A stretch of 64,000 bases of DNA from Candidatus Heimdallarchaeum aukensis. GTDB lineage: Archaea; Asgardarchaeota; Heimdallarchaeia; Heimdallarchaeales; Heimdallarchaeaceae. The stretch spans positions 800,001-864,000 of the forward strand of contig CP084166.1 of NCBI GenBank assembly GCA_021513695.1, given 5' to 3'. This document shows positions 1 to 64,000 of the stretch, piece after piece; within the stretch, counting starts at the first letter, position 1, and every line of letters starts with the position of its first letter. Both the position numbers and the translations under genes were made by a program. The notes under the pieces are model-generated. The model had not been told where the DNA came from and searched no databases. It was given only the letters and a program-made list of their open reading frames with translations.

Positions 1-327
1 TATTGCTTTTTTTGATAAGCCTGAAAAAGTGCACTCATAAGGAGGAAGAAGTTCATTCTCATTAACTAATCCAAAACCTGCAGAAATAATGTAATAATCA
101 ACTTCAGCTTTTGACGAAAGAATCTTAACAGCTTTTTTTATTGCAAGAGCTTGTCCACCTATGTATAATTCTCCTGCTTCTCTTAATAATGAAGAAAATT
201 TTTCTTTTGCACTTTCTCTTTGATCTTTTGTTTCTAGGTCCTTACATGTTGGTTGATCATCATGTTGTACAGACTTTTTCTTTCCACAAGAGTTAATAAC
301 AAGTATTGAAGGTTTCAGAGATCTCAC
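1..327 (-). CDS. Hypothetical protein, partial (the C-terminal part of this gene lies beyond the window start); reading frame is open from a GTG/TTG start near 327 to the window edge
   Basis: Uninterrupted 109-codon minus-strand frame in stop-rich AT DNA, bounded upstream by TAG at 328-330. Sits 6 bp downstream of the 334..753 gene on the same strand. Translation reads ...LVINSCGKKK...YIGGQALAIKKAV...SAGFGLV... with no family recognised. Confidence 0.35.
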   Translation of the reverse strand, partial: MRSLKPSILVINSCGKKKSVQHDDQPTCKDLETKDQRESAKEKFSSLLREAGELYIGGQALAIKKAVKILSSKAEVDYYIISAGFGLVNENELLPPYECTFSGLSKKAI

Positions 328-333
328 CTAAAG

Positions 334-753
334 CTATTCAGTATCCTTTTTTGCCAAATATCGATTATAAAATCTTTTAATTTTCTTTTTTTCGAGATCA
401 AAATCTAGATCTTTACTATTTTTGCCTTCTTGCCTTTCCATTTTATTGAGTTTACTTTGAATTTTGCTTAGTTTTAGAGCAAGCATTGAATTTCTTCTAA
501 AAAGTTCACTGTTTTCAAAAAACAAAACCCCATATGCTTTTCTAAGTTTACTATACTTTATTGTTAATTCATTATATCGTTCTCTTAATTCTTCAAGATT
601 CTTAAGTAGACTAACCTCATCAATTTGTAAATCCTCGCTGTTTAATGCCAGAAAATCATAATAATCAAGGAGTGTGTTAATTATATCATCAGTATATTCA
701 GTAACATCTTCAAAAATAGCAGGAATCTTGACATTAGTGATCATTTTCTTCAT
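334..753 (-). CDS. Hypothetical coiled-coil protein (139 aa)
   Basis: ORF with a heptad-rich K/E/L C-terminal half. Its start overlaps the stop of the upstream gene by 4 nt, indicating an operon. Confidence 0.5.
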   Translation of the reverse strand: MKKMITNVKIPAIFEDVTEYTDDIINTLLDYYDFLALNSEDLQIDEVSLLKNLEELRERYNELTIKYSKLRKAYGVLFFENSELFRRNSMLALKLSKIQSKLNKMERQEGKNSKDLDFDLEKKKIKRFYNRYLAKKDTE

Positions 754-1106
754 TTTGCTACACCTTTTAGAATACCATCTAACTTCTCTTCAAGTTCAGT
801 AATAACATTATAATCTTCATTATATTCTTTCTTCATTTGTTTTTCTTCTTCTATACTTTTTTTCAATTTTTCAATTTCTTTTTCTCTTTCTGGAATTTTC
901 TCCAAAAGAGCCTTATATTCTAGTATATACTCCACAAATGCCCAAGAAAGCTTTTTTTCTTTGTTATATTCTGTAAGAAACTTAAAAAATTGGTTTACTT
1001 TTTCTATTATTGTTTCAGATTTTTCCTTTCTCTCTTCAGCGATTCTAGCAATTTTTCGCTGAATTCTTGAGGAAAAAGAAATCTTTACTTTCTCTTGTTT
1101 TTTCAT
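750..1106 (-). CDS. Ribbon-helix-helix (CopG/Arc-like) domain protein with coiled-coil tail (118 aa)
   Basis: N-terminus KVKISFSSRIQRKIARIAEERKEKSETIIE fits the beta-strand plus two-helix RHH pattern. The C-terminal half is a charged coiled coil. Confidence 0.45.
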   Translation of the reverse strand: MKKQEKVKISFSSRIQRKIARIAEERKEKSETIIEKVNQFFKFLTEYNKEKKLSWAFVEYILEYKALLEKIPEREKEIEKLKKSIEEEKQMKKEYNEDYNVITELEEKLDGILKGVAK

Positions 1107-1246
1107 TTACAACTTTTTTTTCAGCTTGCTGTTTTAAAAGTTTATTAAGTTTAACTCAAAATCAGATTTTTCAAAACTTTTTTCTTTTACTTCCATCATT
1201 TTTTTTAAATCAAATAACTTTAATAGCTCTAATTCAAAGTTAAATT

Positions 1247-1576
1247 ATGGAAGAAATAAGTGTCAAGGAGTATTTAGAAAAATCAGGACAATTACTAGAA
1301 AAATATAGATTTAATATTGAAAATCTTCGACATCAGAGAAAACAAATAGAACAGAAATTTTTCCTCCCTCACGAGATGGTTGACTTTTTTCATACAAATA
1401 AAAGCGAATACAAAGTTTGGTTAAAAATTCAAGACATGATTCTCACACTTGAAGATGCTTATGCAGACCTAGTTGGGAGTATGATGGAAGCAAAAGCTAA
1501 CCCTGATAATTATAATTATTATTTAGAAGACAAACGTATTACAATTATGCAACTAAAAGAAACTGAAGAAGAATAA
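1247..1576 (+). CDS. Hypothetical protein (109 aa)
   Basis: ORF only; no recognisable motif. Confidence 0.4.
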   Translation: MEEISVKEYLEKSGQLLEKYRFNIENLRHQRKQIEQKFFLPHEMVDFFHTNKSEYKVWLKIQDMILTLEDAYADLVGSMMEAKANPDNYNYYLEDKRITIMQLKETEEE

Positions 1577-1681
1577 AGAAATAAGTGATAAAGAAAAGAA
1601 ATTAAATTAACAATTTTAAAAAGTAAATTCACTGTTTTTCTAATAAGATTTATTTAGGGTGTTTGAATAATATAATATTTG

Positions 1682-3265
1682 ATGAGATTTGTTTTATTTT
1701 CTGATACCCATATTGGTGGAAGATATGATGAAATGATATTGATGAAAGGTATAGATTTTATTAATAACATTGATGGAGATATTTTTATTCACTGTGGAGA
1801 TTTAACTGGTTCTGGCACTTTGGCTGAATATGAGATTGCTAGACTTTATTTAGAAAAAATCAAGAAAAGGCCTTTTTTCATTGTTCCTGGAAATCATGAC
1901 TGCAAAAATGTGGGTGATTTACTTTTTGAAGAAATAGTTGGTGAGCGTTTTTGGGTAAAGACATTCGAAAAAAAGAAAACTCGGATTCTTGGTCTTGACT
2001 CTACTGAACCCGATGCAAATACTGGAAGAATGGGTCCTAAATCAATAAAAAGAATTTATGAAGAATTTGAGGATTTACCAGAATATTGGTTAAAAGTTTT
2101 AGTTTTTCATCATCAGACTTTACCAATTCCCTATACTGGTAGAGAAAGAAGTGCAATCAAAGATGCAGGAGATGTAGTGAAAGCTATTCTTGATTGTAAC
2201 ATTCATCTTGTTTTCAATGGTCATAGGCACATTTCTAATGTCTATAAGATGTCTGATGGAGTAGTAAATGCTTGGATTATTAATGTTGGTACATTATCTT
2301 GTAAAAAAACTAGATATAGAGAAGAGTATAGCTTAACTGTCGTTGATGCTTCTTTAAAGAAAAACAACCTTGCTATTCGTAGTATACTACTTAAGAAAGA
2401 GCCTATCAGAGAAGTTGTAAAATATTCTGGTAAATTCCAACGTTTTATTGCCCCTATGAATAAGAAACACATAGCAACAATAATTCAAATAGGCAATACA
2501 GCTTTTTCTAATTCACGATTTAGGATGGGTAATTTCTACAAAGGTCTCGAAACAATTAATCTCATCCCTTGTGATGTAGTTGTCCATTGTGGAGAAGTTA
2601 CAGGTGCCTCCTATGTCAATGAGTTTCAAAGAGCAAAGGCTTTATTATCTCAAATAGAAAAACCTCTTATTGTTGTTCCAGGAGATAATGATGCTTTTCC
2701 ACTTGGTTGGGATTTGTTTCCTGAGTACATTGGTGATCCTAACCCCTATTTTGAGAATGAGCATTTGATTGTTAAAGGGTTCAATACTTGCTTAATTGAC
2801 GAACAAGAGGGAAGACTCGGAAGAGGAAATATGAAAGAGATGATAACAACATTTGAGAATAAATCAAAAATAGGAGTAGTAGCTTTTCATCATTCAATAA
2901 TGCCTTTACCTCACTCTAAACATGATGCAGAGCTAATAGATGCAGGAGATGTTCTTGCTGCCATAGTAAACCACAGAATCAATCTCGTTTTAACTGGAGC
3001 TAAAAATAGAAGCGGGTGTTGGCAAGTTAACGACACTGTATTTGTAAATGCTGGAACACTCAGCTCTGAAAATATTACTACAAGAGACGGAAATAGTTTC
3101 AACATAATAACCATTAGCCAAACAGATATAGGTAAACTTTACGAGGTCGATGAGTATTTTGTTGAAACAAACGAAAGAAAAACTATTGGAGTTTTCCATA
3201 TTTCTGATAGGGGGATACCTATTCTCATTCCTGATAGAAAGGTTCCCAACACCATTCATTTATGA
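1682..3265 (+). CDS. Tandem calcineurin-like metallophosphoesterase; the second module is degenerate
   Basis: First half carries the full MPP motif set: FSDTHIG (DxH), HCGDLTG (GD), GNHD, HHQT, GHRH. Second half has VVHCGEVTG, PGDNDAF, FHHSIMP and TGAKNRS, so the last His motif is lost. The ORF track starts at TTG 1679; ATG at 1682 is more likely. Confidence 0.8.
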   Translation: MRFVLFSDTHIGGRYDEMILMKGIDFINNIDGDIFIHCGDLTGSGTLAEYEIARLYLEKIKKRPFFIVPGNHDCKNVGDLLFEEIVGERFWVKTFEKKKTRILGLDSTEPDANTGRMGPKSIKRIYEEFEDLPEYWLKVLVFHHQTLPIPYTGRERSAIKDAGDVVKAILDCNIHLVFNGHRHISNVYKMSDGVVNAWIINVGTLSCKKTRYREEYSLTVVDASLKKNNLAIRSILLKKEPIREVVKYSGKFQRFIAPMNKKHIATIIQIGNTAFSNSRFRMGNFYKGLETINLIPCDVVVHCGEVTGASYVNEFQRAKALLSQIEKPLIVVPGDNDAFPLGWDLFPEYIGDPNPYFENEHLIVKGFNTCLIDEQEGRLGRGNMKEMITTFENKSKIGVVAFHHSIMPLPHSKHDAELIDAGDVLAAIVNHRINLVLTGAKNRSGCWQVNDTVFVNAGTLSSENITTRDGNSFNIITISQTDIGKLYEVDEYFVETNERKTIGVFHISDRGIPILIPDRKVPNTIHL

Positions 3266-3343
3266 TATAACTTAGATATTTAACTAGTTATATCGATAGA
3301 TATTGTAAAAAAATTTAAATCTAAATAATGAAGTGTACACCTT

Positions 3344-4627
3344 ATGCACAAAGAGGTAAAAAATTCAAAAAACGTTTCTTTTCCAGTTGTAATAAAAAAT
3401 TTAGATGAGAGAATGAATAAATGGTTGAAAGAAGCACAGAAACGTATATTTAGTATTGCTGCAGGAGATAGGATTTCATTCATAGCTTCTGCCATAGCAC
3501 AAGTTGGTTTTGGCAAAATCCTCTATGCTGCAAATGAACTTGGGGTTGATATTGAAAAAACCAAACCATACATTTTTTTTGCTCCTGACGGAACTTGCTC
3601 ATACAACGAAATTAGAATAAAAAGAGGTTTTACATATGGTTGTATATTCAAAGCAGATTTCGAGGGACTGATTGGTACTAATAACTCAATGCCAAACGGT
3701 TGTGGATATAGCTTATATGAACTTAAAGATTGGAACGATGATGAAACTCTAATCAGAACTTTAAACCAAATAAAGCAAAATATAACAGAAGAACAAGCAA
3801 AAGAACTAGGAAAAGGCAATCATTTTATTGCTGTTTACAAGGTTTTAGACGCTATATCAGGAGAAGATACAGAAAGGAGAATGGTATTACTTCATTGTAG
3901 TGGGCATGATTTAAGCAAAAAACCACTTTATTTCTTCAACTGGTTAGAAGAAACAGATGGATGTCATAAAGTACAAACACCACATGGAGAAATTTACCTT
4001 TTAGAAAGTGAGGCAAAAAAGAGATATATCAAAGAATTTGAGAAACTTGACAAACACAATAAAGAAGCTCGTGTCACTGTCATGAAAGAGTTGTTTAGAG
4101 ACTCTTCCTATGAATTAATTTCAAGTATCACTCACCAAGGGTTATATAATAACGGTTCATATCATTTTTTGGGAATACAAAAAAGCGAAAAACTTATTCC
4201 TATAGCTTTCAATGCAGATGAAGGAGGAATTGCTGTCAAGACAAAGAAGAATCTGTCAGGACAATTTATAGATCAATGGAAACAAGGAACAAGAGTGAAA
4301 GATTTAGGATATGAAAGAGAATTTAAAGAGCTCAACTTTACTCCACACGGAGGAGGATACGAATTCAAATACCCAATCAAACGTTTTGTTATATTCTTAA
4401 ATGATCAAGGACTGGATCACTTCTCGGTTGAATTAAAAAAGCCGAAAGAGCCAAGTATTAAACTTATTGCTTCCTATTTCAAACCTATTAGAGAATACAT
4501 GACATATAGGAGAAAGTTACCAGTAATGAAAGAAGTCTTTAAAGCGGAGCTAGCAAACCACATTTATGATCTTGTTCCATTTATGCAATTACATCCTAAA
4601 GTTAGTATTCCTGGAGGACATTACTAA
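3344..4627 (+). CDS. Divergent RtcB-family RNA ligase paralog (427 aa)
   Basis: Carries the hallmark RtcB active-site motifs in order: MPNGCGYS (Cys ligand), GKGNHFIAV (GSGNHF motif), HCSGHD (H-x-SG) and TPHGGGYEF (HGAGR-like nucleophile His region). Otherwise strongly diverged and shorter than canonical RtcB. Confidence 0.6.
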   Translation: MHKEVKNSKNVSFPVVIKNLDERMNKWLKEAQKRIFSIAAGDRISFIASAIAQVGFGKILYAANELGVDIEKTKPYIFFAPDGTCSYNEIRIKRGFTYGCIFKADFEGLIGTNNSMPNGCGYSLYELKDWNDDETLIRTLNQIKQNITEEQAKELGKGNHFIAVYKVLDAISGEDTERRMVLLHCSGHDLSKKPLYFFNWLEETDGCHKVQTPHGEIYLLESEAKKRYIKEFEKLDKHNKEARVTVMKELFRDSSYELISSITHQGLYNNGSYHFLGIQKSEKLIPIAFNADEGGIAVKTKKNLSGQFIDQWKQGTRVKDLGYEREFKELNFTPHGGGYEFKYPIKRFVIFLNDQGLDHFSVELKKPKEPSIKLIASYFKPIREYMTYRRKLPVMKEVFKAELANHIYDLVPFMQLHPKVSIPGGHY

Positions 4628-4651
4628 TCAAGATTTAACCAAAGTGATAAT

Positions 4652-5395
4652 ATGCATTCTAACCCTTACATTATAGCTCATCGGGGTTTTTCTTCTAAAT
4701 ACCCCGAAAATACTATTCTAGCGATTAACAGGTCAGTAGGAATAGCAGATATTGTTGAATTTGATGTTCAACTTACAAAAGATAGGTATGTAGTTTTATT
4801 TCATGATGAAACAACAAAAAGGATTTTCCCAGAAATCGAGGAGAAGAGAATCCAAGACTTATATTATCATGAACTAAAAGAATTAAATGCTGGTAAATGG
4901 TTTTCATCAAAAATAGAAAAACAAACTATTCCCAAACTCGAGGAAGTAGTAGAAAAGATAAACAACAAAATCTCAATGATTATTGAATTAAAGAACAAGG
5001 GAAATAAAGAAAAAAAAGAAGAACTAGCTACTATAGTATTGAATATCCTAGATGACAACAATGTCTCTTTAAACAAAGGGTATCTTTCAGTTCGAGACTT
5101 AGAAATGCTTGAAATTATTAACTCTCTTTCTTCAAAATACAGAATTGGATTAATGCAGAAAACGAGAACACCGGAAGAATTTATAGAACTAGTTAAAAGT
5201 AACAATCTTGAATTTGCTCAAATAAGATGGAAGAATTGGACTGAGAGTAATTGGCAAGAACTTTTGTCTTTAGAAACTAAAATTACTGCTTTTTATGCTG
5301 ATGAAGAAAAAGAATACAATTTTTTAATTGAAAAACAAGTTTATGGAATTTTCACTAATTTTCCAGATAGATTAAGAAAACTGCTGAACATGTAG
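4652..5395 (+). CDS. Glycerophosphodiester phosphodiesterase (GDPD family)
   Basis: N-terminal IIAHRGFSSKYPENT ... EFDVQLTKD ... FHDETT signature of the GDPD/UgpQ family. Confidence 0.75.
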   Translation: MHSNPYIIAHRGFSSKYPENTILAINRSVGIADIVEFDVQLTKDRYVVLFHDETTKRIFPEIEEKRIQDLYYHELKELNAGKWFSSKIEKQTIPKLEEVVEKINNKISMIIELKNKGNKEKKEELATIVLNILDDNNVSLNKGYLSVRDLEMLEIINSLSSKYRIGLMQKTRTPEEFIELVKSNNLEFAQIRWKNWTESNWQELLSLETKITAFYADEEKEYNFLIEKQVYGIFTNFPDRLRKLLNM

Positions 5396-5403
5396 AATTT
5401 AAT

Positions 5404-6147
5404 TTATTGAGGTTTCTTTCCTACAGTCGCTGCATAAATTACAAATTGATCTTTTCCATTAATGTTTAACAATTTATTTAGTTCATCATCATGAAAAGCT
5501 CCTATAGCACATGTTCCACAATCTATATTTTCAGAAGCAAGATAGAGATTCTGACAAACATGTCCCGCATCTAAGAATAGATATCTATACCCTCTTTCTC
5601 CATATCTCCAGGCCATACGGTAAGGAACAGCAACCCAAAAGAATGTTACAGCACTTCTTTTTACAGTACTTTGGTTATAAGATGCTTTTGTAAACTTTTC
5701 TGCTAGATTTTTTGAATTATCAATAGGCATCAGACTATGTTTAGAAGCAATATATCTATAGAGACCTGGTTCTATGTTGTCTACATTATTAATTAACAAG
5801 AAAGTTTCAAAAGCATGCCTAGCTCCTGCTGAAGGAACAGTTCTGAGAGTATAAGCTTGTCTCATAAATTCTTTTATTCCTTGAGAAGACCAGAGTAGCC
5901 AGCTTAACTCTAGTAAGCTTATTGGATCAGGAGCATATTTTCTTAAAGATCTTCTGTTTGTGATGCACTCTTTTAAAGAAACTTGAGGAATATTACTAAA
6001 ATCTCTACTCAATTCAATTAATTCTGCATTTTCGTCCCATGGGAGCTCTAAAGGGGGAGAGGGAGCTCCTTTACCTTGATCACTTCGAGAAAGATACTTA
6101 TACTTAGTTTTTTCAATAAACTCTTTTCCAATATTTTTGTATGTCAT
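5404..6147 (-). CDS. SagB-type nitroreductase-family dehydrogenase
   Basis: RRSLRKY motif plus C-terminal nitroreductase-like core (GARHAFETF..., FLDAGHVCQNLYL...). Stand-alone gene. Confidence 0.55.
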   Translation of the reverse strand: MTYKNIGKEFIEKTKYKYLSRSDQGKGAPSPPLELPWDENAELIELSRDFSNIPQVSLKECITNRRSLRKYAPDPISLLELSWLLWSSQGIKEFMRQAYTLRTVPSAGARHAFETFLLINNVDNIEPGLYRYIASKHSLMPIDNSKNLAEKFTKASYNQSTVKRSAVTFFWVAVPYRMAWRYGERGYRYLFLDAGHVCQNLYLASENIDCGTCAIGAFHDDELNKLLNINGKDQFVIYAATVGKKPQ

Positions 6148-6242
6148 TGCTATAGTATAGAAATAAGATTTTTTAAATTGTTCCTTTTAATAATGCATTA
6201 ATACTTTAAAAAACTTAAAAAAGCATAAAAACAATTTGTCGT

Positions 6243-6788
6243 GTGATACAGAGGAACTACAAAATAATACTTATTGGAAATGCTCTTGTTGGAAAAACTG
6301 CTATTGTAACACGTTTTGCTAAAGATTACTTTGAACAGAACTATTTGAGAACGCTAGGAATCAATTACTACATAAAGACACAAGTAATTACTAATGTAGA
6401 AGTAAAGATGATTATTACAGACACCGCAGGACAAGAAGCGTTTCAACGCCTAAGAAGTTCGTATTACAAGGGGGCAAGAGGAGCAATAATTGTTTATGCA
6501 ATAAATGACAGACATAGCTTTGGACAAGTTGATTATTGGAAGAATGAAATGTTCAAGACTTTAAAAGAAATCCCAATAATAATTGTCGGAAATAAAATTG
6601 ACTTAATCGATCAAAGAAGAATATCAACAAGTGAAGGACGCTTGTTAGCGAAAAAATTGGGTTGTTTATTTATTGAATCATCTGCTAAAACAGGAGAAAA
6701 TATTGATAAAATCTTTGAAATGATAGTTAAAGATATACTAAGAAAAGATAATTTAATAACAGAAGAAAAAGAAGAAAGTTCTACTTAA
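6243..6788 (+). CDS. Rab/Ras-family small GTPase (eukaryote-like), GTG start
   Basis: G1 GNALVGKT, G3 DTAGQE, RabF-like YYKGARG, G4 GNKIDL, G5 ESSAKTG. Confidence 0.8.
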   Translation: MIQRNYKIILIGNALVGKTAIVTRFAKDYFEQNYLRTLGINYYIKTQVITNVEVKMIITDTAGQEAFQRLRSSYYKGARGAIIVYAINDRHSFGQVDYWKNEMFKTLKEIPIIIVGNKIDLIDQRRISTSEGRLLAKKLGCLFIESSAKTGENIDKIFEMIVKDILRKDNLITEEKEESST

Positions 6789-6918
6789 GTAATTAAAGTA
6801 GATGAAGGACAAAATCCATTAAATGAAGATCAAGAAGTAGAAAAAAATTAGAAACTACAAAGAATATCTCAAAAAGAAAGATTAATTATAGAAATTATGC
6901 ACAAAGAAGGTTCTAAGA

Positions 6919-7683
6919 ATGCTAGAAAGAGTTTTTTTTATTTATTACCAGTATATCTTTTTATCTTTAGGTATAGTAACTTTTTTTCTATTACTTAGAA
7001 TTACAGCTCCTTATGGGAAACATTTTTCAGAAAAATTTGGTCCTTCAATTAAAGGTTCTTGGGCTTGGTTGATTATGGAATCACCAGCAGCAATTACGAC
7101 TACGATTCTATTCTTACTTTCGCTAAAAGAACTATCACTAGTTCCTGTGCTTTTGGTTTGCATTTTTTGTATTCACTACTACCCTAGAGATTTTATTTAC
7201 CCTTTTTGGGCTAGAAGAGAAGCAAAAACACCTTTGATTATTATGTTCTCTGCTATATTCTTTAATATTAGCAATGCTTATCTTCAGACTAGATGGTTAC
7301 TCAAATTCGCTCCTGAAGATAAGTATACTATTAGTTGGCTTTATAGTCCCCAATTTATTGTTGGAAGTTTACTATTTATTTTAGGATTTATATTTAATCG
7401 AAAAGCTGAATTCTCATTAAGAAAACTAAGAAAGAAAGGAGAAAGTAGTTACAAAATACCCTATGGGGGAATGTTTGAGCTTATATCTTGTCCTAACTAC
7501 TTCTTTGAAATTATTGAATGGATAGGTTGGGCAATAATAACTTGGTCAATTCCAGGGCTTGTATTTATGATTTGGACTATAGCTAATCTTGGCCCAAGAG
7601 CAGTTAGCACGCATAACTGGTATAAAAATAACTTTCCAAATTATCCAAAATCAAGAAAAGCTCTTATTCCATTTGTTTTTTGA
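6919..7683 (+). CDS. 3-oxo-5-alpha-steroid 4-dehydrogenase / polyprenol reductase family membrane protein (SRD5A-like)
   Basis: C-terminus GGMFELISCPNYFFEIIEWIGWAI...WYKNNFPNYPKSRKALIPFVF matches the SRD5A C-terminal domain closely. N-terminal TAPYGKH motif also present. Multi-TM. Confidence 0.8.
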   Translation: MLERVFFIYYQYIFLSLGIVTFFLLLRITAPYGKHFSEKFGPSIKGSWAWLIMESPAAITTTILFLLSLKELSLVPVLLVCIFCIHYYPRDFIYPFWARREAKTPLIIMFSAIFFNISNAYLQTRWLLKFAPEDKYTISWLYSPQFIVGSLLFILGFIFNRKAEFSLRKLRKKGESSYKIPYGGMFELISCPNYFFEIIEWIGWAIITWSIPGLVFMIWTIANLGPRAVSTHNWYKNNFPNYPKSRKALIPFVF

Positions 7684-7754
7684 ATATTCTCTTTTTAATG
7701 AAAAATGAAGAGTTTAGGGAAAGTTTTTTTATTCAGTCGATTTAATTTTATTCT

Positions 7755-8669
7755 ATGAAAAAAATAACAAAAATCTTTTTTTCTGTTTGCTTTCTTCTTT
7801 TAATCTCTATCCTAACCTTTAGTCAATTTTCTAAAGGGCTATATTCTCCAGATTTGAAGGATAATACAGTATATACCTGGAATGTTCAAACTCTCGCAAA
7901 AGTAGGTACTTTTGATACACCTTACTTATCTATTGATGATAGTACAATAAAACAAGGTGATGTCATTAAGTTACGGCTATTAAATAACACAGATGAAGTA
8001 GCAAATGGATCCGTAAGTAATCTATGGGGAAGAAGTAACGTTTGGTTCGACCTCTTTATAAACAACGAATTTGTTACAAATGATTCTGATGTACCATTAT
8101 TTGCCTTAGATTGGATGGGAATTCCCAGAATATATTTTGATTGGGCTAACCAGTATGACTTTTATTGGGTACTTCCAGTAGAATTTACTAACGAAACAGG
8201 GACATATGAATTCTTTGAAGTAACACATAGTCTTTTTAATAATTTAAAACTAAGTCAAAGTTCTGTTCAAGATTACCACGGATATTATAGTTCGGTCAGT
8301 TGGAACTTAAAACAGATATCAAAATTATCTAACTTAACTTGGTCATTAGTTGTTAAATGGTCATATAAAGAAAAAACAGAAGATAGAACCTCACCAGATT
8401 GGAGTATCATAAATCTAGAAGAAACAATAAGCACAGAATTTAGATTTAATAGAAAAACAGGACTACTAGTATATTTGTCTTATAAATATACTCTAAAGCA
8501 AAATGAAAAATCTGAAGGTGTTGAAACTAACGAAAACGAAAGTTTAGATTTGCTAATAACAAGTAATGAATTACCTACAAAAGCTTCTACAAACTTTATA
8601 TTATATATGATAACCATCCTTACAGTTACAAGTATTAAAATAGTCTATAGTAAACGCAAGAAGAAATAG
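7755..8669 (+). CDS. Secreted/surface protein with N-terminal signal peptide and C-terminal TM anchor plus basic tail
   Basis: Hydrophobic N-terminus (FFSVCFLLLISILTF), N-glyco sequons, C-terminal TM followed by SKRKKK. Confidence 0.5.
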   Translation: MKKITKIFFSVCFLLLISILTFSQFSKGLYSPDLKDNTVYTWNVQTLAKVGTFDTPYLSIDDSTIKQGDVIKLRLLNNTDEVANGSVSNLWGRSNVWFDLFINNEFVTNDSDVPLFALDWMGIPRIYFDWANQYDFYWVLPVEFTNETGTYEFFEVTHSLFNNLKLSQSSVQDYHGYYSSVSWNLKQISKLSNLTWSLVVKWSYKEKTEDRTSPDWSIINLEETISTEFRFNRKTGLLVYLSYKYTLKQNEKSEGVETNENESLDLLITSNELPTKASTNFILYMITILTVTSIKIVYSKRKKK

Positions 8670-8723
8670 TAGCTTTCTTCTTCTCTTTTTAATTTTTCAA
8701 AAAAGTTTATTAGTCCAAAAAAA

Positions 8724-9101
8724 ATGAGTTATTTAATGAGTTCCAGCAATTTAAGTGAAAGATATATTGACCTAGAGCAGATTTGCAACGAATATGATAT
8801 CAGACTTTTTAAACCTTTAAGTTGGATATTAATTTTAAACCTCGAACTAATTCCAGAAGAAGATATTCAAGCTGATCCAAAACTAAAATTTTCCCACGCT
8901 TTACTTGAGGGTAATAAAGAAGAAGCTTTGAAAATAGCAAATGAGTTAAAAGGAAAAGATACTACCATCTCGAAATACTTTAAGCAACTACTAGAAATCG
9001 ATCCTGAATTAAAAAATACTCTAGAAATAAGTAAAAAGTTCTTTGACTTTTCAAAAAGAAGAATAGAATTTATCAAAGAACATGGTATTAAAGCATATTA
9101 G
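8724..9101 (+). CDS. Hypothetical protein (125 aa)
   Basis: ORF only. Confidence 0.4.
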   Translation: MSYLMSSSNLSERYIDLEQICNEYDIRLFKPLSWILILNLELIPEEDIQADPKLKFSHALLEGNKEEALKIANELKGKDTTISKYFKQLLEIDPELKNTLEISKKFFDFSKRRIEFIKEHGIKAY

Positions 9102-9126
9102 TCTTATTATTTTTACTTTTTCTATT

Positions 9127-9441
9127 TTAGTAGATACTTTCTCTCATCCATTCAATATATTCATCGGAGGCATACTTTATAGGTAAAGCTATAATCTCTG
9201 GGATTTCATATGTATGATGTTTCTTTAATTCTTCAACAATATCATGGAATTTATCAGAAAAAGTTTTAGCAATAACTAAATACTCTTCTGCCTTCTCAAT
9301 CTTCCCTTTCCACCAATATTTTGAGTGTATTTTCGAAATTTGAACACAGACTACAAGCTTTTCTTCTAGAAGAAAATTACTTATCCTTTCTGCTTCTTCT
9401 TTGCTATCAATACTTACATGCAAATGTATTGGTTCATTCAT
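9127..9441 (-). CDS. cutA: Divalent-cation tolerance protein CutA
   Basis: Characteristic ...CVQISKIHSKYWWKGKIE...TYEIPEIIALPI...YIEWM pattern of the CutA1 family. Confidence 0.8.
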   Translation of the reverse strand: MNEPIHLHVSIDSKEEAERISNFLLEEKLVVCVQISKIHSKYWWKGKIEKAEEYLVIAKTFSDKFHDIVEELKKHHTYEIPEIIALPIKYASDEYIEWMRESIY

Positions 9442-9506
9442 TGTTTTTTTTTCCTCTTTTCTCTTTTTAAGTATATAGGAGAAGATATATATCGAAATAT
9501 TTAGAT

Positions 9507-9692
9507 GTGGCTATATGTTTAGCATATAAGGAATGTAAAAAACAGTTAGAGTATGTTCAAAGCACTCTAAGGAAAATAAACAAAGAAAATGAATACGAGA
9601 TAGAATATGTTACAGAACTGAATAAAATCGCTGAAGAAGGAATATTTCTAACACCTGCACTAATAATTGAAGACAAAGTAATAAGTGAATGA
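9507..9692 (+). CDS. Thioredoxin-like small protein, degenerate paralog of 13599..13844 (CxxC lost); possibly a pseudogene
   Basis: Aligns to the 81-aa redox-active disulfide protein downstream (EYEIEYVT..IFLTPALIIEDKVI vs EYEIKYIT..VFLTPAVKIDNETI) but has CLAYKEC in place of GAGCKKC. GTG start. Confidence 0.35.
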   Translation: MAICLAYKECKKQLEYVQSTLRKINKENEYEIEYVTELNKIAEEGIFLTPALIIEDKVISE

Positions 9693-9794
9693 AAAAAATA
9701 AGTAAAAACAAACTTGAAAAAATGCTTTAAAAGATTCTTTTTTTCTTTTTTTTTTATTCTTTTCAAACTGTTCTTTATTTAGAAGTTTAACCCC
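9693..9794. terminator. Putative bidirectional terminator region between convergent genes (A-run then long T-run)
   Basis: aaaaaaataagtaaaaac ... ttctttttttcttttttttttattcttttc between the + gene ending 9692 and the - gene ending 9795. Confidence 0.35.
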
Positions 9795-10595
9795 TTATTC
9801 AATAGTTGCCAAGAGTTTGTCTTTATCTTCAGATGCAATAAATATCATTGAGTTTATATAATCTGTCAAAATTTCTTTTTCTGTCTCTGTTGGTTTAAAA
9901 TTTAGCGCATGAGTTAAAATAAATATCAACTCTGTTGCTTGCTCTGGATAGTGATCAAATAAATAGATAATACTGTTGAACGGGATAAAATTTAATAATG
10001 CTGAACTAAGTCTACGTACTTCACTTTCGCTTTTTTCAGATATAGGCTTCAAAATTGAATAAAATTCTCTAAGCTGCAAAGTGATAAATTCATAATATGT
10101 CGAACCAAATGGAAACCTTTGTTCATGTAAGCTTAAAGCAATATACAAATAGACGTTAATGTAAAACTGAATCTTCAGAATAATGGTTAAATTAGTATCA
10201 GACCTTGGAGTAAAATACAATTGATATCTTTTAAATTTGTCAGAGAATTCAATAATTTCTGAAATAATTTCTTGAGAAAATAATCCGCTTTCGTTTTCGA
10301 CTATTTCATTAAAAATAGAAGGATATAATTTGGATAGCATGAATAGGATTGTCTGTTTATCCATCTTGTTTTCTTCTATTATTTTTTTCGCAGTTAAAGC
10401 AAATACTACTAGAAGTTCAATTGGATCTTGTATTTCTTTTAGTTCTTGGCTTGATTGGGCATTAGGCATTGAAAACAAAATTTTCTCATATTCTCCATTC
10501 TCTATTCTTTCCTCACATTCTTTTGATATTAATTGAAAAAAGGAATGAGTTGGAAGATAAATTCTAATTTTCTCACGCAAGGAATACGAATACAT
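9795..10595 (-). CDS. Hypothetical protein (266 aa)
   Basis: ORF, co-oriented and 8 bp from the TPR gene. Confidence 0.5.
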   Translation of the reverse strand: MYSYSLREKIRIYLPTHSFFQLISKECEERIENGEYEKILFSMPNAQSSQELKEIQDPIELLVVFALTAKKIIEENKMDKQTILFMLSKLYPSIFNEIVENESGLFSQEIISEIIEFSDKFKRYQLYFTPRSDTNLTIILKIQFYINVYLYIALSLHEQRFPFGSTYYEFITLQLREFYSILKPISEKSESEVRRLSSALLNFIPFNSIIYLFDHYPEQATELIFILTHALNFKPTETEKEILTDYINSMIFIASEDKDKLLATIE

Positions 10596-10603
10596 TCTAA
10601 CAC

Positions 10604-11920
10604 CTACAAATTAAAATGATGAAATAGGTCTAGAAAATTACCTATCATTTCAGAATATGCAAGCTCTCCGTGATCAATCATCCATTGATAAATTTCTTCA
10701 ATTCCTTGCAAGAGAGATCTTACATTTGTATTTAAATTCAATTGAGTAATCTGGTAGGATAGATAAAAGAATTTTGTCATTTTTGCTTTAACAATATCAC
10801 CATAATTCTCAAAAATCGCCATTATTCTCTTCATTTCTTCTTCGATATCTAAATTCTCCAACTCTTTATCTACTTCATAGTTCATTAAGAAGCCTGAAAA
10901 ATCTCTTAACATCGACCTAGACTTATTTTGGATTAGAGCTGGTAGAAAAACAAAAGAAGTTAAAGCTTCTTCGTATTCTATATTTTCAGAAAGAAAATAA
11001 TTCTTTGCTTTCATAAAATATTGTGTAGCTTCTTTAAATTGTCCTATTGTCTGGTTTAATCCTGCAAGCAATCTATAAATTTTGGAAGCCAAATCATAAT
11101 TTTCTATACTTTCAACTGTAGACAATAACCTTTCTCCTTTTTCTATGGCTTCTTCAGGGCTTATTTGTTCTGCACGCAATTCCAATTCTATCCTATAAGC
11201 ATTTAAAGCTAAAGGTTGAATGTCTTCAGGACCATATTTTTGAATATATGAATCAATATATTCGACAGTTGTTGAGGGCTCTTCCGTAAATTGAGATAAA
11301 ATTATTTTTTTCTCGAATGCCGACCTTTCAAAAGGCGTTTCTTCAAAGTACTTGAGAGCTTTATCTAATTTAGAAAAAGCAGTCATTACATCTCCTTTTT
11401 CAGCATCGATTTGAGCTTCTAAAACATTTAATTCGTGGTAGTAAACTTCATTACCAAATTCTTTTGCTTTATCTTTAAGAGTAGAGATAAGTTCCTTAGC
11501 TTCATCAAGATTATGATAAATAATCATTATTTGAGCCCTTAATTGCCAGTATCTAAAATAGATCTGAACATTTGCGCTTATGTTGATATCTTCCTGTTCT
11601 ATAGAGTCTAACCATTCTAAACCTAAAGTGTACTCCCCATATAAAATGTAAGTCGCTGCTAACTCAATTACAGCTTCTATATTTTCTTGTAGAAGTAATT
11701 GATCTCGTGTTTGAAAATAAAGTTCTTCCAGAATTTCGATAGCTTCTTTCTTTCTTCCAACAAGAGAAAGACATCTAGCGATTTTTATTTTGATTCTTCT
11801 CTCTTCTTCTTCCATCCCTTTTGTAAAAAAAATTGTATGAGCTTTTAAATAATAGTGTAAAGCTTGTTTAAATTTATATTTAGTAAAAAGTTCGTCGCCT
11901 TTATCTCTTTCAAAGCTCAT
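10604..11920 (-). CDS. TPR-like helical repeat protein (438 aa)
   Basis: Repeated ~34-aa amphipathic helical units with the A/Y/L spacing typical of TPR. Confidence 0.5.
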   Translation of the reverse strand: MSFERDKGDELFTKYKFKQALHYYLKAHTIFFTKGMEEEERRIKIKIARCLSLVGRKKEAIEILEELYFQTRDQLLLQENIEAVIELAATYILYGEYTLGLEWLDSIEQEDINISANVQIYFRYWQLRAQIMIIYHNLDEAKELISTLKDKAKEFGNEVYYHELNVLEAQIDAEKGDVMTAFSKLDKALKYFEETPFERSAFEKKIILSQFTEEPSTTVEYIDSYIQKYGPEDIQPLALNAYRIELELRAEQISPEEAIEKGERLLSTVESIENYDLASKIYRLLAGLNQTIGQFKEATQYFMKAKNYFLSENIEYEEALTSFVFLPALIQNKSRSMLRDFSGFLMNYEVDKELENLDIEEEMKRIMAIFENYGDIVKAKMTKFFYLSYQITQLNLNTNVRSLLQGIEEIYQWMIDHGELAYSEMIGNFLDLFHHFNL

Positions 11921-12039
11921 TTAATGCCCTCTATTACTTCAATAAAAAATGAAGATAGAAATATATAAACTTGAAGATAATGCAAAAAAAATAAAAAAAG
12001 AAAAGGAAAACCTAGAAAATATTCTTATATTCTATTTTT

Positions 12040-12180
12040 TCTGAATATTTCTGCATCTCTTTACCTTTACTTCTTGATCAATGTGCAAAGAGCTTATTTC
12101 TAGCTCTAAGGATAAAAGTAGTTTTGTGGATTTGTTAAACACAATGCTGATGTAGATGTATTGGTTCATTCATTTTTTTA
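12040..12180 (-). pseudogene. Gene fragment: copy of the last ~40 codons of the 13931..15676 gene fused to a copy of the first codons of cutA
   Basis: 12043-12150 is ~80% identical to 13950-14062. 12150-12180 contains atgtattggttcattcatt, a 19-nt exact match to the cutA start region 9421-9440. Confidence 0.4.
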
Positions 12181-12243
12181 TCATATAGATTAAAGTGTAG
12201 AACATATCGAAATTTTTAAATATGTCGTGTTGAGTTTTGGCTT

Positions 12244-13587
12244 ATGTTTTGGCAAACAATTCTAGATATGATCTATAATGGATGGTTAAGTTTACTCGAT
12301 TACCTTTCATTTCATGTGCTCCTTTGTTTAATACCCGCTTTCTTTATTGCAGGAGCTATGATGGTGTTTGTGCCTAAAAATGCAATCTTAAAATATTTAG
12401 GGAAAGACTCGAAGAAAATTGTCTCGTATCCAGTAGCTGCAATTGCAGGTTTACTCATTGCAGTATGCTCTTGTACTGTTCTCCCCCTATTTGCAAGCAT
12501 AAAGAAAAAGGGAGCAGGATTAGGTCCAGCTATAACTTTTCTTTTTTCAGCTCCAGCTGTTAATATTCTAGCTCTGGTTTATACAGGAAGTATAATTGGA
12601 GCAGATATTGCCATAGCAAGGGCAATTTTGTCTTTATTATTTGCTATAATAATTGGATATATAATGGAGTTAATATTTGATAGGAAAAAACCAGAGAAAA
12701 AGAAAGGAAAAGAAGAAAAAAATCAAGAAATTGATCAACAAAAAGAAAGGAAAGAAGAAAAGAAAAAGCTCACAGTCAACTGGAGCAAACTAGGAACAAT
12801 TAGTCTGGGCGTTTTCGGATTATTATTAGGTATTCTTCTTTTAACTCTTGATAAGAAATTATTAGATTCAATGGGAATAGCTTCTCCGCTTATTTTTCAA
12901 ACAATAATGTGGATTATAGGGTTGGCTAGTTTAATTATTTTTTCTTTAATATACAATCAAAAAGAACTCTCTCTATTCTTTCTATTAATATACGTATTAT
13001 TTACTGGTACATCTCAAATAGCCTACTTTTCAGCCTATTGGGGAATTGGAAATTTGACTGTTAATCCATCTTTTCTTAACATGTTAACGAAAGCTCTTTT
13101 AACACTTATTGCAACCATTTATGTAGTTATTTTCACAATTTCAAGATTCGATAAAGAAGAAAGAAGAGAATGGATGAAGGAAACTTGGTCATTCTTTAAA
13201 TCGATCTTTCCTCTGATTGTTATTGGAGTTTTCGTTGCAGGAATGTTAGAGGTAATTATCCCTGAAAAATGGGTTCAATCAGTTGTTGGGAGGAATAGTG
13301 TCGTTGGAAACCTAACGGGTGTTCTTTTTGGAGTATTCATGTATTTTCCAACATTAATGGAGGTACCTATTGCTAGAATGTTTCTCAATTTAGGGATGTC
13401 AAGAGGTGTGCTTCTTGCTTATCTACTTGCAGACCCTGAATTGAGTATTCAATCTATTTTGGTTACTCGAAAATATTTAGGCAACAAGAAAAATTTTATA
13501 TTTGTGCTTTTAGTTACGATCTTCTGTACCATTGCTGGACTGATTTTCGGTCTTGTAGTTAGTAAAGAAAGTATAAAATGGTATTAA
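12244..13587 (+). CDS. Permease, DUF318/YraQ-like (two 4-TM halves separated by a KE-rich loop)
   Basis: Topology and composition match the permease family that is typically found next to a thioredoxin-like redox_disulf_2 protein, which follows here. Confidence 0.65.
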   Translation: MFWQTILDMIYNGWLSLLDYLSFHVLLCLIPAFFIAGAMMVFVPKNAILKYLGKDSKKIVSYPVAAIAGLLIAVCSCTVLPLFASIKKKGAGLGPAITFLFSAPAVNILALVYTGSIIGADIAIARAILSLLFAIIIGYIMELIFDRKKPEKKKGKEEKNQEIDQQKERKEEKKKLTVNWSKLGTISLGVFGLLLGILLLTLDKKLLDSMGIASPLIFQTIMWIIGLASLIIFSLIYNQKELSLFFLLIYVLFTGTSQIAYFSAYWGIGNLTVNPSFLNMLTKALLTLIATIYVVIFTISRFDKEERREWMKETWSFFKSIFPLIVIGVFVAGMLEVIIPEKWVQSVVGRNSVVGNLTGVLFGVFMYFPTLMEVPIARMFLNLGMSRGVLLAYLLADPELSIQSILVTRKYLGNKKNFIFVLLVTIFCTIAGLIFGLVVSKESIKWY

Positions 13588-13598
13588 GAGGTGAAAAA

Positions 13599-13844
13599 AT
13601 GTCGGATAAAAAAACAATTAAAGTTATAGGTGCAGGATGTAAGAAATGTAAACTGCAATTAGACTATGTAAAAGAAGCTTTAGCAAAGCTAAACAAAGAA
13701 GATGAATATGAAATCAAATATATTACAAATGTAGATGAAATAGTGGAAGAAGATGTATTTCTTACACCAGCTGTAAAGATAGACAATGAAACAATAAATG
13801 AAGGTAAGGTAATAGGAATCAATAAGCTTGTAAAAATTCTTTAA
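13599..13844 (+). CDS. Thioredoxin-fold redox-active disulfide protein (small, CxxC)
   Basis: KVIGAGCKKCKLQ CxxC motif at the N-terminus of an ~80-aa protein. ATG at 13599 is preceded by aggtga. The ORF track start 13578 overlaps the permease. Confidence 0.7.
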   Translation: MSDKKTIKVIGAGCKKCKLQLDYVKEALAKLNKEDEYEIKYITNVDEIVEEDVFLTPAVKIDNETINEGKVIGINKLVKIL

Positions 13845-13930
13845 TATTTCTCTTTTTTTAATAGTATATATACTCGAAAATAATACAAAAAAGACTAAAG
13901 AAAAAGAAGAAAAAAAGGAAAATCTAAAGA

Positions 13931-15676
13931 CTATTCTAATATCCCATTTCTTTTGAATATTTCCATAATCTCATTAACTTTTTCTTCTTGATCTATGTTC
14001 ATATCACTTGTTTCTAGTTCTAAGGACAAAAGTAGTCCTGTGGATTTATTACATACAATGCTGATGGTTTCAAGATTAAGTTCTTTTATATCGCTTGTGT
14101 CCCAGATATAGGTATGCAAAACGTTTCCAGATTCATATTCTACTTGTTTCATCACAATTTCTTTTCCTTCTAAAAATGCTTCTAAATTATTCATGTCAAT
14201 CTTTCTATTAATGTTTAAGGTTATAATGAAATCTCTTAATGCTTTTTTCTCCATTCTTGATTTACTTATCCGTAAATACACTACTAAAGCTACCCACGCA
14301 AAAATGCTGAAAATAAATAGTATAAGATTTGCTATCTGATCTCTAGCTAACGGTATTTTATTTACAATTGAATTATAAATTGTTTGGTCAGAAGAGATTT
14401 CTCCAATGGCAAAAGCTACAATCTCAAGAATTATTGAACCAGCAAGAATCAATTCGATCATATCAATAGCTTCGCTAGTTCTTGTATTAGCTTGAAGAAC
14501 TTGATTCATCGATTTTGTATTTTGTGTCATTGCTTTATTCATTTTTCTTATTTGCATTTCAGAAAGTGTATTTATGTGATCTCTCTTCCCTTCGAGCTCA
14601 GTAAGTAAACCCTTAATTACTTTAGTGCTTTCTTTTACTCTATTTCGTATGGTTTCTAATCCTTTTTCGATTTCAAAGAAAGAAAAAGTGGATAAACTAT
14701 CAAAATTATTTGTTAGCTGCTCACATGAATCATGCAAAAACTCTTTTACTTGTCCTAAAACGCTAATTGTACTTGTTAGAATAGTTATCTCTTCTTGTAC
14801 TTTGTTTAGAGCATCAGTATTTCCTTTTACAGCCATATTAACTAATTCTTGAATTTCATTGGTTTGATCATAAAGTTCCCATACTCGAGACATGAAACTG
14901 TCAATGAATATAGTTATTCCTTCTTTTATACCGTTATAAATTGAGTAATATTCCATTTCTTCAGTAAACTCTTTGGGTACAAGAATAGCCCCTCTATTAC
15001 CTATAAAATAGATGGAACCATCTATAGAATGTGCTCTAAACCCTTCTCCAATTATTTGACTTATCTCAATCTCACAATCTTCACCATCTAAGTAATCTTT
15101 TACGTCTTCAAACTTCTTGTTTATATCTTCCCCAACAATGAGAATAGTTTTAGGTCTATACATTGGGTTACCAAAAATAATTTTGATAAAGTTCCTCTGA
15201 AATTCTGTAAGAAGAGAGTCTATAACTTGTGATGAATCTTGTGAAAGATCAGCAATAACGCGAGAGAGTTTATCTAAAGACATAAAGCTATTCTTTCCAT
15301 TAATTTCACGAAGATCTAAAGAATAAATAATAAAACCTAACTTTGAAATAAATACAGCCATTTCCTCAATCTGTACTATTCCTTCTTCTTCAGGTAGATC
15401 AATTATTGCTTCAAGATTAACATAATTATTAATATCGTAATCCTTTACTGTTACTTTTGTATATTTGCCTTCTGTTAGAAAAGAGGGAGAATCAGGGTCA
15501 GAGTCAATCAATCCTGTAAGTAAAGTTTTAGAAGAACTCTTTTCTATATCTAGTTTCTTATTAAGTTCTCTCAGCTGATTACTATCAAAAGGAAGCCATT
15601 CAATTACGAAAATTTTAGGGTTTTTTAGAAAAAGTATTTCACTTAATTCATCCTTTATGTTATCTGATTTTTGCAT
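13931..15676 (-). CDS. Hypothetical membrane protein (581 aa): N-terminal soluble domain, coiled-coil, two TM helices, ~110-aa C-terminal domain
   Basis: ORF. TM pair LAGSIILEIVAFAIGEI / IANLILFIFSIFAWVALVVYL. No GMN or other known motif. Confidence 0.55.
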   Translation of the reverse strand: MQKSDNIKDELSEILFLKNPKIFVIEWLPFDSNQLRELNKKLDIEKSSSKTLLTGLIDSDPDSPSFLTEGKYTKVTVKDYDINNYVNLEAIIDLPEEEGIVQIEEMAVFISKLGFIIYSLDLREINGKNSFMSLDKLSRVIADLSQDSSQVIDSLLTEFQRNFIKIIFGNPMYRPKTILIVGEDINKKFEDVKDYLDGEDCEIEISQIIGEGFRAHSIDGSIYFIGNRGAILVPKEFTEEMEYYSIYNGIKEGITIFIDSFMSRVWELYDQTNEIQELVNMAVKGNTDALNKVQEEITILTSTISVLGQVKEFLHDSCEQLTNNFDSLSTFSFFEIEKGLETIRNRVKESTKVIKGLLTELEGKRDHINTLSEMQIRKMNKAMTQNTKSMNQVLQANTRTSEAIDMIELILAGSIILEIVAFAIGEISSDQTIYNSIVNKIPLARDQIANLILFIFSIFAWVALVVYLRISKSRMEKKALRDFIITLNINRKIDMNNLEAFLEGKEIVMKQVEYESGNVLHTYIWDTSDIKELNLETISIVCNKSTGLLLSLELETSDMNIDQEEKVNEIMEIFKRNGILE

Positions 15677-15680
15677 TTTG

Positions 15681-16286
15681 TCACCTCACTAACCTATCTG
15701 AAACTCTAATGAAATAGGGCTCAGAAACATAACTCACATCTTCGCTTTCTAGAAAATCAAGATCAGTATCTGATTCATCACAAATAGGGCAATCCATTTT
15801 GATAATAGGTTTTTCACCTAGTTCCATATAAAACTTCAAATGAGTGTTACATTTTTTGCAATAAAATAAATTCTTAACTTCTTCTTTTACATCTGCAGGA
15901 ATTTGTTTTAGTAACTCATATCCTTGAGGAGTAATTCTGTAAGCTGTCACAAATCCATGTTTTGCAGTGCTTAATCTTATTTTTTCTAGAATGTCCAACT
16001 CTCTTAAATCTTCGATATCATCTACTCCTTCATAACTAATGTTACAGCTATAACAGCTTCTACCAAAAAATTGAACTGAAGTAGGAGCATAGTCATAAGT
16101 CTCATACGAGCCTTTAATAATCTGATAGTAAATAACTGCAAGCAAAGGTAACTCTTTTATCCAGATTCTCTTTCCATTTTGAATAAAAGAATTATCGTCT
16201 GTTCCAGACACCCACTTTAGTAGATAGTCTATAGTATATAATAATAGTTGTTGATCTCTAGTTAAGTCCTTAATTTCAACATCCAT
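15681..16286 (-). CDS. Hypothetical zinc-ribbon protein (201 aa), first gene of an operon with 13931..15676
   Basis: C-terminal CKKCNTH...CPICD four-Cys ribbon. 4-bp gap to the downstream gene. Confidence 0.5.
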   Translation of the reverse strand: MDVEIKDLTRDQQLLLYTIDYLLKWVSGTDDNSFIQNGKRIWIKELPLLAVIYYQIIKGSYETYDYAPTSVQFFGRSCYSCNISYEGVDDIEDLRELDILEKIRLSTAKHGFVTAYRITPQGYELLKQIPADVKEEVKNLFYCKKCNTHLKFYMELGEKPIIKMDCPICDESDTDLDFLESEDVSYVSEPYFIRVSDRLVR

Positions 16287-16466
16287 ATTTAACCAGTCTA
16301 ATAAATCCTAAGTTCTATAAAATGTTTTTGTGAGTTTTGGAAATATATCTCCACAAACTTGTTAATTAAAAATTTCACAAATCTTACTATTCATACTCTT
16401 TATTTTTTCAGTTAATTTTATATTACAGTATTTTTCTATCTTTTAAACGCCTTTTGAGATGATAAA

Positions 16467-18002
16467 ATGAAAATAAACCTCAACAAATTACAAAGAAAAG
16501 AAAATGGACAAGTAAGGATAGGAGTATTAATCAGTGGAACAGGCATCGGAGTTTTTATGGCCTCTCTTGATGCCACAGTAGCAGTAATCCTCCTTGAGCT
16601 CATACGAGCAGATTTCAATGTTAGTCCTAATAGAATTCAGTGGGTAGTTCTAAGTTATTTATTAGTAATGATGGCGTTTACTATTATTGCAGGAGATCTA
16701 GGAGATAAAATAAGTAATAAACATATTTTTCAATTAGGAATGCTTATTTTTGCTTTAGGTTCTTTTCTTTGTTTTCTTTCACATAGCCTAATGTTTCTGA
16801 TTTTTGCCAGGGCAATCCAGTCATTAGGAGCTACTGGAATGATAGCTAATGGTATTGCCCTTGTTACTCGCTTTACAACTAGAAATAATAGAGGAAAAGC
16901 AATGGGTTTAAGCAACCTAATAATTTCTGTTTCTGTCATTTCTGGCCCTTTACTTGGTGCTTTAATAACCCATTATTATAGTTGGAGAGTAGTCTTTCTA
17001 GTTAATGTTCCCATAGGTTTAGTCGGATTGATTTGGGGACAATTTGCAATTCCTGAAACACCTTCATTAAAGAAAGAAAAAAAGGCTGATTATATAGGTT
17101 CGTTATCTTTTGCTTCATTTTTGACATTATTTATGTTAAGTTTAAGTCTATTTGTAGAGGAGATCGTACCCAACTCACAAACCTATGCAATAATAAGTTT
17201 AGTTGGAAGTGTTATCTTCTTTCCTATTTTTATCTGGTGGGAAGGGAGACATGATAATCCCTTAATTGATCTCAAGTTGTTAAAAGACAAAAAAATAAGC
17301 TTTGGGCTAATCACCGCAGTGATGAAACACCAAGGCTATATAATTATTCTTTATCATCTTAACATTTATCTTCAAGCAATACATATAGCAGCAAGAATAG
17401 ATAATATTGAACTTCCTTCAATAATAATTGTAGGATTAATTATTTCTGGTTTGCCTGTCGGAATGGCTATAATGGCTGTAATTTCAGGGTATCTCTCTGA
17501 TAAAATAGATGCACGTTATTTATGTACAGCTGCAATTTTGGGAGTTGTGTTAATGCTAATTCTGTTGTTTATTTTCTTATCAGTCGATGCTCCTATTTGG
17601 TTCTATGTAATTGTTACTACAATAATAGGAGTTTGTATAGGACTATTTCAATCACCAAACATTAATTCAGTCATGTCTGCAGCTCCAAAAGATAAAGTAG
17701 GCGTAATAAGTGGTCTTCACGGGTTAACAACAAGTATTGGTATAAGTTTAGGAACAGCTATTTCTACAGCAGTATTGACTCTAGGAGGAACAATAATAGC
17801 AAATAGTAAAGGGATTCAAGTAGGAAATCTTGTTGATACACCAGAAGTCTATGTTCCAGCTCTTCGTTGGATGTTCCTATTCTTTGCTATCATAACTTCC
17901 TTTGGTGCAATAATATCTTATCTCAGAGGACCAGAAAACAGAGAGAAAATAGAAGAAGAAAAAGTTAATTTGAAAAACTTTAAATCATTAATAAAAAATT
18001 AA
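16467..18002 (+). CDS. MFS transporter, DHA2 (EmrB/QacA-like, 14 TM) family
   Basis: 511 aa with ~14 hydrophobic segments and MFS motifs (GDLGDKISNK..., RFTTRNNRGKAMG). Confidence 0.8.
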   Translation: MKINLNKLQRKENGQVRIGVLISGTGIGVFMASLDATVAVILLELIRADFNVSPNRIQWVVLSYLLVMMAFTIIAGDLGDKISNKHIFQLGMLIFALGSFLCFLSHSLMFLIFARAIQSLGATGMIANGIALVTRFTTRNNRGKAMGLSNLIISVSVISGPLLGALITHYYSWRVVFLVNVPIGLVGLIWGQFAIPETPSLKKEKKADYIGSLSFASFLTLFMLSLSLFVEEIVPNSQTYAIISLVGSVIFFPIFIWWEGRHDNPLIDLKLLKDKKISFGLITAVMKHQGYIIILYHLNIYLQAIHIAARIDNIELPSIIIVGLIISGLPVGMAIMAVISGYLSDKIDARYLCTAAILGVVLMLILLFIFLSVDAPIWFYVIVTTIIGVCIGLFQSPNINSVMSAAPKDKVGVISGLHGLTTSIGISLGTAISTAVLTLGGTIIANSKGIQVGNLVDTPEVYVPALRWMFLFFAIITSFGAIISYLRGPENREKIEEEKVNLKNFKSLIKN

Positions 18003-18049
18003 CAAACATAATAAAATCAATAAAAAATAAATAGAAAAGTGTAAACTTA

Positions 18050-18517
18050 ATGAGAGGAGTGTTTATAGCTTTAGAAAAAGAGAATAAGTTTGAATACTAT
18101 TTCAAACCAGAAAAAATCATTGATGAAATAGAGTGGACAGAATTAAAAATTCAGCAATTACATGAACAAGGAATGATTAATGAATTCTTTTCTATAAGTT
18201 TACATGAATATCAAATTGCAGGACAGTTTTTTACACTGAAAAACAATAAGAACAAGAAACACATAATAGGCTTTTTATTAAACGAAAATACGAATCCAAT
18301 CCCCTATAGAAGCCTAATAAACTCTCTTCTCTCATTTGTAAATTCATTAATAATAACGGACGAAGATAAAATTTTTGAGGAAATATTAGAAGACTTGATT
18401 AAATTGGCGAACAAACAATGTACTACAATTTCTGTAAATAACCACAAGAAGAAATTATGTGTTGAAAATAAAAAAACACTCTATGAAACACTAAAAGAAA
18501 ACTTGTGGGCTTTCTAA
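18050..18517 (+). CDS. Hypothetical protein (155 aa)
   Basis: ORF only. Confidence 0.45.
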   Translation: MRGVFIALEKENKFEYYFKPEKIIDEIEWTELKIQQLHEQGMINEFFSISLHEYQIAGQFFTLKNNKNKKHIIGFLLNENTNPIPYRSLINSLLSFVNSLIITDEDKIFEEILEDLIKLANKQCTTISVNNHKKKLCVENKKTLYETLKENLWAF

Positions 18518-18594
18518 ATATTAAATTTAATCAAATCTGTTATAATAATGGATATAGGAAAAAGCTTACTAATGTGTTTAAAAAAATATTTTAC

Positions 18595-20379
18595 ATGAGT
18601 GAAAACATTGTTCAATGGAATCTAAGCGATTTTTTTGATTCGATAAATGACCCGCGGATAGATAAGACAATATCAGAAATAGAAGAGAAAGTTGAAGATT
18701 TTGTCAAGAAAGCTAAAGGAAATTTACAAAAAATCGAACCAGCAAAGCTAAAAGAATTGTTTAAAGAATATGAAGAAATAAACGAAAAAAGTTTCTATCT
18801 GTCAGTTTATTCATACCTTGTATATTCTACTAATTCAATTGATGAAGAAGTAAAATCATTCTATGCAAAAATAGACGAGTTTTCAAGCAAAGTTTCTGAA
18901 AAAATGCTTTTCTTTGAAATTGAACTAAACACTATTTCAGATGAAGATTTTAAGAAACTTGTAGAAGCTCCTGAACTTAAAGAATATAAACACTTTTTAG
19001 AGTTTAATAGATTACAAAAACCTCATCAACTATCTGAAAAGGAAGAGCAGATAATCATAATGAAAGATCTAGTAGGCTCTAAAGCTTTTAATAAACTATA
19101 CACTGAAATCGTTTCTAGGTTTAGTTTTCAATTTGAATTGGATGGAGAAATAAAAACTTTAACTGGCCCTCAACTTATATCCTTACTTCAACATAAAGAC
19201 AGAGAAGTAAGAAAAAGAGCTTTACTTACCTATGTTGAAGCTTATAAGAACAACGAACTTGTTCTGACTCACATATATAATAACGTAATCAAGGATTTTG
19301 ATCTAGAAACAAAAAAACGTAACTATGAAAAACCAGTTCAACTTCGAAATCTAGAAAATGAGGTAGAAGATGAGATAGTAGAAGCACTAGAGAAAGCTAC
19401 AACAGAGAGCTACAAACCTTTAGTAGAACGTTATTACAATCTAAAAAAGAATATTCTAGGTTACGATGATTTGCATATGTATGATATTTATGCTCCTGTA
19501 GGCAATATAAATAAAGAATATGAATACGAAGAAGCAGTAGAAATAATAAAACAAGCAACAGAAAATTTTGATCCAGAGTTTAAAGAAATTGTTGAAAATA
19601 TGGTCAAAAAAGGACACATAGACCTTACTCCAAGGAGAGGAAAGGAAGGAGGAGCTTACTGCCACTATGGAAAGTTAAAGAATTATCCTTTTGTCTTTGT
19701 GAATTACACTAAGACCATTGATTCAGTCTTAACACTGGCACATGAGCTTGGACATGCGATACACTTTTACTACACACTAAAGAACCAAAATTATGTAAAT
19801 ATATTCCCAACAATACCTATGGCAGAAATAGCTTCAGTTTTCTGCGAGATAATGACTTTTGATTATCTAGTTAACCAGGATCTAAAAAAAGAAGAAAAAA
19901 TAGCTTTACTATGTACTCATCTAGAAGGAAATTTTGCCACTTCTCACAGACAAAACGCGTTTTATAGATTTGAAAAACAAATACATGAACTAATGAGCAA
20001 GAAACTCCCAAGCACAAAAGACTATGTAGATATTTTTACAAATGAAATGCAACTAATGTTTGGAAATGCAGTAGAAAAAATAAAAGAAGAATATTCACAT
20101 TATGCTTTCGTAGTAAATCATTTCTTACACACACCTTTCTACGTCTATGCATACAACATGTCTAATCTAATGGTAATAGCTTTATATCAACTATATCTAG
20201 AAAAAGGAAAAGAATACTTTATACCAAGATACAAAAAATTACTATCATCGGGAGGATCAGCAACACCACAAGAAATGCTAAAAGAATTCGAGATTGACTT
20301 GAAAGATGCTGAATTCTGGAAAAAAGGACTAAAGTACTTAGAAAGCAAAATAGATGAATTAGAAGAATTAATTAACTAA
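18595..20379 (+). CDS. pepF: M3B oligoendopeptidase F family zinc metallopeptidase
   Basis: HELGHAIH (HExxH) zinc motif with downstream E. Length and N-terminal WNLSDFF are typical of PepF. The ORF track start 18505 (GTG) adds 30 unlikely residues; ATG at 18595 is preferred. Confidence 0.85.
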   Translation: MSENIVQWNLSDFFDSINDPRIDKTISEIEEKVEDFVKKAKGNLQKIEPAKLKELFKEYEEINEKSFYLSVYSYLVYSTNSIDEEVKSFYAKIDEFSSKVSEKMLFFEIELNTISDEDFKKLVEAPELKEYKHFLEFNRLQKPHQLSEKEEQIIIMKDLVGSKAFNKLYTEIVSRFSFQFELDGEIKTLTGPQLISLLQHKDREVRKRALLTYVEAYKNNELVLTHIYNNVIKDFDLETKKRNYEKPVQLRNLENEVEDEIVEALEKATTESYKPLVERYYNLKKNILGYDDLHMYDIYAPVGNINKEYEYEEAVEIIKQATENFDPEFKEIVENMVKKGHIDLTPRRGKEGGAYCHYGKLKNYPFVFVNYTKTIDSVLTLAHELGHAIHFYYTLKNQNYVNIFPTIPMAEIASVFCEIMTFDYLVNQDLKKEEKIALLCTHLEGNFATSHRQNAFYRFEKQIHELMSKKLPSTKDYVDIFTNEMQLMFGNAVEKIKEEYSHYAFVVNHFLHTPFYVYAYNMSNLMVIALYQLYLEKGKEYFIPRYKKLLSSGGSATPQEMLKEFEIDLKDAEFWKKGLKYLESKIDELEELIN

Positions 20380-20546
20380 TTTTTTCTTTTTGTGAATTTC
20401 TTTAAAAAAGTATTTTGCATTCTAAAAAGCCAATTAGACCTATTAATTATAATTTGTGAAATTCTCCAAGGAAAAGAATACACATAATAACACCATAAAT
20501 AGAAAAATAATTAAATATAAAAATAAAGTATTTAATTAGAGTATTA

Positions 20547-21002
20547 ATGTCAGATATATCACTGTCCCTTACTGAAAAAGATAGTAGGAAACAAATGGAA
20601 GAGGAGTATAAAAGCCAACAGTTTGAAAGATTGCAAATTGCATCTGAAGAAGAAAATTCTATTAATACCATTTTAAAGAATGAAAACGTTTCAACTAAAA
20701 TTAGAGAAATAACTACAGCTATACCTATAATCAAATATAAAATAAACTTCTTAACAGATAATATTAAAGTTGTACACCTAAAAGACAAAAAAATCGAATC
20801 AGAAAAAATAAGCAATGAAATAAAAAAGTATGAAGAAACGGATGAAGATATTAGTGTAGAAAAAATAAAACCATTAATTCTTGAATATATAAAAAATAAA
20901 GAAGGTGTAAAAACTACAGAAATTATTGAACATTTCGATTTTGATACATGGTTAATATTAGAATCTCTAGATGAATTAAAAGAGGAAGGTATGATAGAAT
21001 AA
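20547..21002 (+). CDS. Hypothetical acidic protein with C-terminal winged-helix-like segment (151 aa)
   Basis: Plus-strand frame chosen over the overlapping minus-strand ORF 20447..21016, which has an S/I/F-rich antisense-like composition. Co-oriented with the next two genes. Confidence 0.45.
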   Translation: MSDISLSLTEKDSRKQMEEEYKSQQFERLQIASEEENSINTILKNENVSTKIREITTAIPIIKYKINFLTDNIKVVHLKDKKIESEKISNEIKKYEETDEDISVEKIKPLILEYIKNKEGVKTTEIIEHFDFDTWLILESLDELKEEGMIE

Positions 21003-21212
21003 ATGACAGATATCACAAAAGAACTTAAACCAGGAGACAGATTTAGATTTGAACAGATAACTGTTCAAGCAAGAAAAATGTCTAAAGAAAAACTTGTGAG
21101 AGGAACTCAATCACATAAAGCTGTACTAGTTACTTTTAGCAAATCAGGAATAGTTTTTATAGACAAAACATGGAGGATTGCTAACAAAAGAGAAAGTGAT
21201 TATAGAAGGTGA
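21003..21212 (+). CDS. Hypothetical protein (69 aa); may be the N-terminal part of a frameshifted gene continuing in 21178..21690
   Basis: Starts 1 nt after the preceding stop. Overlaps the next ORF by 35 nt in a different frame, and that ORF has no ATG start. Confidence 0.35.
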   Translation: MTDITKELKPGDRFRFEQITVQARKMSKEKLVRGTQSHKAVLVTFSKSGIVFIDKTWRIANKRESDYRR

Positions 21213-21690
21213 TAATATAACAAGAGAGGAAATAATAAATATAAGAATTGAAGAAGACTTAGACTTTGAAATTCAGCAATTAAATTTTAGCAGATACGAA
21301 GTAGAAGACGGAACTATATTAAGAATTTTAAATATACCAACAAAAATCTTTCGTTTAGCAGACTATGATAAACAAGGTTTTCCTGAGTATCTAGTTCAGC
21401 ACAAGAACATTGTTTCTGCTCTTGTTCCACAGGAGTTAAGAGGAGAAGCTTCTCATGAAATTTTTAACTTAAAAAAAGATAGAGTAGATATTATTGAATT
21501 TATTCCTCTAGAAGAGCCATTCAATGAGTTTAAATTGGGCGATGGAACTTTATTACGTATCAGACTTATAGTAAATCAAGTTTTTAAATCAGAAAAAAGA
21601 AACTACCTAGGAGAACCAATTTATGTAATAGACAGTTTAATTAGTATAACAAGGAAAATTCCAGATCATTTAAGAAAAAATAATTCATAA
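21178..21690 (+). CDS. Hypothetical protein with internal duplication (DGTILRIL / DGTLLRIRL); start uncertain (TTG 21178 or GTG 21196)
   Basis: Long ORF; the frame is open from 21163 with no ATG. Confidence 0.45.
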   Translation: MLTKEKVIIEGDNITREEIINIRIEEDLDFEIQQLNFSRYEVEDGTILRILNIPTKIFRLADYDKQGFPEYLVQHKNIVSALVPQELRGEASHEIFNLKKDRVDIIEFIPLEEPFNEFKLGDGTLLRIRLIVNQVFKSEKRNYLGEPIYVIDSLISITRKIPDHLRKNNS

Positions 21691-21752
21691 ACCACCGCTA
21701 TGTTTATCTAGTGCGCAAAAGTGTAACCCATGTCTATTGAGTGAACAACTCT
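21689..21752 (+). repeat. Copy A of a dispersed ~60-nt intergenic repeat
   Basis: aaaccaccgctatgtttatctagtgcgcaaaagtgtaacccatgtctattgagtgaacaa aligns at ~80% to 54971-55031 and partially to 54586-54640. Confidence 0.5.
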
Positions 21753-21779
21753 TTAGAAAAAGAAAAAGAGAAAACACAA

Positions 21780-22030
21780 GTCACTAGCTTCAACAGTGAA
21801 GAGCTATCTATTGCTCTTAAGGAAAGGTGGGAAATTAGATAATAAACACAATATCAAAAACTCAATTCATAAATTCTTTTTTAAATTTTTATTAGAGGGC
21901 AGTAAACATTGGAAAATCTAACTTTTGTACAATTTTTTCTTTTTGCTGCAATGGTTTTTTTTCACCTCATTCTTCTAATAAGGGGTTCTATACAAAAAGC
22001 CACCACCTTTACGGCAGTGGAAAAAAGGTA
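21780..22030 (+). ncRNA. Candidate structured RNA (weak RNase P RNA-like features) in a 570-bp gene-free gap between convergent genes
   Basis: Hairpin gaagagc-tatctatt-gctctt is followed immediately by AAGGAAAGGUGGG (CR-I-like AGGAAAG). ~170 nt downstream, ACAAAAAGCCACCACCUUUAC contains the exact 8-nt complement (CCACCUUU) of AAAGGUGG, which could form a P4-like long-range helix. GGGCAGUAAAC lies at 21897. The interior is very AT-rich, which argues against the call. Confidence 0.2.
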
Positions 22031-22261
22031 AGCTTCCAGTGGAATAGCACTAAAAATAATACGCTTTTTAAATGCTTTTTCCAGCAAAGAACAATAATAT
22101 CTAAAAGTAAATTAAAAATCATAAATGCTGTTTATTCAATTATTTTGCTTTTATCCATTTTTGACCATTTATAATAAAAAATCAAGATATATCTAAAGGG
22201 TCTAATTCTAACAAAGAAGACCTCTTTCAATAAATAATTTTGGATTTTTTCAATTTTTAAC

Positions 22262-23224
22262 TTATTCATATTTTTCCTTTTTGCTTTTCTTAATTTGCCA
22301 AAATATTCTATTATTATATTCAACACGTTTTATTTTCTCTTTTTTCTCCATTTGCAAAAGTAAATCCATAATCTCATTCTTTGATACATTAGGGAATAGT
22401 GTAAATATTTGATCCTCTCTTAATGGATGCCTTTGTGTAATTTCTAAGATTATTTTTTCTGGTGAAGAATTTTTATCTATGTTTTCTACTAATAATTGAT
22501 CATAGTGAGCAATACTTTCAGCATTTAGTATTCTTAATGCTTCTTGTAGTCTTTCCGTTAGTGGAATTTTCACCCATTTCTCTGCAGGTGGTCTTATAGG
22601 GACATTAATGAATATTTTATCTGGTTGAATTTTATCAAAAATTCTTTTTAGAACTTTTAATGTATTATCATCATCATTAAGATCTTTGACAAGCATTAGT
22701 TCCAACCATAGTTGACCTGAAAAAATTTTTCTAAACTTAATCATACCTTCTGTTATTTTATCTAAGTCAAGTTCTTTTCTAGGTCGATTAATTCTTTTAA
22801 ATAGCTCTTTGTTTGGAGCATCTAAAGTAGGTAAAACAAAATCTGCTTTACTAATTTCTTTTCTCACTTCTGCTTCACATAATAAAGCTCCATTAGTAAT
22901 AACTGCAATAGGTATTTGACTAATCTTCTTAAGTTCACTTATTAGTTCTCCTAATCCCTTGTATAGAGTGGGTTCACCGTCTCCCACTATTGTTATAACA
23001 TCAATGTCTAATTTTTCTAGAAGAGCTCTTCTTACTTCATCAACTATATCTAATACAGGATAGAACATCTTTCTTGTATTGGTATAATTTGTTGTTCTCC
23101 CTAATTGACAGTAAACACAGCTAAAGTTACAAGTTTTTGATGGAATAGGGCTGATTCCCAATGAACGCCCTAATCTTCTAGAAGGAACAGGTCCGAAAAC
23201 ATATTTATATTCTTGCTTACTCAT
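22262..23224 (-). CDS. Radical SAM protein (Cx3Cx2C), function unknown
   Basis: N-terminal GPVPSRRLGRSLGISPIPSKTCNFSCVYCQ motif with a radical SAM core. 320 aa. Confidence 0.75.
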   Translation of the reverse strand: MSKQEYKYVFGPVPSRRLGRSLGISPIPSKTCNFSCVYCQLGRTTNYTNTRKMFYPVLDIVDEVRRALLEKLDIDVITIVGDGEPTLYKGLGELISELKKISQIPIAVITNGALLCEAEVRKEISKADFVLPTLDAPNKELFKRINRPRKELDLDKITEGMIKFRKIFSGQLWLELMLVKDLNDDDNTLKVLKRIFDKIQPDKIFINVPIRPPAEKWVKIPLTERLQEALRILNAESIAHYDQLLVENIDKNSSPEKIILEITQRHPLREDQIFTLFPNVSKNEIMDLLLQMEKKEKIKRVEYNNRIFWQIKKSKKEKYE

Positions 23225-23556
23225 TAATTATTAAATCTTAAATTTATTAATATCTCTTTATGTATAACAAAAAACATCTTTCGCATTTTTGATTATCGAA
23301 GGTCCTTTCAATTCCCTCTGTATTACAAATATTTACACTAGCAATACTTTTGAGATTTTTCTCACTTGTTTTGAATATTATTTCTCTTTTCTAAATCTTT
23401 TTTTTTTATTTTTTTAATATCTGAATAAATATCAGATTATTTACAGAAAAAAAATTTTTTAATGGTCTTATTTTATTAGGAATTGGCGTTCTTTTTTGTA
23501 GTAAAAAAACAAATAAAACACTAATATTTAAAGTATCATGGAAAAAGGTTAGTTAA

Positions 23557-24090
23557 ATGACAAAAACAATTAATACTTGCAAGATTGTTATTGTTGGCGA
23601 TAAAGGAGTGGGAAAAACATCACTAGTCCATAGCCTAGTCGGGAAAGAAAAAATAATTAAAATTACTCCTGGGGTGAAAATAGAAAATATGCTAGTAGAT
23701 TTAGGTGAAAATATTACTGCAGACGTTGTTTTCTGGAATTTAGAAGAAGATCCTCATTTTAGATTTTTTCAACAAGATGTTCTAGAATGTCCAAATATTG
23801 TCTTATTAGTATATGATCTAAACAACTTTAGTTCTTTATTACACTTAGAAAATGAATGTCTTCCAATGTTTGAGAAAAATGACACATTAAAAAAATCTAC
23901 ACCGATTCTGATTGGTAATAAAATTGATCTAGGACAATCAATAAATGATAAGGTAATAGAAGATTTTATACAAAAATATGGAATTCCATCTTTCAAAATT
24001 TCTGTTAAAGAAAAAATCAACATTGAAGAAGTAGCTAACGCAACAATTGAGATAGTAAAGTCTTATTATAAGAAGAAAAAACAAAGTTAA
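23557..24090 (+). CDS. Atypical small GTPase (Ras-superfamily-like) lacking canonical switch II DxxGQ
   Basis: G1 GDKGVGKT and G4 GNKIDL are present. The G3 region reads WNLEEDP instead of DTAGQ. Confidence 0.65.
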   Translation: MTKTINTCKIVIVGDKGVGKTSLVHSLVGKEKIIKITPGVKIENMLVDLGENITADVVFWNLEEDPHFRFFQQDVLECPNIVLLVYDLNNFSSLLHLENECLPMFEKNDTLKKSTPILIGNKIDLGQSINDKVIEDFIQKYGIPSFKISVKEKINIEEVANATIEIVKSYYKKKKQS

Positions 24091-24340
24091 CTAATTGATT
24101 TATTGTCAAACATTGTTTAGTCATTCATTTCATATTTTATAGCAATATTGATTTTTATTTGCGTATTTTTCTGTATAGGATCGATTCATTGAGCCATTGC
24201 TATAATGAATTGTAGAGAAATAGTTTATTCAATAATAATAGTTTGTTCATCAGCACCTTTCTTTTCAATTTCACCAATTTTTTTAACTATAATAAAGATG
24301 AATTTCTAAAAAAGTTTGAGGTCAAATTAAAAGAAAGTAA

Positions 24341-24703
24341 CTATTTTGGATATTTTTTCTTGTTTTTTTGTAATTTATTTATTATAGCTTCTTCTAAATT
24401 TATTCCTAGGATTTCAGAAAGAGCTAATAAATATATTGCCACATCTGCAAGCTCGTCAGATAAATTATTCTTATATTGTTCACTAGCTAATTCGTTAAAT
24501 ATTTCTTCATCTGTTTTCCATTGAAAAAGCTCAAAAAGTTCTGCTAACTCTATTGCAATAGATAAAGACAGATTCTTTGGGGTATGATATTTTTTCCAAT
24601 CTCTCTCGTCTCTAAATTCTACTATTTTTTTAGTCAATTCTTCAATAGTTGTCAATTTAATCAAAATAAAAAAGAGAAGGGTTAGATAATTTTTTCTATC
24701 CAA
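24341..24703 (-). CDS. MazG-like nucleotide pyrophosphohydrolase
   Basis: EFRDERDWKKYHTPKNL...ELAELFELFQW...EELADVAIYLLAL is typical of the small all-alpha MazG/dCTPase family. Overlaps ilvE by 22 nt, indicating an operon. Confidence 0.7.
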   Translation of the reverse strand: MDRKNYLTLLFFILIKLTTIEELTKKIVEFRDERDWKKYHTPKNLSLSIAIELAELFELFQWKTDEEIFNELASEQYKNNLSDELADVAIYLLALSEILGINLEEAIINKLQKNKKKYPK

Positions 24704-25752
24704 CCATATTTGTCTGGTTTTTCTCCAGTTTGTATTCCTATTAACTCTTCATAAAGGTGTTGAGTTATTTTACCTATCTCAAAGTTGTTTATTTGGTAAG
24801 TTTTACTCTTATAGAATAATTCACCTACAGGAGAGATCGAAGCTGCTGTTCCCATTCCAAATGCTTCAGTACATTCTCCAGTTTCTATTTGTTCTAAAAG
24901 TTTTTCTAGTTCTATCCTCGTTTCCTTGATTTTGTAACCAAGATCTTTGGCTAGTTGTATTACTGATTTTCTTGTTATTCCATGCAAAATTGTTCCATCA
25001 AGTTCAGGAGTAAGAATTTCTTCATTTACAACAAAGGCAATATTATTTGTCCCTACTTCTTCTACATACTTTCTTTCAATAGAGTCGAGCCATAATACTT
25101 GACTATATCCTTGTTTCTTAGCTATTTCTGTTTCGAATAGTGTTCCAGCATAGTTTCCTCCTGTTTTTGCTTCTCCTGTTCCACCTGGAGCTGCACGAAT
25201 GTGTTCGCTAGCAACATAAATTTTCGTTGGATTAAATCCTGCTTTAAAGTATGGACCAACGGGAGAAAGAATAATGTAGAAATAAAATTCTGCACTACTA
25301 TGCAAACCTATTGCTGGCTCTGTTGCGATCATAGTAGGACGGATGTAAAGCGAAGTTCCTTTTTCTTTTGGAACCCACTCTTTATCTAATATTATCAATT
25401 CCTTAATTGCTTTAACGAATAATTCTTCATCAACAGTGGGCATACACATTCTTTCAGCAGAACGATTGAACCTTTTAGCGTTCTCATATGGACGGAAAAG
25501 GTTGATACTTCCGTTCTGAGAATAAAACGCTTTCATTCCTTCAAAAATTTCCTGACCATAATGAAATACTGCACATGCAGGATCAAGAGTAAATGGTTGA
25601 TAAGGTACAATCTGAGGTTGACCCCATTCACCATCTTGATATTTCATTAAAAACATGTGGTCAGTGAAAAATCTACCAAAAGGTAAATGATGCATATCTT
25701 TTGGCTTTTCTTTTAATTGTTCTGGGGTGCATTTATTGATGATTATATCCAT
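24682..25752 (-). CDS. ilvE: Branched-chain amino acid aminotransferase (fold-type IV PLP enzyme)
   Basis: 356 aa. LFRPYENAKRFNRSAERMCMP, GTGEAKTGGNY and GMGTAASISPV are conserved BCAT segments. Confidence 0.85.
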   Translation of the reverse strand: MDIIINKCTPEQLKEKPKDMHHLPFGRFFTDHMFLMKYQDGEWGQPQIVPYQPFTLDPACAVFHYGQEIFEGMKAFYSQNGSINLFRPYENAKRFNRSAERMCMPTVDEELFVKAIKELIILDKEWVPKEKGTSLYIRPTMIATEPAIGLHSSAEFYFYIILSPVGPYFKAGFNPTKIYVASEHIRAAPGGTGEAKTGGNYAGTLFETEIAKKQGYSQVLWLDSIERKYVEEVGTNNIAFVVNEEILTPELDGTILHGITRKSVIQLAKDLGYKIKETRIELEKLLEQIETGECTEAFGMGTAASISPVGELFYKSKTYQINNFEIGKITQHLYEELIGIQTGEKPDKYGWIEKII

Positions 25753-25974
25753 TGTAAAAAAGAGTTAAATTATTCGTTTAAAAGCTTTTATATCCGAAAT
25801 GGAGAAAATAATAACTATTTAGTTGTCAGACTGCAAGTAGAAGAAAAAATAAATGAAACAAATGTGAAGAGTAAATAGCTCAATGTAATTTTAGTAATTT
25901 TTTCTAGAAACAAATCTTGCTCTAGGAATAAATAAGAGATAAAGATATAGTCATTACAAAAAAGAGAACAGAGA

Positions 25975-26075
25975 ACCTTTCAACCACAGAAACTAAAGAA
26001 ATAGTTTTTCAACCAAACAAAAAAGATAATTGGAGAATAAGAACAAAACGAGAAAAAGAAATCTTTCAACCTTAA
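25975..26075 (+). promoter_or_regulatory. Tandem array of three AAAGAAAT-N-TTTCAACC motifs upstream of gene 26261
   Basis: TTTCAACC at 25979, 26008 and 26065 (spacing 29 and 57 bp), each preceded by aaagaaat-like sequence. Lies 190-280 bp upstream of the 26261 start. Confidence 0.3.
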
Positions 26076-26260
26076 AAATCTTTGAAATATCTTTGAATTA
26101 AGAGCAATTCTTCTAGTATTAGGATTATAAATTTGTTAACAGTTATAAAATATTTTTGAAATCGTCAGACATAATATTTAAGGATAAAAATTAGATACGT
26201 TTAAAAATATATTTAATAAATATATTATTCAGAAATAACAAAAGCAGATACATTAATCAT

Positions 26261-27427
26261 ATGCTGCATAGTAGCTTTGTACTAAAAAATCAAAAAAGTG
26301 AAAATATGAAAGGCAAAAGAATAGTTAACTTTTCTAGTTGTTTTCTATTATGTTTAGTGATTTTCTCAATTTCAACAATTGGATCTTCTGACGAAATTGT
26401 GGAAAGAGAGGAAAGACTTTCAAGTTCAGATATTTATCTAGCAGAGGAAACAAATACATTGTACATTACATCATCAGATGAAAATATTTTATATGTTTTC
26501 AGTACTCAATCACTAGAGATACAACAAACTATTGAATATGATTCGCCAATAACACATCATATTTCAAGGATTTTTTCTTTTGGTGACGAGCTCTTTCTCT
26601 TTAATTACAACTCTAGCAATTTAGCTGTTTTAAAAATAGATCCTGATTATTCAGTAAATTTACTTTCATTCACTCAAGATTATATTCCTATTAACTATGA
26701 CTGCATTTTTAGTTATCTTGAATATATTGGTTTTATTTCTAATGAAAACAAATTAATTTTATTTTCACCTACAAATCAAAGTCTCATAGATACAGGAATT
26801 ATCATTCCTAACATAAATTTTGTTACTTCTTGTAATGAAACAATTATTGTATACAATACTTTTCAATCTTCTAGTTACAAACAATTCGTCTTTTATGATA
26901 TATTAAAGAAAAAAATCTTAGCTAATTACACTTACAATAACACAAATGTTAAACTTTCGTATCTTCCTGAAGAACATGCTTTTGCAGCGCTCTACACCTC
27001 AGCTAATAATGTCTCTATTTTCTCTACTAAAGGAGATTTCCAAAGAAATATTACAATAAATTTAGAAGAAGAAATACTTACACCAATATTTGAAAGTTCT
27101 GGAAATTGGTTCTTTGCCTCGTATGAACATTTCTATCATTATTCTAATAACAAATCAACAGAGTTACTGACTTATAATAGTAAATTATTGTCCTTTGTTA
27201 CTATAAAAAAAGTTCTAACACAAGATTCTGTTCATATTTTTATATCCACACCTTATTATACATATTTGTATGATATAAATGAAGATTCTTTTTATGCATT
27301 ATACAAAATAACAACTGAATTAATTATAAATAATAATAGTAAAAGAATCTACTTCATTGATTTTGGATTGATAGCAGCAACAATAATGTTTGGAGCAGGA
27401 GTCATTTATTACTTGGTGAAGAAATGA
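26261..27427 (+). CDS. Secreted protein with C-terminal TM anchor (388 aa); likely true start at MKGKRIV (~26306)
   Basis: Signal-like FSSCFLLCLVIFSIS, many N-x-S/T sequons, C-terminal TM plus KK. Confidence 0.5.
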   Translation: MLHSSFVLKNQKSENMKGKRIVNFSSCFLLCLVIFSISTIGSSDEIVEREERLSSSDIYLAEETNTLYITSSDENILYVFSTQSLEIQQTIEYDSPITHHISRIFSFGDELFLFNYNSSNLAVLKIDPDYSVNLLSFTQDYIPINYDCIFSYLEYIGFISNENKLILFSPTNQSLIDTGIIIPNINFVTSCNETIIVYNTFQSSSYKQFVFYDILKKKILANYTYNNTNVKLSYLPEEHAFAALYTSANNVSIFSTKGDFQRNITINLEEEILTPIFESSGNWFFASYEHFYHYSNNKSTELLTYNSKLLSFVTIKKVLTQDSVHIFISTPYYTYLYDINEDSFYALYKITTELIINNNSKRIYFIDFGLIAATIMFGAGVIYYLVKK

Positions 27428-27476
27428 GTAACTTAATTTACAGCTAGTGAAAAGAAAGTGTTAAAAAAAGTATAAA

Positions 27477-29156
27477 TTAGGAAATTGAAGATTCCTTAAC
27501 TATACATATAATGGGAGAATTGATTACATAATATTCTTCTAGTGAAGAATTTTGGACGTTTGCAAAAGCAAAAGTTAAACTTGTTCCAGCAGAGAACGAG
27601 GAATTAACTTTTCCAACTATTGAAAAGATACCTGTAGAATTTATTAGTACTTTTGAATAGTTTTCTTCTGTCTGGGTAATCGAAATCTGTGAATTTAGTT
27701 CAGTAGAATTTACAGAATAAATGTAACTGAATGAATCGAAATAGTCATTATTGTTTGAGTCATATATCAGACTATTAAAGATGATAATGTTAATATCGAA
27801 TCCTTTAGGAATATTTGAATAAAAGGAACTTATGTTCATTACACAAGAGAAAGTACCGTTAGTGAAAACATCCATTTGTTCAATAATAATGGTCGAATTA
27901 GCTTCCCAATGGGGATAGAATATTTTTCCCCCATCAAATAAATTGTTGTTACTGATTGATGAAAGAAAAGAAATAAGTGGAAAAGGAATACAAATTAGTA
28001 AAATAAGTAAAGATGTAAAAATAACTCTTTTGGCAGTTGAAGAGAGTTTAAAACTTTTTTTGGTTATTTGTTCAGTAATTTTTTTGATCAGTAGAAAGCT
28101 TTTTGCCTTTTTACTTTTCCAATATTTAAGTATTTCAAATAGAATAAGAGGAAGATAGAATAAAAGAAATACTACAAAAAGAGCTTTTTCAAGAGTGAAA
28201 GGAATATAATCGGTTGAAGGTATTGAAATACCAAAAAGGACGATTGTAGTTTTAACTGCTACCTGAGAAACGTGATGATTCCAAAAAGATACAGAATACA
28301 GGAATAAAACAATAAAAACAACTGATGAAAGAACTATTTTTACCAATGATAATTTAGTCGAAATAGTTTTTTCCAAATCGTTTTTTGTTTTATTCTCTAT
28401 CGCAGGTTTTTTTGAGATCTTTTCTAGAAGGAAGTTTAGAAAACTATAGATTACAATATTAACAAGAATAAAAAGAATATACCATAAGATAGCAAATCTG
28501 GAGAAAAATAGACTAAAGGTTCCACTTAAAGCTATAACAAACACACCTACAAAACTAATAGCAACAGAAGATAAAACTGGAAGATTTGATATTCTATCAA
28601 TTACATAATTGATGTTTTGATTTTCACTAGTTCTATTTGGTTTTTCTTCATGAGAAACTAGAAGAATTAACCCTTCTAAAAGTAGAACTAAAGGAAGCAA
28701 AAAAGAACTGAGAATAAATAAAGGATTAAAAGATAAACTCAAATAAAAGGAAGAGTTTTCGATCATCTTGACAACCCAAAAGGCAGTTATCGCTACTTTG
28801 TAGTTATATATTAGAAACAAATAATCAGTCAATTTAGAAAAAGCAAACATGATCAAGAAAATACCTGTTTTTCTATTATTTACAAAAACAAGATAATTTA
28901 TTGACAACACAACAAATATAGTAAACAAAGCTAAAAAGATGAAAGAAAGCATAGATTCATTTGTATTCTTAATAGTAGAGAGAGAATTTTGAATCGTAGC
29001 TGTATCCTCTTTTAATTGAGTTGAAGAAACATAAGCTCTACCAAAAACAAAGGAAGTTAGGTGTGCTGTTAAAAGGTTTAAGAAAGACAAAATTAAGGCT
29101 ATTGAATTTAGAATTAAAACTGTTATTAATACAATTTTTTTTCTCATTTTCTTCAC
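27477..29156 (-). CDS. Polytopic membrane protein (559 aa) with a C-terminal extracytoplasmic domain
   Basis: About 12 hydrophobic segments followed by an N-x-S/T-rich soluble tail. Confidence 0.55.
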   Translation of the reverse strand: MKKMRKKIVLITVLILNSIALILSFLNLLTAHLTSFVFGRAYVSSTQLKEDTATIQNSLSTIKNTNESMLSFIFLALFTIFVVLSINYLVFVNNRKTGIFLIMFAFSKLTDYLFLIYNYKVAITAFWVVKMIENSSFYLSLSFNPLFILSSFLLPLVLLLEGLILLVSHEEKPNRTSENQNINYVIDRISNLPVLSSVAISFVGVFVIALSGTFSLFFSRFAILWYILFILVNIVIYSFLNFLLEKISKKPAIENKTKNDLEKTISTKLSLVKIVLSSVVFIVLFLYSVSFWNHHVSQVAVKTTIVLFGISIPSTDYIPFTLEKALFVVFLLFYLPLILFEILKYWKSKKAKSFLLIKKITEQITKKSFKLSSTAKRVIFTSLLILLICIPFPLISFLSSISNNNLFDGGKIFYPHWEANSTIIIEQMDVFTNGTFSCVMNISSFYSNIPKGFDINIIIFNSLIYDSNNNDYFDSFSYIYSVNSTELNSQISITQTEENYSKVLINSTGIFSIVGKVNSSFSAGTSLTFAFANVQNSSLEEYYVINSPIICIVKESSIS

Positions 29157-29499
29157 TTAGTCAACATCTATCCCTAAAATAGCAACCTTTATTAACATTT
29201 CCAATTATTTTTCCATACAATGTTTATTCATATCTATCTGCGAGAGCATACTCATTGACTATAGTATCCCTGGTCAAGAAAGAATATAGTATCTAAATTA
29301 TAGATTACTAGCTCTGGAAAGACTACATACAATACGCAGAAGATATGAAATCTGTTTTTATTAAGTTTGTTTATTATTAAACAAGAATATTAACACAACT
29401 GAACAGATCATTTATTTTCTGCGGAAGTTATGTTTGTCTTTTCTTTGAACAATTTCCCCACAATACCATCTTTGCTTTAGGGACTGATATTCACCCTCG

Positions 29500-30606
29500 G
29501 TGAAAAAAATGATAAAAATAGAAAATATAGAAAAAACCTACTTTAGTAAAAAAATAGAATTCACTCTATTCGTAAGAAATGTAAAGAAAAAAGGAAAAGA
29601 AATCAAAAAGTCTAAACCTACTGCTTCCAGTATTAGTGAAACAAAAGTCCACTACAACCCTCTATTTAAGACTGAAAAAAAGAAAACCTATGCTCTTCGA
29701 GGAATTAGTCTGAATATTAGAGAAGGAGAAATATTTGGTTTACTTGGTCCTAATGGCGCTGGAAAGACTACACTAACAAAAATAATATCTACACTTATTA
29801 TCCCCGATAAAGGTAATATCTTAGTCAATGGATATAATGTAGTTAGTAAAGTCAAACAAGCACGTGCTTCAATAGGTTTAGTAACAGGTGGAGAACGTTC
29901 ACTCTATTGGAAACTTACTCCTCTTGAAAATTTATCTTTCTTTGGTAGAATGTATTACCTATCAAAAAAAGAAAGTTTAGAAAGAGCTAAAGAATTGATT
30001 GAAATCTTTGGGTTAGAGGAAAAGAAAAATGATCTTGTTCAAAACTTAAGTACTGGACAGAAGATGAAAGTAGCTTTTGCCCGTGCTTTGATGCACGACC
30101 CCCCAGTTTTACTACTGGATGAATACAATAGAGGACTAGACCCCCAAGCTTCAAAAGACCTTAGAGATTTCATAAAAAAAGTTCTACAGAAAGAGCAAAA
30201 CAAGACAATATTACTTTGTACTCACGATATGGTAGTTGCAGATAATTTGTCTGATAGAGTTGGACTAATTTTTCAAGGAAAAATTGTAGCTTTGGATACT
30301 CCTGAAAAATTGAAAAGTTCTCTAAAATTCAGAACAAAATTAACCTTTGTTACAGATAAACCAATTGCCCCTCTAGTTGAAAAATATGAAGGAGTTAGTA
30401 TTCTTACAACAAAAAACGTTGAAGGAGAAAACACAACAATTCTCACTCTAAAAAACGGTTTATCTAGTATTGAAATAATGGACTATATAAGAGGAAAAGA
30501 CTGTTTCATTAAAAACTTTGAAGTAAACCATGCTAGTCTAGAAGATGTATTCCTTTCTTTTACAGGAAGGAAACTAGAAGAGATAGAAAACGGAGAGGAG
30601 GACTGA
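29500..30606 (+). CDS. ABC transporter ATP-binding protein (ABC-2 type) with an N-terminal K-rich extension
   Basis: Walker A GPNGAGKTT, signature LSTGQKMKV, Walker B LLLDE, H-loop CTHDM. Confidence 0.85.
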   Translation: MKKMIKIENIEKTYFSKKIEFTLFVRNVKKKGKEIKKSKPTASSISETKVHYNPLFKTEKKKTYALRGISLNIREGEIFGLLGPNGAGKTTLTKIISTLIIPDKGNILVNGYNVVSKVKQARASIGLVTGGERSLYWKLTPLENLSFFGRMYYLSKKESLERAKELIEIFGLEEKKNDLVQNLSTGQKMKVAFARALMHDPPVLLLDEYNRGLDPQASKDLRDFIKKVLQKEQNKTILLCTHDMVVADNLSDRVGLIFQGKIVALDTPEKLKSSLKFRTKLTFVTDKPIAPLVEKYEGVSILTTKNVEGENTTILTLKNGLSSIEIMDYIRGKDCFIKNFEVNHASLEDVFLSFTGRKLEEIENGEED

Positions 30607-30610
30607 TAAG

Positions 30611-31516
30611 TTGGTTAGCCAAACAATAGAACTGAGAAGAACAAAAGCTGCGATGTTAAACGAAAAATTACTGTATAGAGCTAATAAAAGATCCTTCAAA
30701 AACTCATTACGTGTAATTCTAGCTTATGCTTGGAAGAATCTACAAAATGATCTTCGCTATTTAGGAAGTTGGATTTACTGGATGGTTGTTCCATTATTAT
30801 GGCTTATTCCATACGCATTTCAAGGAAAAGCTCTTCTTGGAGATTCAGACTCAAGTTTCTTCCTTAAATATGGAGGAACTGGAGACTATTTCTCCTATGT
30901 AGCTTTAGGATTTATTCTCTTCAACATCGTCGACTCTGCTATTTGGGGCGCAGGAAATAGGTTGAGATGGGAACAAAAAAGTGGAACTTTCGAATATATA
31001 TGGATTACACCAATTTCAAGGGTAGAATTGCTTCTAGGTTCAAGTTTTTCAGAACTTGTTTGGATAGCATTTGTATGTACAACCCAGTTCCTTATTCTTA
31101 ACTTTGCTCTATCTTGGACATTCACAATAATACAAATATTACTAGCGCTAGTCGTAATAATAGTAACAATAGCTGGTTTATTCAGTTTTAGTTTCATATT
31201 TGCAAGCATAATATTAATTTTCAAAGAACCAGGAACTTTAAGTGAATTAACAGATATATCGCTGAATATATTTCTACCTGTGAGATACCCTTTACGTATT
31301 CTTCCACCTTTCTTACGATGGATAGGATATACAATACCTTTTGCTTACGGATTCTTCTCAATTAGAGCTTTCACTTTAGCACGAGAATATAATCTAGGTT
31401 TCGTATGGTTAGCTATACAGCTTGTTCTATCAACGATCATGTGGATAGTAGGTTTGAAAATATTCAAACGTATAGAACATCGAACTAGAAAAATAGGACA
31501 GATAGGAGCGTATTAA
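30611..31516 (+). CDS. ABC-2 family transporter permease
   Basis: 6-TM protein directly downstream of the ATPase. Confidence 0.7.
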   Translation: MVSQTIELRRTKAAMLNEKLLYRANKRSFKNSLRVILAYAWKNLQNDLRYLGSWIYWMVVPLLWLIPYAFQGKALLGDSDSSFFLKYGGTGDYFSYVALGFILFNIVDSAIWGAGNRLRWEQKSGTFEYIWITPISRVELLLGSSFSELVWIAFVCTTQFLILNFALSWTFTIIQILLALVVIIVTIAGLFSFSFIFASIILIFKEPGTLSELTDISLNIFLPVRYPLRILPPFLRWIGYTIPFAYGFFSIRAFTLAREYNLGFVWLAIQLVLSTIMWIVGLKIFKRIEHRTRKIGQIGAY

Positions 31517-31517
31517 G

Positions 31518-32375
31518 ATGAATGAAGAAAAATATAAAACTAAAGTAAATCAATTAAAATGTGAGCTATTTGGCTCTTTAGCAGTCTATAAGAAATCTTG
31601 GCAGGTTCAAAAACGTTACCCTTTAGCTATGTTCTTCTATGCTCTTTCTCCACTCCTTTGGTTGTTACCTCATCTAATATTTAGTTCTGCACTAGTAGGA
31701 GGAAGATACTCTGAAAATCTTTATTCTTTAATTGGATACGGTGACGTGCTAATATATACTTCTCTTGGATTAGTCTTTATGGCCATATTCTCTTCATCAA
31801 TGTGGGGAACAGCTTACAGTTTTAGAGACGAAGAATTCGCAGGTACTCTTGAAAACCTATACATTACGCCCATTTCTAGATACAGCATTATTTTAGGAAA
31901 GACACTATTTTACTTATCACAGGCGCTGATAGGTTGTATAATACAACTTATAGTAATAGGAATATGGTATAGAGAGGATTTTTCTTGGACAAATTTCTTG
32001 CTGTCTTCAGTCTTCCTATTAGTGGGGTTCTTACTTATTCAAGGAACATCCCTTACTTTGATTGCTTTTGTCTTCTGGCAGAAAGAAGGGTGGAAAATCA
32101 TACTACTAGGTGAATCTTTGATTTTGTTTATTACTCCTGTAACTTTTCCTATAGTCGTTCTTCCAACATTATTACAAAATATTGCAAAATTTAATCCTCT
32201 AAATTATGCAATAGAAGGATTCAGGAATGCTTTTCTCTTTGGAAACACTGGTTCTGTTCAAATGTATTTCCTTATACTTATACTGATTCTACCATTCGCC
32301 ACTGCTGTAGGAATAACTATTTTCCACTTCGCAGAAAAATGGTTGAGAAAAAAAGCTCTTATAGGTCAATATTAA
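31518..32375 (+). CDS. ABC-2 family transporter permease (second subunit)
   Basis: 6-TM protein starting 2 nt after the previous stop. Confidence 0.7.
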   Translation: MNEEKYKTKVNQLKCELFGSLAVYKKSWQVQKRYPLAMFFYALSPLLWLLPHLIFSSALVGGRYSENLYSLIGYGDVLIYTSLGLVFMAIFSSSMWGTAYSFRDEEFAGTLENLYITPISRYSIILGKTLFYLSQALIGCIIQLIVIGIWYREDFSWTNFLLSSVFLLVGFLLIQGTSLTLIAFVFWQKEGWKIILLGESLILFITPVTFPIVVLPTLLQNIAKFNPLNYAIEGFRNAFLFGNTGSVQMYFLILILILPFATAVGITIFHFAEKWLRKKALIGQY

Positions 32376-32445
32376 AAATTAAAAAATTATTTTTTTTTCT
32401 TAATTTTTTTTAGCTGTTTTTGTGTCAAGGAGTAGGGTTATTTAG
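32376..32445. terminator. T-rich putative terminator between convergent genes
   Basis: attatttttttttcttaatttttttttagctgtttttgtg. Confidence 0.35.
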
Positions 32446-32916
32446 TTACTCGTCGTCGTCGAATTTTACACCATACTTCCATATTTTGTCTAAAACTTTC
32501 TCTTCTTCTACTGTTAGTTCTGAAATGAGATTTTTAAGCCCTTTTAGGATTGCTTCATGTCTTTGAACTTCTCCTAAAATATTATTAAGTATAGCCTTCG
32601 TTTTTTGATCTGTAATTTTATCAATAATAGCTTTATTTTGGTTTATAATGTTCCATTCTAGTTCAATGACTGTATCTAACGTTTTAAGAACATTTTCTTT
32701 TGTTTCTTCTGGTATTGCTTGATTCAGTCCTTGCGCCCTATCCAACAATCCTTTAAGTATTAATATATGCTTCTTTGCATCAAATCCTATTCCATTCATT
32801 AATGCTTCAATTAGTGTATTTCCTACAGCAAAATCATAATAAGTGAGCAAATCTGCTATTTTCTCCTTTACCTCTATCATTTGTCTTAATTGCATAATAA
32901 ATGCTTCTTTTTCCAT
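32446..32916 (-). CDS. Hypothetical all-helical protein (156 aa)
   Basis: ORF only. Confidence 0.5.
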   Translation of the reverse strand: MEKEAFIMQLRQMIEVKEKIADLLTYYDFAVGNTLIEALMNGIGFDAKKHILILKGLLDRAQGLNQAIPEETKENVLKTLDTVIELEWNIINQNKAIIDKITDQKTKAILNNILGEVQRHEAILKGLKNLISELTVEEEKVLDKIWKYGVKFDDDE

Positions 32917-33147
32917 TTTGATTACCTTTTTCGATTCTTAACAATATAATGTTGGAAGTGCAATTAAAAGTTTTCGCAGAACTTGCCCTTTTCACTTTAA
33001 AAAGGAGAATATGTTGTGTAAACTAAAGCACAGAGAGGTAAGAAGTAGGAAAAAAAAATTCTATTACTGTCCTTTTCTGTTCTTATTTAACGTTTCAATA
33101 GAAATTTTAAATATAGGCACAGATTCTTTAATTGCGGATGATTTTAA

Positions 33148-34065
33148 ATGAAAAAAGTTATCTCCGTAAGTTTGGGTTCAAAAACAAGAGATTATAAGAG
33201 AGAATATGAACTTGGAGGAGAAAAAATCCAAGTTCAAAGAATAGGTACAGATGGTTCATTGAAAAAATACAAAGAACTTCTCGAAAAATATGATGGAAAA
33301 ATAGATGCTTTTGGTATCGGAGGATTTGATGCTTATCTTTGTAGAAAAAAAAAGAAATACAAGATCAGAGATTTTTGGAAATTAGTAAAAAATGTCAAAA
33401 AAACGCCTTTTTTAGATGGGGGAGGAATAAAAAGTACATTAGAAAGTGAAATATTTCAGTTTGTAGAGAAAAAGCTTCCTGAGGAAGTTGATGAAGATCG
33501 TTCTACTTTAGTTATGAGTGCTGTTGACCGCTGGGGGCAAGCTGAATCTGCTTGGAAATTCGTAAACAAAAATAAAAAACTCATTACTTTTGGTGATCTT
33601 ATCTGGGGATTAAAATTAGGAATTCCTTTACACTCACTAAAGACAGTAAATGCACTGGCAATATTTCTTACACCGATTGTAGTTAGACTACCATTCAGCA
33701 TGCTCTATCCAACAGGAGATAAACAAACAGAGTTTAAGCCTTACAAAACCAAATATTTCAAGAAAGCTAAATTCATTGCAGGAGATTTCCATTTTATCAA
33801 CAGAAACATGCCTAACGAAGGAATGGAAGGAAAAATAATCATTACTAATACAACAACAGAAGAGAATGTAGAACGACTAAAAGAATTAGGGGTAAAATAC
33901 ATCATTACTTCAACACCAAGAATAGAAGGAAGATCATTTGGAACAAATGTTCTTGAAGCGTGTATTGTTGCAATAAGCGGAAAGAATAGAGAACTAACAA
34001 TGGAAGAGTATAGAGAATATCTGAAGAAGTTTAATATTGAACCCGTTATAGAAAAACTAAACTAA
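33148..34065 (+). CDS. Hypothetical protein (305 aa)
   Basis: ORF immediately upstream of and co-oriented with carS. No family recognised with confidence. Confidence 0.5.
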   Translation: MKKVISVSLGSKTRDYKREYELGGEKIQVQRIGTDGSLKKYKELLEKYDGKIDAFGIGGFDAYLCRKKKKYKIRDFWKLVKNVKKTPFLDGGGIKSTLESEIFQFVEKKLPEEVDEDRSTLVMSAVDRWGQAESAWKFVNKNKKLITFGDLIWGLKLGIPLHSLKTVNALAIFLTPIVVRLPFSMLYPTGDKQTEFKPYKTKYFKKAKFIAGDFHFINRNMPNEGMEGKIIITNTTTEENVERLKELGVKYIITSTPRIEGRSFGTNVLEACIVAISGKNRELTMEEYREYLKKFNIEPVIEKLN

Positions 34066-34142
34066 CTCTCTTTTTTTTCTAATTTTTTGTTTTTTTTGAG
34101 ATTGATGTGAAATATTTTTAAATTCACGCTAAAGAATAAATT

Positions 34143-34691
34143 ATGACCTCAGAATTTGTTACAAATTCTTTCTTTGGACTAGTTTTTGTTTTACCAGTAT
34201 TCATGTGTAACGCTTTTGCAGGTTTTATGGGGGCTCTTTTCAAGAAATTAGGTAAAATTTATCCAATGGATGGAGGAAGAAAATGGAAAGATGGAAATCC
34301 TCTTTTAGGTGATCACAAGACTTGGCCAGGTTTTATAGGAGGATTAATCGCAGGTACGATAACTGGAATACTATTGTGGCATTATAATAACCTAAACTCT
34401 TTCTTTTTATGCACTTATCCTTGGTATATAGGTATTCTGATGGGTGTAGGCGATCATTTTGCTGATTTGATGGGTTCTTTCATAAAAAGAAGAATGGGAA
34501 AAAAAAGCGGTGCTTCTCTTCCTCTATATGACCAAGGCTCATGGATGGTTACAGGTGCACTCATAGCTTTACCCTTTTGTAAGCCTATAATTTGGATTTA
34601 CTACATCGTACCCATAGTTCTTACTCCCTTAATCCACGTAATCGCTGGTTTTATTGCTCTCTGGACTGGAATAAAAGATGTATGGTACTAA
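34143..34691 (+). CDS. carS: CDP-archaeol synthase (CTP:2,3-di-O-geranylgeranyl-sn-glycero-1-phosphate cytidylyltransferase)
   Basis: ~180-aa membrane protein with PMDGGRKWKDGNPLLGDHKTWPGFIGGLIAG, matching the CarS (DUF46) signature DGGR...G.NKTW.G..GG. Confidence 0.75.
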   Translation: MTSEFVTNSFFGLVFVLPVFMCNAFAGFMGALFKKLGKIYPMDGGRKWKDGNPLLGDHKTWPGFIGGLIAGTITGILLWHYNNLNSFFLCTYPWYIGILMGVGDHFADLMGSFIKRRMGKKSGASLPLYDQGSWMVTGALIALPFCKPIIWIYYIVPIVLTPLIHVIAGFIALWTGIKDVWY

Positions 34692-34773
34692 TTAGTAGAA
34701 ACGAGTAAAACTGTTCTTGCTTTTATTTTATAGTTTCAAGTAATAATTTAAAAACTAGACAATTCATTAGAAC

Positions 34774-35586
34774 GTGAAAAAAATGAAATTCGATATTATT
34801 ATTCTTGCTGGAAAATCAAAAATGGATGACCCATTATTGAACTATATTTACGAGAGATATAATAAAAAATACGAGTCTAAAGTTTTAATAGAAAATAACG
34901 GTGTTCCTTTTCTTAGACTTATATGTGATGTTTTACGCGAGTGTCCATCAATAGGGGATATTTACATTGCAGGATTGACAGAGAACGATATTGAACTCCC
35001 TTATCCTGTTCACTTTTTAGATGTAGGCAAAGAAACGAGTACAACTGATAAAATAGAATACTGGATTAATAATTATTTATCCAAAAAGAATCCTGTTCCA
35101 AGTTTAGCTTTGATTATGAGCGGAGATATTCCAACAGTTAAGCCCGAACATATTGAAGATTTTATTAGTAAAATAAAAGATAAAGAATGTGACTTCCACT
35201 ATGGAGTAGTAGAACAAACTGATATGGAAAGAGTTTTTCCTGGGAGCAATAGATCTTATGCTAAACTAAAAGATGGTAACTTCTGCGGTTCTGATATATT
35301 TGGAATCAATCCTCAAACAATCCTCAAGTATTCTAAAACTTTTAGAGAACTAACATCAAAGAGAAAAAGTTTCTTGAAGCAAGCTTTCTTCGTCTCTCCT
35401 TTTAAATTCATCAAGATCGTTCTAAGACGAGCTACACTTCAAGAAGTAATTAACATAGCAGAAAAAGCTTTAAAGATGAGTGTTGATATCCAAAGATTAT
35501 CTTATCCAGAGTTAGCAATGGATATAGATAAACCCTTTCAATATGAAATAGTAAAAAGATATTTGGAAAATGAAGAACAAGTGTAA
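34774..35586 (+). CDS. MobA-like nucleotidyltransferase (NTP_transf_3 family), substrate unknown
   Basis: IIILAGKSK glycine-rich N-terminus and IMSGDIPTV (SGDxP) motif. Confidence 0.55.
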   Translation: MKKMKFDIIILAGKSKMDDPLLNYIYERYNKKYESKVLIENNGVPFLRLICDVLRECPSIGDIYIAGLTENDIELPYPVHFLDVGKETSTTDKIEYWINNYLSKKNPVPSLALIMSGDIPTVKPEHIEDFISKIKDKECDFHYGVVEQTDMERVFPGSNRSYAKLKDGNFCGSDIFGINPQTILKYSKTFRELTSKRKSFLKQAFFVSPFKFIKIVLRRATLQEVINIAEKALKMSVDIQRLSYPELAMDIDKPFQYEIVKRYLENEEQV

Positions 35587-35649
35587 GAAGTAGAAAAAAT
35601 TAAAATTTCATTTTTCAATTTTGAACAAGAACTGGAAAGAAGATCAGAG

Positions 35650-36210
35650 ATGCCTAAAAATAAATTTGTTCAAACGCTCTTAAAATATGATGAAAAAATT
35701 TCTAAAAAAGTAGCTATTAAGCTAAAATCAATTCAAAAAATACTTGGATTCATTTCTCTTTCAGGAAATTCTCAACCTTGGATTATTTTATCCGCTGTGT
35801 TCTTTATTTTTAATGATTTCTTCACCCGTATTCAGAACCTCTCACAGATTATAGCCGTTCTTTTTTCTGCAAGTATAGTAGGAATAGTTAAAATAATCGT
35901 AAAAAGAGAAAGACCCAATCATTTAATGGTAGAAGAATATATAGCAAAAGTAGATTACTACTCTTTTCCTTCTGGACATAGCACAAGAGCAATTGCTTTC
36001 TCAATTATGATAACTTATTATTATCCTGCTTATGGTTGGATATTTATTTTATGGGGATTAATCATAGCTTTTACCAGAATAGCACTCGATCTTCACTACT
36101 TTTTTGATGTAATAGCAGGAATAATATTAGGGATAATTGGAGGAGTTATAGGAATTTTTGTTTACCAGAAATTAGTAATAGTCTTGAGTGATTACTCTTT
36201 CTTCACCTAG
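35650..36210 (+). CDS. PAP2-family lipid phosphate phosphatase
   Basis: All three PAP2 motifs: KRERPN, PSGHS and R-x5-H-x3-D (RIALDLHYFFD). 4-5 TM. Confidence 0.75.
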   Translation: MPKNKFVQTLLKYDEKISKKVAIKLKSIQKILGFISLSGNSQPWIILSAVFFIFNDFFTRIQNLSQIIAVLFSASIVGIVKIIVKRERPNHLMVEEYIAKVDYYSFPSGHSTRAIAFSIMITYYYPAYGWIFILWGLIIAFTRIALDLHYFFDVIAGIILGIIGGVIGIFVYQKLVIVLSDYSFFT

Positions 36211-36275
36211 AAAATTTCACCAAATATAATTAAACAATTAGAGACCTTTATTAACTTAAAAGATTATTACTTCAC

Positions 36276-37205
36276 ATGCTAAAAAGAACAAAAGAATTTA
36301 CTCAAGAAGATTTCCAAGACAAAGATTTGCTAGTTTATGACCCTTTTTACGATAAAAGGATAAATATTCCCATTAGAAGAGGAGGAACAACTTACAATGT
36401 TAGTCTAATAGATATGAATGAAAGTCCTCTTCATCCTGATTGGACTGTTATATGCGTTCACGGTTGGGGTTCAAATGCATTAAATTATCGTTTTGTTCTA
36501 AAGTACCTTTCGTCATATTATAGAGTAATAGCTTACGATCTAAAAGGTCACGGAGAATCTGATAAAGATGAAGACACTTACGATTTAGGATTGTTTACTG
36601 AAGAGTTGGCTCAAATTATTGATCATTTTAACCCCAACAATTTAGTCTTAGTTGGACATAGTATGGGGACAGCAATAGTTATGAATTATGTCTATTTAAA
36701 TCCTGGAAGAATAAAAGCAATGGCACTTGTTTCTTCTTCTGCTGATTTTGGAGAACCTTTACCTCGTATTGTTCCTCTAGTTTTTTCCAAAGTAGATGAA
36801 AGACTCAAGAATGCTTTAATTCACGCTGGAATGGCTCTATGCGTGACCAAAGATTGTCCTAAGATTTTATTAGATATTCTTCGAGAACAAAATAAAAGAA
36901 CCCCCTACGAAGTTTATAGAAAAGCGCTTTTGAATACCATTTATCCGTGGAAAAAAGATGAGGACCTGAATAAAATAAAAGAGCCAACACTAATTATGGT
37001 TGGAGACAAAGATATCGTAACTCCTGTCTCAAATTCTGAAAAACTAAACAAACTAATTCCTAACTCCAGACTTCTTATAATTCCTAATGCTGGACACTCT
37101 GTCCTAATTGAAAAAGGTAAACATGCCGCACTTCTATTGTTAGAGTTTGTAGAATTTATAAGAGAGCAAGAACAAGCAAAACAAAAAGAAGAAAGTAAGG
37201 AATGA
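36276..37205 (+). CDS. Alpha/beta-fold hydrolase
   Basis: HGWGSN oxyanion region, GHSMG nucleophile elbow, C-terminal GH pair. Confidence 0.75.
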   Translation: MLKRTKEFTQEDFQDKDLLVYDPFYDKRINIPIRRGGTTYNVSLIDMNESPLHPDWTVICVHGWGSNALNYRFVLKYLSSYYRVIAYDLKGHGESDKDEDTYDLGLFTEELAQIIDHFNPNNLVLVGHSMGTAIVMNYVYLNPGRIKAMALVSSSADFGEPLPRIVPLVFSKVDERLKNALIHAGMALCVTKDCPKILLDILREQNKRTPYEVYRKALLNTIYPWKKDEDLNKIKEPTLIMVGDKDIVTPVSNSEKLNKLIPNSRLLIIPNAGHSVLIEKGKHAALLLLEFVEFIREQEQAKQKEESKE

Positions 37206-37219
37206 AAAAATAAAAGTAA

Positions 37220-38689
37220 TTATTCTTCTGAATTTATTTTAGGAACAACTTCAATTTTTTCTTTTTCATCTATTACTATAGGTTCTTTGAAACTTATCCA
37301 GTAAGTCTTATTCATTATTGTGTCTACATCTAGTCTGTTTGAAACTTCTTTTGTTCCTAAACTAGCTAATCTTATAATAAACCATTCAAAACTGTATTTA
37401 AAGTTCTTTTTACTCCAAGTAACAATCAGTAAATGATAACAATAGGTAACGAACAACGCTACTAAAAGGGCATATCCTGCTTTTTCATATGGGAGTTTAT
37501 CCCTTACTAGGTCATCGTCTACAAGAAAACTAAACAGCCAACGAGGAAGCAAGGAAAATATCTGTAAAGAAAAAACTGTAAGAGCTACAGTTCCCCATAA
37601 CCGCATCGTTCTGACAAATTTTCTATTTGCAAACTTTTCAGGGTTACCTTTAAATTCTACATAATTTAGCAATAATGCTACCACTCCGATCCAAGCAAAA
37701 AGAAGAAACATGAAATATGACAGATTAGGTCTATTCCAAGTAAAATCAAAACGAACTAATGGATCTTTTGTTATCTCTCCAATAACCAGTAAAATTCCCC
37801 CTAAAATCGCAAATCCAAAACTTGCTATTCCTAAATATTGGGGAAGTTTTTTTGATGGTTTTGGTTTAGCTAGTAGTATCCCTATAATTGAACCAATAAA
37901 TGATACTGATAGGAAGGGGAATAAGGGTTCTAAATCTCCTGCTAAAACAACAAAAATATAGGTTTTAAAGTTGTGATAACTTCGAGCAGTTACTTCATCT
38001 GGCCATTTAGGATAAAGAGGATCAATTAACCTCCAAAGAGGATAACTTAAAGCTAAAATTGCGAAAGCTAATCCGGCATAAATAAGAACATTACGTTTGA
38101 TTTTCAAATATCCTTTGTTTTTAATTAAGAAGTAATGAATTATACCATTGATAATCATACACCAACCAATTGCTTGCAGAGTTTCCATGGTGAAAAAAGC
38201 CCTACCAAATCTTAGCCAAAAATCTTGTACTGTGTGGATAGCCCACGGTGTAGTCCCCTTTGATCTTATTGAAGTGCCAATATATCCGTAATAAAGTAAT
38301 CCTTCTGTTATTGCTCCTACGATTAGTAATCCAACTCCTGTAAGTATTTGTTTGGCTAAAATTTTGTTAGGGTCATAACCTTTTGCTGCTTTTTTAGTCA
38401 TAGCTAAAACATTGACTATAGCAGAAATTAAAAGAAAATACCCTGCCCATCCACTTAAGAATGCTATTAGAAAAACACTAGCAATAATAAGTGGGCTTTT
38501 TTGTAAAAGTTGGTCTATATTAGTTGCCCACGAAATATCGTACATATGTTGTATCTCATGGAGAAGGACCATCATAAAAATCGCCAACCCTCTCTGAAAG
38601 TCTAGAGAGGCTATTCTTTTCATTTGTTTTACTTCTTTCATTTCAACTGATTCTTTTGTTAAAGTTGACATTTTACGCTCTCTTTTCAA
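37220..38689 (-). CDS. Polytopic membrane protein, DUF1624/HGSNAT-like acyltransferase-type (489 aa)
   Basis: N-terminal ASLDFQRGLAIFMMVLLHE is typical of that family. ~11 TM. Confidence 0.45.
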   Translation of the reverse strand: MKRERKMSTLTKESVEMKEVKQMKRIASLDFQRGLAIFMMVLLHEIQHMYDISWATNIDQLLQKSPLIIASVFLIAFLSGWAGYFLLISAIVNVLAMTKKAAKGYDPNKILAKQILTGVGLLIVGAITEGLLYYGYIGTSIRSKGTTPWAIHTVQDFWLRFGRAFFTMETLQAIGWCMIINGIIHYFLIKNKGYLKIKRNVLIYAGLAFAILALSYPLWRLIDPLYPKWPDEVTARSYHNFKTYIFVVLAGDLEPLFPFLSVSFIGSIIGILLAKPKPSKKLPQYLGIASFGFAILGGILLVIGEITKDPLVRFDFTWNRPNLSYFMFLLFAWIGVVALLLNYVEFKGNPEKFANRKFVRTMRLWGTVALTVFSLQIFSLLPRWLFSFLVDDDLVRDKLPYEKAGYALLVALFVTYCYHLLIVTWSKKNFKYSFEWFIIRLASLGTKEVSNRLDVDTIMNKTYWISFKEPIVIDEKEKIEVVPKINSEE

Positions 38690-38823
38690 AGTCTTTTCCG
38701 CTGTCTTTTAAAACTTTCTTTAATCTTTGTATATAACTAATAGAAGGAGAGAAAATAGAGTGAGTTTATTTCAATTCAATTAACCAAATAAAAATTAAAT
38801 TAAAAACTAAATGATAAAAGCAC

Positions 38824-40185
38824 TTATTCTTTTTCATTATCCTTCTCTATAAGTTTAAAGAAACTGGCTTTTTCATTTGGGTAAATTAATGTTGACATTC
38901 CTACTGAAGTTCTGTTAATTATCTCCTTCCCTTCAAGTTTGTTCAAAATTCGAGAGACTGTAGCTTGGGATAAACCTGTTTTTGCAGCAATAGACGCTTG
39001 ATTTTGTCCTGGTTTTTCTATTATTATTTTCATAATCTTCTCCTCCTTCTCATTCAGGAATTTGGAAAGCTTGCCTAAATCGTATTTTTTTGTTTTCTTC
39101 TTTTCTATTTTTGCTACTTCTTCCTTGCTGTTCTGCCAGATAAAGAAAATTATCACTAAACTAGCAATCAAGAAAGAAAAAAGAAAAATAGATACTATCA
39201 TCCAAGGGTTAATATCAGCAACAACATAAGCATGAACTGTACATTCTGTTACTTGTTTGGACAAATTAGATTGGAAGATTATTTTACCCGATCGTTCTCC
39301 AGCTTGAAGTTTTATTTCAATAGTTACTTTTTTTTGTTCCAAAGGAAGAAGATCAATAGTTTTGTATTTAGTTGAAATCCAAGTAACGTTAGCTGTAATG
39401 TTTACCTGTTGATGAACATTCAAGATATTTGTTAAAGTAAAAATCTGTTTAATTTTATTAGCACTTCGAGGAATATATCCTACTTCCCATACCAGCGGAG
39501 AAACTAAAAAGACATTTTCCAAAGATTTGTACTTAATTAATAAAACAAAGTTACTTGAATCAGCGTAGTTCCAAGTAAGTTTTAATTTTTCTCCTATAGT
39601 GCTGATTGTTTGTGGCTCAGGATTAGAAGAGTATAAAGAAAGACTGTTTGTTAGAAAAGTGGTTATTGAAAGAATAGAGACTGATTGGGTGAAAAAAATC
39701 CTAAAATCAAAATTTAAAGTTCCTTGCTCCTCTTTATTTTCGCTTAAAAATACAATATAGAAAGAGTATTTTTCACCTACTGAAAGAGCACGAGGAAATC
39801 TGTAAATTATCTCAGTATATCCACTTGTTAAGTTATAAGAAGATGAAATAAGGAGATTTCTTCCTAAACTATCAGAAACTAGTAATTGAGAGATATTCCC
39901 CCAAATAAAAACCTTATCTGTAATTGAAGTAGCGTTTTCTTTAGTTTGCAAATACTCAATACTTACATTACAACGTGAAGAGAGAAAATAAATATCAATC
40001 ACTATATCAACAGAAACAATTTTAGCAGAATTTACAAGTTTAGGTTTTTTGTAAGACGATATCTCAGGAGAGTAATCATCCTTAAGATTTAAGTTTACAC
40101 CAAATAATGGTTGAAATAATAGTAGCACAAAAACAATTACGAAAAATTTCTTTACAGATGAAGATTTTACCATTTTCTTATTCAC
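38824..40185 (-). CDS. Membrane-tethered transcription regulator: signal peptide, ~300-aa extracellular domain, one TM, cytoplasmic C-terminal wHTH (MarR/TrmB-like)
   Basis: C-terminus GQNQASIAAKTGLSQATVSRILNKLEGKEIINR is an HTH with a wing. TM WMIVSIFLFSFLIASLVIIFFIW lies at ~330-355. Confidence 0.55.
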   Translation of the reverse strand: MNKKMVKSSSVKKFFVIVFVLLLFQPLFGVNLNLKDDYSPEISSYKKPKLVNSAKIVSVDIVIDIYFLSSRCNVSIEYLQTKENATSITDKVFIWGNISQLLVSDSLGRNLLISSSYNLTSGYTEIIYRFPRALSVGEKYSFYIVFLSENKEEQGTLNFDFRIFFTQSVSILSITTFLTNSLSLYSSNPEPQTISTIGEKLKLTWNYADSSNFVLLIKYKSLENVFLVSPLVWEVGYIPRSANKIKQIFTLTNILNVHQQVNITANVTWISTKYKTIDLLPLEQKKVTIEIKLQAGERSGKIIFQSNLSKQVTECTVHAYVVADINPWMIVSIFLFSFLIASLVIIFFIWQNSKEEVAKIEKKKTKKYDLGKLSKFLNEKEEKIMKIIIEKPGQNQASIAAKTGLSQATVSRILNKLEGKEIINRTSVGMSTLIYPNEKASFFKLIEKDNEKE

Positions 40186-40258
40186 TAAGGATTACGCGTT
40201 TTTATTTCTTTTTTATTTCTTATCAAATAAAAAAATAAAAAGAAAAAAGAGGATAATT

Positions 40259-41800
40259 TTAGAATTCAACATCAACATAATCAAAGAATTCAAGATAAGT
40301 CACTTCTAATTCTCCATTTCCGTTGTCATCTATTATTTCTATCCAAAGCCCACCGTTATCATTTGAATAGAGTTCAACATACCAATAACCATATGAAAAG
40401 CTTATCCACATCTCATAATCAGGATTATCTTGAATGAATTGTTGAACTTCAGGCAAAGTTAAAGCAAATTTTTCTACTTCTTGTTCTGTATGGAGAGGAG
40501 GTTCAGGGATATAGTATTCTAAATAGATTACTTCTCCAGTAATGTCATCTATTTCTGCAAAAAGATAAGCTTCCCAAGAGAAAGAAGAGTAAATGTCTAT
40601 ATACCAGTATCCAAAACCATCGTACCAGATGTACATTTCAGTATCTTCCACGTTTGCTAGAAATTCTTGCACTTCTGGTAAAGCTAAAGCAATTGCCTTT
40701 ATCTCTTCTTCTGTGTGAATAGCAGGAGTGGTCATCAGTTTATCTATAATTTCTCCTGTTGTATCGTCAATATATAGTTCGATCCAATCAGTATAGTTGT
40801 AATTATAAAAACCAACTACCCAAGTAACGTTGGTAGAATAATCAATTGGATAACCTATTTCTCCATTTTCAGTGTCTACTGTGTTTATAGTATTAGTTCC
40901 TTCATCTCCATTGTTATCGTTTATTTCTCCTATTTCAGGGACAGTCATATTATCTCCAAATTCCTCATCATAACAGTAAAACCAGTCCATTAAATAAACA
41001 TAAACTTCGTAATCAGGATTGTTTGTAATAAATGTTTGAACATCAGGGTCAGTCAGCGCTATTTCTACAACCTCTTGTGGAGTAAGAGTAGTATTGTATA
41101 TATCCTCTGAAGAATAAACATCTACTATTTCTCCTGTAACATCGTCAATAGTAACAGTACACCATGAAAAGTAATATTCATCATAAAAATCAACAAACCA
41201 GTATTGATAAAAGTCATAGTAGGCATATACTTCATATTCAGGATTTTGCTCTATAAAGTTTTTAACTTCCTCATTCTCTAAAGCAATGGCTATAACTTGC
41301 TCCTCTGTTAGATTAGACTCATCCGAATAATAGAATGCTTCACTTTCAACAACTTCACCAGTATTATCTTCAACAATAGCATAAGCATAACTCATCCAGT
41401 CATCAGCATAAAACTCCACATACCAATAACCAAATCCATCGTAATAACAATATTCTTCCACACTAGAATAATTAGAAAGAAATTCTTGTATTGTAGGATC
41501 GCTTTTAGCTATGTTTTTCACTTGCTCCTCAGTTAATTTGGCAGGTATTGTATCATTATATTCTGTATAATCTGTATTGTCACTAGTATTTTCATCATTT
41601 CCTTGTTCATTATTAATAAAAATAGGTGGTAATTCTTTATTCTTTTTAGCATTTGTTCCAACTACTATTCCAATGGCAATAGAAGAAATGAACAAGCTCA
41701 TGAAAGCAGTAACCAAAATTTTTTGCTTCAAATTCATGTTTTCACCACTATAACATTCTATGAAATAAGACTTATACCTTACTTGAAAGATATGTTTCAA
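40259..41800 (-). CDS. Secreted/anchored protein with 5 tandem PepSY-like repeats; likely start at MNLKQK (~41737)
   Basis: Recurrent ~75-aa unit T(E/P)E(Q/E)V..IAL..PEVQ.F...NPDYE...Y..F.YWYV. Confidence 0.5.
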   Translation of the reverse strand: MKHIFQVRYKSYFIECYSGENMNLKQKILVTAFMSLFISSIAIGIVVGTNAKKNKELPPIFINNEQGNDENTSDNTDYTEYNDTIPAKLTEEQVKNIAKSDPTIQEFLSNYSSVEEYCYYDGFGYWYVEFYADDWMSYAYAIVEDNTGEVVESEAFYYSDESNLTEEQVIAIALENEEVKNFIEQNPEYEVYAYYDFYQYWFVDFYDEYYFSWCTVTIDDVTGEIVDVYSSEDIYNTTLTPQEVVEIALTDPDVQTFITNNPDYEVYVYLMDWFYCYDEEFGDNMTVPEIGEINDNNGDEGTNTINTVDTENGEIGYPIDYSTNVTWVVGFYNYNYTDWIELYIDDTTGEIIDKLMTTPAIHTEEEIKAIALALPEVQEFLANVEDTEMYIWYDGFGYWYIDIYSSFSWEAYLFAEIDDITGEVIYLEYYIPEPPLHTEQEVEKFALTLPEVQQFIQDNPDYEMWISFSYGYWYVELYSNDNGGLWIEIIDDNGNGELEVTYLEFFDYVDVEF

Positions 41801-41863
41801 AAAATGAAATTAAAGATTAGAGAGTAAAAAAATGAAAAAAACATTTATTTTCCTCCAGGCAAA

Positions 41864-42745
41864 TTATCTTTTCAGGCTTTCTTCCGAATTATAAGGCTCT
41901 ATATGGATAACTATATCCTTGAAAACGCCTGTGTCCTCAAGTTTTTTCTTAAGTTTCTCAGCAATAGCATGAGCATCTTTTACTATCATATCTTCATCTA
42001 CAAGAAGATGAAAATCTCCTGTCCATTGATCGTAAATTCTACGTAATCTTACGAGATGAACCTCTTTAACATGCTCACACTCTAAACCTTTTTCTTCAAT
42101 AAGTTTAACTATATCTTCAGGAGGACCTCTATCTAATAAAATAGGTAAACTGTCTTTAGCGATATCATAACCAGTAAGGATGATAACAACGACAATTAAT
42201 AAAGCTAACACAGGGTCTAACCAGTAAACTTCGAAATAAGCTCCAATAATTGCTCCAACAACTAAAAAAGAAGCAATTACATCACTACGAAAGTTTTTGC
42301 TCAATGAAAGTATAGAAGGAGAATTGAGCTTCTTTCCAATAACAAATAAAACATAAGACAAAAAGAACTTACCAACAATACTCGTTAAAGCAACAATAAG
42401 AATAATCCATTCAAAAACTAAAAAATCTTGGTTAATCAGTCTACTAATCGCTTCTTCTGCGATCTGGTAAGAAGAAAAAATCATGAATACAACTATAGCC
42501 AAACTTAGAAGAAATTGGAACTTTTCATGACCAAAAGGATGATCACGGTCAGCAGGCTTCTTACCCATCTTTTCGCCAACACCAGCAAAAATAGACATAA
42601 TAAGATCAAGCAAAGAATCAAAACCATCAGCCAATAAACTAACAGAATTAAACAATATTCCAACGACAATCTTTAGAATCATTAATATTGAATTAATAAA
42701 TAAAGACAATCCAGTAGCAATAAAATTTAAACTAAATTTTGCCAT
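41864..42745 (-). CDS. Cation diffusion facilitator (CDF) family metal efflux transporter
   Basis: 6 TM plus C-terminal cytoplasmic domain. SLLADGFDSLLDLI motif in TM2. Confidence 0.8.
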   Translation of the reverse strand: MAKFSLNFIATGLSLFINSILMILKIVVGILFNSVSLLADGFDSLLDLIMSIFAGVGEKMGKKPADRDHPFGHEKFQFLLSLAIVVFMIFSSYQIAEEAISRLINQDFLVFEWIILIVALTSIVGKFFLSYVLFVIGKKLNSPSILSLSKNFRSDVIASFLVVGAIIGAYFEVYWLDPVLALLIVVVIILTGYDIAKDSLPILLDRGPPEDIVKLIEEKGLECEHVKEVHLVRLRRIYDQWTGDFHLLVDEDMIVKDAHAIAEKLKKKLEDTGVFKDIVIHIEPYNSEESLKR

Positions 42746-42978
42746 AAAGGATTTTTTTTTTGATATCCAATAAACTTTTCTTTATGTATAAGGTTTTCAA
42801 TGTTCTAAATATCTGCTTAAGTTTAAAGTTGATAAATAATAATCATACTAGTATATTATTATAAAATAAATTTGAGATAAAAATGTAGAAAAAATCATTT
42901 CTCAAAATTGAGTATTTAATAATAATCAAACAGGATATCTTCAAGTTTTTTCAGTAGAAAATAGAAAAAAGTAAAAAA

Positions 42979-43950
42979 TTATTTAACAGTACTTTTTCCA
43001 ATCCAATTGATGTATTTCTTTAATCCTTCGTCAATAGTTATTTTTGGTTCATAACCAAGTAACTTTTTTGCTTTCGTTATATCTGCTAAAGTTTCAACTG
43101 GGTCAGACTTATATCCCTCTTTATAGATAATTTTTGCTTTTTTACCAATATATCGCTCAATCTTTTTAATTAAAGAAGAAAGAGAAATTGATTTTCCAGT
43201 TCCTAAATTAATGATTTCAAACTTTATTCTTTTTTTCGCCGCCCTCATAAATCCGTCAACAATATCGTCAATATAAGTAAAATCCCGCCTAGTGGACCCA
43301 TCACCATTAACAACGATTGCTTTATCTTGTCTGATTGCATTAACAAATCGAGAGATAGCCATATCAGGCCGTTGATGCGGACCATAGACAGTAAAAAGTC
43401 TTAAGGAGCAAAAATTAATGTCATATAAATAAGAATAAGTTTCACCATATAATTCACAAGAACGTTTACTTACAGCATAAGGAGAAATAGGTTGTGGAGC
43501 CATTGTTTCCTTTAAATATCCTTCATTATTTCCATAAACAGAAGATGAACTGCTAAAAATAAATTGACTAATATCATACATTCTACATAATTCTAATAAA
43601 TTGTTTGTAACCTTTATATTGTTATCAACGTATTTTAGAGGTTCAACAATTGATTCTCTAACTCCTACATTTGCCGCTAAATGAATAATGTTATCAATAT
43701 TATACTGCTTAAAAATAGTCTTGATTTTTGAAATTTCAAGCAAATTTTTTTCAACAAATAAGAAATTATTGCGTTTTTTTAGATTCTTAACTCTATTAGA
43801 TTGAATTAAATGATCATAACTTGCACTTAAATTATCTATTCCAATGATATTATTTTTTGAAAGTAAAAGAGTCTTACATAAATTGAAACCTATGAATCCT
43901 GCACAACCAGTAATAAGAATATTCTTTGCATCAAAATTGTTATTACTCAT
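42979..43950 (-). CDS. NAD-dependent sugar epimerase/dehydratase (SDR family)
   Basis: ITGCAGFIGFNL Rossmann motif, YxxxK (YAVSK). Confidence 0.8.
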   Translation of the reverse strand: MSNNNFDAKNILITGCAGFIGFNLCKTLLLSKNNIIGIDNLSASYDHLIQSNRVKNLKKRNNFLFVEKNLLEISKIKTIFKQYNIDNIIHLAANVGVRESIVEPLKYVDNNIKVTNNLLELCRMYDISQFIFSSSSSVYGNNEGYLKETMAPQPISPYAVSKRSCELYGETYSYLYDINFCSLRLFTVYGPHQRPDMAISRFVNAIRQDKAIVVNGDGSTRRDFTYIDDIVDGFMRAAKKRIKFEIINLGTGKSISLSSLIKKIERYIGKKAKIIYKEGYKSDPVETLADITKAKKLLGYEPKITIDEGLKKYINWIGKSTVK

Positions 43951-44016
43951 TTATCAACAAGAAATTCTACTGTATAAAAATTGTATGCTATATAATCAAA
44001 AAGAATAGAAAATAGA

Positions 44017-45024
44017 CTAAATAACCCCATTTCTAATAAATGAATAGTCACCTACTTTAAGAGAATGAGCTTTTAATCCAATTACATCACTATTTGTTCC
44101 AACAACAGAATCAGAAATAAATACTCTTTCTAGCCTTGAATTTTCTAATATAACAGAATTTTTAATTTCACTGTTTTCTACCTTAACCCCTTTCTCTATC
44201 ATTACATAAGGGCCAATAGTAGATGAGTGAATTTCGCAGTCTTCAGCAATATATACAGGTGGAATTATGCTAGAATTCGTGACATTTCCAAGCACTTTAT
44301 GAGTTTTTTCATTTAAATAGTGTTTATTCACCTCTAATAAATCTTCAGGATACCCAATATCTAACCTCCAACCATGTATTTTTGAAACCTTAACTCGATA
44401 ATTATTGTCAACTAATTTTTGTATTGCATCTGTGAGCTCATATTCTCCACGAGCTGAAGGCTGTAACCCAGATGTCATCTGAAATATTATTGGAGAAAAA
44501 ACATAGAAACCTGAAATAACATAGTTACTCTTAGGGGTTTTTGGTTTTTCTTCAACAGATATAACATTATCACTATCATCTATCTCAACAACACCAAATC
44601 GTTGAGGATTTTCATGCTTTTCAATGTGTAAAGTTGCAGCAGCATTTGAAGAAATATGAAGATCAATAACTTTTTTCAAGTTTGCAGAAAATAGATTATC
44701 ACCTAATAAAACAACAAAGTCTCTTGATATTTTGTCTTCTATTAGATTTACGGCTGCAGCTAAACCATGAGCTTGATTTGTGTGCTGAATTACATAAGAA
44801 ATGTTCATTCCTAAATCTTGTCCATTCTTGAAATAATCAATAATTGCATTTCTTTGATAACCAACAACTATAATAATATCATTAATATCTAACATATCAC
44901 GCATGTATTCAATTGAGCGATGCAAGATAGGTTTTCCTGCGACTGGTAAAAGATGTTTTGGTCTAAAACTTGTAAAGGGTAGTAAGCGACTTCCATGGCC
45001 TGCTGCTAAAATAACTCCTTTCAT
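44017..45024 (-). CDS. Sugar-1-phosphate nucleotidyltransferase with C-terminal left-handed beta-helix
   Basis: MKGVILAAGHGSRLLPFT...KHLLPV N-terminus. Hexapeptide repeats at the C-terminus. Confidence 0.8.
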   Translation of the reverse strand: MKGVILAAGHGSRLLPFTSFRPKHLLPVAGKPILHRSIEYMRDMLDINDIIIVVGYQRNAIIDYFKNGQDLGMNISYVIQHTNQAHGLAAAVNLIEDKISRDFVVLLGDNLFSANLKKVIDLHISSNAAATLHIEKHENPQRFGVVEIDDSDNVISVEEKPKTPKSNYVISGFYVFSPIIFQMTSGLQPSARGEYELTDAIQKLVDNNYRVKVSKIHGWRLDIGYPEDLLEVNKHYLNEKTHKVLGNVTNSSIIPPVYIAEDCEIHSSTIGPYVMIEKGVKVENSEIKNSVILENSRLERVFISDSVVGTNSDVIGLKAHSLKVGDYSFIRNGVI

Positions 45025-45837
45025 TTTGTAACTCCATACTTTATGTAATATAAAAACTATTCTTTTTGAATTTGTTGTTTAAAAACCAACATAATTTAGA
45101 TAATAAATATGAATAAAACAAACAGTTATTAATTTATATAATACTTGGCATTTATATCGGCATTGAATAATAAAAATATATTAAGGCAAAGGAAATTTCT
45201 GAACGAAAATTCTATTTTGATAATCAATGTTATTAAAAACAATCTTTCAACTTACTTAAATATAAGTTCATAAATTTTAAGTGTTCAAATTTTGTTTGAG
45301 AATTCATTTTTTGTTATTTTAATAAAACTAACTATACATAGATATAGTAGGCATGTCCAAAAATTAATTATTATTAATGTAGAGAGTATATGTAAGAATT
45401 ATGACACACTTCCAGATTATAGACCTCACAAAGAAAAAGAATTTATAATCATTAATAGACTTTTCTTAAGAAACTTGTAAAAGAAAAAAAATTGAAAGTA
45501 AAAGAGGAAGAAAAAGAATAAAGAAAAAGAGATGCAGAGTAATGCTAACCTTAGTGATTATTGTAAGAATAGAAAAAATAGTTTGTAGAAAATTAGAAGA
45601 AAAATTGTCTCTTTGAGATTTTTTGATAATGGAGTGATAGATGACGAATATTTCTTTAAAATCTACTTTCGCACTGTATGAAGATTGGGAGACAGTAAGG
45701 TGTTAGAGCAATGGATAATAATGAGTACTATTTTCAATAATTCGCTTAATATTTTAGGTTTATAATTACCATATAAAACACAGATATCCTACAGAAGAGA
45801 CAAGCAGTATATATAAAAGACTTAAAAAACACTCATA

Positions 45838-46575
45838 TCAGTTAAATACATTTTTCATTTTATAGAATATCCTTCTCGGAATCAAACTTAATTGATATAA
45901 AATCATTGATGGAATAAAATTTCTTAATTTTATCGAGGATGACTCATTTTGATATATAGCTTTCATTTCTATTTCTTTAATTTTTGCATTAATTAAACTT
46001 AATTCAAAAAGCATGCTATTCTCAAAAGTATAACCAGCATTCAGCTTTTCATGTCTAATCTTTTTAAATGTTTCTTTTTTCATTGCTGTATAACCATTTT
46101 GGGCATCATTCACATTCCAATAACCTGTTGTAATTTTAGTTATCCATGTAAGAATTTTATTTCCAATAAATCGATATTTTGGCATTTGCTCCCTCAATTT
46201 CTTATTTGACATTCTATTTCCTTTAGCAAAATCATAATCTTCATCTATAAGAGGATCCAAAAACTTGGGTAAAAGTTCAGCTTTCATTTGTCCATCACCG
46301 TCTATACGAACAAAAATGTCAGCTCCTAATTCTTCACCTAACAAGAAGCCATTTACAGTGGATTTACCAACACCTTGGTTGGTTTCATGGACAATAATAT
46401 GTAATCTCTCTTCTTTGATATTTTTCAATATCTTCAATGTATTATCTGTACTTTTATCATCAATAACAATAATAAAATCTATAAATTCTGGAATCTCTTT
46501 GATTACTTCTTCGATGTGATCCTCTTCATTATATACTGGTATTACTAGACATATTTTCTTATTTTTATACAACAC
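45838..46575 (-). CDS. Family 2 glycosyltransferase (Dpm1-like)
   Basis: LVIPVYNEEDHI...IDDKSTDNT...DGD DxD motifs. Confidence 0.75.
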   Translation of the reverse strand: MLYKNKKICLVIPVYNEEDHIEEVIKEIPEFIDFIIVIDDKSTDNTLKILKNIKEERLHIIVHETNQGVGKSTVNGFLLGEELGADIFVRIDGDGQMKAELLPKFLDPLIDEDYDFAKGNRMSNKKLREQMPKYRFIGNKILTWITKITTGYWNVNDAQNGYTAMKKETFKKIRHEKLNAGYTFENSMLFELSLINAKIKEIEMKAIYQNESSSIKLRNFIPSMILYQLSLIPRRIFYKMKNVFN

Positions 46576-47064
46576 AAATAACCTCCAGGTTCGTGTTTTA
46601 TGCCTTTATTCTATTTGATTTATTTAATTTTTTCTAGTAGACAATAGCGATAAGCTTAAGACACAGTGCTAACTTTTGAAATTACAACAAAAAGAATAAG
46701 CTACAAGAAACACAAGCAAAATGAAATAAAATTAGGAAGAAGAACAGAAAAGACTTCCGAATGAAAAAAATATCTTTATAGAAGAAAATTAGGCATAAGC
46801 TATAATGAAAAAATATCTATGTGTGAAATGCTGATACTCTAGACAGATGATATAAGTATTCATTTTCTGAAATTACTCTTATAAACTATTTATACTATAA
46901 TATGTACTCTAGTTCTTTATACGATTAACTATTTGTCTGTCTTATTATAGAGGTGTTGAAAAGTTAAATAAACTATAAATTTATAGTAAGAAGTCGCCCT
47001 ATTTCAACAATAACAATTATATATAGATATTTAAAGGCTAACAAGAAAAGGAAATACTTAAACG

Positions 47065-48384
47065 GTGATATTAATTAAAAAATTAATGTTTGTTATCGGA
47101 ACAAGGCCAGAAATTATAAAAATGGCACCTTTAATTAGAGAAGGATTAACCCGTTATTCTCAAATATATTTAGTTCATACGGGCCAACATTATGATCATA
47201 ATATGAGTCAAACCTTTTTTAAATCTCTGAATTTACCGCCACCAACTTATAATCTTGAAGTTGGCAGTGGTTCCCATGCATATCAATTATCTGAAATAAT
47301 AATAAAACTTGAAAAACTGATATTCAAGATTCAACCAGATATAGTTTTTGCTCAAGGAGATACTAATTCGGTTGCGGCAACAGCTCTTGTATGTGGAAAG
47401 ATCAATGTACCATTTGCACATGTGGAAGCTGGTATAAGAAGTTTTGATATGACAATGCCTGAAGAAATAAATCGAAAAATAGCTGCAGTAACGGCAAATT
47501 ACCATTTTGCTCCAACTAAACAAGCAGTAATTAATCTGTTAACGGAAGGAGTAAACCATAATAGGATTTTTCTTACAGGAAATACAATTGTTGATGCTAC
47601 ATTACAACACATAGAAATTGCTGAAAAAATAAAGAATAAGGATATTGAAGACATATTTAACTTCTTAGATGGTAGTGATTTCATTTTATGTACTCTCCAT
47701 AGACAATCAAATGTTAATAATAAAGAATCCTTGAAGGAAATTCTAAGAGCTTTTCAGATCTTACAAAAAAGAGGAATCAAAATAATCTTTCCATGTCATC
47801 CAAGAACAATTAAACAAATTAAAAAACTAAATCTCGATAAAGAATTCAAGAAACTTACTAATCTTTATTTATGTGACCCTTTAGATTACCTTTCTTTCAT
47901 TAAATTAATAAAAGAATGTTCTCTAATACTAACTGATTCTGGTGGAATACAAGAGGAAGCTGCAACTTTAAAAAAGAAATGTGTAACATTGCGCACAAAC
48001 ACTGAAAGACCAGAAACAATAGAAATTGGATTAAATGTATTATCAAAAACAATAGCAGAAGATATTATTGCAAATATCGATTTACAATTGAGTAAAGATA
48101 TTTCAAAAATAAAAAATTATAAGAATCCTTATGGTGATGGGACTGCTTCAAAAAAAATTTTAGATATAATTGAAGAAAGAAGAGATTTAAGCAAATATTA
48201 TCCTCCCAATTTAGAAGAAGTAGGATCTTATAAGGTAAGACTACATACTGTAACAAAAAGCATGTCAAATGAAGATTTTGAGAAAAATTATGGACAAATA
48301 TTGATGATATTTAACAAAGAAGGAGATGCAATTCTTCTTCCAGAGGTAGTAAAAGAAGGTTATTCAATAATTTATCTAGCTTAA
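47065..48384 (+). CDS. wecB: UDP-N-acetylglucosamine 2-epimerase (non-hydrolysing) with a ~70-aa C-terminal extension
   Basis: FVIGTRPEIIKMAPLI...HTGQHYD signature. 439 aa vs ~360 typical. Confidence 0.8.
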   Translation: MILIKKLMFVIGTRPEIIKMAPLIREGLTRYSQIYLVHTGQHYDHNMSQTFFKSLNLPPPTYNLEVGSGSHAYQLSEIIIKLEKLIFKIQPDIVFAQGDTNSVAATALVCGKINVPFAHVEAGIRSFDMTMPEEINRKIAAVTANYHFAPTKQAVINLLTEGVNHNRIFLTGNTIVDATLQHIEIAEKIKNKDIEDIFNFLDGSDFILCTLHRQSNVNNKESLKEILRAFQILQKRGIKIIFPCHPRTIKQIKKLNLDKEFKKLTNLYLCDPLDYLSFIKLIKECSLILTDSGGIQEEAATLKKKCVTLRTNTERPETIEIGLNVLSKTIAEDIIANIDLQLSKDISKIKNYKNPYGDGTASKKILDIIEERRDLSKYYPPNLEEVGSYKVRLHTVTKSMSNEDFEKNYGQILMIFNKEGDAILLPEVVKEGYSIIYLA

Positions 48385-48519
48385 TATATCTTTTTTTTGT
48401 CACTAACACATTCAATCACTTTTCTCAAAAATTATTGATGATTTTCATATTGTATCATCAAAAAACTTAAAATGCAAACTGTAAAGATATGATGGACATT
48501 AATAAAAATTGGTGATTTA

Positions 48520-49440
48520 ATGAAGATATTGGTAACTGGAGGACTTGGATTTATTGGAACAAATTTGTCAAAAGAATTACGCTCAAGAGGACATGACGTT
48601 ATCACAGCAGATATTTATCACTCTAAAGAATCAAAAAAAAGCCATATTAGGTGTGATATAGGCGAATATAGACAAATTGAAAGAATTTTTAAAGAACATG
48701 AAATTGATTTTGTATATAATTTAGCTGCTGAATATGGTCGTTGGAATGGAGAGGATTATTATGAACAACTGTGGAGAACAAACGTAGTAGGACTAAAAAA
48801 TATACTAAGACTTCAAAATGAATATAATTTTAGGTTAGTGCATTTCAGTAGTGCTGAAGTTTATGGAGACTATCGAGATGTCATGACTGAAGATGTAATG
48901 GATAAAGTTCCAATTAAACAAATGAATGATTATGCCATCTCAAAATGGGCAAACGAATTACAGTGTTTAAATGCAGCAGAAATGCACGGTAATGAAATAG
49001 TGCGGATTCGCCCAGTTAATTGTTATGGACCCCATGAAGAATATAGCCCTTATAGAGGTGTTATTCCAATATTAGTATATAGCGCTTTATTTAAGCAACC
49101 AGCTGTAGTATATAGCAAGCATAAAAGAATTTTTGATTATGTTTCAGACACAGTAAGAACCGTAGCTAATATAGTTGAAAACTTTATCCCTGGCGAAGTC
49201 TATAACATTGCAGCCAAGAAAGAAGTTACAATTAAGTATGTTTCTGATTTAATCCTTGAAGCAGTCGGTACTGACGACTCTCATATTACTTATAAAGAAG
49301 AAGAACCGTTTACAACTAAAGCTAAGAAAATCGATTGCTCAAAAGCTTATAAAGATCTAAATCATAGAATAGATGTACCAATTGAAAAAGGGATTCCTAT
49401 GTATGTTGATTGGATGAAGAAACATTATTCTATTAAATAA
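48520..49440 (+). CDS. NAD-dependent epimerase/dehydratase (SDR)
   Basis: TGGLGFIGTNL, YAISK. Confidence 0.8.
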   Translation: MKILVTGGLGFIGTNLSKELRSRGHDVITADIYHSKESKKSHIRCDIGEYRQIERIFKEHEIDFVYNLAAEYGRWNGEDYYEQLWRTNVVGLKNILRLQNEYNFRLVHFSSAEVYGDYRDVMTEDVMDKVPIKQMNDYAISKWANELQCLNAAEMHGNEIVRIRPVNCYGPHEEYSPYRGVIPILVYSALFKQPAVVYSKHKRIFDYVSDTVRTVANIVENFIPGEVYNIAAKKEVTIKYVSDLILEAVGTDDSHITYKEEEPFTTKAKKIDCSKAYKDLNHRIDVPIEKGIPMYVDWMKKHYSIK

Positions 49441-49453
49441 TACGTTAACGAGA

Positions 49454-50509
49454 GTGATTTCAATGGAAAAATACTTGGAGAGCTATAAAGATAAAAAAAT
49501 ATTAGTAACAGGAGGAGCAGGAGCCGTCGGTTCGTTTTTAGTGAAAAAATTACTAGAACTAGGTTCGTTTGTTATTGTTTTAGATAATCTCTCTTCTGGA
49601 TATGTATGGAATCTGCCTAATGATGGAAATTTATTATTTATTGAAGGTGATGTAACAAATGATATAGATCTTAAAAGAGTATTTAGTGAAGAACCAGAAA
49701 TAATTTTCCATCTAGCTGCATTTTTTGCAAATCAAAATTCTGTAGATTATCCTGAAACAGATCTAAATACTAACGGATTTGGAACCTTAAAACTGCTTGA
49801 GTATTCAAAAATCTATAATAAACTTAAACGATTCGTTTACGCTTCTTCAGGCTGTTCTATCTATCCTTCAGACGCAGAAATGCCCTATAAAGAAGAACTA
49901 ACTAATATGTATATGACTACACCGTACCAAATAACTAAAATGTTAGGTGAATTATATTGTAATTATTACTGGAAGATTCAAAAAGTTCCAGTTGTAAAGG
50001 CTAGATTCTTCAATTCTTTCGGACCTGGGGAAGTACCTGGACAATATAGAAACGTTATTCCAAATTTTATCTTTTGGGCTAAATTAGGTTTGTCTCTTCC
50101 TATTACAGGAACAGGTGAAGAAACTCGAGATTTTACCTATGTCGGGGATATAGTAGATGGATTATTAAGGATGGGCTATTTTGAAGAAGCAATAGGAGAA
50201 GAGATAAATCTAGCTGCTGGAAGAGAAGTAAAGATTTTGCATCTAGCTGAACTAGTAAATAAACTAGTTGGAAACGAAGCTGGGATTGAATTCAAGCCAA
50301 GACGCAAATGGGATACTAAATTAAGAATGTTAGCTTCTAATGAAAAAGCAAAAAAGATACTAGGATTTAACCCTAATCCGGACTTTGATGGCTGCTTGAA
50401 AAAAACAATCAAATGGTTTGAAGAAAATTGGGAAGATATTAAAAAATCAGCAGATTTTCCACCGGGGATGTCTTCTGCAGTAAGAAATAGGTCTGGAAAA
50501 TCTTCCTAA
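49454..50509 (+). CDS. NAD-dependent epimerase/dehydratase (SDR); ATG at 49463 is the likely start
   Basis: TGGAGAVGSFL, YQITK. Confidence 0.8.
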   Translation: MISMEKYLESYKDKKILVTGGAGAVGSFLVKKLLELGSFVIVLDNLSSGYVWNLPNDGNLLFIEGDVTNDIDLKRVFSEEPEIIFHLAAFFANQNSVDYPETDLNTNGFGTLKLLEYSKIYNKLKRFVYASSGCSIYPSDAEMPYKEELTNMYMTTPYQITKMLGELYCNYYWKIQKVPVVKARFFNSFGPGEVPGQYRNVIPNFIFWAKLGLSLPITGTGEETRDFTYVGDIVDGLLRMGYFEEAIGEEINLAAGREVKILHLAELVNKLVGNEAGIEFKPRRKWDTKLRMLASNEKAKKILGFNPNPDFDGCLKKTIKWFEENWEDIKKSADFPPGMSSAVRNRSGKSS

Positions 50510-51115
50510 TTTATTTTTCTAAAAAATTTAATGTTAAACCTGTCATATTTGTCTACATTAAGGATATAAAATTGAAAAGAAGATATTACTAGGAGAAAAA
50601 TGTAAACGCAATCATGTTCAGTACACTTGTATTTAACAATCTAGTTTTGTAATTATTAAAGGACTTTGTGCAGTCGATCAAGAGTGATAATCACAGTAGT
50701 AGTAAAATCTTTTTCCTTGAAACTATTTTAGGACTCCAATTTATAGTTTATTCTTAAGATCTTATTTGATAGGAGTCAGTTTTACATTACTGTATTGGAT
50801 TAAGAATCTTTAATAGTCGATTACATTGTATTAAATTTAGATTTTCTGCTACTAAACACATACAATACTTTATAAAAATTTGAACTTCTTAATTGTATAC
50901 ACTCAAATTTCATCTTCTCTTTTGTTTCTCTTTTATAATCTTGACTTTAATTAATATATTTAATTAAAGGATTGTTGTTTTTGTTTAGAAATGTAACTTA
51001 AACTTTGGAATTAGGAAACTCATCTTGAATACAGTACAAAAGAATGATTTTTCAAGGGTAAATGATTAATCACAAAAAGACAAAAACTTAAAAATATCTT
51101 GTATATCCTTGCTCA

Positions 51116-53233
51116 ATGAAAATTAACCCTTTAAATAACCCTTTTCACATCATATATCTTTCAATTTCATTCTTAATAATGCTTGATGATATCCTTTTTC
51201 CAACTGCTTTTTCACAGTACTGTTATATTATTGGTTCAACATTCATAATGATATATGTCCTACTAATAGTTTCAAAAATCATTCAACAAAAATATATTAA
51301 TATTATATCAATTATTGTTTTAGAAGTAACTGCCAGTTTATTGAATTCATTAACATTGAAATATTATAGAATGAATGGGTTGATTATTCACAAATTATTT
51401 GAATTTTGGTTTTATCTTCCTCTTATGCTTGGTATGTTTTACATCAGCTATCATATATTACATGAACCTTTTCTCTCTTCAAAGTTTATTTTAGTAGTTA
51501 TATCTATTTTAGCAATATGGTTGAGAGTTTTACCACATATATCTTTTAGTTATCTTGTATTTGGTGATACATATTATCTATATAGTACAACTTTGGTTCA
51601 AGCTAATTTAATTGATTTGGCAAACCCTACCGAGTTATCATATTTTAAAGCGTTTTCAGGATATAATTATATCACAGCATGGCCATTTATGCTTTGGATA
51701 ACTTTTCTTGTAGCCAAAATTGGTTTCCCGCTTGAATTCTTCCTTGGTTATTTTACACCTGTTTTTTGTGGAAGTACAATTCCAGTACTCGGTTACAAAA
51801 TTTCAAAAAAAATCTTTAATGCGGTTTTCAAAAATAAAGATGTAGAGAGATTATCGCTATTTAATGCTTTAATTATATCAACAATTGGAGTAATAATATT
51901 TTTCACATTAGAACTGTCACATTTTGCTTTTGGTCTTGTTATTTTAATATTATCGCTAAAATTAATGCTAGAACCAAAAATTCTTTTAAAAAGCAAGTTT
52001 AAATATTTTTTAATGTTATCATTATCTTTCATCACTATTGTTAACCACGCAATTTTAGCTTTAGTAGACTTAGCAATATCTACAACTTGGATTGGATTAA
52101 TCTTAAAAACCAATACAAAAAATAAAAAAGAAAAATTATTGTTTCTGTTTCTATGGTTATTCAAACTCTTGTTTTTTGTTTTATTTTCATTTTCTTCTAA
52201 ACGATTGATTATCTTAATTAAAGCTTTTAATATAAACCCAAGTTCATTTATGATAACAGCTGTTCCAATAGCTACAATTCTCTTTTCTACTATTTTTTTA
52301 GTATTTATATATTACTTTTCTTCTATTGATATTTACAAAATACTAAATAGAAATATGAAATTTGCACGCTATATTCTAATAATCATCACAACTTTAAGTT
52401 TAATAGTCTATAATTCATTTTTCAATGTCAGAATCGTTGGAACAATGATAAAATTATTTTTTGTAATTGTTATAGGATTAAGCATTCTTTCAAATAATGG
52501 ATTTAAAGAAAAAACTGATGTTTTTACTATGAAATATCTTTTGTTTTCATTATTAGTAATTGGTTTTATTTCTATTGGTATAATATTTTTAGGGGTTATA
52601 GGTGGTAGTGGTATTGGTTTTTTCTTAAGATTTTTTACTATACTTACTATTATATCTGTTCCTATTTTTAGTGAAAAAATGTTCAGCATTTATATGAAAA
52701 ATCTGAAAGGTAAAGTTATAGTTTTATTAGTAACATCAATGATTGTTGTCAACAGTTATCCAATCAGTATGTTACATCCTTTTGATTGGCAATTTAGAGA
52801 TCAAATGTCATATGATTTAACAAATGATGATTTAAATATATTAGATAAGTTTGCAAGCATATACAAAAGTGAAAAAGAAGCAAATATTAATAAATCTATA
52901 ATGGTATTATCACATTATCCTGTAAATTATCAACTAATAAGAAATGGTATTAGTTTTATTGATGGAGATGCATATAAATTTCTGATATATTGGAGTCTTC
53001 AAACCAATGAAAATAATTCCAATAAAGTATATAAGATGATGTACAACCTTTTTAATATCCGCTACATCATATTCAATAAATATATTATAAAAAACCAAGT
53101 TTCTATTGATGAATATCAATTGTTTCTTGAACTTTATAATCTTTCAAATGGTTATAGAAAATTACTAGAAAGTAAAAATCTACTAATTGTGGAGATTATA
53201 CCTTATAGATATTCATATTTTAAACTTTATTAG
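51116..53233 (+). CDS. Large polytopic membrane protein (705 aa), putative glycan polymerase/transferase of the island; not AglB-like
   Basis: At least 15 hydrophobic segments plus a C-terminal soluble domain. No WWDYG motif. Confidence 0.5.
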   Translation: MKINPLNNPFHIIYLSISFLIMLDDILFPTAFSQYCYIIGSTFIMIYVLLIVSKIIQQKYINIISIIVLEVTASLLNSLTLKYYRMNGLIIHKLFEFWFYLPLMLGMFYISYHILHEPFLSSKFILVVISILAIWLRVLPHISFSYLVFGDTYYLYSTTLVQANLIDLANPTELSYFKAFSGYNYITAWPFMLWITFLVAKIGFPLEFFLGYFTPVFCGSTIPVLGYKISKKIFNAVFKNKDVERLSLFNALIISTIGVIIFFTLELSHFAFGLVILILSLKLMLEPKILLKSKFKYFLMLSLSFITIVNHAILALVDLAISTTWIGLILKTNTKNKKEKLLFLFLWLFKLLFFVLFSFSSKRLIILIKAFNINPSSFMITAVPIATILFSTIFLVFIYYFSSIDIYKILNRNMKFARYILIIITTLSLIVYNSFFNVRIVGTMIKLFFVIVIGLSILSNNGFKEKTDVFTMKYLLFSLLVIGFISIGIIFLGVIGGSGIGFFLRFFTILTIISVPIFSEKMFSIYMKNLKGKVIVLLVTSMIVVNSYPISMLHPFDWQFRDQMSYDLTNDDLNILDKFASIYKSEKEANINKSIMVLSHYPVNYQLIRNGISFIDGDAYKFLIYWSLQTNENNSNKVYKMMYNLFNIRYIIFNKYIIKNQVSIDEYQLFLELYNLSNGYRKLLESKNLLIVEIIPYRYSYFKLY

Positions 53234-53255
53234 AAATGAAGGATTGAGTAAGTTT

Positions 53256-54440
53256 ATGAGAATCGCATTTGTAACATTTGAATACCCACCATTTATAATC
53301 GGTGGAGCAGGAATTTATGCAGAAAATTTGACTAAAGAGTTAGCAAAGTTAGGTCATGAAGTTTATGTGTTTACTCCTTCAATTGAAAACGTAAAATGGA
53401 TGCATCATAATGAAGAAATAAAAAATCTACAAATAATAAATGTAAAAATAAATAACAAACTATCATTAAGAGCTCTTCAATTTTGGATACAAGTACCAAA
53501 ATACATCAAAAGAATTGAAAAGAAAAAGAAGTTCGATATAGTACACTTTAATAGTATGTCATATTGGTCTCTTAAAAATAAGTTAGTGAAAGCTCCTCAT
53601 GTAATAACCATTCATCATGTGGTCAGAAATGCCATACAAACAAACAATTTTGGCTTTATCTTTAGAATAAGAAGTATTAGTGGAGAAAATAACTTTATCA
53701 TCCCCTTTATCGAAGAGAGATGTGTTAAAAATGCTGACAGAATTATTGCAGTAAGCAATTTTACAAAAAATCAATTGATTAAAACTTATAGCATCACATC
53801 AAATAAGATTAAAGTAATTTATAATGGAATTAATTGGAATCAATTTGTTTTTACTGAAGATGATTTTGTAAAACTTAAAGAACAATACAATATCCCTAAT
53901 ACCCCTATTATTCTTTTTGTTGGGAGAGTAGATGATCCAAGAAAAGGTTTGGATTTCCTTCTCAAATCATTTAAGAATGTATTGAAAAAGATTAACGCTA
54001 CGTTACTTGTTGTAGGGAAAGAACAAGATGGTACAGCGAGAAAACTTACCGAATCATTAGGGATTTCTAAATCTGTAATTTTTACTGGGTTTATCGATGA
54101 AATGACCTTAAAGAAATGTTATAAACTATGCGATGTGTATGTATGTCCATCAAGGTTGGAAGGATTTGGCTTAACAATTCTGGAAGCAATGACTTTAGGA
54201 AAACCAATTATTGCAACAAGAACAGGAGCAATACCTGAGATAACACCAAATGGTATCTTAGTTAACGTTGATGATATAGAAGGATTATCAAATAGCATTT
54301 ACGAAATTCTTCAAGACAAAAAACAAGCAGAGAGATTAGGAGAACAAAATATAAAATATGTGAAAGAAAGATTTAGTTGGAAAAAAACTGCCAAAAAAAC
54401 AGAACAACTATATAAACAACTGATTGATATCCATTTCTAA
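53256..54440 (+). CDS. Family 4 glycosyltransferase
   Basis: EGFGLTILEAMTLGKPIIAT E-x7-E motif. ATG 53256 chosen; the track start 53187 overlaps the previous gene. Confidence 0.8.
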   Translation: MRIAFVTFEYPPFIIGGAGIYAENLTKELAKLGHEVYVFTPSIENVKWMHHNEEIKNLQIINVKINNKLSLRALQFWIQVPKYIKRIEKKKKFDIVHFNSMSYWSLKNKLVKAPHVITIHHVVRNAIQTNNFGFIFRIRSISGENNFIIPFIEERCVKNADRIIAVSNFTKNQLIKTYSITSNKIKVIYNGINWNQFVFTEDDFVKLKEQYNIPNTPIILFVGRVDDPRKGLDFLLKSFKNVLKKINATLLVVGKEQDGTARKLTESLGISKSVIFTGFIDEMTLKKCYKLCDVYVCPSRLEGFGLTILEAMTLGKPIIATRTGAIPEITPNGILVNVDDIEGLSNSIYEILQDKKQAERLGEQNIKYVKERFSWKKTAKKTEQLYKQLIDIHF

Positions 54441-54585
54441 TAATATATATAAATGACCGAAAAGGTTCAAGGAGGATCATGATATAAGAGTTTCGAACGC
54501 TCTAGTCTCAACGATCTCTTGAAAATAAATGTTAATAAACTATTCTGGATTAAAGAGTAAGGCCATCATCTATATCTTATAAGGT

Positions 54586-54640
54586 TAATAGTTGAACCCA
54601 TGTCTACCCAAGAGCAAAGTTCTACCATTTCTCTCAAAGA
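54586..54640 (+). repeat. Copy B1 (diverged) of the ~60-nt intergenic repeat
   Basis: Shares aacccatgtcta plus flanking similarity with 21689-21752. Confidence 0.35.
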
Positions 54641-54970
54641 AAAGAATAAATAATAAATTTGCAAAAGAACGAATGAAATAACAAGGACAACCTCAACTAT
54701 CCTAACTGACAATAGTTCTTTCTTCTCCTTTGTTATATGAGGAAAATGCACTTTCTCCCATTGGTGTCATACTGAACTATAAAACACGTTAATCTCAAGT
54801 CTCTCATCCGAAACTTGTAGATACTATAAAGATTACATGGTATTATTATTCGTGAGATATAGAAACTAAGTCTAACTTACTGTATTTCCAATCTTTCTTT
54901 CTACTTCCTTATTACAATTTTGGTTTCCTAAACAGTCTATTAACTTCCTAACTTTTGGAGAAAAGTTTTC

Positions 54971-55031
54971 AAACCAACCTATGTTTTTGACACCCAAAAG
55001 TGTAACTCACATCTAGAGAGTGAACAATGGT
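54971..55031 (+). repeat. Copy B2 of the ~60-nt intergenic repeat
   Basis: aaaccaacctatgtttttgacacccaaaagtgtaactcacatctagagagtgaacaa aligns to 21689-21752 (about 28 of 34 identical in the core). Confidence 0.5.
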
Positions 55032-55053
55032 AAGAGTTGAACACTCAAGTGTC

Positions 55054-56196
55054 TCAGATGCAATCTTTGTATATCCTTTCTACTTTTTTTACAACGTTAC
55101 TCCAATCTAAATTCTTTTGAATATATTTTTTTCCTCTTTCGACCAACTCTCTACTTTTTTCAGAATTTTCAAGAACATATTTGATCATTTTCTCTAGGCC
55201 ATTAATATCTCCAAATTTAGTAAAATATCCACAATTAGCTTTCCTGATTATTTCTCCGCAATCATCTGTAACAATGACAGGAGTACCACATAATATTGAT
55301 TCTAATACAGTTATAGCTACTCCACCCATGTATTGAACAGTATGAATATATAAATCTGCATCTACATAGGCTGCTTTTTTATCTATTTCATCTAAATAAC
55401 CAACAAATTTAACTTGTTTACTTACTTTTAATTCAACAGTTAATTTTTCAAGTTTTTCTCTTTCTCCAGAATCTGGTCCTGCAATAACAAAATAAATTTT
55501 TTCATCAGTCTTTTTAGTAAAATTTGCAAATGCTTTTATCATGAAATTTATTCCTTTCAACTTATGTATGCGACCTAAATACAAAATCATTTTTCCATTT
55601 ATATTATATTTTTTCTTAAACTCACCATGTTTTGGTAAGTCATAGATAATATCTAAATCCATTCCATTATATATTAAAGAAATTTTACTTTTTTGTATAT
55701 TCATTTTAATTGCATTTTCCACTTCCTCATTTGAAACAGCAATAAATTTAGACATATCTCGTAGTATTTTATATCCCCAAAAAATATCGAACAACTTCTT
55801 CAATTTTTTATTCCCAATTGTTTGGGGAAGTGAATTATGAGATTGTATTATATATGGAATTCTAAACTTCTTAGAATATCTAGATACTATTATGTTTTGA
55901 TATGACCTTAACTCATGCATATGCACAACATCAAAATCTTTCAAGTGTTTCTTAAGCCAACCTCTCATTTTTGGAGAATATATAAAAAGATTAATGTTAA
56001 AATAGTAATTAAATGATAAGATATTAATTCCTAATTTTTTAAGTGAATTTGCATATTCTTCATCAAAATCAAAAGTTGTGGTGAGCACAGTTACTTCATG
56101 ATTGTTCATTGCTAAATGTTTTGAAAGATTATAACATACATTAACATCTCCACCTTTTTTTGGAGTAAAGTAAGGAATTACTTGAAGAATTTTCAT
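55054..56196 (-). CDS. Family 4 glycosyltransferase
   Basis: GT-B fold with a C-terminal GGVAITVLESILCGTPVIVT motif. Confidence 0.8.
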   Translation of the reverse strand: MKILQVIPYFTPKKGGDVNVCYNLSKHLAMNNHEVTVLTTTFDFDEEYANSLKKLGINILSFNYYFNINLFIYSPKMRGWLKKHLKDFDVVHMHELRSYQNIIVSRYSKKFRIPYIIQSHNSLPQTIGNKKLKKLFDIFWGYKILRDMSKFIAVSNEEVENAIKMNIQKSKISLIYNGMDLDIIYDLPKHGEFKKKYNINGKMILYLGRIHKLKGINFMIKAFANFTKKTDEKIYFVIAGPDSGEREKLEKLTVELKVSKQVKFVGYLDEIDKKAAYVDADLYIHTVQYMGGVAITVLESILCGTPVIVTDDCGEIIRKANCGYFTKFGDINGLEKMIKYVLENSEKSRELVERGKKYIQKNLDWSNVVKKVERIYKDCI

Positions 56197-56484
56197 TTAT
56201 TATAACACACAATTTATCAACATAGTGACCCATATATATTTTTCGTTACAATTTTTTGTATTTCCTTTTTCTTTATTGTTTTCAATTTTAAAATTGATAT
56301 CTGATGTGTGTGAAATATTATTACTTCATTTTAGGTTTTCTAGTTATAAGATAGAGAAGAATGTATGATACTATAATTGCTTATACTGTAACCTACTGAA
56401 GTTTATCAAAAATAGCTATTAGCACAGCTTTTCAAGAACTTTAAAATTGCAAAACTGAATGAATTTGATATCCTCTGCTATCTA

Positions 56485-57864
56485 TTGGAACTAGTTCAGT
56501 ATTATTTAAATAAGGACTATTTTTCTTTTGTATTGATGTCTTTAGATTCAGTGTTCAGTAATATTAAGGATTCAGTATCTGGAAAAAAAGTATCATTTAA
56601 GAGGTACATTTTTAATTTTTTTAATTCAATTATGATAAAAAATGGTATATATATTTTTCTTAGTATTTTTATTTCTTCTCCTCTAGATTTTATTTTCTGG
56701 CTACTTGCAGCGAGATACTATCTTCCTGAAGTAGTTGGAACAAATATGTCTGTAATTGGATTGATTACATTAGTTTCTCTCCTCTCAAGATTTGGTTTAG
56801 AAAATGGTTTAAAAAGGTTCATCCCCAAAGAATCCGATAAAGGTGCTACTAACTTAATAAACTTTAGTATTATCGTTCTTACCTTCATATCTATCCCTTT
56901 TTTTATAATATCAATTCTTAGTATATTATTTCTTATACGCGATTACCCTCAGTGGATTTATTCAATTCAAACCATCAATTTTTTATTTCTCTTATTCATT
57001 TCAATAAATATTGGAAATTTGTTTGATTCTATCTTAATTAGCCGTAGTAGAAGTAAATATACAGTTTGGAGATCGATCCTTGTAGGAATTTCAAAGATTT
57101 CATTCTTACCTCTTTGTTTCAAACTAGGAAATATTGGTATTTTGGTATGTTATAGTGTACCTGTGTTAATTATTTCATTGTTAATGAACTTGATATTCAT
57201 AAAGAAAGTTATTCCAAATTACAAGTTTGTCATAACTTTTAAATTAAAAAATAATGAAATGTTGGTTTATTCTTTTAAACACTGGATTTATCAGATATCT
57301 GCATATCTTAATGACAAAATTCTACCGACAATTGTTCTTTTAAGAATATCTGAAGAATATGCAGCATATTTTTCAATTGGATATATGATTGTTCTTATTT
57401 CATATTTCTTGCCAAAAGCAATTAGCTCTTCATTTCTAGTGGAAGTAGTAAGGAATCCTTCTTCCATAAAACAAAATTTCTTTATGGCAACACTATTTAA
57501 TTGGATAATTTTAGGCTTTGTTCTTGTTCTTTTTAGTGTTTTTGGTAAACTCTTTCTTGGGTTTTTTGGGACAAATTACAAGATTGTTTACCTTTTTACA
57601 GTTATTGGTCTTTTATCATCATTTCCATATGCTTTTAATGAGATGTATTTTAACTATTGTAAAATTAAAAATAAACTGAAAATAGTTATATTCCTAAATA
57701 CACTATATACCATTTTTGTTTTAATAGGATCAGCAATATTATCTCCAATTTATGGATTAGAAGCAATAAGTCTCCTTATGTTAGTAGGTAATATAATGGT
57801 GTCTGTGTCTATATTCTTTTTAGTTAGAAAAGAAATATCTCTATTATTACTCAAAAATTCATAA
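56485..57864 (+). CDS. Polysaccharide biosynthesis flippase (Wzx-like, MOP superfamily)
   Basis: 459 aa with ~14 TM and no soluble domains, located in the glycan cluster. Confidence 0.65.
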   Translation: MELVQYYLNKDYFSFVLMSLDSVFSNIKDSVSGKKVSFKRYIFNFFNSIMIKNGIYIFLSIFISSPLDFIFWLLAARYYLPEVVGTNMSVIGLITLVSLLSRFGLENGLKRFIPKESDKGATNLINFSIIVLTFISIPFFIISILSILFLIRDYPQWIYSIQTINFLFLLFISINIGNLFDSILISRSRSKYTVWRSILVGISKISFLPLCFKLGNIGILVCYSVPVLIISLLMNLIFIKKVIPNYKFVITFKLKNNEMLVYSFKHWIYQISAYLNDKILPTIVLLRISEEYAAYFSIGYMIVLISYFLPKAISSSFLVEVVRNPSSIKQNFFMATLFNWIILGFVLVLFSVFGKLFLGFFGTNYKIVYLFTVIGLLSSFPYAFNEMYFNYCKIKNKLKIVIFLNTLYTIFVLIGSAILSPIYGLEAISLLMLVGNIMVSVSIFFLVRKEISLLLLKNS

Positions 57865-57896
57865 AATTTATGTGAAAAAAATCTGTTACTATTAAT

Positions 57897-58778
57897 TCAA
57901 ACAAAGGGGAATTCATCAATTTTAATTTTGCTAACGTGTTTAATAATATACTCACGCTGTTCTTTAGTAAATATTTTTTCAAATTTATTTCGCTTTTTGT
58001 TTTCTATTTTCTCATTTACTGATTTCTTCCAAGGTTCATTAGTTAAAACAATATTTTTTACCTTTTCTTTGTAATCTGTAACCATTTTTTCAGAGAAACT
58101 AATACCAAGAAAGTTACATATGTCTCTTAAAGTCTTTGATGGTTGTGTCGTTAATCTGTCATAGCTTGTGAAAATGTGATTTTCATGATTAATATATTTC
58201 TTGCTAAATAAGATTGCTTTTTTCCACTTATTAATACACTGGTCAATAGTATATCCTCCTTCCCATATTTCAGGAAATTTTGATGAAACATCGTATAGAG
58301 ATGAAACAACATCACAACCATCTCTTATTAAATGAATAAACCTTGAATTTTTTACTAATTTATCAATGTAGTCAACATAAAAAAGATGATCTGGAGTTTT
58401 TTCAACCCAAGCTAATTTGTGATTATCAAGTGTATATTCATCCAGTAGTTTGACAAAATATTTTGTGTATTGCTTTATTGTATATAAATTTCCTAAAGTA
58501 TCCCTATTATTGTTCAATTTTAAACTATCTTGAAATTCTTGTAATCTCTTCTTTGCTCGTGGGTGACCTAATGTCACATTTAGAAAGAAATTGTTTCCTA
58601 ATATGTTTCTCACGAACTTTGGGGAGATAACATAAGGAATTTTAGGTAGTAAGTAAATAAAGAAATGTGATTCAGGAAATGAAATAATATCTTCATGTGC
58701 TGCTAATAATGACTGTAAGAGGGTTGTACCTGACCTAGGGCAGCCAACAAGGAATATCCTTGATTTAATTTCATTCAT
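57897..58778 (-). CDS. Sulfotransferase
   Basis: 5'-PSB motif CPRSGTTLL and 3'-PB motif IRDGCDVVSS. Confidence 0.7.
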   Translation of the reverse strand: MNEIKSRIFLVGCPRSGTTLLQSLLAAHEDIISFPESHFFIYLLPKIPYVISPKFVRNILGNNFFLNVTLGHPRAKKRLQEFQDSLKLNNNRDTLGNLYTIKQYTKYFVKLLDEYTLDNHKLAWVEKTPDHLFYVDYIDKLVKNSRFIHLIRDGCDVVSSLYDVSSKFPEIWEGGYTIDQCINKWKKAILFSKKYINHENHIFTSYDRLTTQPSKTLRDICNFLGISFSEKMVTDYKEKVKNIVLTNEPWKKSVNEKIENKKRNKFEKIFTKEQREYIIKHVSKIKIDEFPFV

Positions 58779-59356
58779 ATATGGCTTGTATTGTTTTCCT
58801 TAAAATGTTTTTTTATAGAAACAGATGTTAGTACTCAACTAATATTGGTAATAGGAAAATATTGCAAATTTATTCAACTTTGTTAATTCTGAAAAAAGAA
58901 TTATTTAGGAATTTATTTACATTCATCTTTTAGTATTAAACGCTTTGATTGCATTTTATTACTGCATGTAGTCTGCCACCTGGTAACAGTATCTTCAGTT
59001 TCAGCTCTTGTTCTTCTGATAAAAATAGGATTAAGAAGTAATTTGCTATTAAAATAACATACTAGAACTGATTGCAATGTTTAATTATCCAGAAGGAAAA
59101 GACTACATTATTGCTTCTTCTCTTATGCGAATATAGTAGATTTCTTAGCTGTGGTCTGTATTACTAAATATGAACTACTTTTAGTATGCCATTCTCATTT
59201 ATTTATTAGTCAAAATAGAATTTTTGTACTTTTTCTTATTCATATATTCTGTCCATATTATAAATTAATAAGTCTTAATAGAAGATTCTATGATCTCTAT
59301 AATCTTGTGTTTCAAATGTTTTTAGCTGATATTATCGAAAAACAAAATATGAACAT

Positions 59357-60661
59357 TTAATCACAAGGATCCATTTCACATTTTTTGAGATATTGTTTTC
59401 TTAAACTTTCTAGACTATAAATAAATTTGTTTACTATACTATCCCAATCATAGCTTGATACAAAATTCAAACCTTTTTCACTAATCTTATCTTTAAGATC
59501 TAATGTTTCATTAACAACAGAATAAACATCTGTTGGTTTATCAATATACAAGATTCCATTGTTTTCTCCGAATTCTTTGTATACACCTTTTAGCTTTGTA
59601 CAAATAACAGGATTTCCAGCAGCTAAATATTCATACAGTTTAATAGGAACTATATTTTCCATAATTTCGTTTTTATGTGCGGGTAATAAATAGTAATCTG
59701 CTGCTTGTAAATATATTGGTATGTCTTTGAATGGAACCTGTCCAGTCAATATTATTTTCTCTGGATTTTTTAGCTCTTTTCTTTTTATTGAGATATAATC
59801 GAATAAATCTCCTTTACCGACAATCAATAACTTATATTTGTCTAAATCATCTTCATTTTTAACCATGTAATCTGTTAATTCTTTTAATCCTGAGAATTCA
59901 TATAACCAACCCATGAACATTAATACTATATCATCTTTCACAATTCCTAATCTTTTTCGAATTTGCTCTCTTTGAACTTTTGAGGAATATTTTTTAAGAT
60001 CAACACCGCCTGGTATATATACACCTTTTTCCAGATTAGCCCCCATACTCACAGAGTAATCCAGTAAACCATGATTTATTACATATATTTTATCACAATT
60101 TTTAAGAGTTCTTTTTTCAAAGGCTTTGGCAACATATTGGAGCGGTTTAACAGGAAGTAGAGTATGTAAATGATCAATTAAATAATAAATAAAAGGAATT
60201 TTATAAATTTTTGATAGTTTCTGGCCTATAAAACTGTTTAATATCCCAAACCCAATAATGAAATCTGGCTGAAATTGCTTTATCTCTTTATAAATATAAA
60301 TAAAATGCATTATAGGGATCGATAAAAAGCTTAACAATGGTATTTTTATCATTCCTGGTCTTATTAGTTCAATATTTGCTTCTGAAATAATCTTTGGTGT
60401 AGCCTTAGATTTTTTTGTAGGCTCAAATATTCTCTTAGATTGCTTTTCTTTCCATAAAAAGTCATAGTCAATAACTTTGACTTCATGCCCTAAAACGCTT
60501 AATCTTTCCATTAGATGGTGTTGTTGATGAGGGCCTCTTAGTTCCCAATCTGTTTCTTGAAGAACTAGTATTTTCATATTATCCTTTCCTATGTCTAAAC
60601 TTGATAAGAAAAAATCACTTATTAGTTTAACGTTTGAGATAAGAAATATGAAATTATTCAT
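59357..60661 (-). CDS. Family 4 glycosyltransferase; likely start at MKILVLQ (~60579)
   Basis: GT-B architecture with the C-terminal motif EYLAAGNPVICT. Confidence 0.7.
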   Translation of the reverse strand: MNNFIFLISNVKLISDFFLSSLDIGKDNMKILVLQETDWELRGPHQQHHLMERLSVLGHEVKVIDYDFLWKEKQSKRIFEPTKKSKATPKIISEANIELIRPGMIKIPLLSFLSIPIMHFIYIYKEIKQFQPDFIIGFGILNSFIGQKLSKIYKIPFIYYLIDHLHTLLPVKPLQYVAKAFEKRTLKNCDKIYVINHGLLDYSVSMGANLEKGVYIPGGVDLKKYSSKVQREQIRKRLGIVKDDIVLMFMGWLYEFSGLKELTDYMVKNEDDLDKYKLLIVGKGDLFDYISIKRKELKNPEKIILTGQVPFKDIPIYLQAADYYLLPAHKNEIMENIVPIKLYEYLAAGNPVICTKLKGVYKEFGENNGILYIDKPTDVYSVVNETLDLKDKISEKGLNFVSSYDWDSIVNKFIYSLESLRKQYLKKCEMDPCD

Positions 60662-60699
60662 TATGTATTATGTAAATGAAAGTTCCGAAATTTATTCAT

Positions 60700-61462
60700 G
60701 GTAGTGTCTAGTTTTCTTCCGACAAAAATATTTGTGGGGACTCTAATAGTAAGATATGAAAACACAAAAACTATCTGCTCTTTTTAAGAGATGCAGAGTC
60801 CCCAAAAAAATAATAATAAAAGCGATTTATGAATATATTGATTCAAAGAATGGGTTGAGGACAGTAGCATGGAAGAATGGTTTAACGCATCAAACATTAT
60901 GGTATTGGGTAAAGAAGTTCAGGCTCTTTAGGGAAAGTTTACATAGAGTTGTAGCAGAGAGAGGGGGAATACCAGAGATTATAGTAGTAGATGAAACAGA
61001 GATTAGGACCTCTCAAGGCTCAATATATCTGTGGTTCGCGTTAGATCCTTACAACAAGACTTTACTGGGTTTTAGTATTACTAAAGGACGGAGTAATCTT
61101 GAATGTTTACTAACTTTCCGTTATTGGTTCAAATGTTGGGGTTTTAAGCCCCGTATTGTCGTTACAGATGCAGGAGTATGGTATCCTGTCTTACTTCGTC
61201 TCGGTATCAAAATCTCCGTTATCAAAGGTGGTTTACGCTCCTATATTGAACGTTTTAATGCTACTCTTAAGAGTTATCGTTGGTTTCATTCTATTCTCCA
61301 CTGCACTTGTCCTATCCGTGCCGTCTATGGCTCTACTCATCTTTCTGGTTTTCTTACTCTCTTTATGCTCCATTATAATTTCGTTCGTCCTCATCAGAGC
61401 TTGGGACATCCTCCCCTTAGTTCCTTTTTACCTAGGAGGTGGTATAAAAACTAGACACTACC
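60700..61462 (+). mobile_element. IS6-family insertion sequence (763 bp) with perfect 16-bp terminal inverted repeats
   Basis: Left IR ggtagtgtctagtttt (60700-60715) is the exact reverse complement of aaaactagacactacc (61447-61462). Single transposase ORF fills the element. No flanking direct repeat. Confidence 0.7.
60756..61454 (+). CDS. IS6-family DDE transposase
   Basis: N-terminal HTH; VVDETEI...YLWFALDPYNKTLLGF...IVVTDAGVWYP...IERFNATLK matches the IS6 DDE arrangement. The stop lies inside the right IR. Confidence 0.75.
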   Translation: MKTQKLSALFKRCRVPKKIIIKAIYEYIDSKNGLRTVAWKNGLTHQTLWYWVKKFRLFRESLHRVVAERGGIPEIIVVDETEIRTSQGSIYLWFALDPYNKTLLGFSITKGRSNLECLLTFRYWFKCWGFKPRIVVTDAGVWYPVLLRLGIKISVIKGGLRSYIERFNATLKSYRWFHSILHCTCPIRAVYGSTHLSGFLTLFMLHYNFVRPHQSLGHPPLSSFLPRRWYKN

Positions 61463-61511
61463 GATACCAATATAGTAATACTTTAAAAAGGATTAATTTG
61501 AAGTTGTAGTA

Positions 61512-62684
61512 ATGGAAAACAATATATTAAAAAGGATAGGTATATTCAGTTCAGCTTTCTCTCTCTTATTAATTGCAGTTATAGTTTTTAGTTTTGTAAT
61601 AAGAAAAATAATTCTAATGATAATTATTTGGTTTAATAGAATATTTGAATCCTCAAGAATTCCAATATTGAGTATTTTCATAATATCACTAACCATACTT
61701 TTAACTTTTGGAATAATCATATTTATCTTAGGAGAGTTTTATGATTTTTTTTTCCGTAAATATCCAAGTCTTTTATTAGATAAAAAAGAATATTCATTAA
61801 CTGAAAGTGATAAAAAGAAAATTTCTGTAATAATACCTGCATACAATGAAGAGAAAACTATAGAGAAAGCAATAAAAAGCGTAAAACCTTATTGTAACAA
61901 TATTATTGTTGTAAATGATGGCTCTACTGATGATACAGCAGCTATAGCTCAAAAAAATGATGTTGTTTTAATTAATCACAAATTAAATATGGGATTAGGA
62001 ACATCTTTAAGAGACGGAATTAACAAAGCAATAGATCTTAACTCAGAAATTATTATTAATTTTGATGCAGATTTGCAGTATGTAGCTGAAGAGATAGAAT
62101 ACATGGTCTATTATATTATTCATGAAAAATATGATTTAATTATGGGATCTAGGCTTAAGGGTAAAATCGAAAAAATGTCGTTAATAAAAAAGTTTGGAAA
62201 TAAATTATATACAAGATTGTTGAGATACTTAACTCGATTAGGGATTTCAGACGGACAAACAGGTTTTAGGGCATTTACTTCTGATTTTGCAAGAAAAATA
62301 ATGATTCGTGGTGATTATACTTATACTCAAGAAATGATTTTAGAAGCAGCTGCTTGCAAAGCAAAAATAGGAGAAGTACCTATAAGCTTTAACAAAAGAA
62401 AATATGGTAAATCGCGTTTAATGAGAAACCCTTTACACTTTGCAACTTCAAGTGGTATTTTCATATTAAAAGTCCTAATAGATCTAAATCCCTTAAAAAT
62501 ATACACATTGTTTTCTGTGTTTCTATTTCTTACAGGATTTTTTGTTGGAGGGACTGAAATACTAGATTGGTTAATTACCTCTACGTTAACAAATCCAAGT
62601 TTGATTATTCTTGGAATAATAATAATGATGACAGCTTTAATAATAAATAGCATTGCTTTGTTATTTGCTTCAACAAAGAGGTGA
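61512..62684 (+). CDS. Family 2 glycosyltransferase with N- and C-terminal TM segments (GtrB/dolichyl-phosphate glycosyltransferase-like)
   Basis: SVIIPAYNEEKTIEKAI...VNDGSTDDT...DAD. Confidence 0.75.
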   Translation: MENNILKRIGIFSSAFSLLLIAVIVFSFVIRKIILMIIIWFNRIFESSRIPILSIFIISLTILLTFGIIIFILGEFYDFFFRKYPSLLLDKKEYSLTESDKKKISVIIPAYNEEKTIEKAIKSVKPYCNNIIVVNDGSTDDTAAIAQKNDVVLINHKLNMGLGTSLRDGINKAIDLNSEIIINFDADLQYVAEEIEYMVYYIIHEKYDLIMGSRLKGKIEKMSLIKKFGNKLYTRLLRYLTRLGISDGQTGFRAFTSDFARKIMIRGDYTYTQEMILEAAACKAKIGEVPISFNKRKYGKSRLMRNPLHFATSSGIFILKVLIDLNPLKIYTLFSVFLFLTGFFVGGTEILDWLITSTLTNPSLIILGIIIMMTALIINSIALLFASTKR

Positions 62685-62749
62685 TAGTAAATTACTTTGT
62701 AACTCTTCCTAAATGGAAATCATTCTTGAACTTAAGAGGTTATACATAT

Positions 62750-63943
62750 ATGAATAATAAGAAGAAAAATATTGCTATGATTGTCTATTCACATTTTGAA
62801 AGCGATGTAAGAGTAAAACGAGAAGCTTATTCCCTAAGTTCAGAAGGATACAATGTTTATTGTATTTCATTAAGGCTCAAAAATGAAGAGAGATATGAGG
62901 ATAGAAATGGAGTAAAAGTAATAAAACTATTTAAGTGGTTATCAATAATTCCAAAAGGCTCTCTATTGAGATATATTATAGGTAGCTCTCTCTTTATTTT
63001 GGCTTCGTTTATAGAATTATTAAAGATTAAGAAAAGTAAAGTAAATTTTCATGTAATTCATATTCATAATCCCCCAGACCACTTAATATTGTCTGGTTTA
63101 CTGTTTAAATGGATTTATAATGCAACTTTAGTTTTAGATAGACATGAACCTTTTGCTCTCCAAATTGTAAGTAATCTTGGTAAAAGTGAAGAATCTATCT
63201 TATATAAGATTTTAAGCGCTTATGAATGCATTGTCTATAAATTTGTAGACTATTTTATAGTTGTAAACAATATTGAGAAAAATGATGTACGATTGATAAC
63301 TAATAATAAACCTGTATATACAATAAGAAATTCATTTAATAATACTATCAATAACAATAAAATCCAAGGAAGAGAGAGAGTTGAAAATGAACATCATTTT
63401 TTAATTTTATATCAAGGTTTTATATCAGAGAGAAGAGATATTGATACACTTATTGAAGCAATTGACATATTAAGAAAAAAATATAGTGACATCAGATGCT
63501 ATATAATTGGAGACGGTGATTACTTACAAAAATCTATAGATATGGTAAAAAAAAGAGGGCTTTCAAGTTTCATCTATTTTCTTGGTTGGTTAGAACAAAA
63601 TGAACTTTTCAAGTTTATTGAAAGGTCACACGTTTGCTTGATCACTTTAAAAAACATTCCTGTTTATCAAAGAGCCACTCCTAACAAACTTTTTGAATAT
63701 ATGTATTTTAAAAAACCTATTATTGCAGCAGACTTACCACTAATACGTAATTTATCAGAAAATCAATGTGAATTATATGAACCTGGAAATTCTAAAGATT
63801 TAGCTAAAAAAATAATTAAGATAAGAGAGAACATGACATTATTCAAAAAGAAAACAGAAGAGTATGAAAAAATATTAAGTAAGAATCTATGGGTTGTAGA
63901 TGAGAAGAAATTAATATTAATGTACAGAAAAATAATAGGGTAA
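62750..63943 (+). CDS. Family 4 glycosyltransferase; ATG at 62750 preferred over the track start 62681
   Basis: GT-B fold; C-terminal region is typical of GT4. Confidence 0.7.
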   Translation: MNNKKKNIAMIVYSHFESDVRVKREAYSLSSEGYNVYCISLRLKNEERYEDRNGVKVIKLFKWLSIIPKGSLLRYIIGSSLFILASFIELLKIKKSKVNFHVIHIHNPPDHLILSGLLFKWIYNATLVLDRHEPFALQIVSNLGKSEESILYKILSAYECIVYKFVDYFIVVNNIEKNDVRLITNNKPVYTIRNSFNNTINNNKIQGRERVENEHHFLILYQGFISERRDIDTLIEAIDILRKKYSDIRCYIIGDGDYLQKSIDMVKKRGLSSFIYFLGWLEQNELFKFIERSHVCLITLKNIPVYQRATPNKLFEYMYFKKPIIAADLPLIRNLSENQCELYEPGNSKDLAKKIIKIRENMTLFKKKTEEYEKILSKNLWVVDEKKLILMYRKIIG

Positions 63944-64000
63944 TTATCATTAAATAAAAGTTTAGCTAACAGATAATATGGGTCGTAAATCCCAAACCCA

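Follow-up and report, generated by a model that had tools for sequence, protein, structure and literature searches.

Analysis of the 64,000-nucleotide window revealed a three-gene module that is conserved in a core clade of Heimdallarchaeia and encodes a tandem metallophosphoesterase (MPP2), an RtcB-like protein (RtcBL) and a cytoplasmic, UgpQ-like GDPD phosphodiesterase. RtcBL is a new, unannotated branch of the RtcB superfamily, and the conserved linkage points to a new cut-and-rejoin chemistry, on RNA or on a glycerol-phosphate compound. All three genes lie on the forward strand. MPP2 (1682..3265; 527 aa, or 528 aa from an alternative TTG start at 1679) is separated from RtcBL (3344..4627; 427 aa) by an AT-rich spacer of 78 to 79 nt (3266..3343), in which no terminator-like site was found. 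A spacer of 24 nt (4628..4651) lies between RtcBL and the GDPD gene (4652..5395; 247 aa), and the module is probably co-transcribed. The ORF positions of the first-pass annotation were correct on re-check.

The 427-aa protein had been called a diverged RtcB ligase, a call that failure against RtcB models was to count against. RtcBL did fail these models: searches against Pfam, NCBIfam and PDB sequences gave no match, even with E values of 0.1 to 10 allowed. Membership of the superfamily was established by structure comparison and family profile instead. A Foldseek comparison matched RtcBL to human RTCB (E value of 3.6e-8), and the broad RtcBL family profile matched Pyrococcus RtcB (E value of 2.7e-5) in an alignment that pairs the NH motif, His234, His329 and the nucleophile His404. 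RtcBL thus has the RtcB fold and is a strongly diverged member of the superfamily. Its own superfamily comprises at least 249 unannotated clusters from archaea and bacteria; no homologs were found in phage or plasmid collections. The proposed separation from housekeeping RtcB held: RtcBL is a paralog-type family of its own. A canonical RtcB co-occurs with RtcBL, about 3 kb away, in four related loci.

Alignment of the Heimdall family (alignment A1) revealed the invariant RtcBL residues D82, N118, C120, G158-N159-H160-F161, H184 and H264-Q265 and the invariant stretch P334-H335-G336-x-G338-Y339-E340. N159/H160, H184, H264 and H335 align to Asn202/His203, His234, His329 and His404 of RtcB. In RtcB, His203, His234 and His329 are metal ligands, His404 is the nucleophile, and Asn202 touches the phosphate and the attacking hydroxyl (PMC9745838). 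Comparison with the RtcB family (Pfam PF01139; PhoRtcB PH1602, E. coli RtcB, human RTCB and Thermus TTHA1785) revealed that the NHF motif, His234, His329 and the HGxG nucleophile are in register in RtcBL. Both families have an invariant Cys, for which the RtcBL motif is xNxCG. The canonical "NR" motif is matched by a conserved Arg of RtcBL, and a Tyr-Arg/Lys motif is located near the C-terminus. Neither the nucleophile His nor the NTP-phosphate contacts vary across the RtcBL superfamily.

In other respects RtcBL is unlike RtcB. The identity is 10 to 14%, RtcBL is about 60 residues shorter, and its C-terminus is different. At the level of motifs, no Asp stands three residues upstream of Cys120, where RtcB DxxC has Asp95, and Pro117-Asn118 stand before the Cys instead; HGAGR is replaced by HGGGY-E. 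Two arginines of PhoRtcB, Arg238 and Arg190, hold the 5'-OH strand in a clamp (PMC8051266); the corresponding RtcBL positions, His188 and Ile147, are both variable across the superfamily. The position of the guanine-reading Glu206 is occupied by Gly or Ala in the Heimdall RtcBL clade. The median pI of the Heimdall RtcBL family is 5.9, compared to 8.9 for one canonical RtcB. Sequence comparison did not fix the N-terminal active-site register, in which Cys120 is a candidate counterpart of RtcB Cys98.

MPP2 matched Pfam Metallophos in two stretches (E value of 6.4e-19). In the N-terminal domain all five MPP motifs (DxH, GD, GNHD, H and GHxH) are kept in 14 orthologs, whereas the C-terminal domain is conserved but degenerate (GNT, G[DE], PGxxD, HH and GAKN). 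Among NCBIfam models, those that best matched the whole catalytic domain were SpdA (7.9e-11) and CpdA (2.2e-9), by family name cyclic-nucleotide phosphodiesterases, and the closest PDB sequence was the glycerophosphodiesterase GpdQ (4.2e-4); all these matches fall far below the family cut-offs. The N-terminal domain is thus predicted to be a catalytically complete CpdA/GpdQ/SpdA-like phosphodiesterase, not a Pnkp-like one. It shares the full motif set with the class-III metallophosphodiesterases GpdQ, CpdA, SpdA and Rv0805, from which MPP2 differs in being a fused tandem with a catalytically degenerate second domain. At least 184 MPP2 homologs were found in Asgard archaea and Bathyarchaeota, some of them without RtcBL (e.g., Loki locus L122), and ThiI adjoins one Loki homolog.

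The third gene encodes a full-length GDPD domain (Pfam GDPD, E value of 7.2e-31; 27 PDB GDPD matches, the best at 3.1e-18). The residues of the HR, E/D, HD and E/K catalytic sets (H10, R11, E36, D38, H51, D52, E112 and K114) are near-invariant in 18 orthologs, as in UgpQ/GlpQ-type glycerophosphodiester phosphodiesterases (PF03009), and the characterised relatives found are all glycerophosphodiesterases or lysolipid phosphodiesterases. Unlike these enzymes, this GDPD is coupled in an operon to an RtcB-like gene; no published case of such coupling turned up in literature searches.

Of 26 loci compared in the core Heimdall clade, including that of the window, 19 have GDPD close by, 17 have MPP2 and 16 have the two together, which bears out the proposed evolutionary link between RtcBL and the tandem metallophosphoesterase. 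The linkage outlasts at least five rearrangements in proteins that are only 45 to 57% identical, and the genes occur in five or more different orders or orientations. The idea that this RtcB clade always neighbours a metallophosphoesterase gene did not survive, as two deep Heimdall clades (0/7), one core subclade and a same-genome paralog lack the linkage. GDPD had been treated as a bystander; it is in fact the tightest RtcBL partner. Where GDPD is present, it is no more than 361 bp away in 18 of 19 loci, and the two frames overlap in several orthologous loci. The upstream genes, taken by the first-pass annotation for an RHH regulator and a coiled-coil partner within the cassette, are outside the conserved module. 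ORF 750-1106 on the reverse strand, still a candidate RHH protein, had no RHH match in Pfam, NCBIfam or PDB; the AF2 model made from its single sequence consists of helices alone and has low confidence at the N-terminus. Its 139-aa neighbour gave weak coiled-coil-type matches only. Among the loci compared, both genes and a 109-aa ORF (1247-1576) occur elsewhere only in the closest relative (L008).

Distant RtcBL relatives have other partners. An HD or an EndoIV-like phosphoesterase stands in there, and the MPP2-RtcBL pair recurs in a clade of about 25% identity with HD replacing GDPD. A phosphoesterase neighbour is present in only about 30% of the evaluable distant loci. TetR regulators adjoin 16 of 80 distant loci, and in an Altiarchaeales-like clade the tRNA m1A methyltransferase GCD14 is divergently adjacent to RtcBL. 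The ABC transporter adjoining one deep clade carries the tungstate-binding protein TupA, not PstS. In one distant member, RtcBL is joined to a kinase of the APH/choline-kinase type, and its cluster, which looks biosynthetic, also encodes two HydE/PylB-like radical SAM enzymes, an ATP-grasp enzyme, a HisC/CobD-like PLP enzyme, an SDR and HAD phosphatases.

The reading that we tentatively favour, over RNA repair, is that the module cuts and rejoins phosphodiesters, in remodelling or salvage, on a glycerophosphodiester-type, non-polynucleotide substrate. We infer that RtcBL still runs RtcB chemistry. His335 would be nucleotidylated by an NTP, the NMP would be handed to a phosphomonoester to give an X-O-P-P-N intermediate, and attack by a hydroxyl would form a new phosphodiester and release NMP. 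GDPD and the N-terminal domain of MPP2 would split phosphodiesters by hydrolysis into an alcohol and a phosphomonoester. RtcBL would spend an NTP to attach this phosphomonoester to a different hydroxyl, and the degenerate MPP2 domain may bind or scaffold. The RtcB fold and catalytic register, the linkage that survived rearrangement, and the action of GpdQ and of the characterised GDPD relatives on glycerophosphodiesters or lysolipids are consistent with this reading. So are the poor conservation of the strand-clamping arginines, the Gly/Ala at the guanine-reading position, the acidic pI, the kinase fusion in its small-molecule-type cluster and the TetR neighbours. The lack of matches in phage and plasmid collections fits as well, as does the lack of RtcA, archease, Hen1, tRNA and Rfam elements near RtcBL. 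Formally, the cut-and-rejoin scheme resembles CDP-alcohol phosphotransferase or CobU/CobS chemistry, as a chemical precedent only; there, activation turns a phosphomonoester into an NDP-ester, and hydroxyl attack on this ester yields a phosphodiester. CobU, a fused kinase and guanylyltransferase with an enzyme-His-GMP intermediate, is echoed by the APH-RtcBL fusion, but RtcBL has no sequence or fold relationship to either system. Against the favoured reading, all characterised RtcB proteins act on polynucleotide ends, and we know of no RtcB-fold enzyme with a non-nucleic-acid substrate. The HD, EndoIV/CbiR-like TIM barrel and MPP partners come from families with a further role in healing nucleic-acid ends, GCD14, ThiI and the nearby canonical RtcB point the same way, and His188 could bind phosphate in the Arg238 position in the Heimdall clade. 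It would also take a remodelling rationale to explain why one operon encodes both hydrolases and a ligase for the same bond.

An RNA (or DNA) end-processing and sealing cassette, in which RtcBL ligates or caps polynucleotide 3'-phosphate ends, is unlikely. The first-pass annotation had proposed an RNA repair module by analogy to bacterial Pnkp/Hen1; of this, the link between an RtcB-superfamily protein and a metallophosphoesterase stands, and both systems pair such an enzyme with a strand- or bond-joining one. The Pnkp analogy itself does not. In the bacterial system the Hen1 methyltransferase accompanies Pnkp, which carries a P-loop 5'-kinase, an MPP with 2',3'-phosphatase activity and an adenylyltransferase ligase that is ATP-dependent and requires 3'-OH and 5'-P ends. 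The best MPP2 matches are of another type, and the neighbourhood of the module lacks kinase, ATP-dependent ligase and Hen1 domains. RtcB chemistry wants the opposite polarity, as RtcB-type ligases join a 3'-phosphate or 2',3'-cyclic phosphate end to a 5'-OH end (PMC9745838, PMC8051266); a phosphatase that took off the 3'-phosphate would therefore ruin the substrate instead of healing it. The phosphoesterases of a sealing cassette would have to keep the 3'-phosphate and open 2',3'-cyclic phosphates, convert 5'-phosphate to 5'-OH or remove a blocking adduct. Such a cassette agrees with the retained fold and catalytic residues, with the action of all known RtcBs on nucleic acids (PMC9745838, PMC8051266), with the hydrolysis of 2',3'-cyclic nucleotides by SpdA-/CpdA-type enzymes (going by family names), with the repeated pairing of RtcBL with metal-dependent phosphoesterases of different folds, and with the tRNA-modifying neighbours. 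It is weakened by GDPD, the closest partner, which has no known nucleic-acid substrate, by the unconserved contacts to the 5'-OH strand, by the acidic pI and by the small-molecule-type cluster of the kinase-fused member. No RtcA, archease, Hen1, Ro, PrfH, kinase, tRNA or Rfam element was found near RtcBL, whose operon partners are phosphodiesterases. A separate cyclic phosphodiesterase would also not be needed, since RtcB itself opens cyclic phosphates (PMC3458531).

The same intrinsic 2',3'-cyclic phosphodiesterase step of RtcB (PMC3458531) would suit an improbable reading in which all three enzymes are hydrolytic and serve phosphate scavenging or nucleotide-signal turnover, RtcBL being only a (cyclic) phosphodiesterase or nucleotide-processing enzyme beside GDPD and MPP2. 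The substrates would include cyclic nucleotides, RNA breakdown products or deacylated lipids. GDPD and GpdQ/CpdA-type enzymes have a role in phosphate scavenging, and by family name they include members of phosphodiester catabolism. The invariant nucleophile and NTP-phosphate contacts argue for nucleotidyl transfer, not simple hydrolysis, and neither a phosphate transporter nor a Pho-type regulator is linked, TupA taking the place of PstS in the deep-clade transporter. Likewise improbable is a purely historical synteny of neighbours without a common pathway, with an unrelated role for RtcBL. The clades, subclade and paralog that lack the linkage, the MPP2 homologs without RtcBL and the low share of distant loci with a phosphoesterase would agree with it. 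Against it stand the linkage through repeated rearrangement of diverged proteins, the recurrence of the MPP2-RtcBL pair in a clade where HD replaces GDPD, and the overlap of the RtcBL and GDPD frames.

The open reading frames of MPP2, a tandem metallophosphoesterase (1679/1682-3265), RtcBL, an RtcB-like protein of 427 amino acids (3344-4627), and a GDPD protein of 247 amino acids (4652-5395), all on the plus strand, were found as described in the first-pass annotation. RtcBL had been called a divergent RtcB paralog there; its place in the RtcB superfamily was borne out by fold and profile comparison, but no curated RtcB HMM recognized it. Searches of RtcBL against Pfam and NCBIfam, including the PF01139 and RtcB models, gave no match at an E value of ≤0.1. 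Neither a phmmer search of the Protein Data Bank (PDB) with RtcBL nor a search with A1, a profile built from a 38-sequence Heimdall alignment, retrieved an RtcB at an E value of ≤10. The 88 homologs of RtcBL (27 to 93% identity) were nearly all labeled Heimdallarchaeia; none of them contained a Pfam domain, and one bears the NCBI name "RtcB family protein." The AF2 model of RtcBL, generated from the family alignment, reached a pLDDT of 90.3 and a pTM of 0.90. When this model was submitted to Foldseek, the sole significant matches were human RTCB chains (E values of 3.6e-8 to 2.3e-7, probability of 1.0), which places RtcBL in the RtcB superfamily at the level of the fold. Among characterized enzyme families, only RtcB was recovered with this fold, and to our knowledge, a single chemistry and a single class of substrate are known for the RtcB family.

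When 1.84 billion representatives were searched with a profile (E ≤ 1e-3), at least 249 related clusters at 50% identity were obtained; the members of this family come from Asgard archaea, from Altiarchaeales, and from bacteria, Myxococcota among them. Nine distant relatives of RtcBL were scanned against Pfam, and none had an RtcB match. A broad profile that includes distant members (A2) reached Pyrococcus RtcB (PhoRtcB) with an E value of 2.7e-5 and TTHA1785 with an E value of 5.9e-5; A2 was the only profile to reach PhoRtcB, and a homolog search based on it mainly recovered the Heimdall set once more. Alignment of the RtcBL family with the canonical archaeal RtcB of a distant metagenome locus (L047) by hhalign gave an E value of 4.6e-5 over 239 columns. 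These results indicate that RtcBL is a real, very divergent RtcB-superfamily protein whose family is distinct from PF01139. The family defined here is a sister family of RtcB that is undetected by Pfam and NCBIfam.

Comparison of the catalytic residues with those of PhoRtcB, for which the roles of Asn202, His203, His234, His329, and His404 and of the GTP contacts Glu206 and Lys480 have been described (PMC9745838), was based on HMMER and hhalign alignments. Invariant in the RtcBL family alignment were D82, N118, C120, GNHF158-161, H184, H264-Q265, and PHGxGYE334-340. H335 of PHGGGYE aligned with the nucleophile His404 of HGAGR, and N159 and H160 aligned with Asn202 and His203, H184 with His234, and H264 and Q265 with His329 and Asn330. 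In the 38-sequence superfamily alignment, H335 was invariant and N159 was present in 37 of 38 sequences, so that both the nucleophilic histidine and the Asn202 counterpart are retained. Of the M1 metal ligands (Cys98, His234, and His329), His234 and His329 have invariant counterparts in H184 and H264, and of the M2 metal ligands (Asp95, Cys98, and His203), His203 has one in H160. Invariant Cys120 is part of a PNGCG sequence similar to the DINCG of canonical RtcB, in an N-terminal part whose register is not reliably alignable; a forced global hhalign alignment for the Cys98/Asp95 register had zero confidence and was discarded. By motif register, Pro117 occupies the position of Asp95, and no Asp is found at the same motif position as in DINCG; invariant Asn118 or Asp82 might stand in for it.

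Other contacts differ. The GTP-specificity contacts Glu206 and Lys480 are not kept in RtcBL: of 38 Heimdall sequences, 34 carry Gly or Ala where guanine-reading Glu206 would be expected (H160 plus three residues), distant clades have Asp, Glu, or Asn there, and the C terminus of the Heimdall clade differs from that of canonical RtcB. The canonical HGAGR motif is replaced by HGGGY-E in RtcBL. In PhoRtcB, the 5'-OH strand is held by Arg238 and Arg190 (PMC8051266). The Arg238 position corresponds to His188 (His in 34 of 38 Heimdall sequences, variable elsewhere) and the Arg190 position to unconserved Ile147, and both positions vary over the superfamily. The median pI of the Heimdall RtcBL family is 5.9, compared with 8.9 for a single comparison protein, the canonical RtcB of L047. 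Together, these data indicate that RtcBL has kept the RtcB fold and, by alignment, its nucleotidyl-transfer core, whereas the family has lost the contacts to the RNA 5'-OH strand.

MPP2 (528 amino acids) contains two Metallophos (PF00149) stretches, with a Pfam E value of 6.4e-19. Its best full-domain NCBIfam matches were the 2',3'-cNMP phosphodiesterase SpdA (7.9e-11) and CpdA (2.2e-9), all far below the family cutoffs, and its nearest relative among solved structures by sequence was the glycerophosphodiesterase GpdQ (E value of 4.2e-4). In 14 orthologs, the DxH, GD, GNHD, H, and GHxH motifs of the N-terminal domain were invariant; the C-terminal domain of the same orthologs carries GNT, G[DE], PGxxD, HH, and GAKN, and its motifs I, III, and V fail. 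From the motif pattern of the two halves, MPP2 is predicted to combine, in one chain, an active MPP domain with a pseudo-MPP domain that is conserved. At least 184 MPP2 homologs were found in Heimdall, Loki, and Bathyarchaeota genomes, and the family is broader than its association with RtcBL. On one Promethearchaeota (Loki) contig (L122:465-3351), a tandem-MPP homolog with 38% identity to the window protein lies directly upstream of ThiI and ThiS, and no RtcB-like gene was present in the 8 kb downstream of it. ThiI carries a THUMP domain and belongs to a family that produces 4-thiouridine in tRNA. The GDPD open reading frame is full length (PF03009; Pfam E value of 7.2e-31) and had 27 GDPD matches in the PDB, the best at 3.1e-18; its catalytic His/Arg, Glu/Asp, His/Asp, and Glu/Lys residues were near-invariant in 18 orthologs.

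The synteny analysis covered the window, 28 loci from species-representative genomes, and further retrieved loci. Among the 26 loci of the core Heimdall clade, GDPD was located within 10 kb of the RtcB-like gene in 19, MPP2 in 17, and both in 16, and the exceptions include three contigs that end at or beside the RtcB-like gene. GDPD lay at most 361 bp from RtcBL in 18 of 19 loci, often with overlapping frames. The observed arrangements were MPP2>RtcBL>GDPD; RtcBL>GDPD>x>MPP2; RtcBL> <GDPD MPP2>; <MPP2 <GDPD RtcBL>; and RtcBL>GDPD> <MPP2. Because both order and strand vary, the linkage has outlived repeated rearrangement. MPP2, RtcBL, and GDPD thus constitute a conserved module, to which no fourth co-conserved gene could be added from the Heimdall loci compared. 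The synteny of the RtcB-like and MPP genes, which the first-pass annotation proposed to test, holds in most of the core clade but not in all relatives: the linkage was missing in two deep Heimdall clades (0 of 7), in a core subclade (L020, L021, L024, and L025), and at a second paralog (L002) whose genome also has a linked copy (L001). In one of the deep clades (L004:5395-7846; also L026, L027, and L028), the RtcB-like gene comes immediately after an ABC transporter; the binding protein of this transporter matches the tungstate-binding TupA (E value of 5e-57) and not PstS; a link to phosphate uptake was dropped for this reason.

The neighborhood of distant superfamily members was examined in 80 metagenome loci (L039 to L118) from a clade whose RtcB-like proteins share ~25% identity with that of the window. 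At a distance of up to 1.5 kb from the gene, 22 of these loci had an HD-domain phosphohydrolase, 22 a DksA/TraR zinc-finger protein, 16 a TetR regulator, 3 MPP2, and 2 GDPD (examples of such neighbors are L075:9550-10047, L100:8815-9456, and L086:2320-3015); of the 46 loci that extend 1 kb or more to either side, 14 had a phosphoesterase at this distance. The DksA/TraR C4 zinc-finger protein usually adjoins the gene directly. One locus (L049) contains, in order, HTH, MPP2, HD, and RtcBL genes, with HD in the slot that GDPD has in Heimdall, and in a soil-bacterial locus, RtcBL is followed by a 463-amino-acid HD protein. In Altiarchaeales-like loci (L121:5232-8112, L037:8001-10002, and L036:671-2637), RtcBL has a divergently oriented GCD14-type tRNA m1A methyltransferase gene upstream and, downstream, a gene for an EndoIV/CbiR-like AP_endonuc_2 TIM-barrel protein, whose best matches were deoxyribonuclease IV and the cobamide-remodeling phosphodiesterase CbiR, all below the cutoff. 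In one relative, P0118 (743 amino acids; L038:8001-10232), an APH/choline-kinase-type kinase is fused to the N terminus of the RtcB-like part. The cluster around this fusion (L038:3518-11751) encodes two HydE/PylB-like radical SAM enzymes, an ATP-grasp protein, a HisC/CobD-like PLP enzyme, an SDR, and two HAD phosphatases and is biosynthetic-looking. Association with phosphoesterases recurs across the family and involves four different folds; a link to a small-molecule-type kinase was seen once. Four related metagenome loci (L044, L046, L047, and L048) have a canonical full-length RtcB ~3 kb from the RtcB-like gene (e.g., L047:5741-7198, minus strand), which indicates that the two families occur side by side in the same genome and that neither replaces the other.

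The module had been likened to bacterial Pnkp/Hen1 repair, in which an MPP-type phosphatase heals RNA ends before ligation. This tempting analogy is chemically inverted and is corrected here. The Pnkp/Hen1 system combines a P-loop polynucleotide kinase, an adenylyltransferase ligase, and Hen1 with an MPP, whereas Pfam and NCBIfam scans of all open reading frames in 1-8.7 kb of the window revealed no kinase, adenylyltransferase ligase, or Hen1 methyltransferase. Unlike Pnkp, MPP2 has its best full-domain matches among the diesterase-type CpdA, SpdA, and GpdQ. Furthermore, the ends that an RtcB-type enzyme seals must carry a 3'-phosphate or cyclic phosphate on one side and a 5'-OH on the other, and a 3'-phosphatase would therefore work against sealing. 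The RtcBA and archease-assisted RtcB systems, which have an adjacent RtcA, RtcR, or archease, also differ from the module, since no RtcA cyclase, RtcR, or archease was found in the window region or in the recurrent neighbor clusters of 33 Heimdall and 80 distant loci.

Our preferred reading, held tentatively and at somewhat less than even probability, is that the genes encode a cut-and-rejoin module for phosphodiesters whose substrate is of the glycerophosphodiester type and not a polynucleotide. It is proposed because no partner is more tightly linked than GDPD, the MPP has GpdQ as its closest solved relative, the arginines for the 5'-OH strand are missing, the family has an acidic pI, and TetR neighbors and a kinase fusion occur among distant members. 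RtcBL is inferred to form a His-NMP adduct still and to activate a phosphomonoester. A more specific version is possible but rather doubtful: RtcBL may represent a new branch of the RtcB superfamily that has given up polynucleotide ligation and uses the enzyme-His-NMP/X-pp-N mechanism to make phosphodiesters on small molecules or on the head groups of lipids. RtcBL would then activate, e.g., glycerol phosphate, and together with GDPD and the GpdQ-like MPP, it would form a Heimdall head-group or solute remodeling operon. RNA or DNA end-processing, in a corrected form, is a serious rival, if on balance an unlikely one; nucleic acids are the substrate of all known RtcBs, and the HD, MPP, and EndoIV-type partners represent classic end-healing folds. 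Judged by its motifs, the module has two catalytically intact phosphodiesterases and one degenerate MPP domain, beside the retained nucleotidyl-transfer core. A purely hydrolytic scavenging role is improbable. Non-functional synteny, set against a linkage kept through changes of order and strand, is improbable to a similar degree, and both rank below the cut-and-rejoin and end-processing readings.

What is new is a family within the RtcB superfamily with new, conserved operon partners, and literature searches found no paper that deals with the RtcBL family or with a pairing of RtcB and GDPD. The family could prove to be a new nucleic-acid end-processing system or the first non-nucleic-acid use of RtcB chemistry, and it would be of value in both cases. 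If RtcBL does make phosphodiesters on small-molecule or head-group acceptors, it would provide a route to them independent of CDP-alcohol transferases. Heimdallarchaeia are the archaeal lineage closest to eukaryotes. The Heimdall operon offers a compact, directly testable three-protein system and not an answer to a long-standing question.

Analysis of the module's surroundings revealed three small open reading frames (334-753, minus strand; 750-1106, minus strand; 1247-1576, plus strand) encoding lysine/glutamate-rich, likely helical proteins of 109 to 139 amino acids. The 4-bp overlap of 334-753 and 750-1106 suggests an operon. Among the loci compared, homologs of all three occurred only in the closest relative, "Candidatus Heimdallarchaeum endolithica" (L008), and the 109-, 118-, and 139-amino-acid proteins were rejected as module members on this basis. 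The 118-amino-acid protein (750-1106), previously proposed to be an RHH regulator, and its 139-amino-acid neighbor had weak coiled-coil-type matches only in Pfam and NCBIfam. No RHH match to the former was found in these databases at an E value of ≤0.1, and a search of PDB sequences with its N-terminal 55 residues retrieved no RHH structure. Its single-sequence AF2 model, with an unreliable coil at residues 1 to 12 (pLDDT of about 45 to 56) and predicted helices at residues 13 to 25 and 30 to 51, is compatible with an RHH fold but does not show one.

The window has a G+C content of ~30%, and a promoter/terminator scan was uninformative, the model being sigma-70 and the host an AT-rich archaeon. 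Searches for tRNA genes found none in the window and none in 27 Heimdall loci, and Rfam gave no match in the window. A mobile-element or defense setting was rejected because a tblastn search with a bacterial family member retrieved nothing from plasmid and phage collections. The sampled remainder of the window was ordinary housekeeping. The closest relative, strain PR6 (complete genome CP084167, L008), has an RtcBL protein 94% identical to that of the window and shares nine genes with it in identical order. Convergent with GDPD is a SagB-type nitroreductase/dehydrogenase gene (5404-6147, minus strand; TIGR03605 E value of 3.7e-40), which is conserved beside the module only in this relative; no YcaO or cyclodehydratase was present among the adjacent open reading frames scanned. 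Just downstream of the module lie genes for a Ras-family small GTPase (6243-6788, plus strand; Pfam E value of 6.7e-53) and a steroid-5-alpha-reductase/polyprenol-reductase-like membrane protein (6919-7683, plus strand; E value of 2.7e-55). A Steroid_dh/DUF1295-type gene was also located within 10 kb of the RtcB-like genes in L002 and L034, and L002 has DegV in addition. These neighbors give a weak hint of a lipid context.

Follow-up and report, generated by a model that had tools for sequence, protein, structure and literature searches.

The window, by which we mean the whole 64-kb stretch of DNA analysed here, carries an RtcB-like gene lying between a tandem metallophosphodiesterase gene and a glycerophosphodiester phosphodiesterase (GDPD) gene. 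These genes, a short box upstream of the RtcB-like gene and the sequence motifs found within it are as follows:

1679..3265, + strand, tandem metallophosphodiesterase gene (528 aa product), ending 78 nt upstream of the RtcB-like gene
3307..3320, + strand, A/T-rich box AAAAAAATTTAAAT, some 30 nt before the RtcB-like ATG
3344..4627, + strand, RtcB-like gene with an ATG start, 427 aa; predicted RtcB-fold protein from the Heimdallarchaeial subfamily of an unannotated RtcB-like family
3578..3595, + strand, FAPDGT, with D82 aligned to Asp65 of the P. horikoshii RtcB 'MPD' motif
3692..3712 (aa 117–123), + strand, PNGCGYS, with C120 as the predicted metal-bridging Cys (RtcB Cys98) and N113/N114 upstream in the Asp95 region
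3809..3835 (aa 156–164), + strand, GKGNHFIAV, with N159 aligned to Asn202, H160 to His203 (Mn2 ligand) and A163 at the Glu206 position
3893..3910 (aa 184–189), + strand, HCSGHD, with H184 aligned to RtcB His234 (Mn1 ligand) and H188 to Arg238
4130..4141, + strand, THQG, with H264 aligned to RtcB His329 (Mn1 ligand)
4343..4366 (aa 334–341), + strand, PHGGGYEF, with H335 as the predicted nucleotidyl-accepting His (RtcB His404) and Y339 in place of Arg408
4652..5395, + strand, UgpQ-like GDPD gene, 24 nt downstream of the RtcB-like gene; Pfam GDPD E = 7e-31

An earlier note on this DNA had described the open reading frame at 3344–4627 (+) as a shortened and divergent RtcB paralog, and we found it exactly as given (ATG start, 427 aa) with all four of the islands quoted as matching RtcB (PNGCGYS, GKGNHFIAV, HCSGHD and PHGGGYEF). 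The protein had been put at about 50 aa shorter than archaeal RtcB; against the 481 aa of P. horikoshii RtcB the difference is ~54 aa, and in our profile alignment most of the loss is in the stretch that separates the Cys and GNHF motifs, where ~65 aa are deleted. The ORF is intact in the window, and the orthologue in a related genome is 93–94% identical. We also note two more islands, THQG and FAPDGT, which were absent from the earlier list.

Outside the islands the protein had been called unrecognisable by eye, which was a fair description. No RtcB was returned by a PDB phmmer search with the single window sequence, nothing was found at E ≤ 10 when the PDB was searched with a 49-sequence profile, and the Pfam RtcB model PF01139 gave 10.9 bits (E = 0.27) with a cut-off of 27, so that the curated threshold was not reached. 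NCBIfam provided no match for the window protein, its relatives scored 12–16 bits with NCBIfam RtcB models having cut-offs of 272–407, and 25 of the 49 family members matched PF01139 weakly and below threshold (best E = 1.8e-4). However, the AlphaFold2 (AF2) model of the window protein has a pLDDT of 91.3, and its sole significant match in a Foldseek search of the PDB was human RTCB (8odo_A, E = 3.6e-6). When a 200-sequence family profile was compared with a 12-sequence RtcB profile using hhalign, the two aligned over 310 columns with a probability of 92% (P = 5.5e-7), compared with P = 0.42 and 0.28 for the unrelated and reversed profiles used as decoys. It should be noted that the profile match was significant only with this combination: a 49-sequence Heimdallarchaeial alignment matched a 3-sequence RtcB alignment in the GNHF region only (P = 6e-4) and gave a nonsense alignment in global mode, and the Heimdallarchaeial sequences alone reached P = 4e-4 with the larger RtcB profile. 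We are close to certain that the 427-aa protein has an RtcB fold and belongs to a separate family, and the profile comparison indicates that the islands are not chance resemblances. Because the identity with canonical RtcB is ~13%, the split between the two appears to be ancient and not the result of a recent duplication. The word paralog presupposes a second, canonical rtcB in the genome; none is present within the 64-kb window, a search for RtcB homologues gave Thermus-like sequences only, and PF01139 RtcB was found in every complete archaeal genome examined in one paper (PMC12918454).

Further searching identified 88 close homologues of the window protein, and an exhaustive profile search extended the family to no fewer than 248 clusters at 50% identity, with no Pfam or NCBIfam model covering it. 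The wider family (P0090–P0235) has members in the Altiarchaeales, Myxococcota and Promethearchaeota and in many sediment metagenomes, all homologous with E-values of 1e-70 to 1e-11 in comparisons with the Heimdallarchaeial profile, and one bacterial-type subfamily accounts for at least 488 metagenomic loci. Identity among the 200 family sequences that we aligned is as low as ~20%. The Heimdallarchaeial profile scored four representatives at E ≤ 1e-109 and the next one at 4e-70, and by this measure the proteins from Heimdallarchaeia are a subfamily of their own. The gap in scores, the size of the family and the lack of Pfam and NCBIfam models strongly support the separate RtcB-like clade suggested earlier. 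We found nothing relevant in the literature on this family, on RtcB with GDPD, or on Asgard glycerophosphodiesterases.

The residue map we produced is a sequence-level one, based on profile–profile alignment with hhalign posteriors and conservation counts over the 200 family sequences, and the roles of the RtcB residues were taken from published work (PMC8051266, PMC8668186, PMC9745838). In RtcB, Cys98 bridges Mn1 and Mn2 (PMC8051266), Asn202 contacts the 5'-OH and the GMP phosphate, and His203 is an Mn2 ligand (PMC8051266, PMC9745838). The islands had been attributed to the Cys/His metal ligands and the GMP-accepting His, and in our alignment they do fall on these catalytic residues: C120 aligns with C98 (posterior 7; Cys in 195/200 sequences), H160 with H203, H184 with H234, and H335 with H404 of the RtcB HGAGR loop (posterior 9 and His in 200/200 sequences for each of the three pairs). 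N159 aligns with N202 (posterior 9; Asn in 198/200), and H264 with H329 with a posterior of only 5 (His in 200/200). Two glycines beside H335 are conserved (G336 and G338, the latter in 197/200 sequences), and D82, which aligns with D65 at a low posterior of 3, is invariant in the Heimdallarchaeial subfamily and found in 188/200 family sequences. The RtcB catalytic core, consisting of one Cys (C120), one Asn (N159), three predicted metal-binding His (H160, H184 and H264) and the predicted nucleotidyl-accepting His (H335), is on this evidence kept. Of the two results that the earlier note had named as counting against its idea, a structure prediction lacking the RtcB fold and motifs falling outside the active site, neither was seen.

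Other parts of the active site have changed or align poorly. The Mn2 ligand Asp95 aligns with N113 with a posterior of only 4, a four-residue insertion precedes the Cys, and there is no strict counterpart to Asp95 in the Heimdallarchaeial subfamily, where the aligned position is N/S/H/Q (D/E/N in the wider family) with N114 and N118 conserved near it. RtcB Arg408 is replaced by Tyr339 in the window protein, the Ser385-equivalent region aligns with a posterior of 1, and Arg190 and Gln194 fall within, or next to, the part of the alignment that is deleted or unresolved. RtcB recognises guanine through Glu206 (N1/N2) and Lys480 (O6) (PMC9745838), and contacts the 5'-OH strand through Asn202, Arg238, Arg190 and Gln194 (PMC8051266). 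Three of these positions aligned as follows:

Position 163 (RtcB E206): G/A in the Heimdallarchaeial subfamily (80/84 sequences); N/E/D in the wider family; posterior 9
Position 423 (RtcB K480): P in the Heimdallarchaeial subfamily (66/84 sequences); K/R in the wider family (87/116 sequences); posterior 6
Position 188 (RtcB R238): gap or variable in both the Heimdallarchaeial subfamily and the wider family; posterior 1

Both guanine-specific contacts are, according to this alignment, replaced in the Heimdallarchaeial subfamily. For the 5'-OH strand, the Asn202 equivalent N159 is conserved, whereas the Arg238 position is a gap or variable at a posterior of 1 and is conserved in neither group, the alignment being poor there. 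The two observations together suggest that the cofactor and substrates probably differ from those of tRNA-splicing RtcB. The wider family shares the invariant His, Cys and Asn residues of the Heimdallarchaeial subfamily, but differs from it in having mostly acidic or amide residues at the E206 position, Lys/Arg at the K480 position and Asp/Glu at the D95-aligned position, and in lacking the Heimdallarchaeial-specific invariants N114, H214, N290, E293, E340 and R389. Isoelectric point and net charge were uninformative as proxies for nucleic-acid binding, the median pI being 5.9 in the Heimdallarchaeial group, 6.3 in the wider family and 6.6 in Thermus-like RtcB.

The downstream gene (4652..5395) encodes a GDPD which matched PDB GDPDs down to E = 3e-18 and NCBIfam PRK09454, and it is probably co-transcribed with the RtcB-like gene. 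Box AAAAAAATTTAAAT is a candidate archaeal BRE/TATA promoter for the pair, and comparison with Ca. Heimdallarchaeum endolithica shows a nearly identical 3' half of the intergenic sequence, box included, and a diverged 5' half. The N-terminal domain of the upstream metallophosphodiesterase (1679..3265) is of the GpdQ/Rv0805 type and looks active, with a degenerate C-terminal copy; the nearest structures are GpdQ, Lmo2642 and Rv0805 and not Mre11, and there is a weak NCBIfam similarity to the 2',3'-cNMP phosphodiesterase SpdA. Anti-phage defence was considered and rejected, as neither the RtcB-like protein nor the GDPD was matched by PADLOC and the metallophosphoesterase gave a generic domain match only.

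When 33 non-redundant loci were compared, the RtcB-like gene had a GDPD next to it or not far off in 21, and in 18 of these the GDPD followed it immediately on the same strand (gaps of -29 to +93 nt, including 4-nt overlaps in four of the 18). A tandem GpdQ/Rv0805-type metallophosphodiesterase was close by in 19/33 loci. The gene orders seen across two major clades include metallophosphoesterase–RtcB-like–GDPD, RtcB-like–GDPD–metallophosphoesterase and divergent arrangements, with DegV placed between the RtcB-like and GDPD genes in one lineage, and the links to both partners therefore survive changes in gene order. About a third of the Heimdallarchaeial loci have neither link, and these are probably paralogues. 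No archease, RtcA/RtcR, PrfH, endonuclease, tRNA or tRNA-splicing gene was found among the scanned window ORFs, and neither archease, RtcA/RtcR, PrfH nor splicing genes were among the recurrent neighbours of the 33 loci as judged by flanking-ORF clustering, with Pfam calls for a few loci.

The contexts of the wider family are unlike these. In a bacterial-type subfamily the gene lies between a DksA/TraR zinc-finger gene and genes for an HD hydrolase and PolX, a setting which looks like nucleic-acid repair. One distant member forms a fusion with an APH/choline-kinase-type kinase and is found in a cluster of radical-SAM, aminotransferase, SDR and HAD genes, and the loci of distant members from Promethearchaeota, Altiarchaeales and Myxococcota had no recurrent partner. 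It should be noted that the locus scan of the wider family covered 80 loci, which came from one closely related subfamily, and the gene order shared by them is therefore weak evidence.

The best overall explanation, to which we assign a probability of about one half, is that the window protein is an active phosphoester ligase or activator forming a His-NMP intermediate, with a non-canonical substrate that may be a glycerophospho compound. Catalytic activity through His-NMP seems likely given the predicted core, and a substrate other than canonical tRNA/RNA ends is somewhat favoured. The conserved operon with two glycerophosphodiesterase-type enzymes suggests that the phosphate esters which the protein joins or activates are not the usual tRNA ends, and since both conserved partners resemble glycerophospho- or cyclic-phosphodiesterases, glycerophospho compounds are the substrate class that we prefer, tentative as this assignment is. 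The different substrate proposed in the earlier note thus gains circumstantial backing from the replacement of E206 and K480, the unconserved but poorly aligned R238 position, and the two small-molecule-type phosphodiesterase partners.

Under this explanation a two-metal centre would promote attack of H335 on an NTP to produce enzyme-(His)-NMP; the NMP would then be transferred to a phosphomonoester, possibly one derived from an opened vicinal cyclic phosphate, to give X-O-P-P-N, and attack by a hydroxyl would form a new phosphodiester. Candidate substrates would be glycerol phosphate or glycerol-1,2-cyclic phosphate freed by the GDPD, or lipid head groups, and the RtcB-like protein, GDPD and metallophosphodiesterase could together make up a module to cleave, re-activate and re-join phosphodiesters.

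Somewhat less probable, but the strongest of the alternatives, is a specialised nucleic-acid end-joining enzyme comparable to the rRNA-repair RtcB2, which would seal or cap a certain RNA or DNA 3'-phosphate or 2',3'-cyclic-phosphate end, with the phosphodiesterases trimming cyclic-phosphate ends or clearing 2',3'-cNMP breakdown products. An RNA-end or RNA-breakdown context would suit the metallophosphoesterase just as well, because enzymes of the Rv0805 and Lmo2642 type, which are among its nearest structural relatives, also hydrolyse 2',3'-cyclic nucleotides (2',3'-cNMPs); the weak similarity to SpdA can be read in the same way. The intact catalytic core is what such an enzyme would need, and nucleic acids are the substrates of all RtcB enzymes characterised (PMC8051266). 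Elsewhere in the family, an HD hydrolase follows the P0102 subfamily gene at 15 loci, and a PolX/PHP polymerase does so at 10, but these loci are 56–95% identical and the shared gene order is therefore weak evidence. In the Heimdallarchaeial subfamily itself, replacement of the base-specific GTP contacts, an unconserved (though poorly aligned, posterior 1) position for the Arg238 contact with the 5'-OH strand and the ~65 residues absent between the Cys and GNHF motifs all count against end-joining, as does the lack of a nearby archease, RtcA, endonuclease or tRNA gene. The tightest partner, as judged from the 4-nt overlaps, is the GDPD, and we know of no nucleic-acid substrate for enzymes of that family.

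We regard it as rather improbable that the protein performs only part of the RtcB reaction, either as a nucleotidyltransferase which stops at NDP-X (e.g. an NDP-glycerol-type donor) or as a metal-dependent cyclic phosphodiesterase. The activities of RtcB are separable into cyclic-phosphate hydrolysis, histidine nucleotidylation and phosphate activation, and all three operon products are of kinds that act on phosphodiesters. With pre-guanylylated DNAppG, the RtcB N167A mutant removed the GMP and did not ligate (PMC8051266), and the replacement of Arg408 by Tyr and the Heimdallarchaeial-specific invariants N290, E293 and E340 could be accommodated by an altered end-point of this kind. However, Asn159, the counterpart of a residue implicated in the strand-joining step, is present in 198/200 sequences, and nothing in the sequence tells the partial reaction from the complete one. 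An inactive RtcB-fold protein serving in structure or regulation, or a gene in decay, would be in keeping with the failure of every curated RtcB model and the changed Asp95 and Arg408 equivalents, but is very improbable given the near-invariance of the four His, the Cys and the Asn over sequences as little as ~20% identical, the intact ORF with its 93–94% identical orthologue, and the confident AF2 model.

Returning to a His-NMP-forming enzyme with a non-canonical substrate, we speculate that in Heimdallarchaeia, and perhaps in the wider family, the RtcB fold was recruited to a non-nucleic-acid substrate, so that it would nucleotidylate and ligate glycerol phosphate or its cyclic form, or the phosphates of lipid head groups, and, together with the GDPD and GpdQ-type diesterase, constitute a pathway for phosphodiester head-group exchange or salvage. 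We hold this extended proposal to be doubtful, and know of no RtcB-fold enzyme that acts on anything but nucleic acids. If true, it would widen the reaction scope of the fold and provide a new route to phosphodiesters via a covalent His-NMP intermediate, in a so far unrecognised phosphodiester-remodelling pathway of the archaea most closely related to eukaryotes, a lineage in which the biochemistry of membrane lipids is not settled. Should the substrate instead be RNA, the family would offer a compact and very divergent RtcB with which to map the minimal catalytic core. In either case, what has been defined here is a large unannotated sister family of RtcB which keeps the residues that define its chemistry, together with a Heimdallarchaeial branch that has a seemingly rebuilt nucleobase pocket and a tie to two glycerophosphodiesterase-type enzymes, and some 250 'hypothetical protein' sequence clusters gain a usable annotation.

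The closest known system is RtcB itself, the RNA 3'-phosphate/2',3'-cyclic phosphate–5'-OH ligase represented by PF01139 and by structures from P. horikoshii (1UC2/4DWQ), T. thermophilus (2EPG) and human (RTCB, 7P3B/8ODO). The RtcB-like protein has the same catalytic order of Cys, Asn-His, His, His and His in an HG.G loop, an Arg conserved in the helix that follows the second His (R243, corresponding to R296) and a similar C-terminal strand (P418, corresponding to P475), but it is only ~13% identical, falls under every curated threshold, is ~54 aa shorter, and is partnered by a GDPD and a GpdQ-type phosphodiesterase and not by archease, RtcA or splicing machinery. To our knowledge RtcB is the only ligase fold that joins 3'-phosphate ends via His-GMP, with all characterised members acting on RNA or DNA. 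The RtcB2–PrfH ribosome-repair module (NCBIfam TIGR03073 'release_rtcB') sets a precedent for a diverged RtcB with a special substrate and a conserved operon partner (PMC9223846, PMC13166195); however, RtcB2 proteins still match curated RtcB models and act on rRNA, whereas the present family reaches 12–16 bits with such models and its partners are small-molecule-type phosphodiesterases. GpdQ, with its metallophosphoesterase fold, and UgpQ/GlpQ, with the GDPD fold, are the nearest relatives of the two neighbours and are not homologues of the RtcB-like protein. Finally, if the preferred explanation is right, the net chemistry would be analogous to that of glycerol-3-phosphate cytidylyltransferase and CDP-alcohol routes, in which NMP activation of a phosphomonoester is followed by transfer to a hydroxyl, although those enzymes have folds unrelated to RtcB and form no covalent His-NMP intermediate.

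The ORF at 3344–4627 is intact, begins with ATG and encodes 427 amino acids, and all four strings quoted in the earlier note, which had taken it for a divergent, shortened RtcB paralog retaining the catalytic motifs, are present in it. This gene, its motifs and its two partner genes are:

3344–4627 (+), RtcB-like gene, with PNGCGYS (residues 117–123), GKGNHFIAV (156–164), HCSGHD (184–189) and PHGGGYEF (334–341)
1679–3265 (+), tandem metallophosphoesterase of 528 aa, ending 78 nt upstream of the RtcB-like gene
4652–5395 (+), UgpQ-like GDPD of 247 aa, starting 24 nt downstream

That only short islands match RtcB is a fair description, as Pfam, NCBIfam and PDB sequence searches do not recognise the protein: its score against Pfam RtcB (PF01139) is 10.9 bits (E = 0.27; cut-off 27), an NCBIfam scan gave no match, phmmer against all PDB chains did not find RtcB, and a PDB search with a 49-sequence family profile returned no match at E ≤ 10. 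PF01139 was matched below threshold by 25 of the 49 family members (best E = 1.8e-4), and by none of ten wider-family members tested (the wider family being the unannotated RtcB-like proteins outside the Heimdallarchaeial group). The AlphaFold2 model, with 49 homologues as input, is confident (mean pLDDT 91.3, pTM 0.91), and its sole significant Foldseek match in the PDB, human RTCB (E = 3.6e-6), shows that the predicted fold is that of RtcB.

RtcB sequences from PDB alignments and a homologue search were made into a 12-sequence profile and compared by hhalign with one built from 200 members of the new family, which aligned residues 58–423 of the window protein with 46–480 of P. horikoshii RtcB over 310 columns (probability 92%, P = 5.5e-7; P = 0.42 for an unrelated profile and 0.28 for the reversed RtcB profile). 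In RtcB, the ligands of Mn1 are C98, H234 and H329 and those of Mn2 are D95, C98 and H203, with H404 carrying GMP and N202 contacting the 5'-OH (PMC8051266). Together with the residue pairs, these roles indicate that the four islands correspond to active-site residues, in agreement with their earlier assignment to the Cys/His metal ligands and the GMP-accepting His; a fifth ligand, H329, lies in a THQG island (H264) absent from the earlier list. The protein is also shorter than canonical archaeal RtcB, as had been claimed (427 versus 481 aa in P. horikoshii), with most of the difference due to the absence of ~65 residues from the stretch that separates the Cys motif from GNHF.

Residue pairs in the profile–profile alignment (window protein; P. 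horikoshii RtcB; posterior digit; conservation over 200 family sequences with identity down to ~20%, where counted)
D82; D65; 3; 188/200
G99; G75; 8
N113; D95; 4
C120; C98; 7; 195/200
N159-H160; N202-H203; 9; 198/200 and 200/200
A163; E206; 9
H184; H234; 9; 200/200
R243; R296; 9
H264; H329; 5; 200/200
H335; H404; 9; 200/200
Y339; R408; 9
P423; K480; 6

G338 was retained in 197 of the same 200 sequences, and the overall pattern indicates a conserved active site. Homologues found by a word-indexed search (88, nearly all ~428 aa) came, where named, from Heimdallarchaeota, Kariarchaeaceae or Hodarchaeales MAGs except for one Thorarchaeota-labelled MAG, and a single one bore the label 'RtcB family protein', the others being 'hypothetical'. 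When 1.84 billion representatives were searched exhaustively by profile, at least 248 clusters were obtained at E ≤ 1e-3, with the Heimdall group as four representatives at E ≤ 1e-109, the next representative at E = 4e-70, and beyond the group a long tail of 360–415 aa proteins whose named members are from Altiarchaeales, Myxococcota, Promethearchaeota, Hermodarchaeota and Odinarchaeota; one bacterial-type subfamily alone occurs at no fewer than 488 metagenomic loci. The separate clade suggested earlier is borne out by these clusters, by scores below curated thresholds and by the discrete Heimdall subfamily, and we conclude that this is a separate, unannotated family with a conserved catalytic inventory. 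Literature searches found no published description of it.

Guanine is read in RtcB by Glu206 (N1/N2) and Lys480 (O6) (PMC9745838; see PMC8668186 for the human RTCB equivalents), and R238 contacts the 5'-OH strand.

Specificity positions (position; wider family; Heimdall subfamily)
163 (RtcB E206); mostly N/E/D; G/A in 80/84
423 (RtcB K480); K/R in 87/116; P in 66/84
113 (aligned to D95); D/E/N; N/S/H/Q
188 (aligned to R238, posterior 1, poor alignment); gap or variable; gap or variable

Invariants peculiar to the Heimdall subfamily are N114, H214, N290, E293, E340 and R389. The changed positions, set beside the retained catalytic residues, indicate a preserved core together with remodelling of the predicted pocket for the cofactor base and of part of the substrate surface.

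Among 33 non-redundant Heimdall loci, the GDPD adjoins the RtcB-like gene in 21 and lies directly downstream on the same strand in 18 (gaps of -29 to +93 nt, with a 4-nt start/stop overlap in four), a further GDPD, in L018, lies on the opposite strand with a 4-nt overlap, and 19 loci have the tandem metallophosphoesterase. The orders Metallophos–RtcBL–GDPD, RtcBL–GDPD–Metallophos and divergent are spread over two major neighbour-joining clades; linkage kept through rearrangement is a classical sign of functional coupling, and these data show a predicted conserved operon with two phosphodiesterases in the subfamily. About a third of the loci have neither partner, and these are probably paralogues because two genomes each carry two copies (GCA_026702845.1, L001 and L002; CP070695.1, L024 and L025), with both partners neighbouring just one of the two copies in GCA_026702845.1.

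Several loci depart from this arrangement. One lineage has a DegV fatty-acid-binding protein between the RtcB-like gene and GDPD. The deepest Heimdall-type clade (L026–L028) is without GDPD and metallophosphoesterase and has a 500-aa ORF directly 5' of the RtcB-like gene (e.g. L028 8228–9718), with an ABC ATPase C-terminal half (Pfam) and an N-terminal half that appears membrane permease-like by eye. In L022 (3785–5089, a MAG contig) the RtcB-like gene is in two ORFs (3785–4405 and 4580–5089), which is a frameshift, pseudogene or assembly error.

The metallophosphoesterase (model pLDDT 90.7; Mre11 and SbcD score just 17–19 against it) is a tandem duplication whose N-terminal domain retains each of the five metal-binding motifs (DxH, GD, GNHD, HH, GHRH), and the C-terminal copy is probably a pseudo-enzyme domain because its motifs are degenerate (IGNT, GE, GDND, GAKN). 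This architecture is conserved throughout the Asgard archaea, and some Bathyarchaeota and Spirochaetales have it too.

The window (G+C ~30%) has its closest genomic match in Candidatus Heimdallarchaeum endolithica PR6 (CP084167.1; 94% protein identity, identical gene order). The 3' half of intergenic 3266–3343 is almost identical there and the 5' half diverged; AAAAAAATTTAAAT at 3307–3320, within the conserved half and ~30 nt 5' of the RtcB-like ATG, fits a candidate archaeal BRE/TATA promoter with a very short leader, and a perfect 9-nt inverted repeat (3264–3272 / 3286–3294) is not conserved. Other features nearby are:

5404–6147 (-), SagB-type nitroreductase-fold dehydrogenase flanking the operon
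6243–6788 (+), small GTPase of the Ras/Rab type, 1.6 kb downstream (Pfam Ras E = 7e-53), one of the 'eukaryotic signature' proteins typical of Asgard archaea
6919–7683 (+), steroid-5-alpha-reductase/DUF1295-family membrane protein, also flanking

The last family recurs a few kb from RtcB-like genes in L002 (3513–4193) and L034 (20133–20921). Large ORFs without a Pfam match include 13931–15676, 26261–27427, 27477–29156, 37220–38689 and 51116–53233. Over the 64-kb window ARAGORN found no tRNA gene, Rfam no family at gathering score, and we found no canonical rtcB; PF01139 RtcB occurred in every complete archaeal genome examined by one study (PMC12918454).

In the wider family, the conserved partner, where seen, is a phosphoesterase. 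The distant member P0118 (743 aa, L036 6001–8232) is a fusion with an N-terminal kinase of the APH/choline-kinase type. Genes for two radical-SAM enzymes, two HAD hydrolases, an aminotransferase and an SDR are clustered with it, and the setting resembles small-molecule metabolism or a biosynthetic cluster. The abundant P0102 subfamily of sediment metagenomes (L041–L120, e.g. L045 7529–9233, L053 9759–11498, L112 1464–2105) has TetR, DksA/TraR zinc finger, RtcB-like, HD hydrolase and PolX/PHP polymerase genes in what looks like a nucleic-acid repair neighbourhood, and this shared order carries little weight because the loci are 56–95% identical. Promethearchaeota, Altiarchaeales and Myxococcota neighbourhoods were uninformative.

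The glycerophosphodiesterase-like partners and replaced guanine contacts, joined by the unconserved (poorly aligned) Arg238 position, favour a non-canonical substrate. To this extent the different substrate proposed earlier has circumstantial support, and glycerophospho compounds would be the most likely class (probability about 0.35). A covalent His335-NMP would form on the enzyme, the acceptor of the NMP would be a phosphomonoester, or a cyclic phosphate opened by the same enzyme, and hydroxyl attack would finish a new phosphodiester. An end ligase specialised for RNA or DNA, somewhat less likely, would draw on the precedent of RtcB chemistry, the action of Rv0805-type enzymes on 2',3'-cNMP and the HD/PolX context of the P0102 subfamily. 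It is improbable that the protein carries out just part of the RtcB reaction, serving as an activating nucleotidyltransferase or a cyclic phosphodiesterase, and very improbable indeed that it is a dead enzyme, as the conservation pattern speaks against decay or a solely structural role.

Compared with RtcB, the window protein appears alike in predicted fold and catalytic residues; however, it scores below the curated family thresholds, the guanine contacts are not kept in the Heimdall subfamily, and no archease, RtcA/RtcR, PrfH or tRNA-splicing gene appeared among the window ORFs scanned or the recurrent neighbours at the 33 related loci. As it differs on all three counts, we file it not as an RtcB but as the member of a new family within that superfamily.
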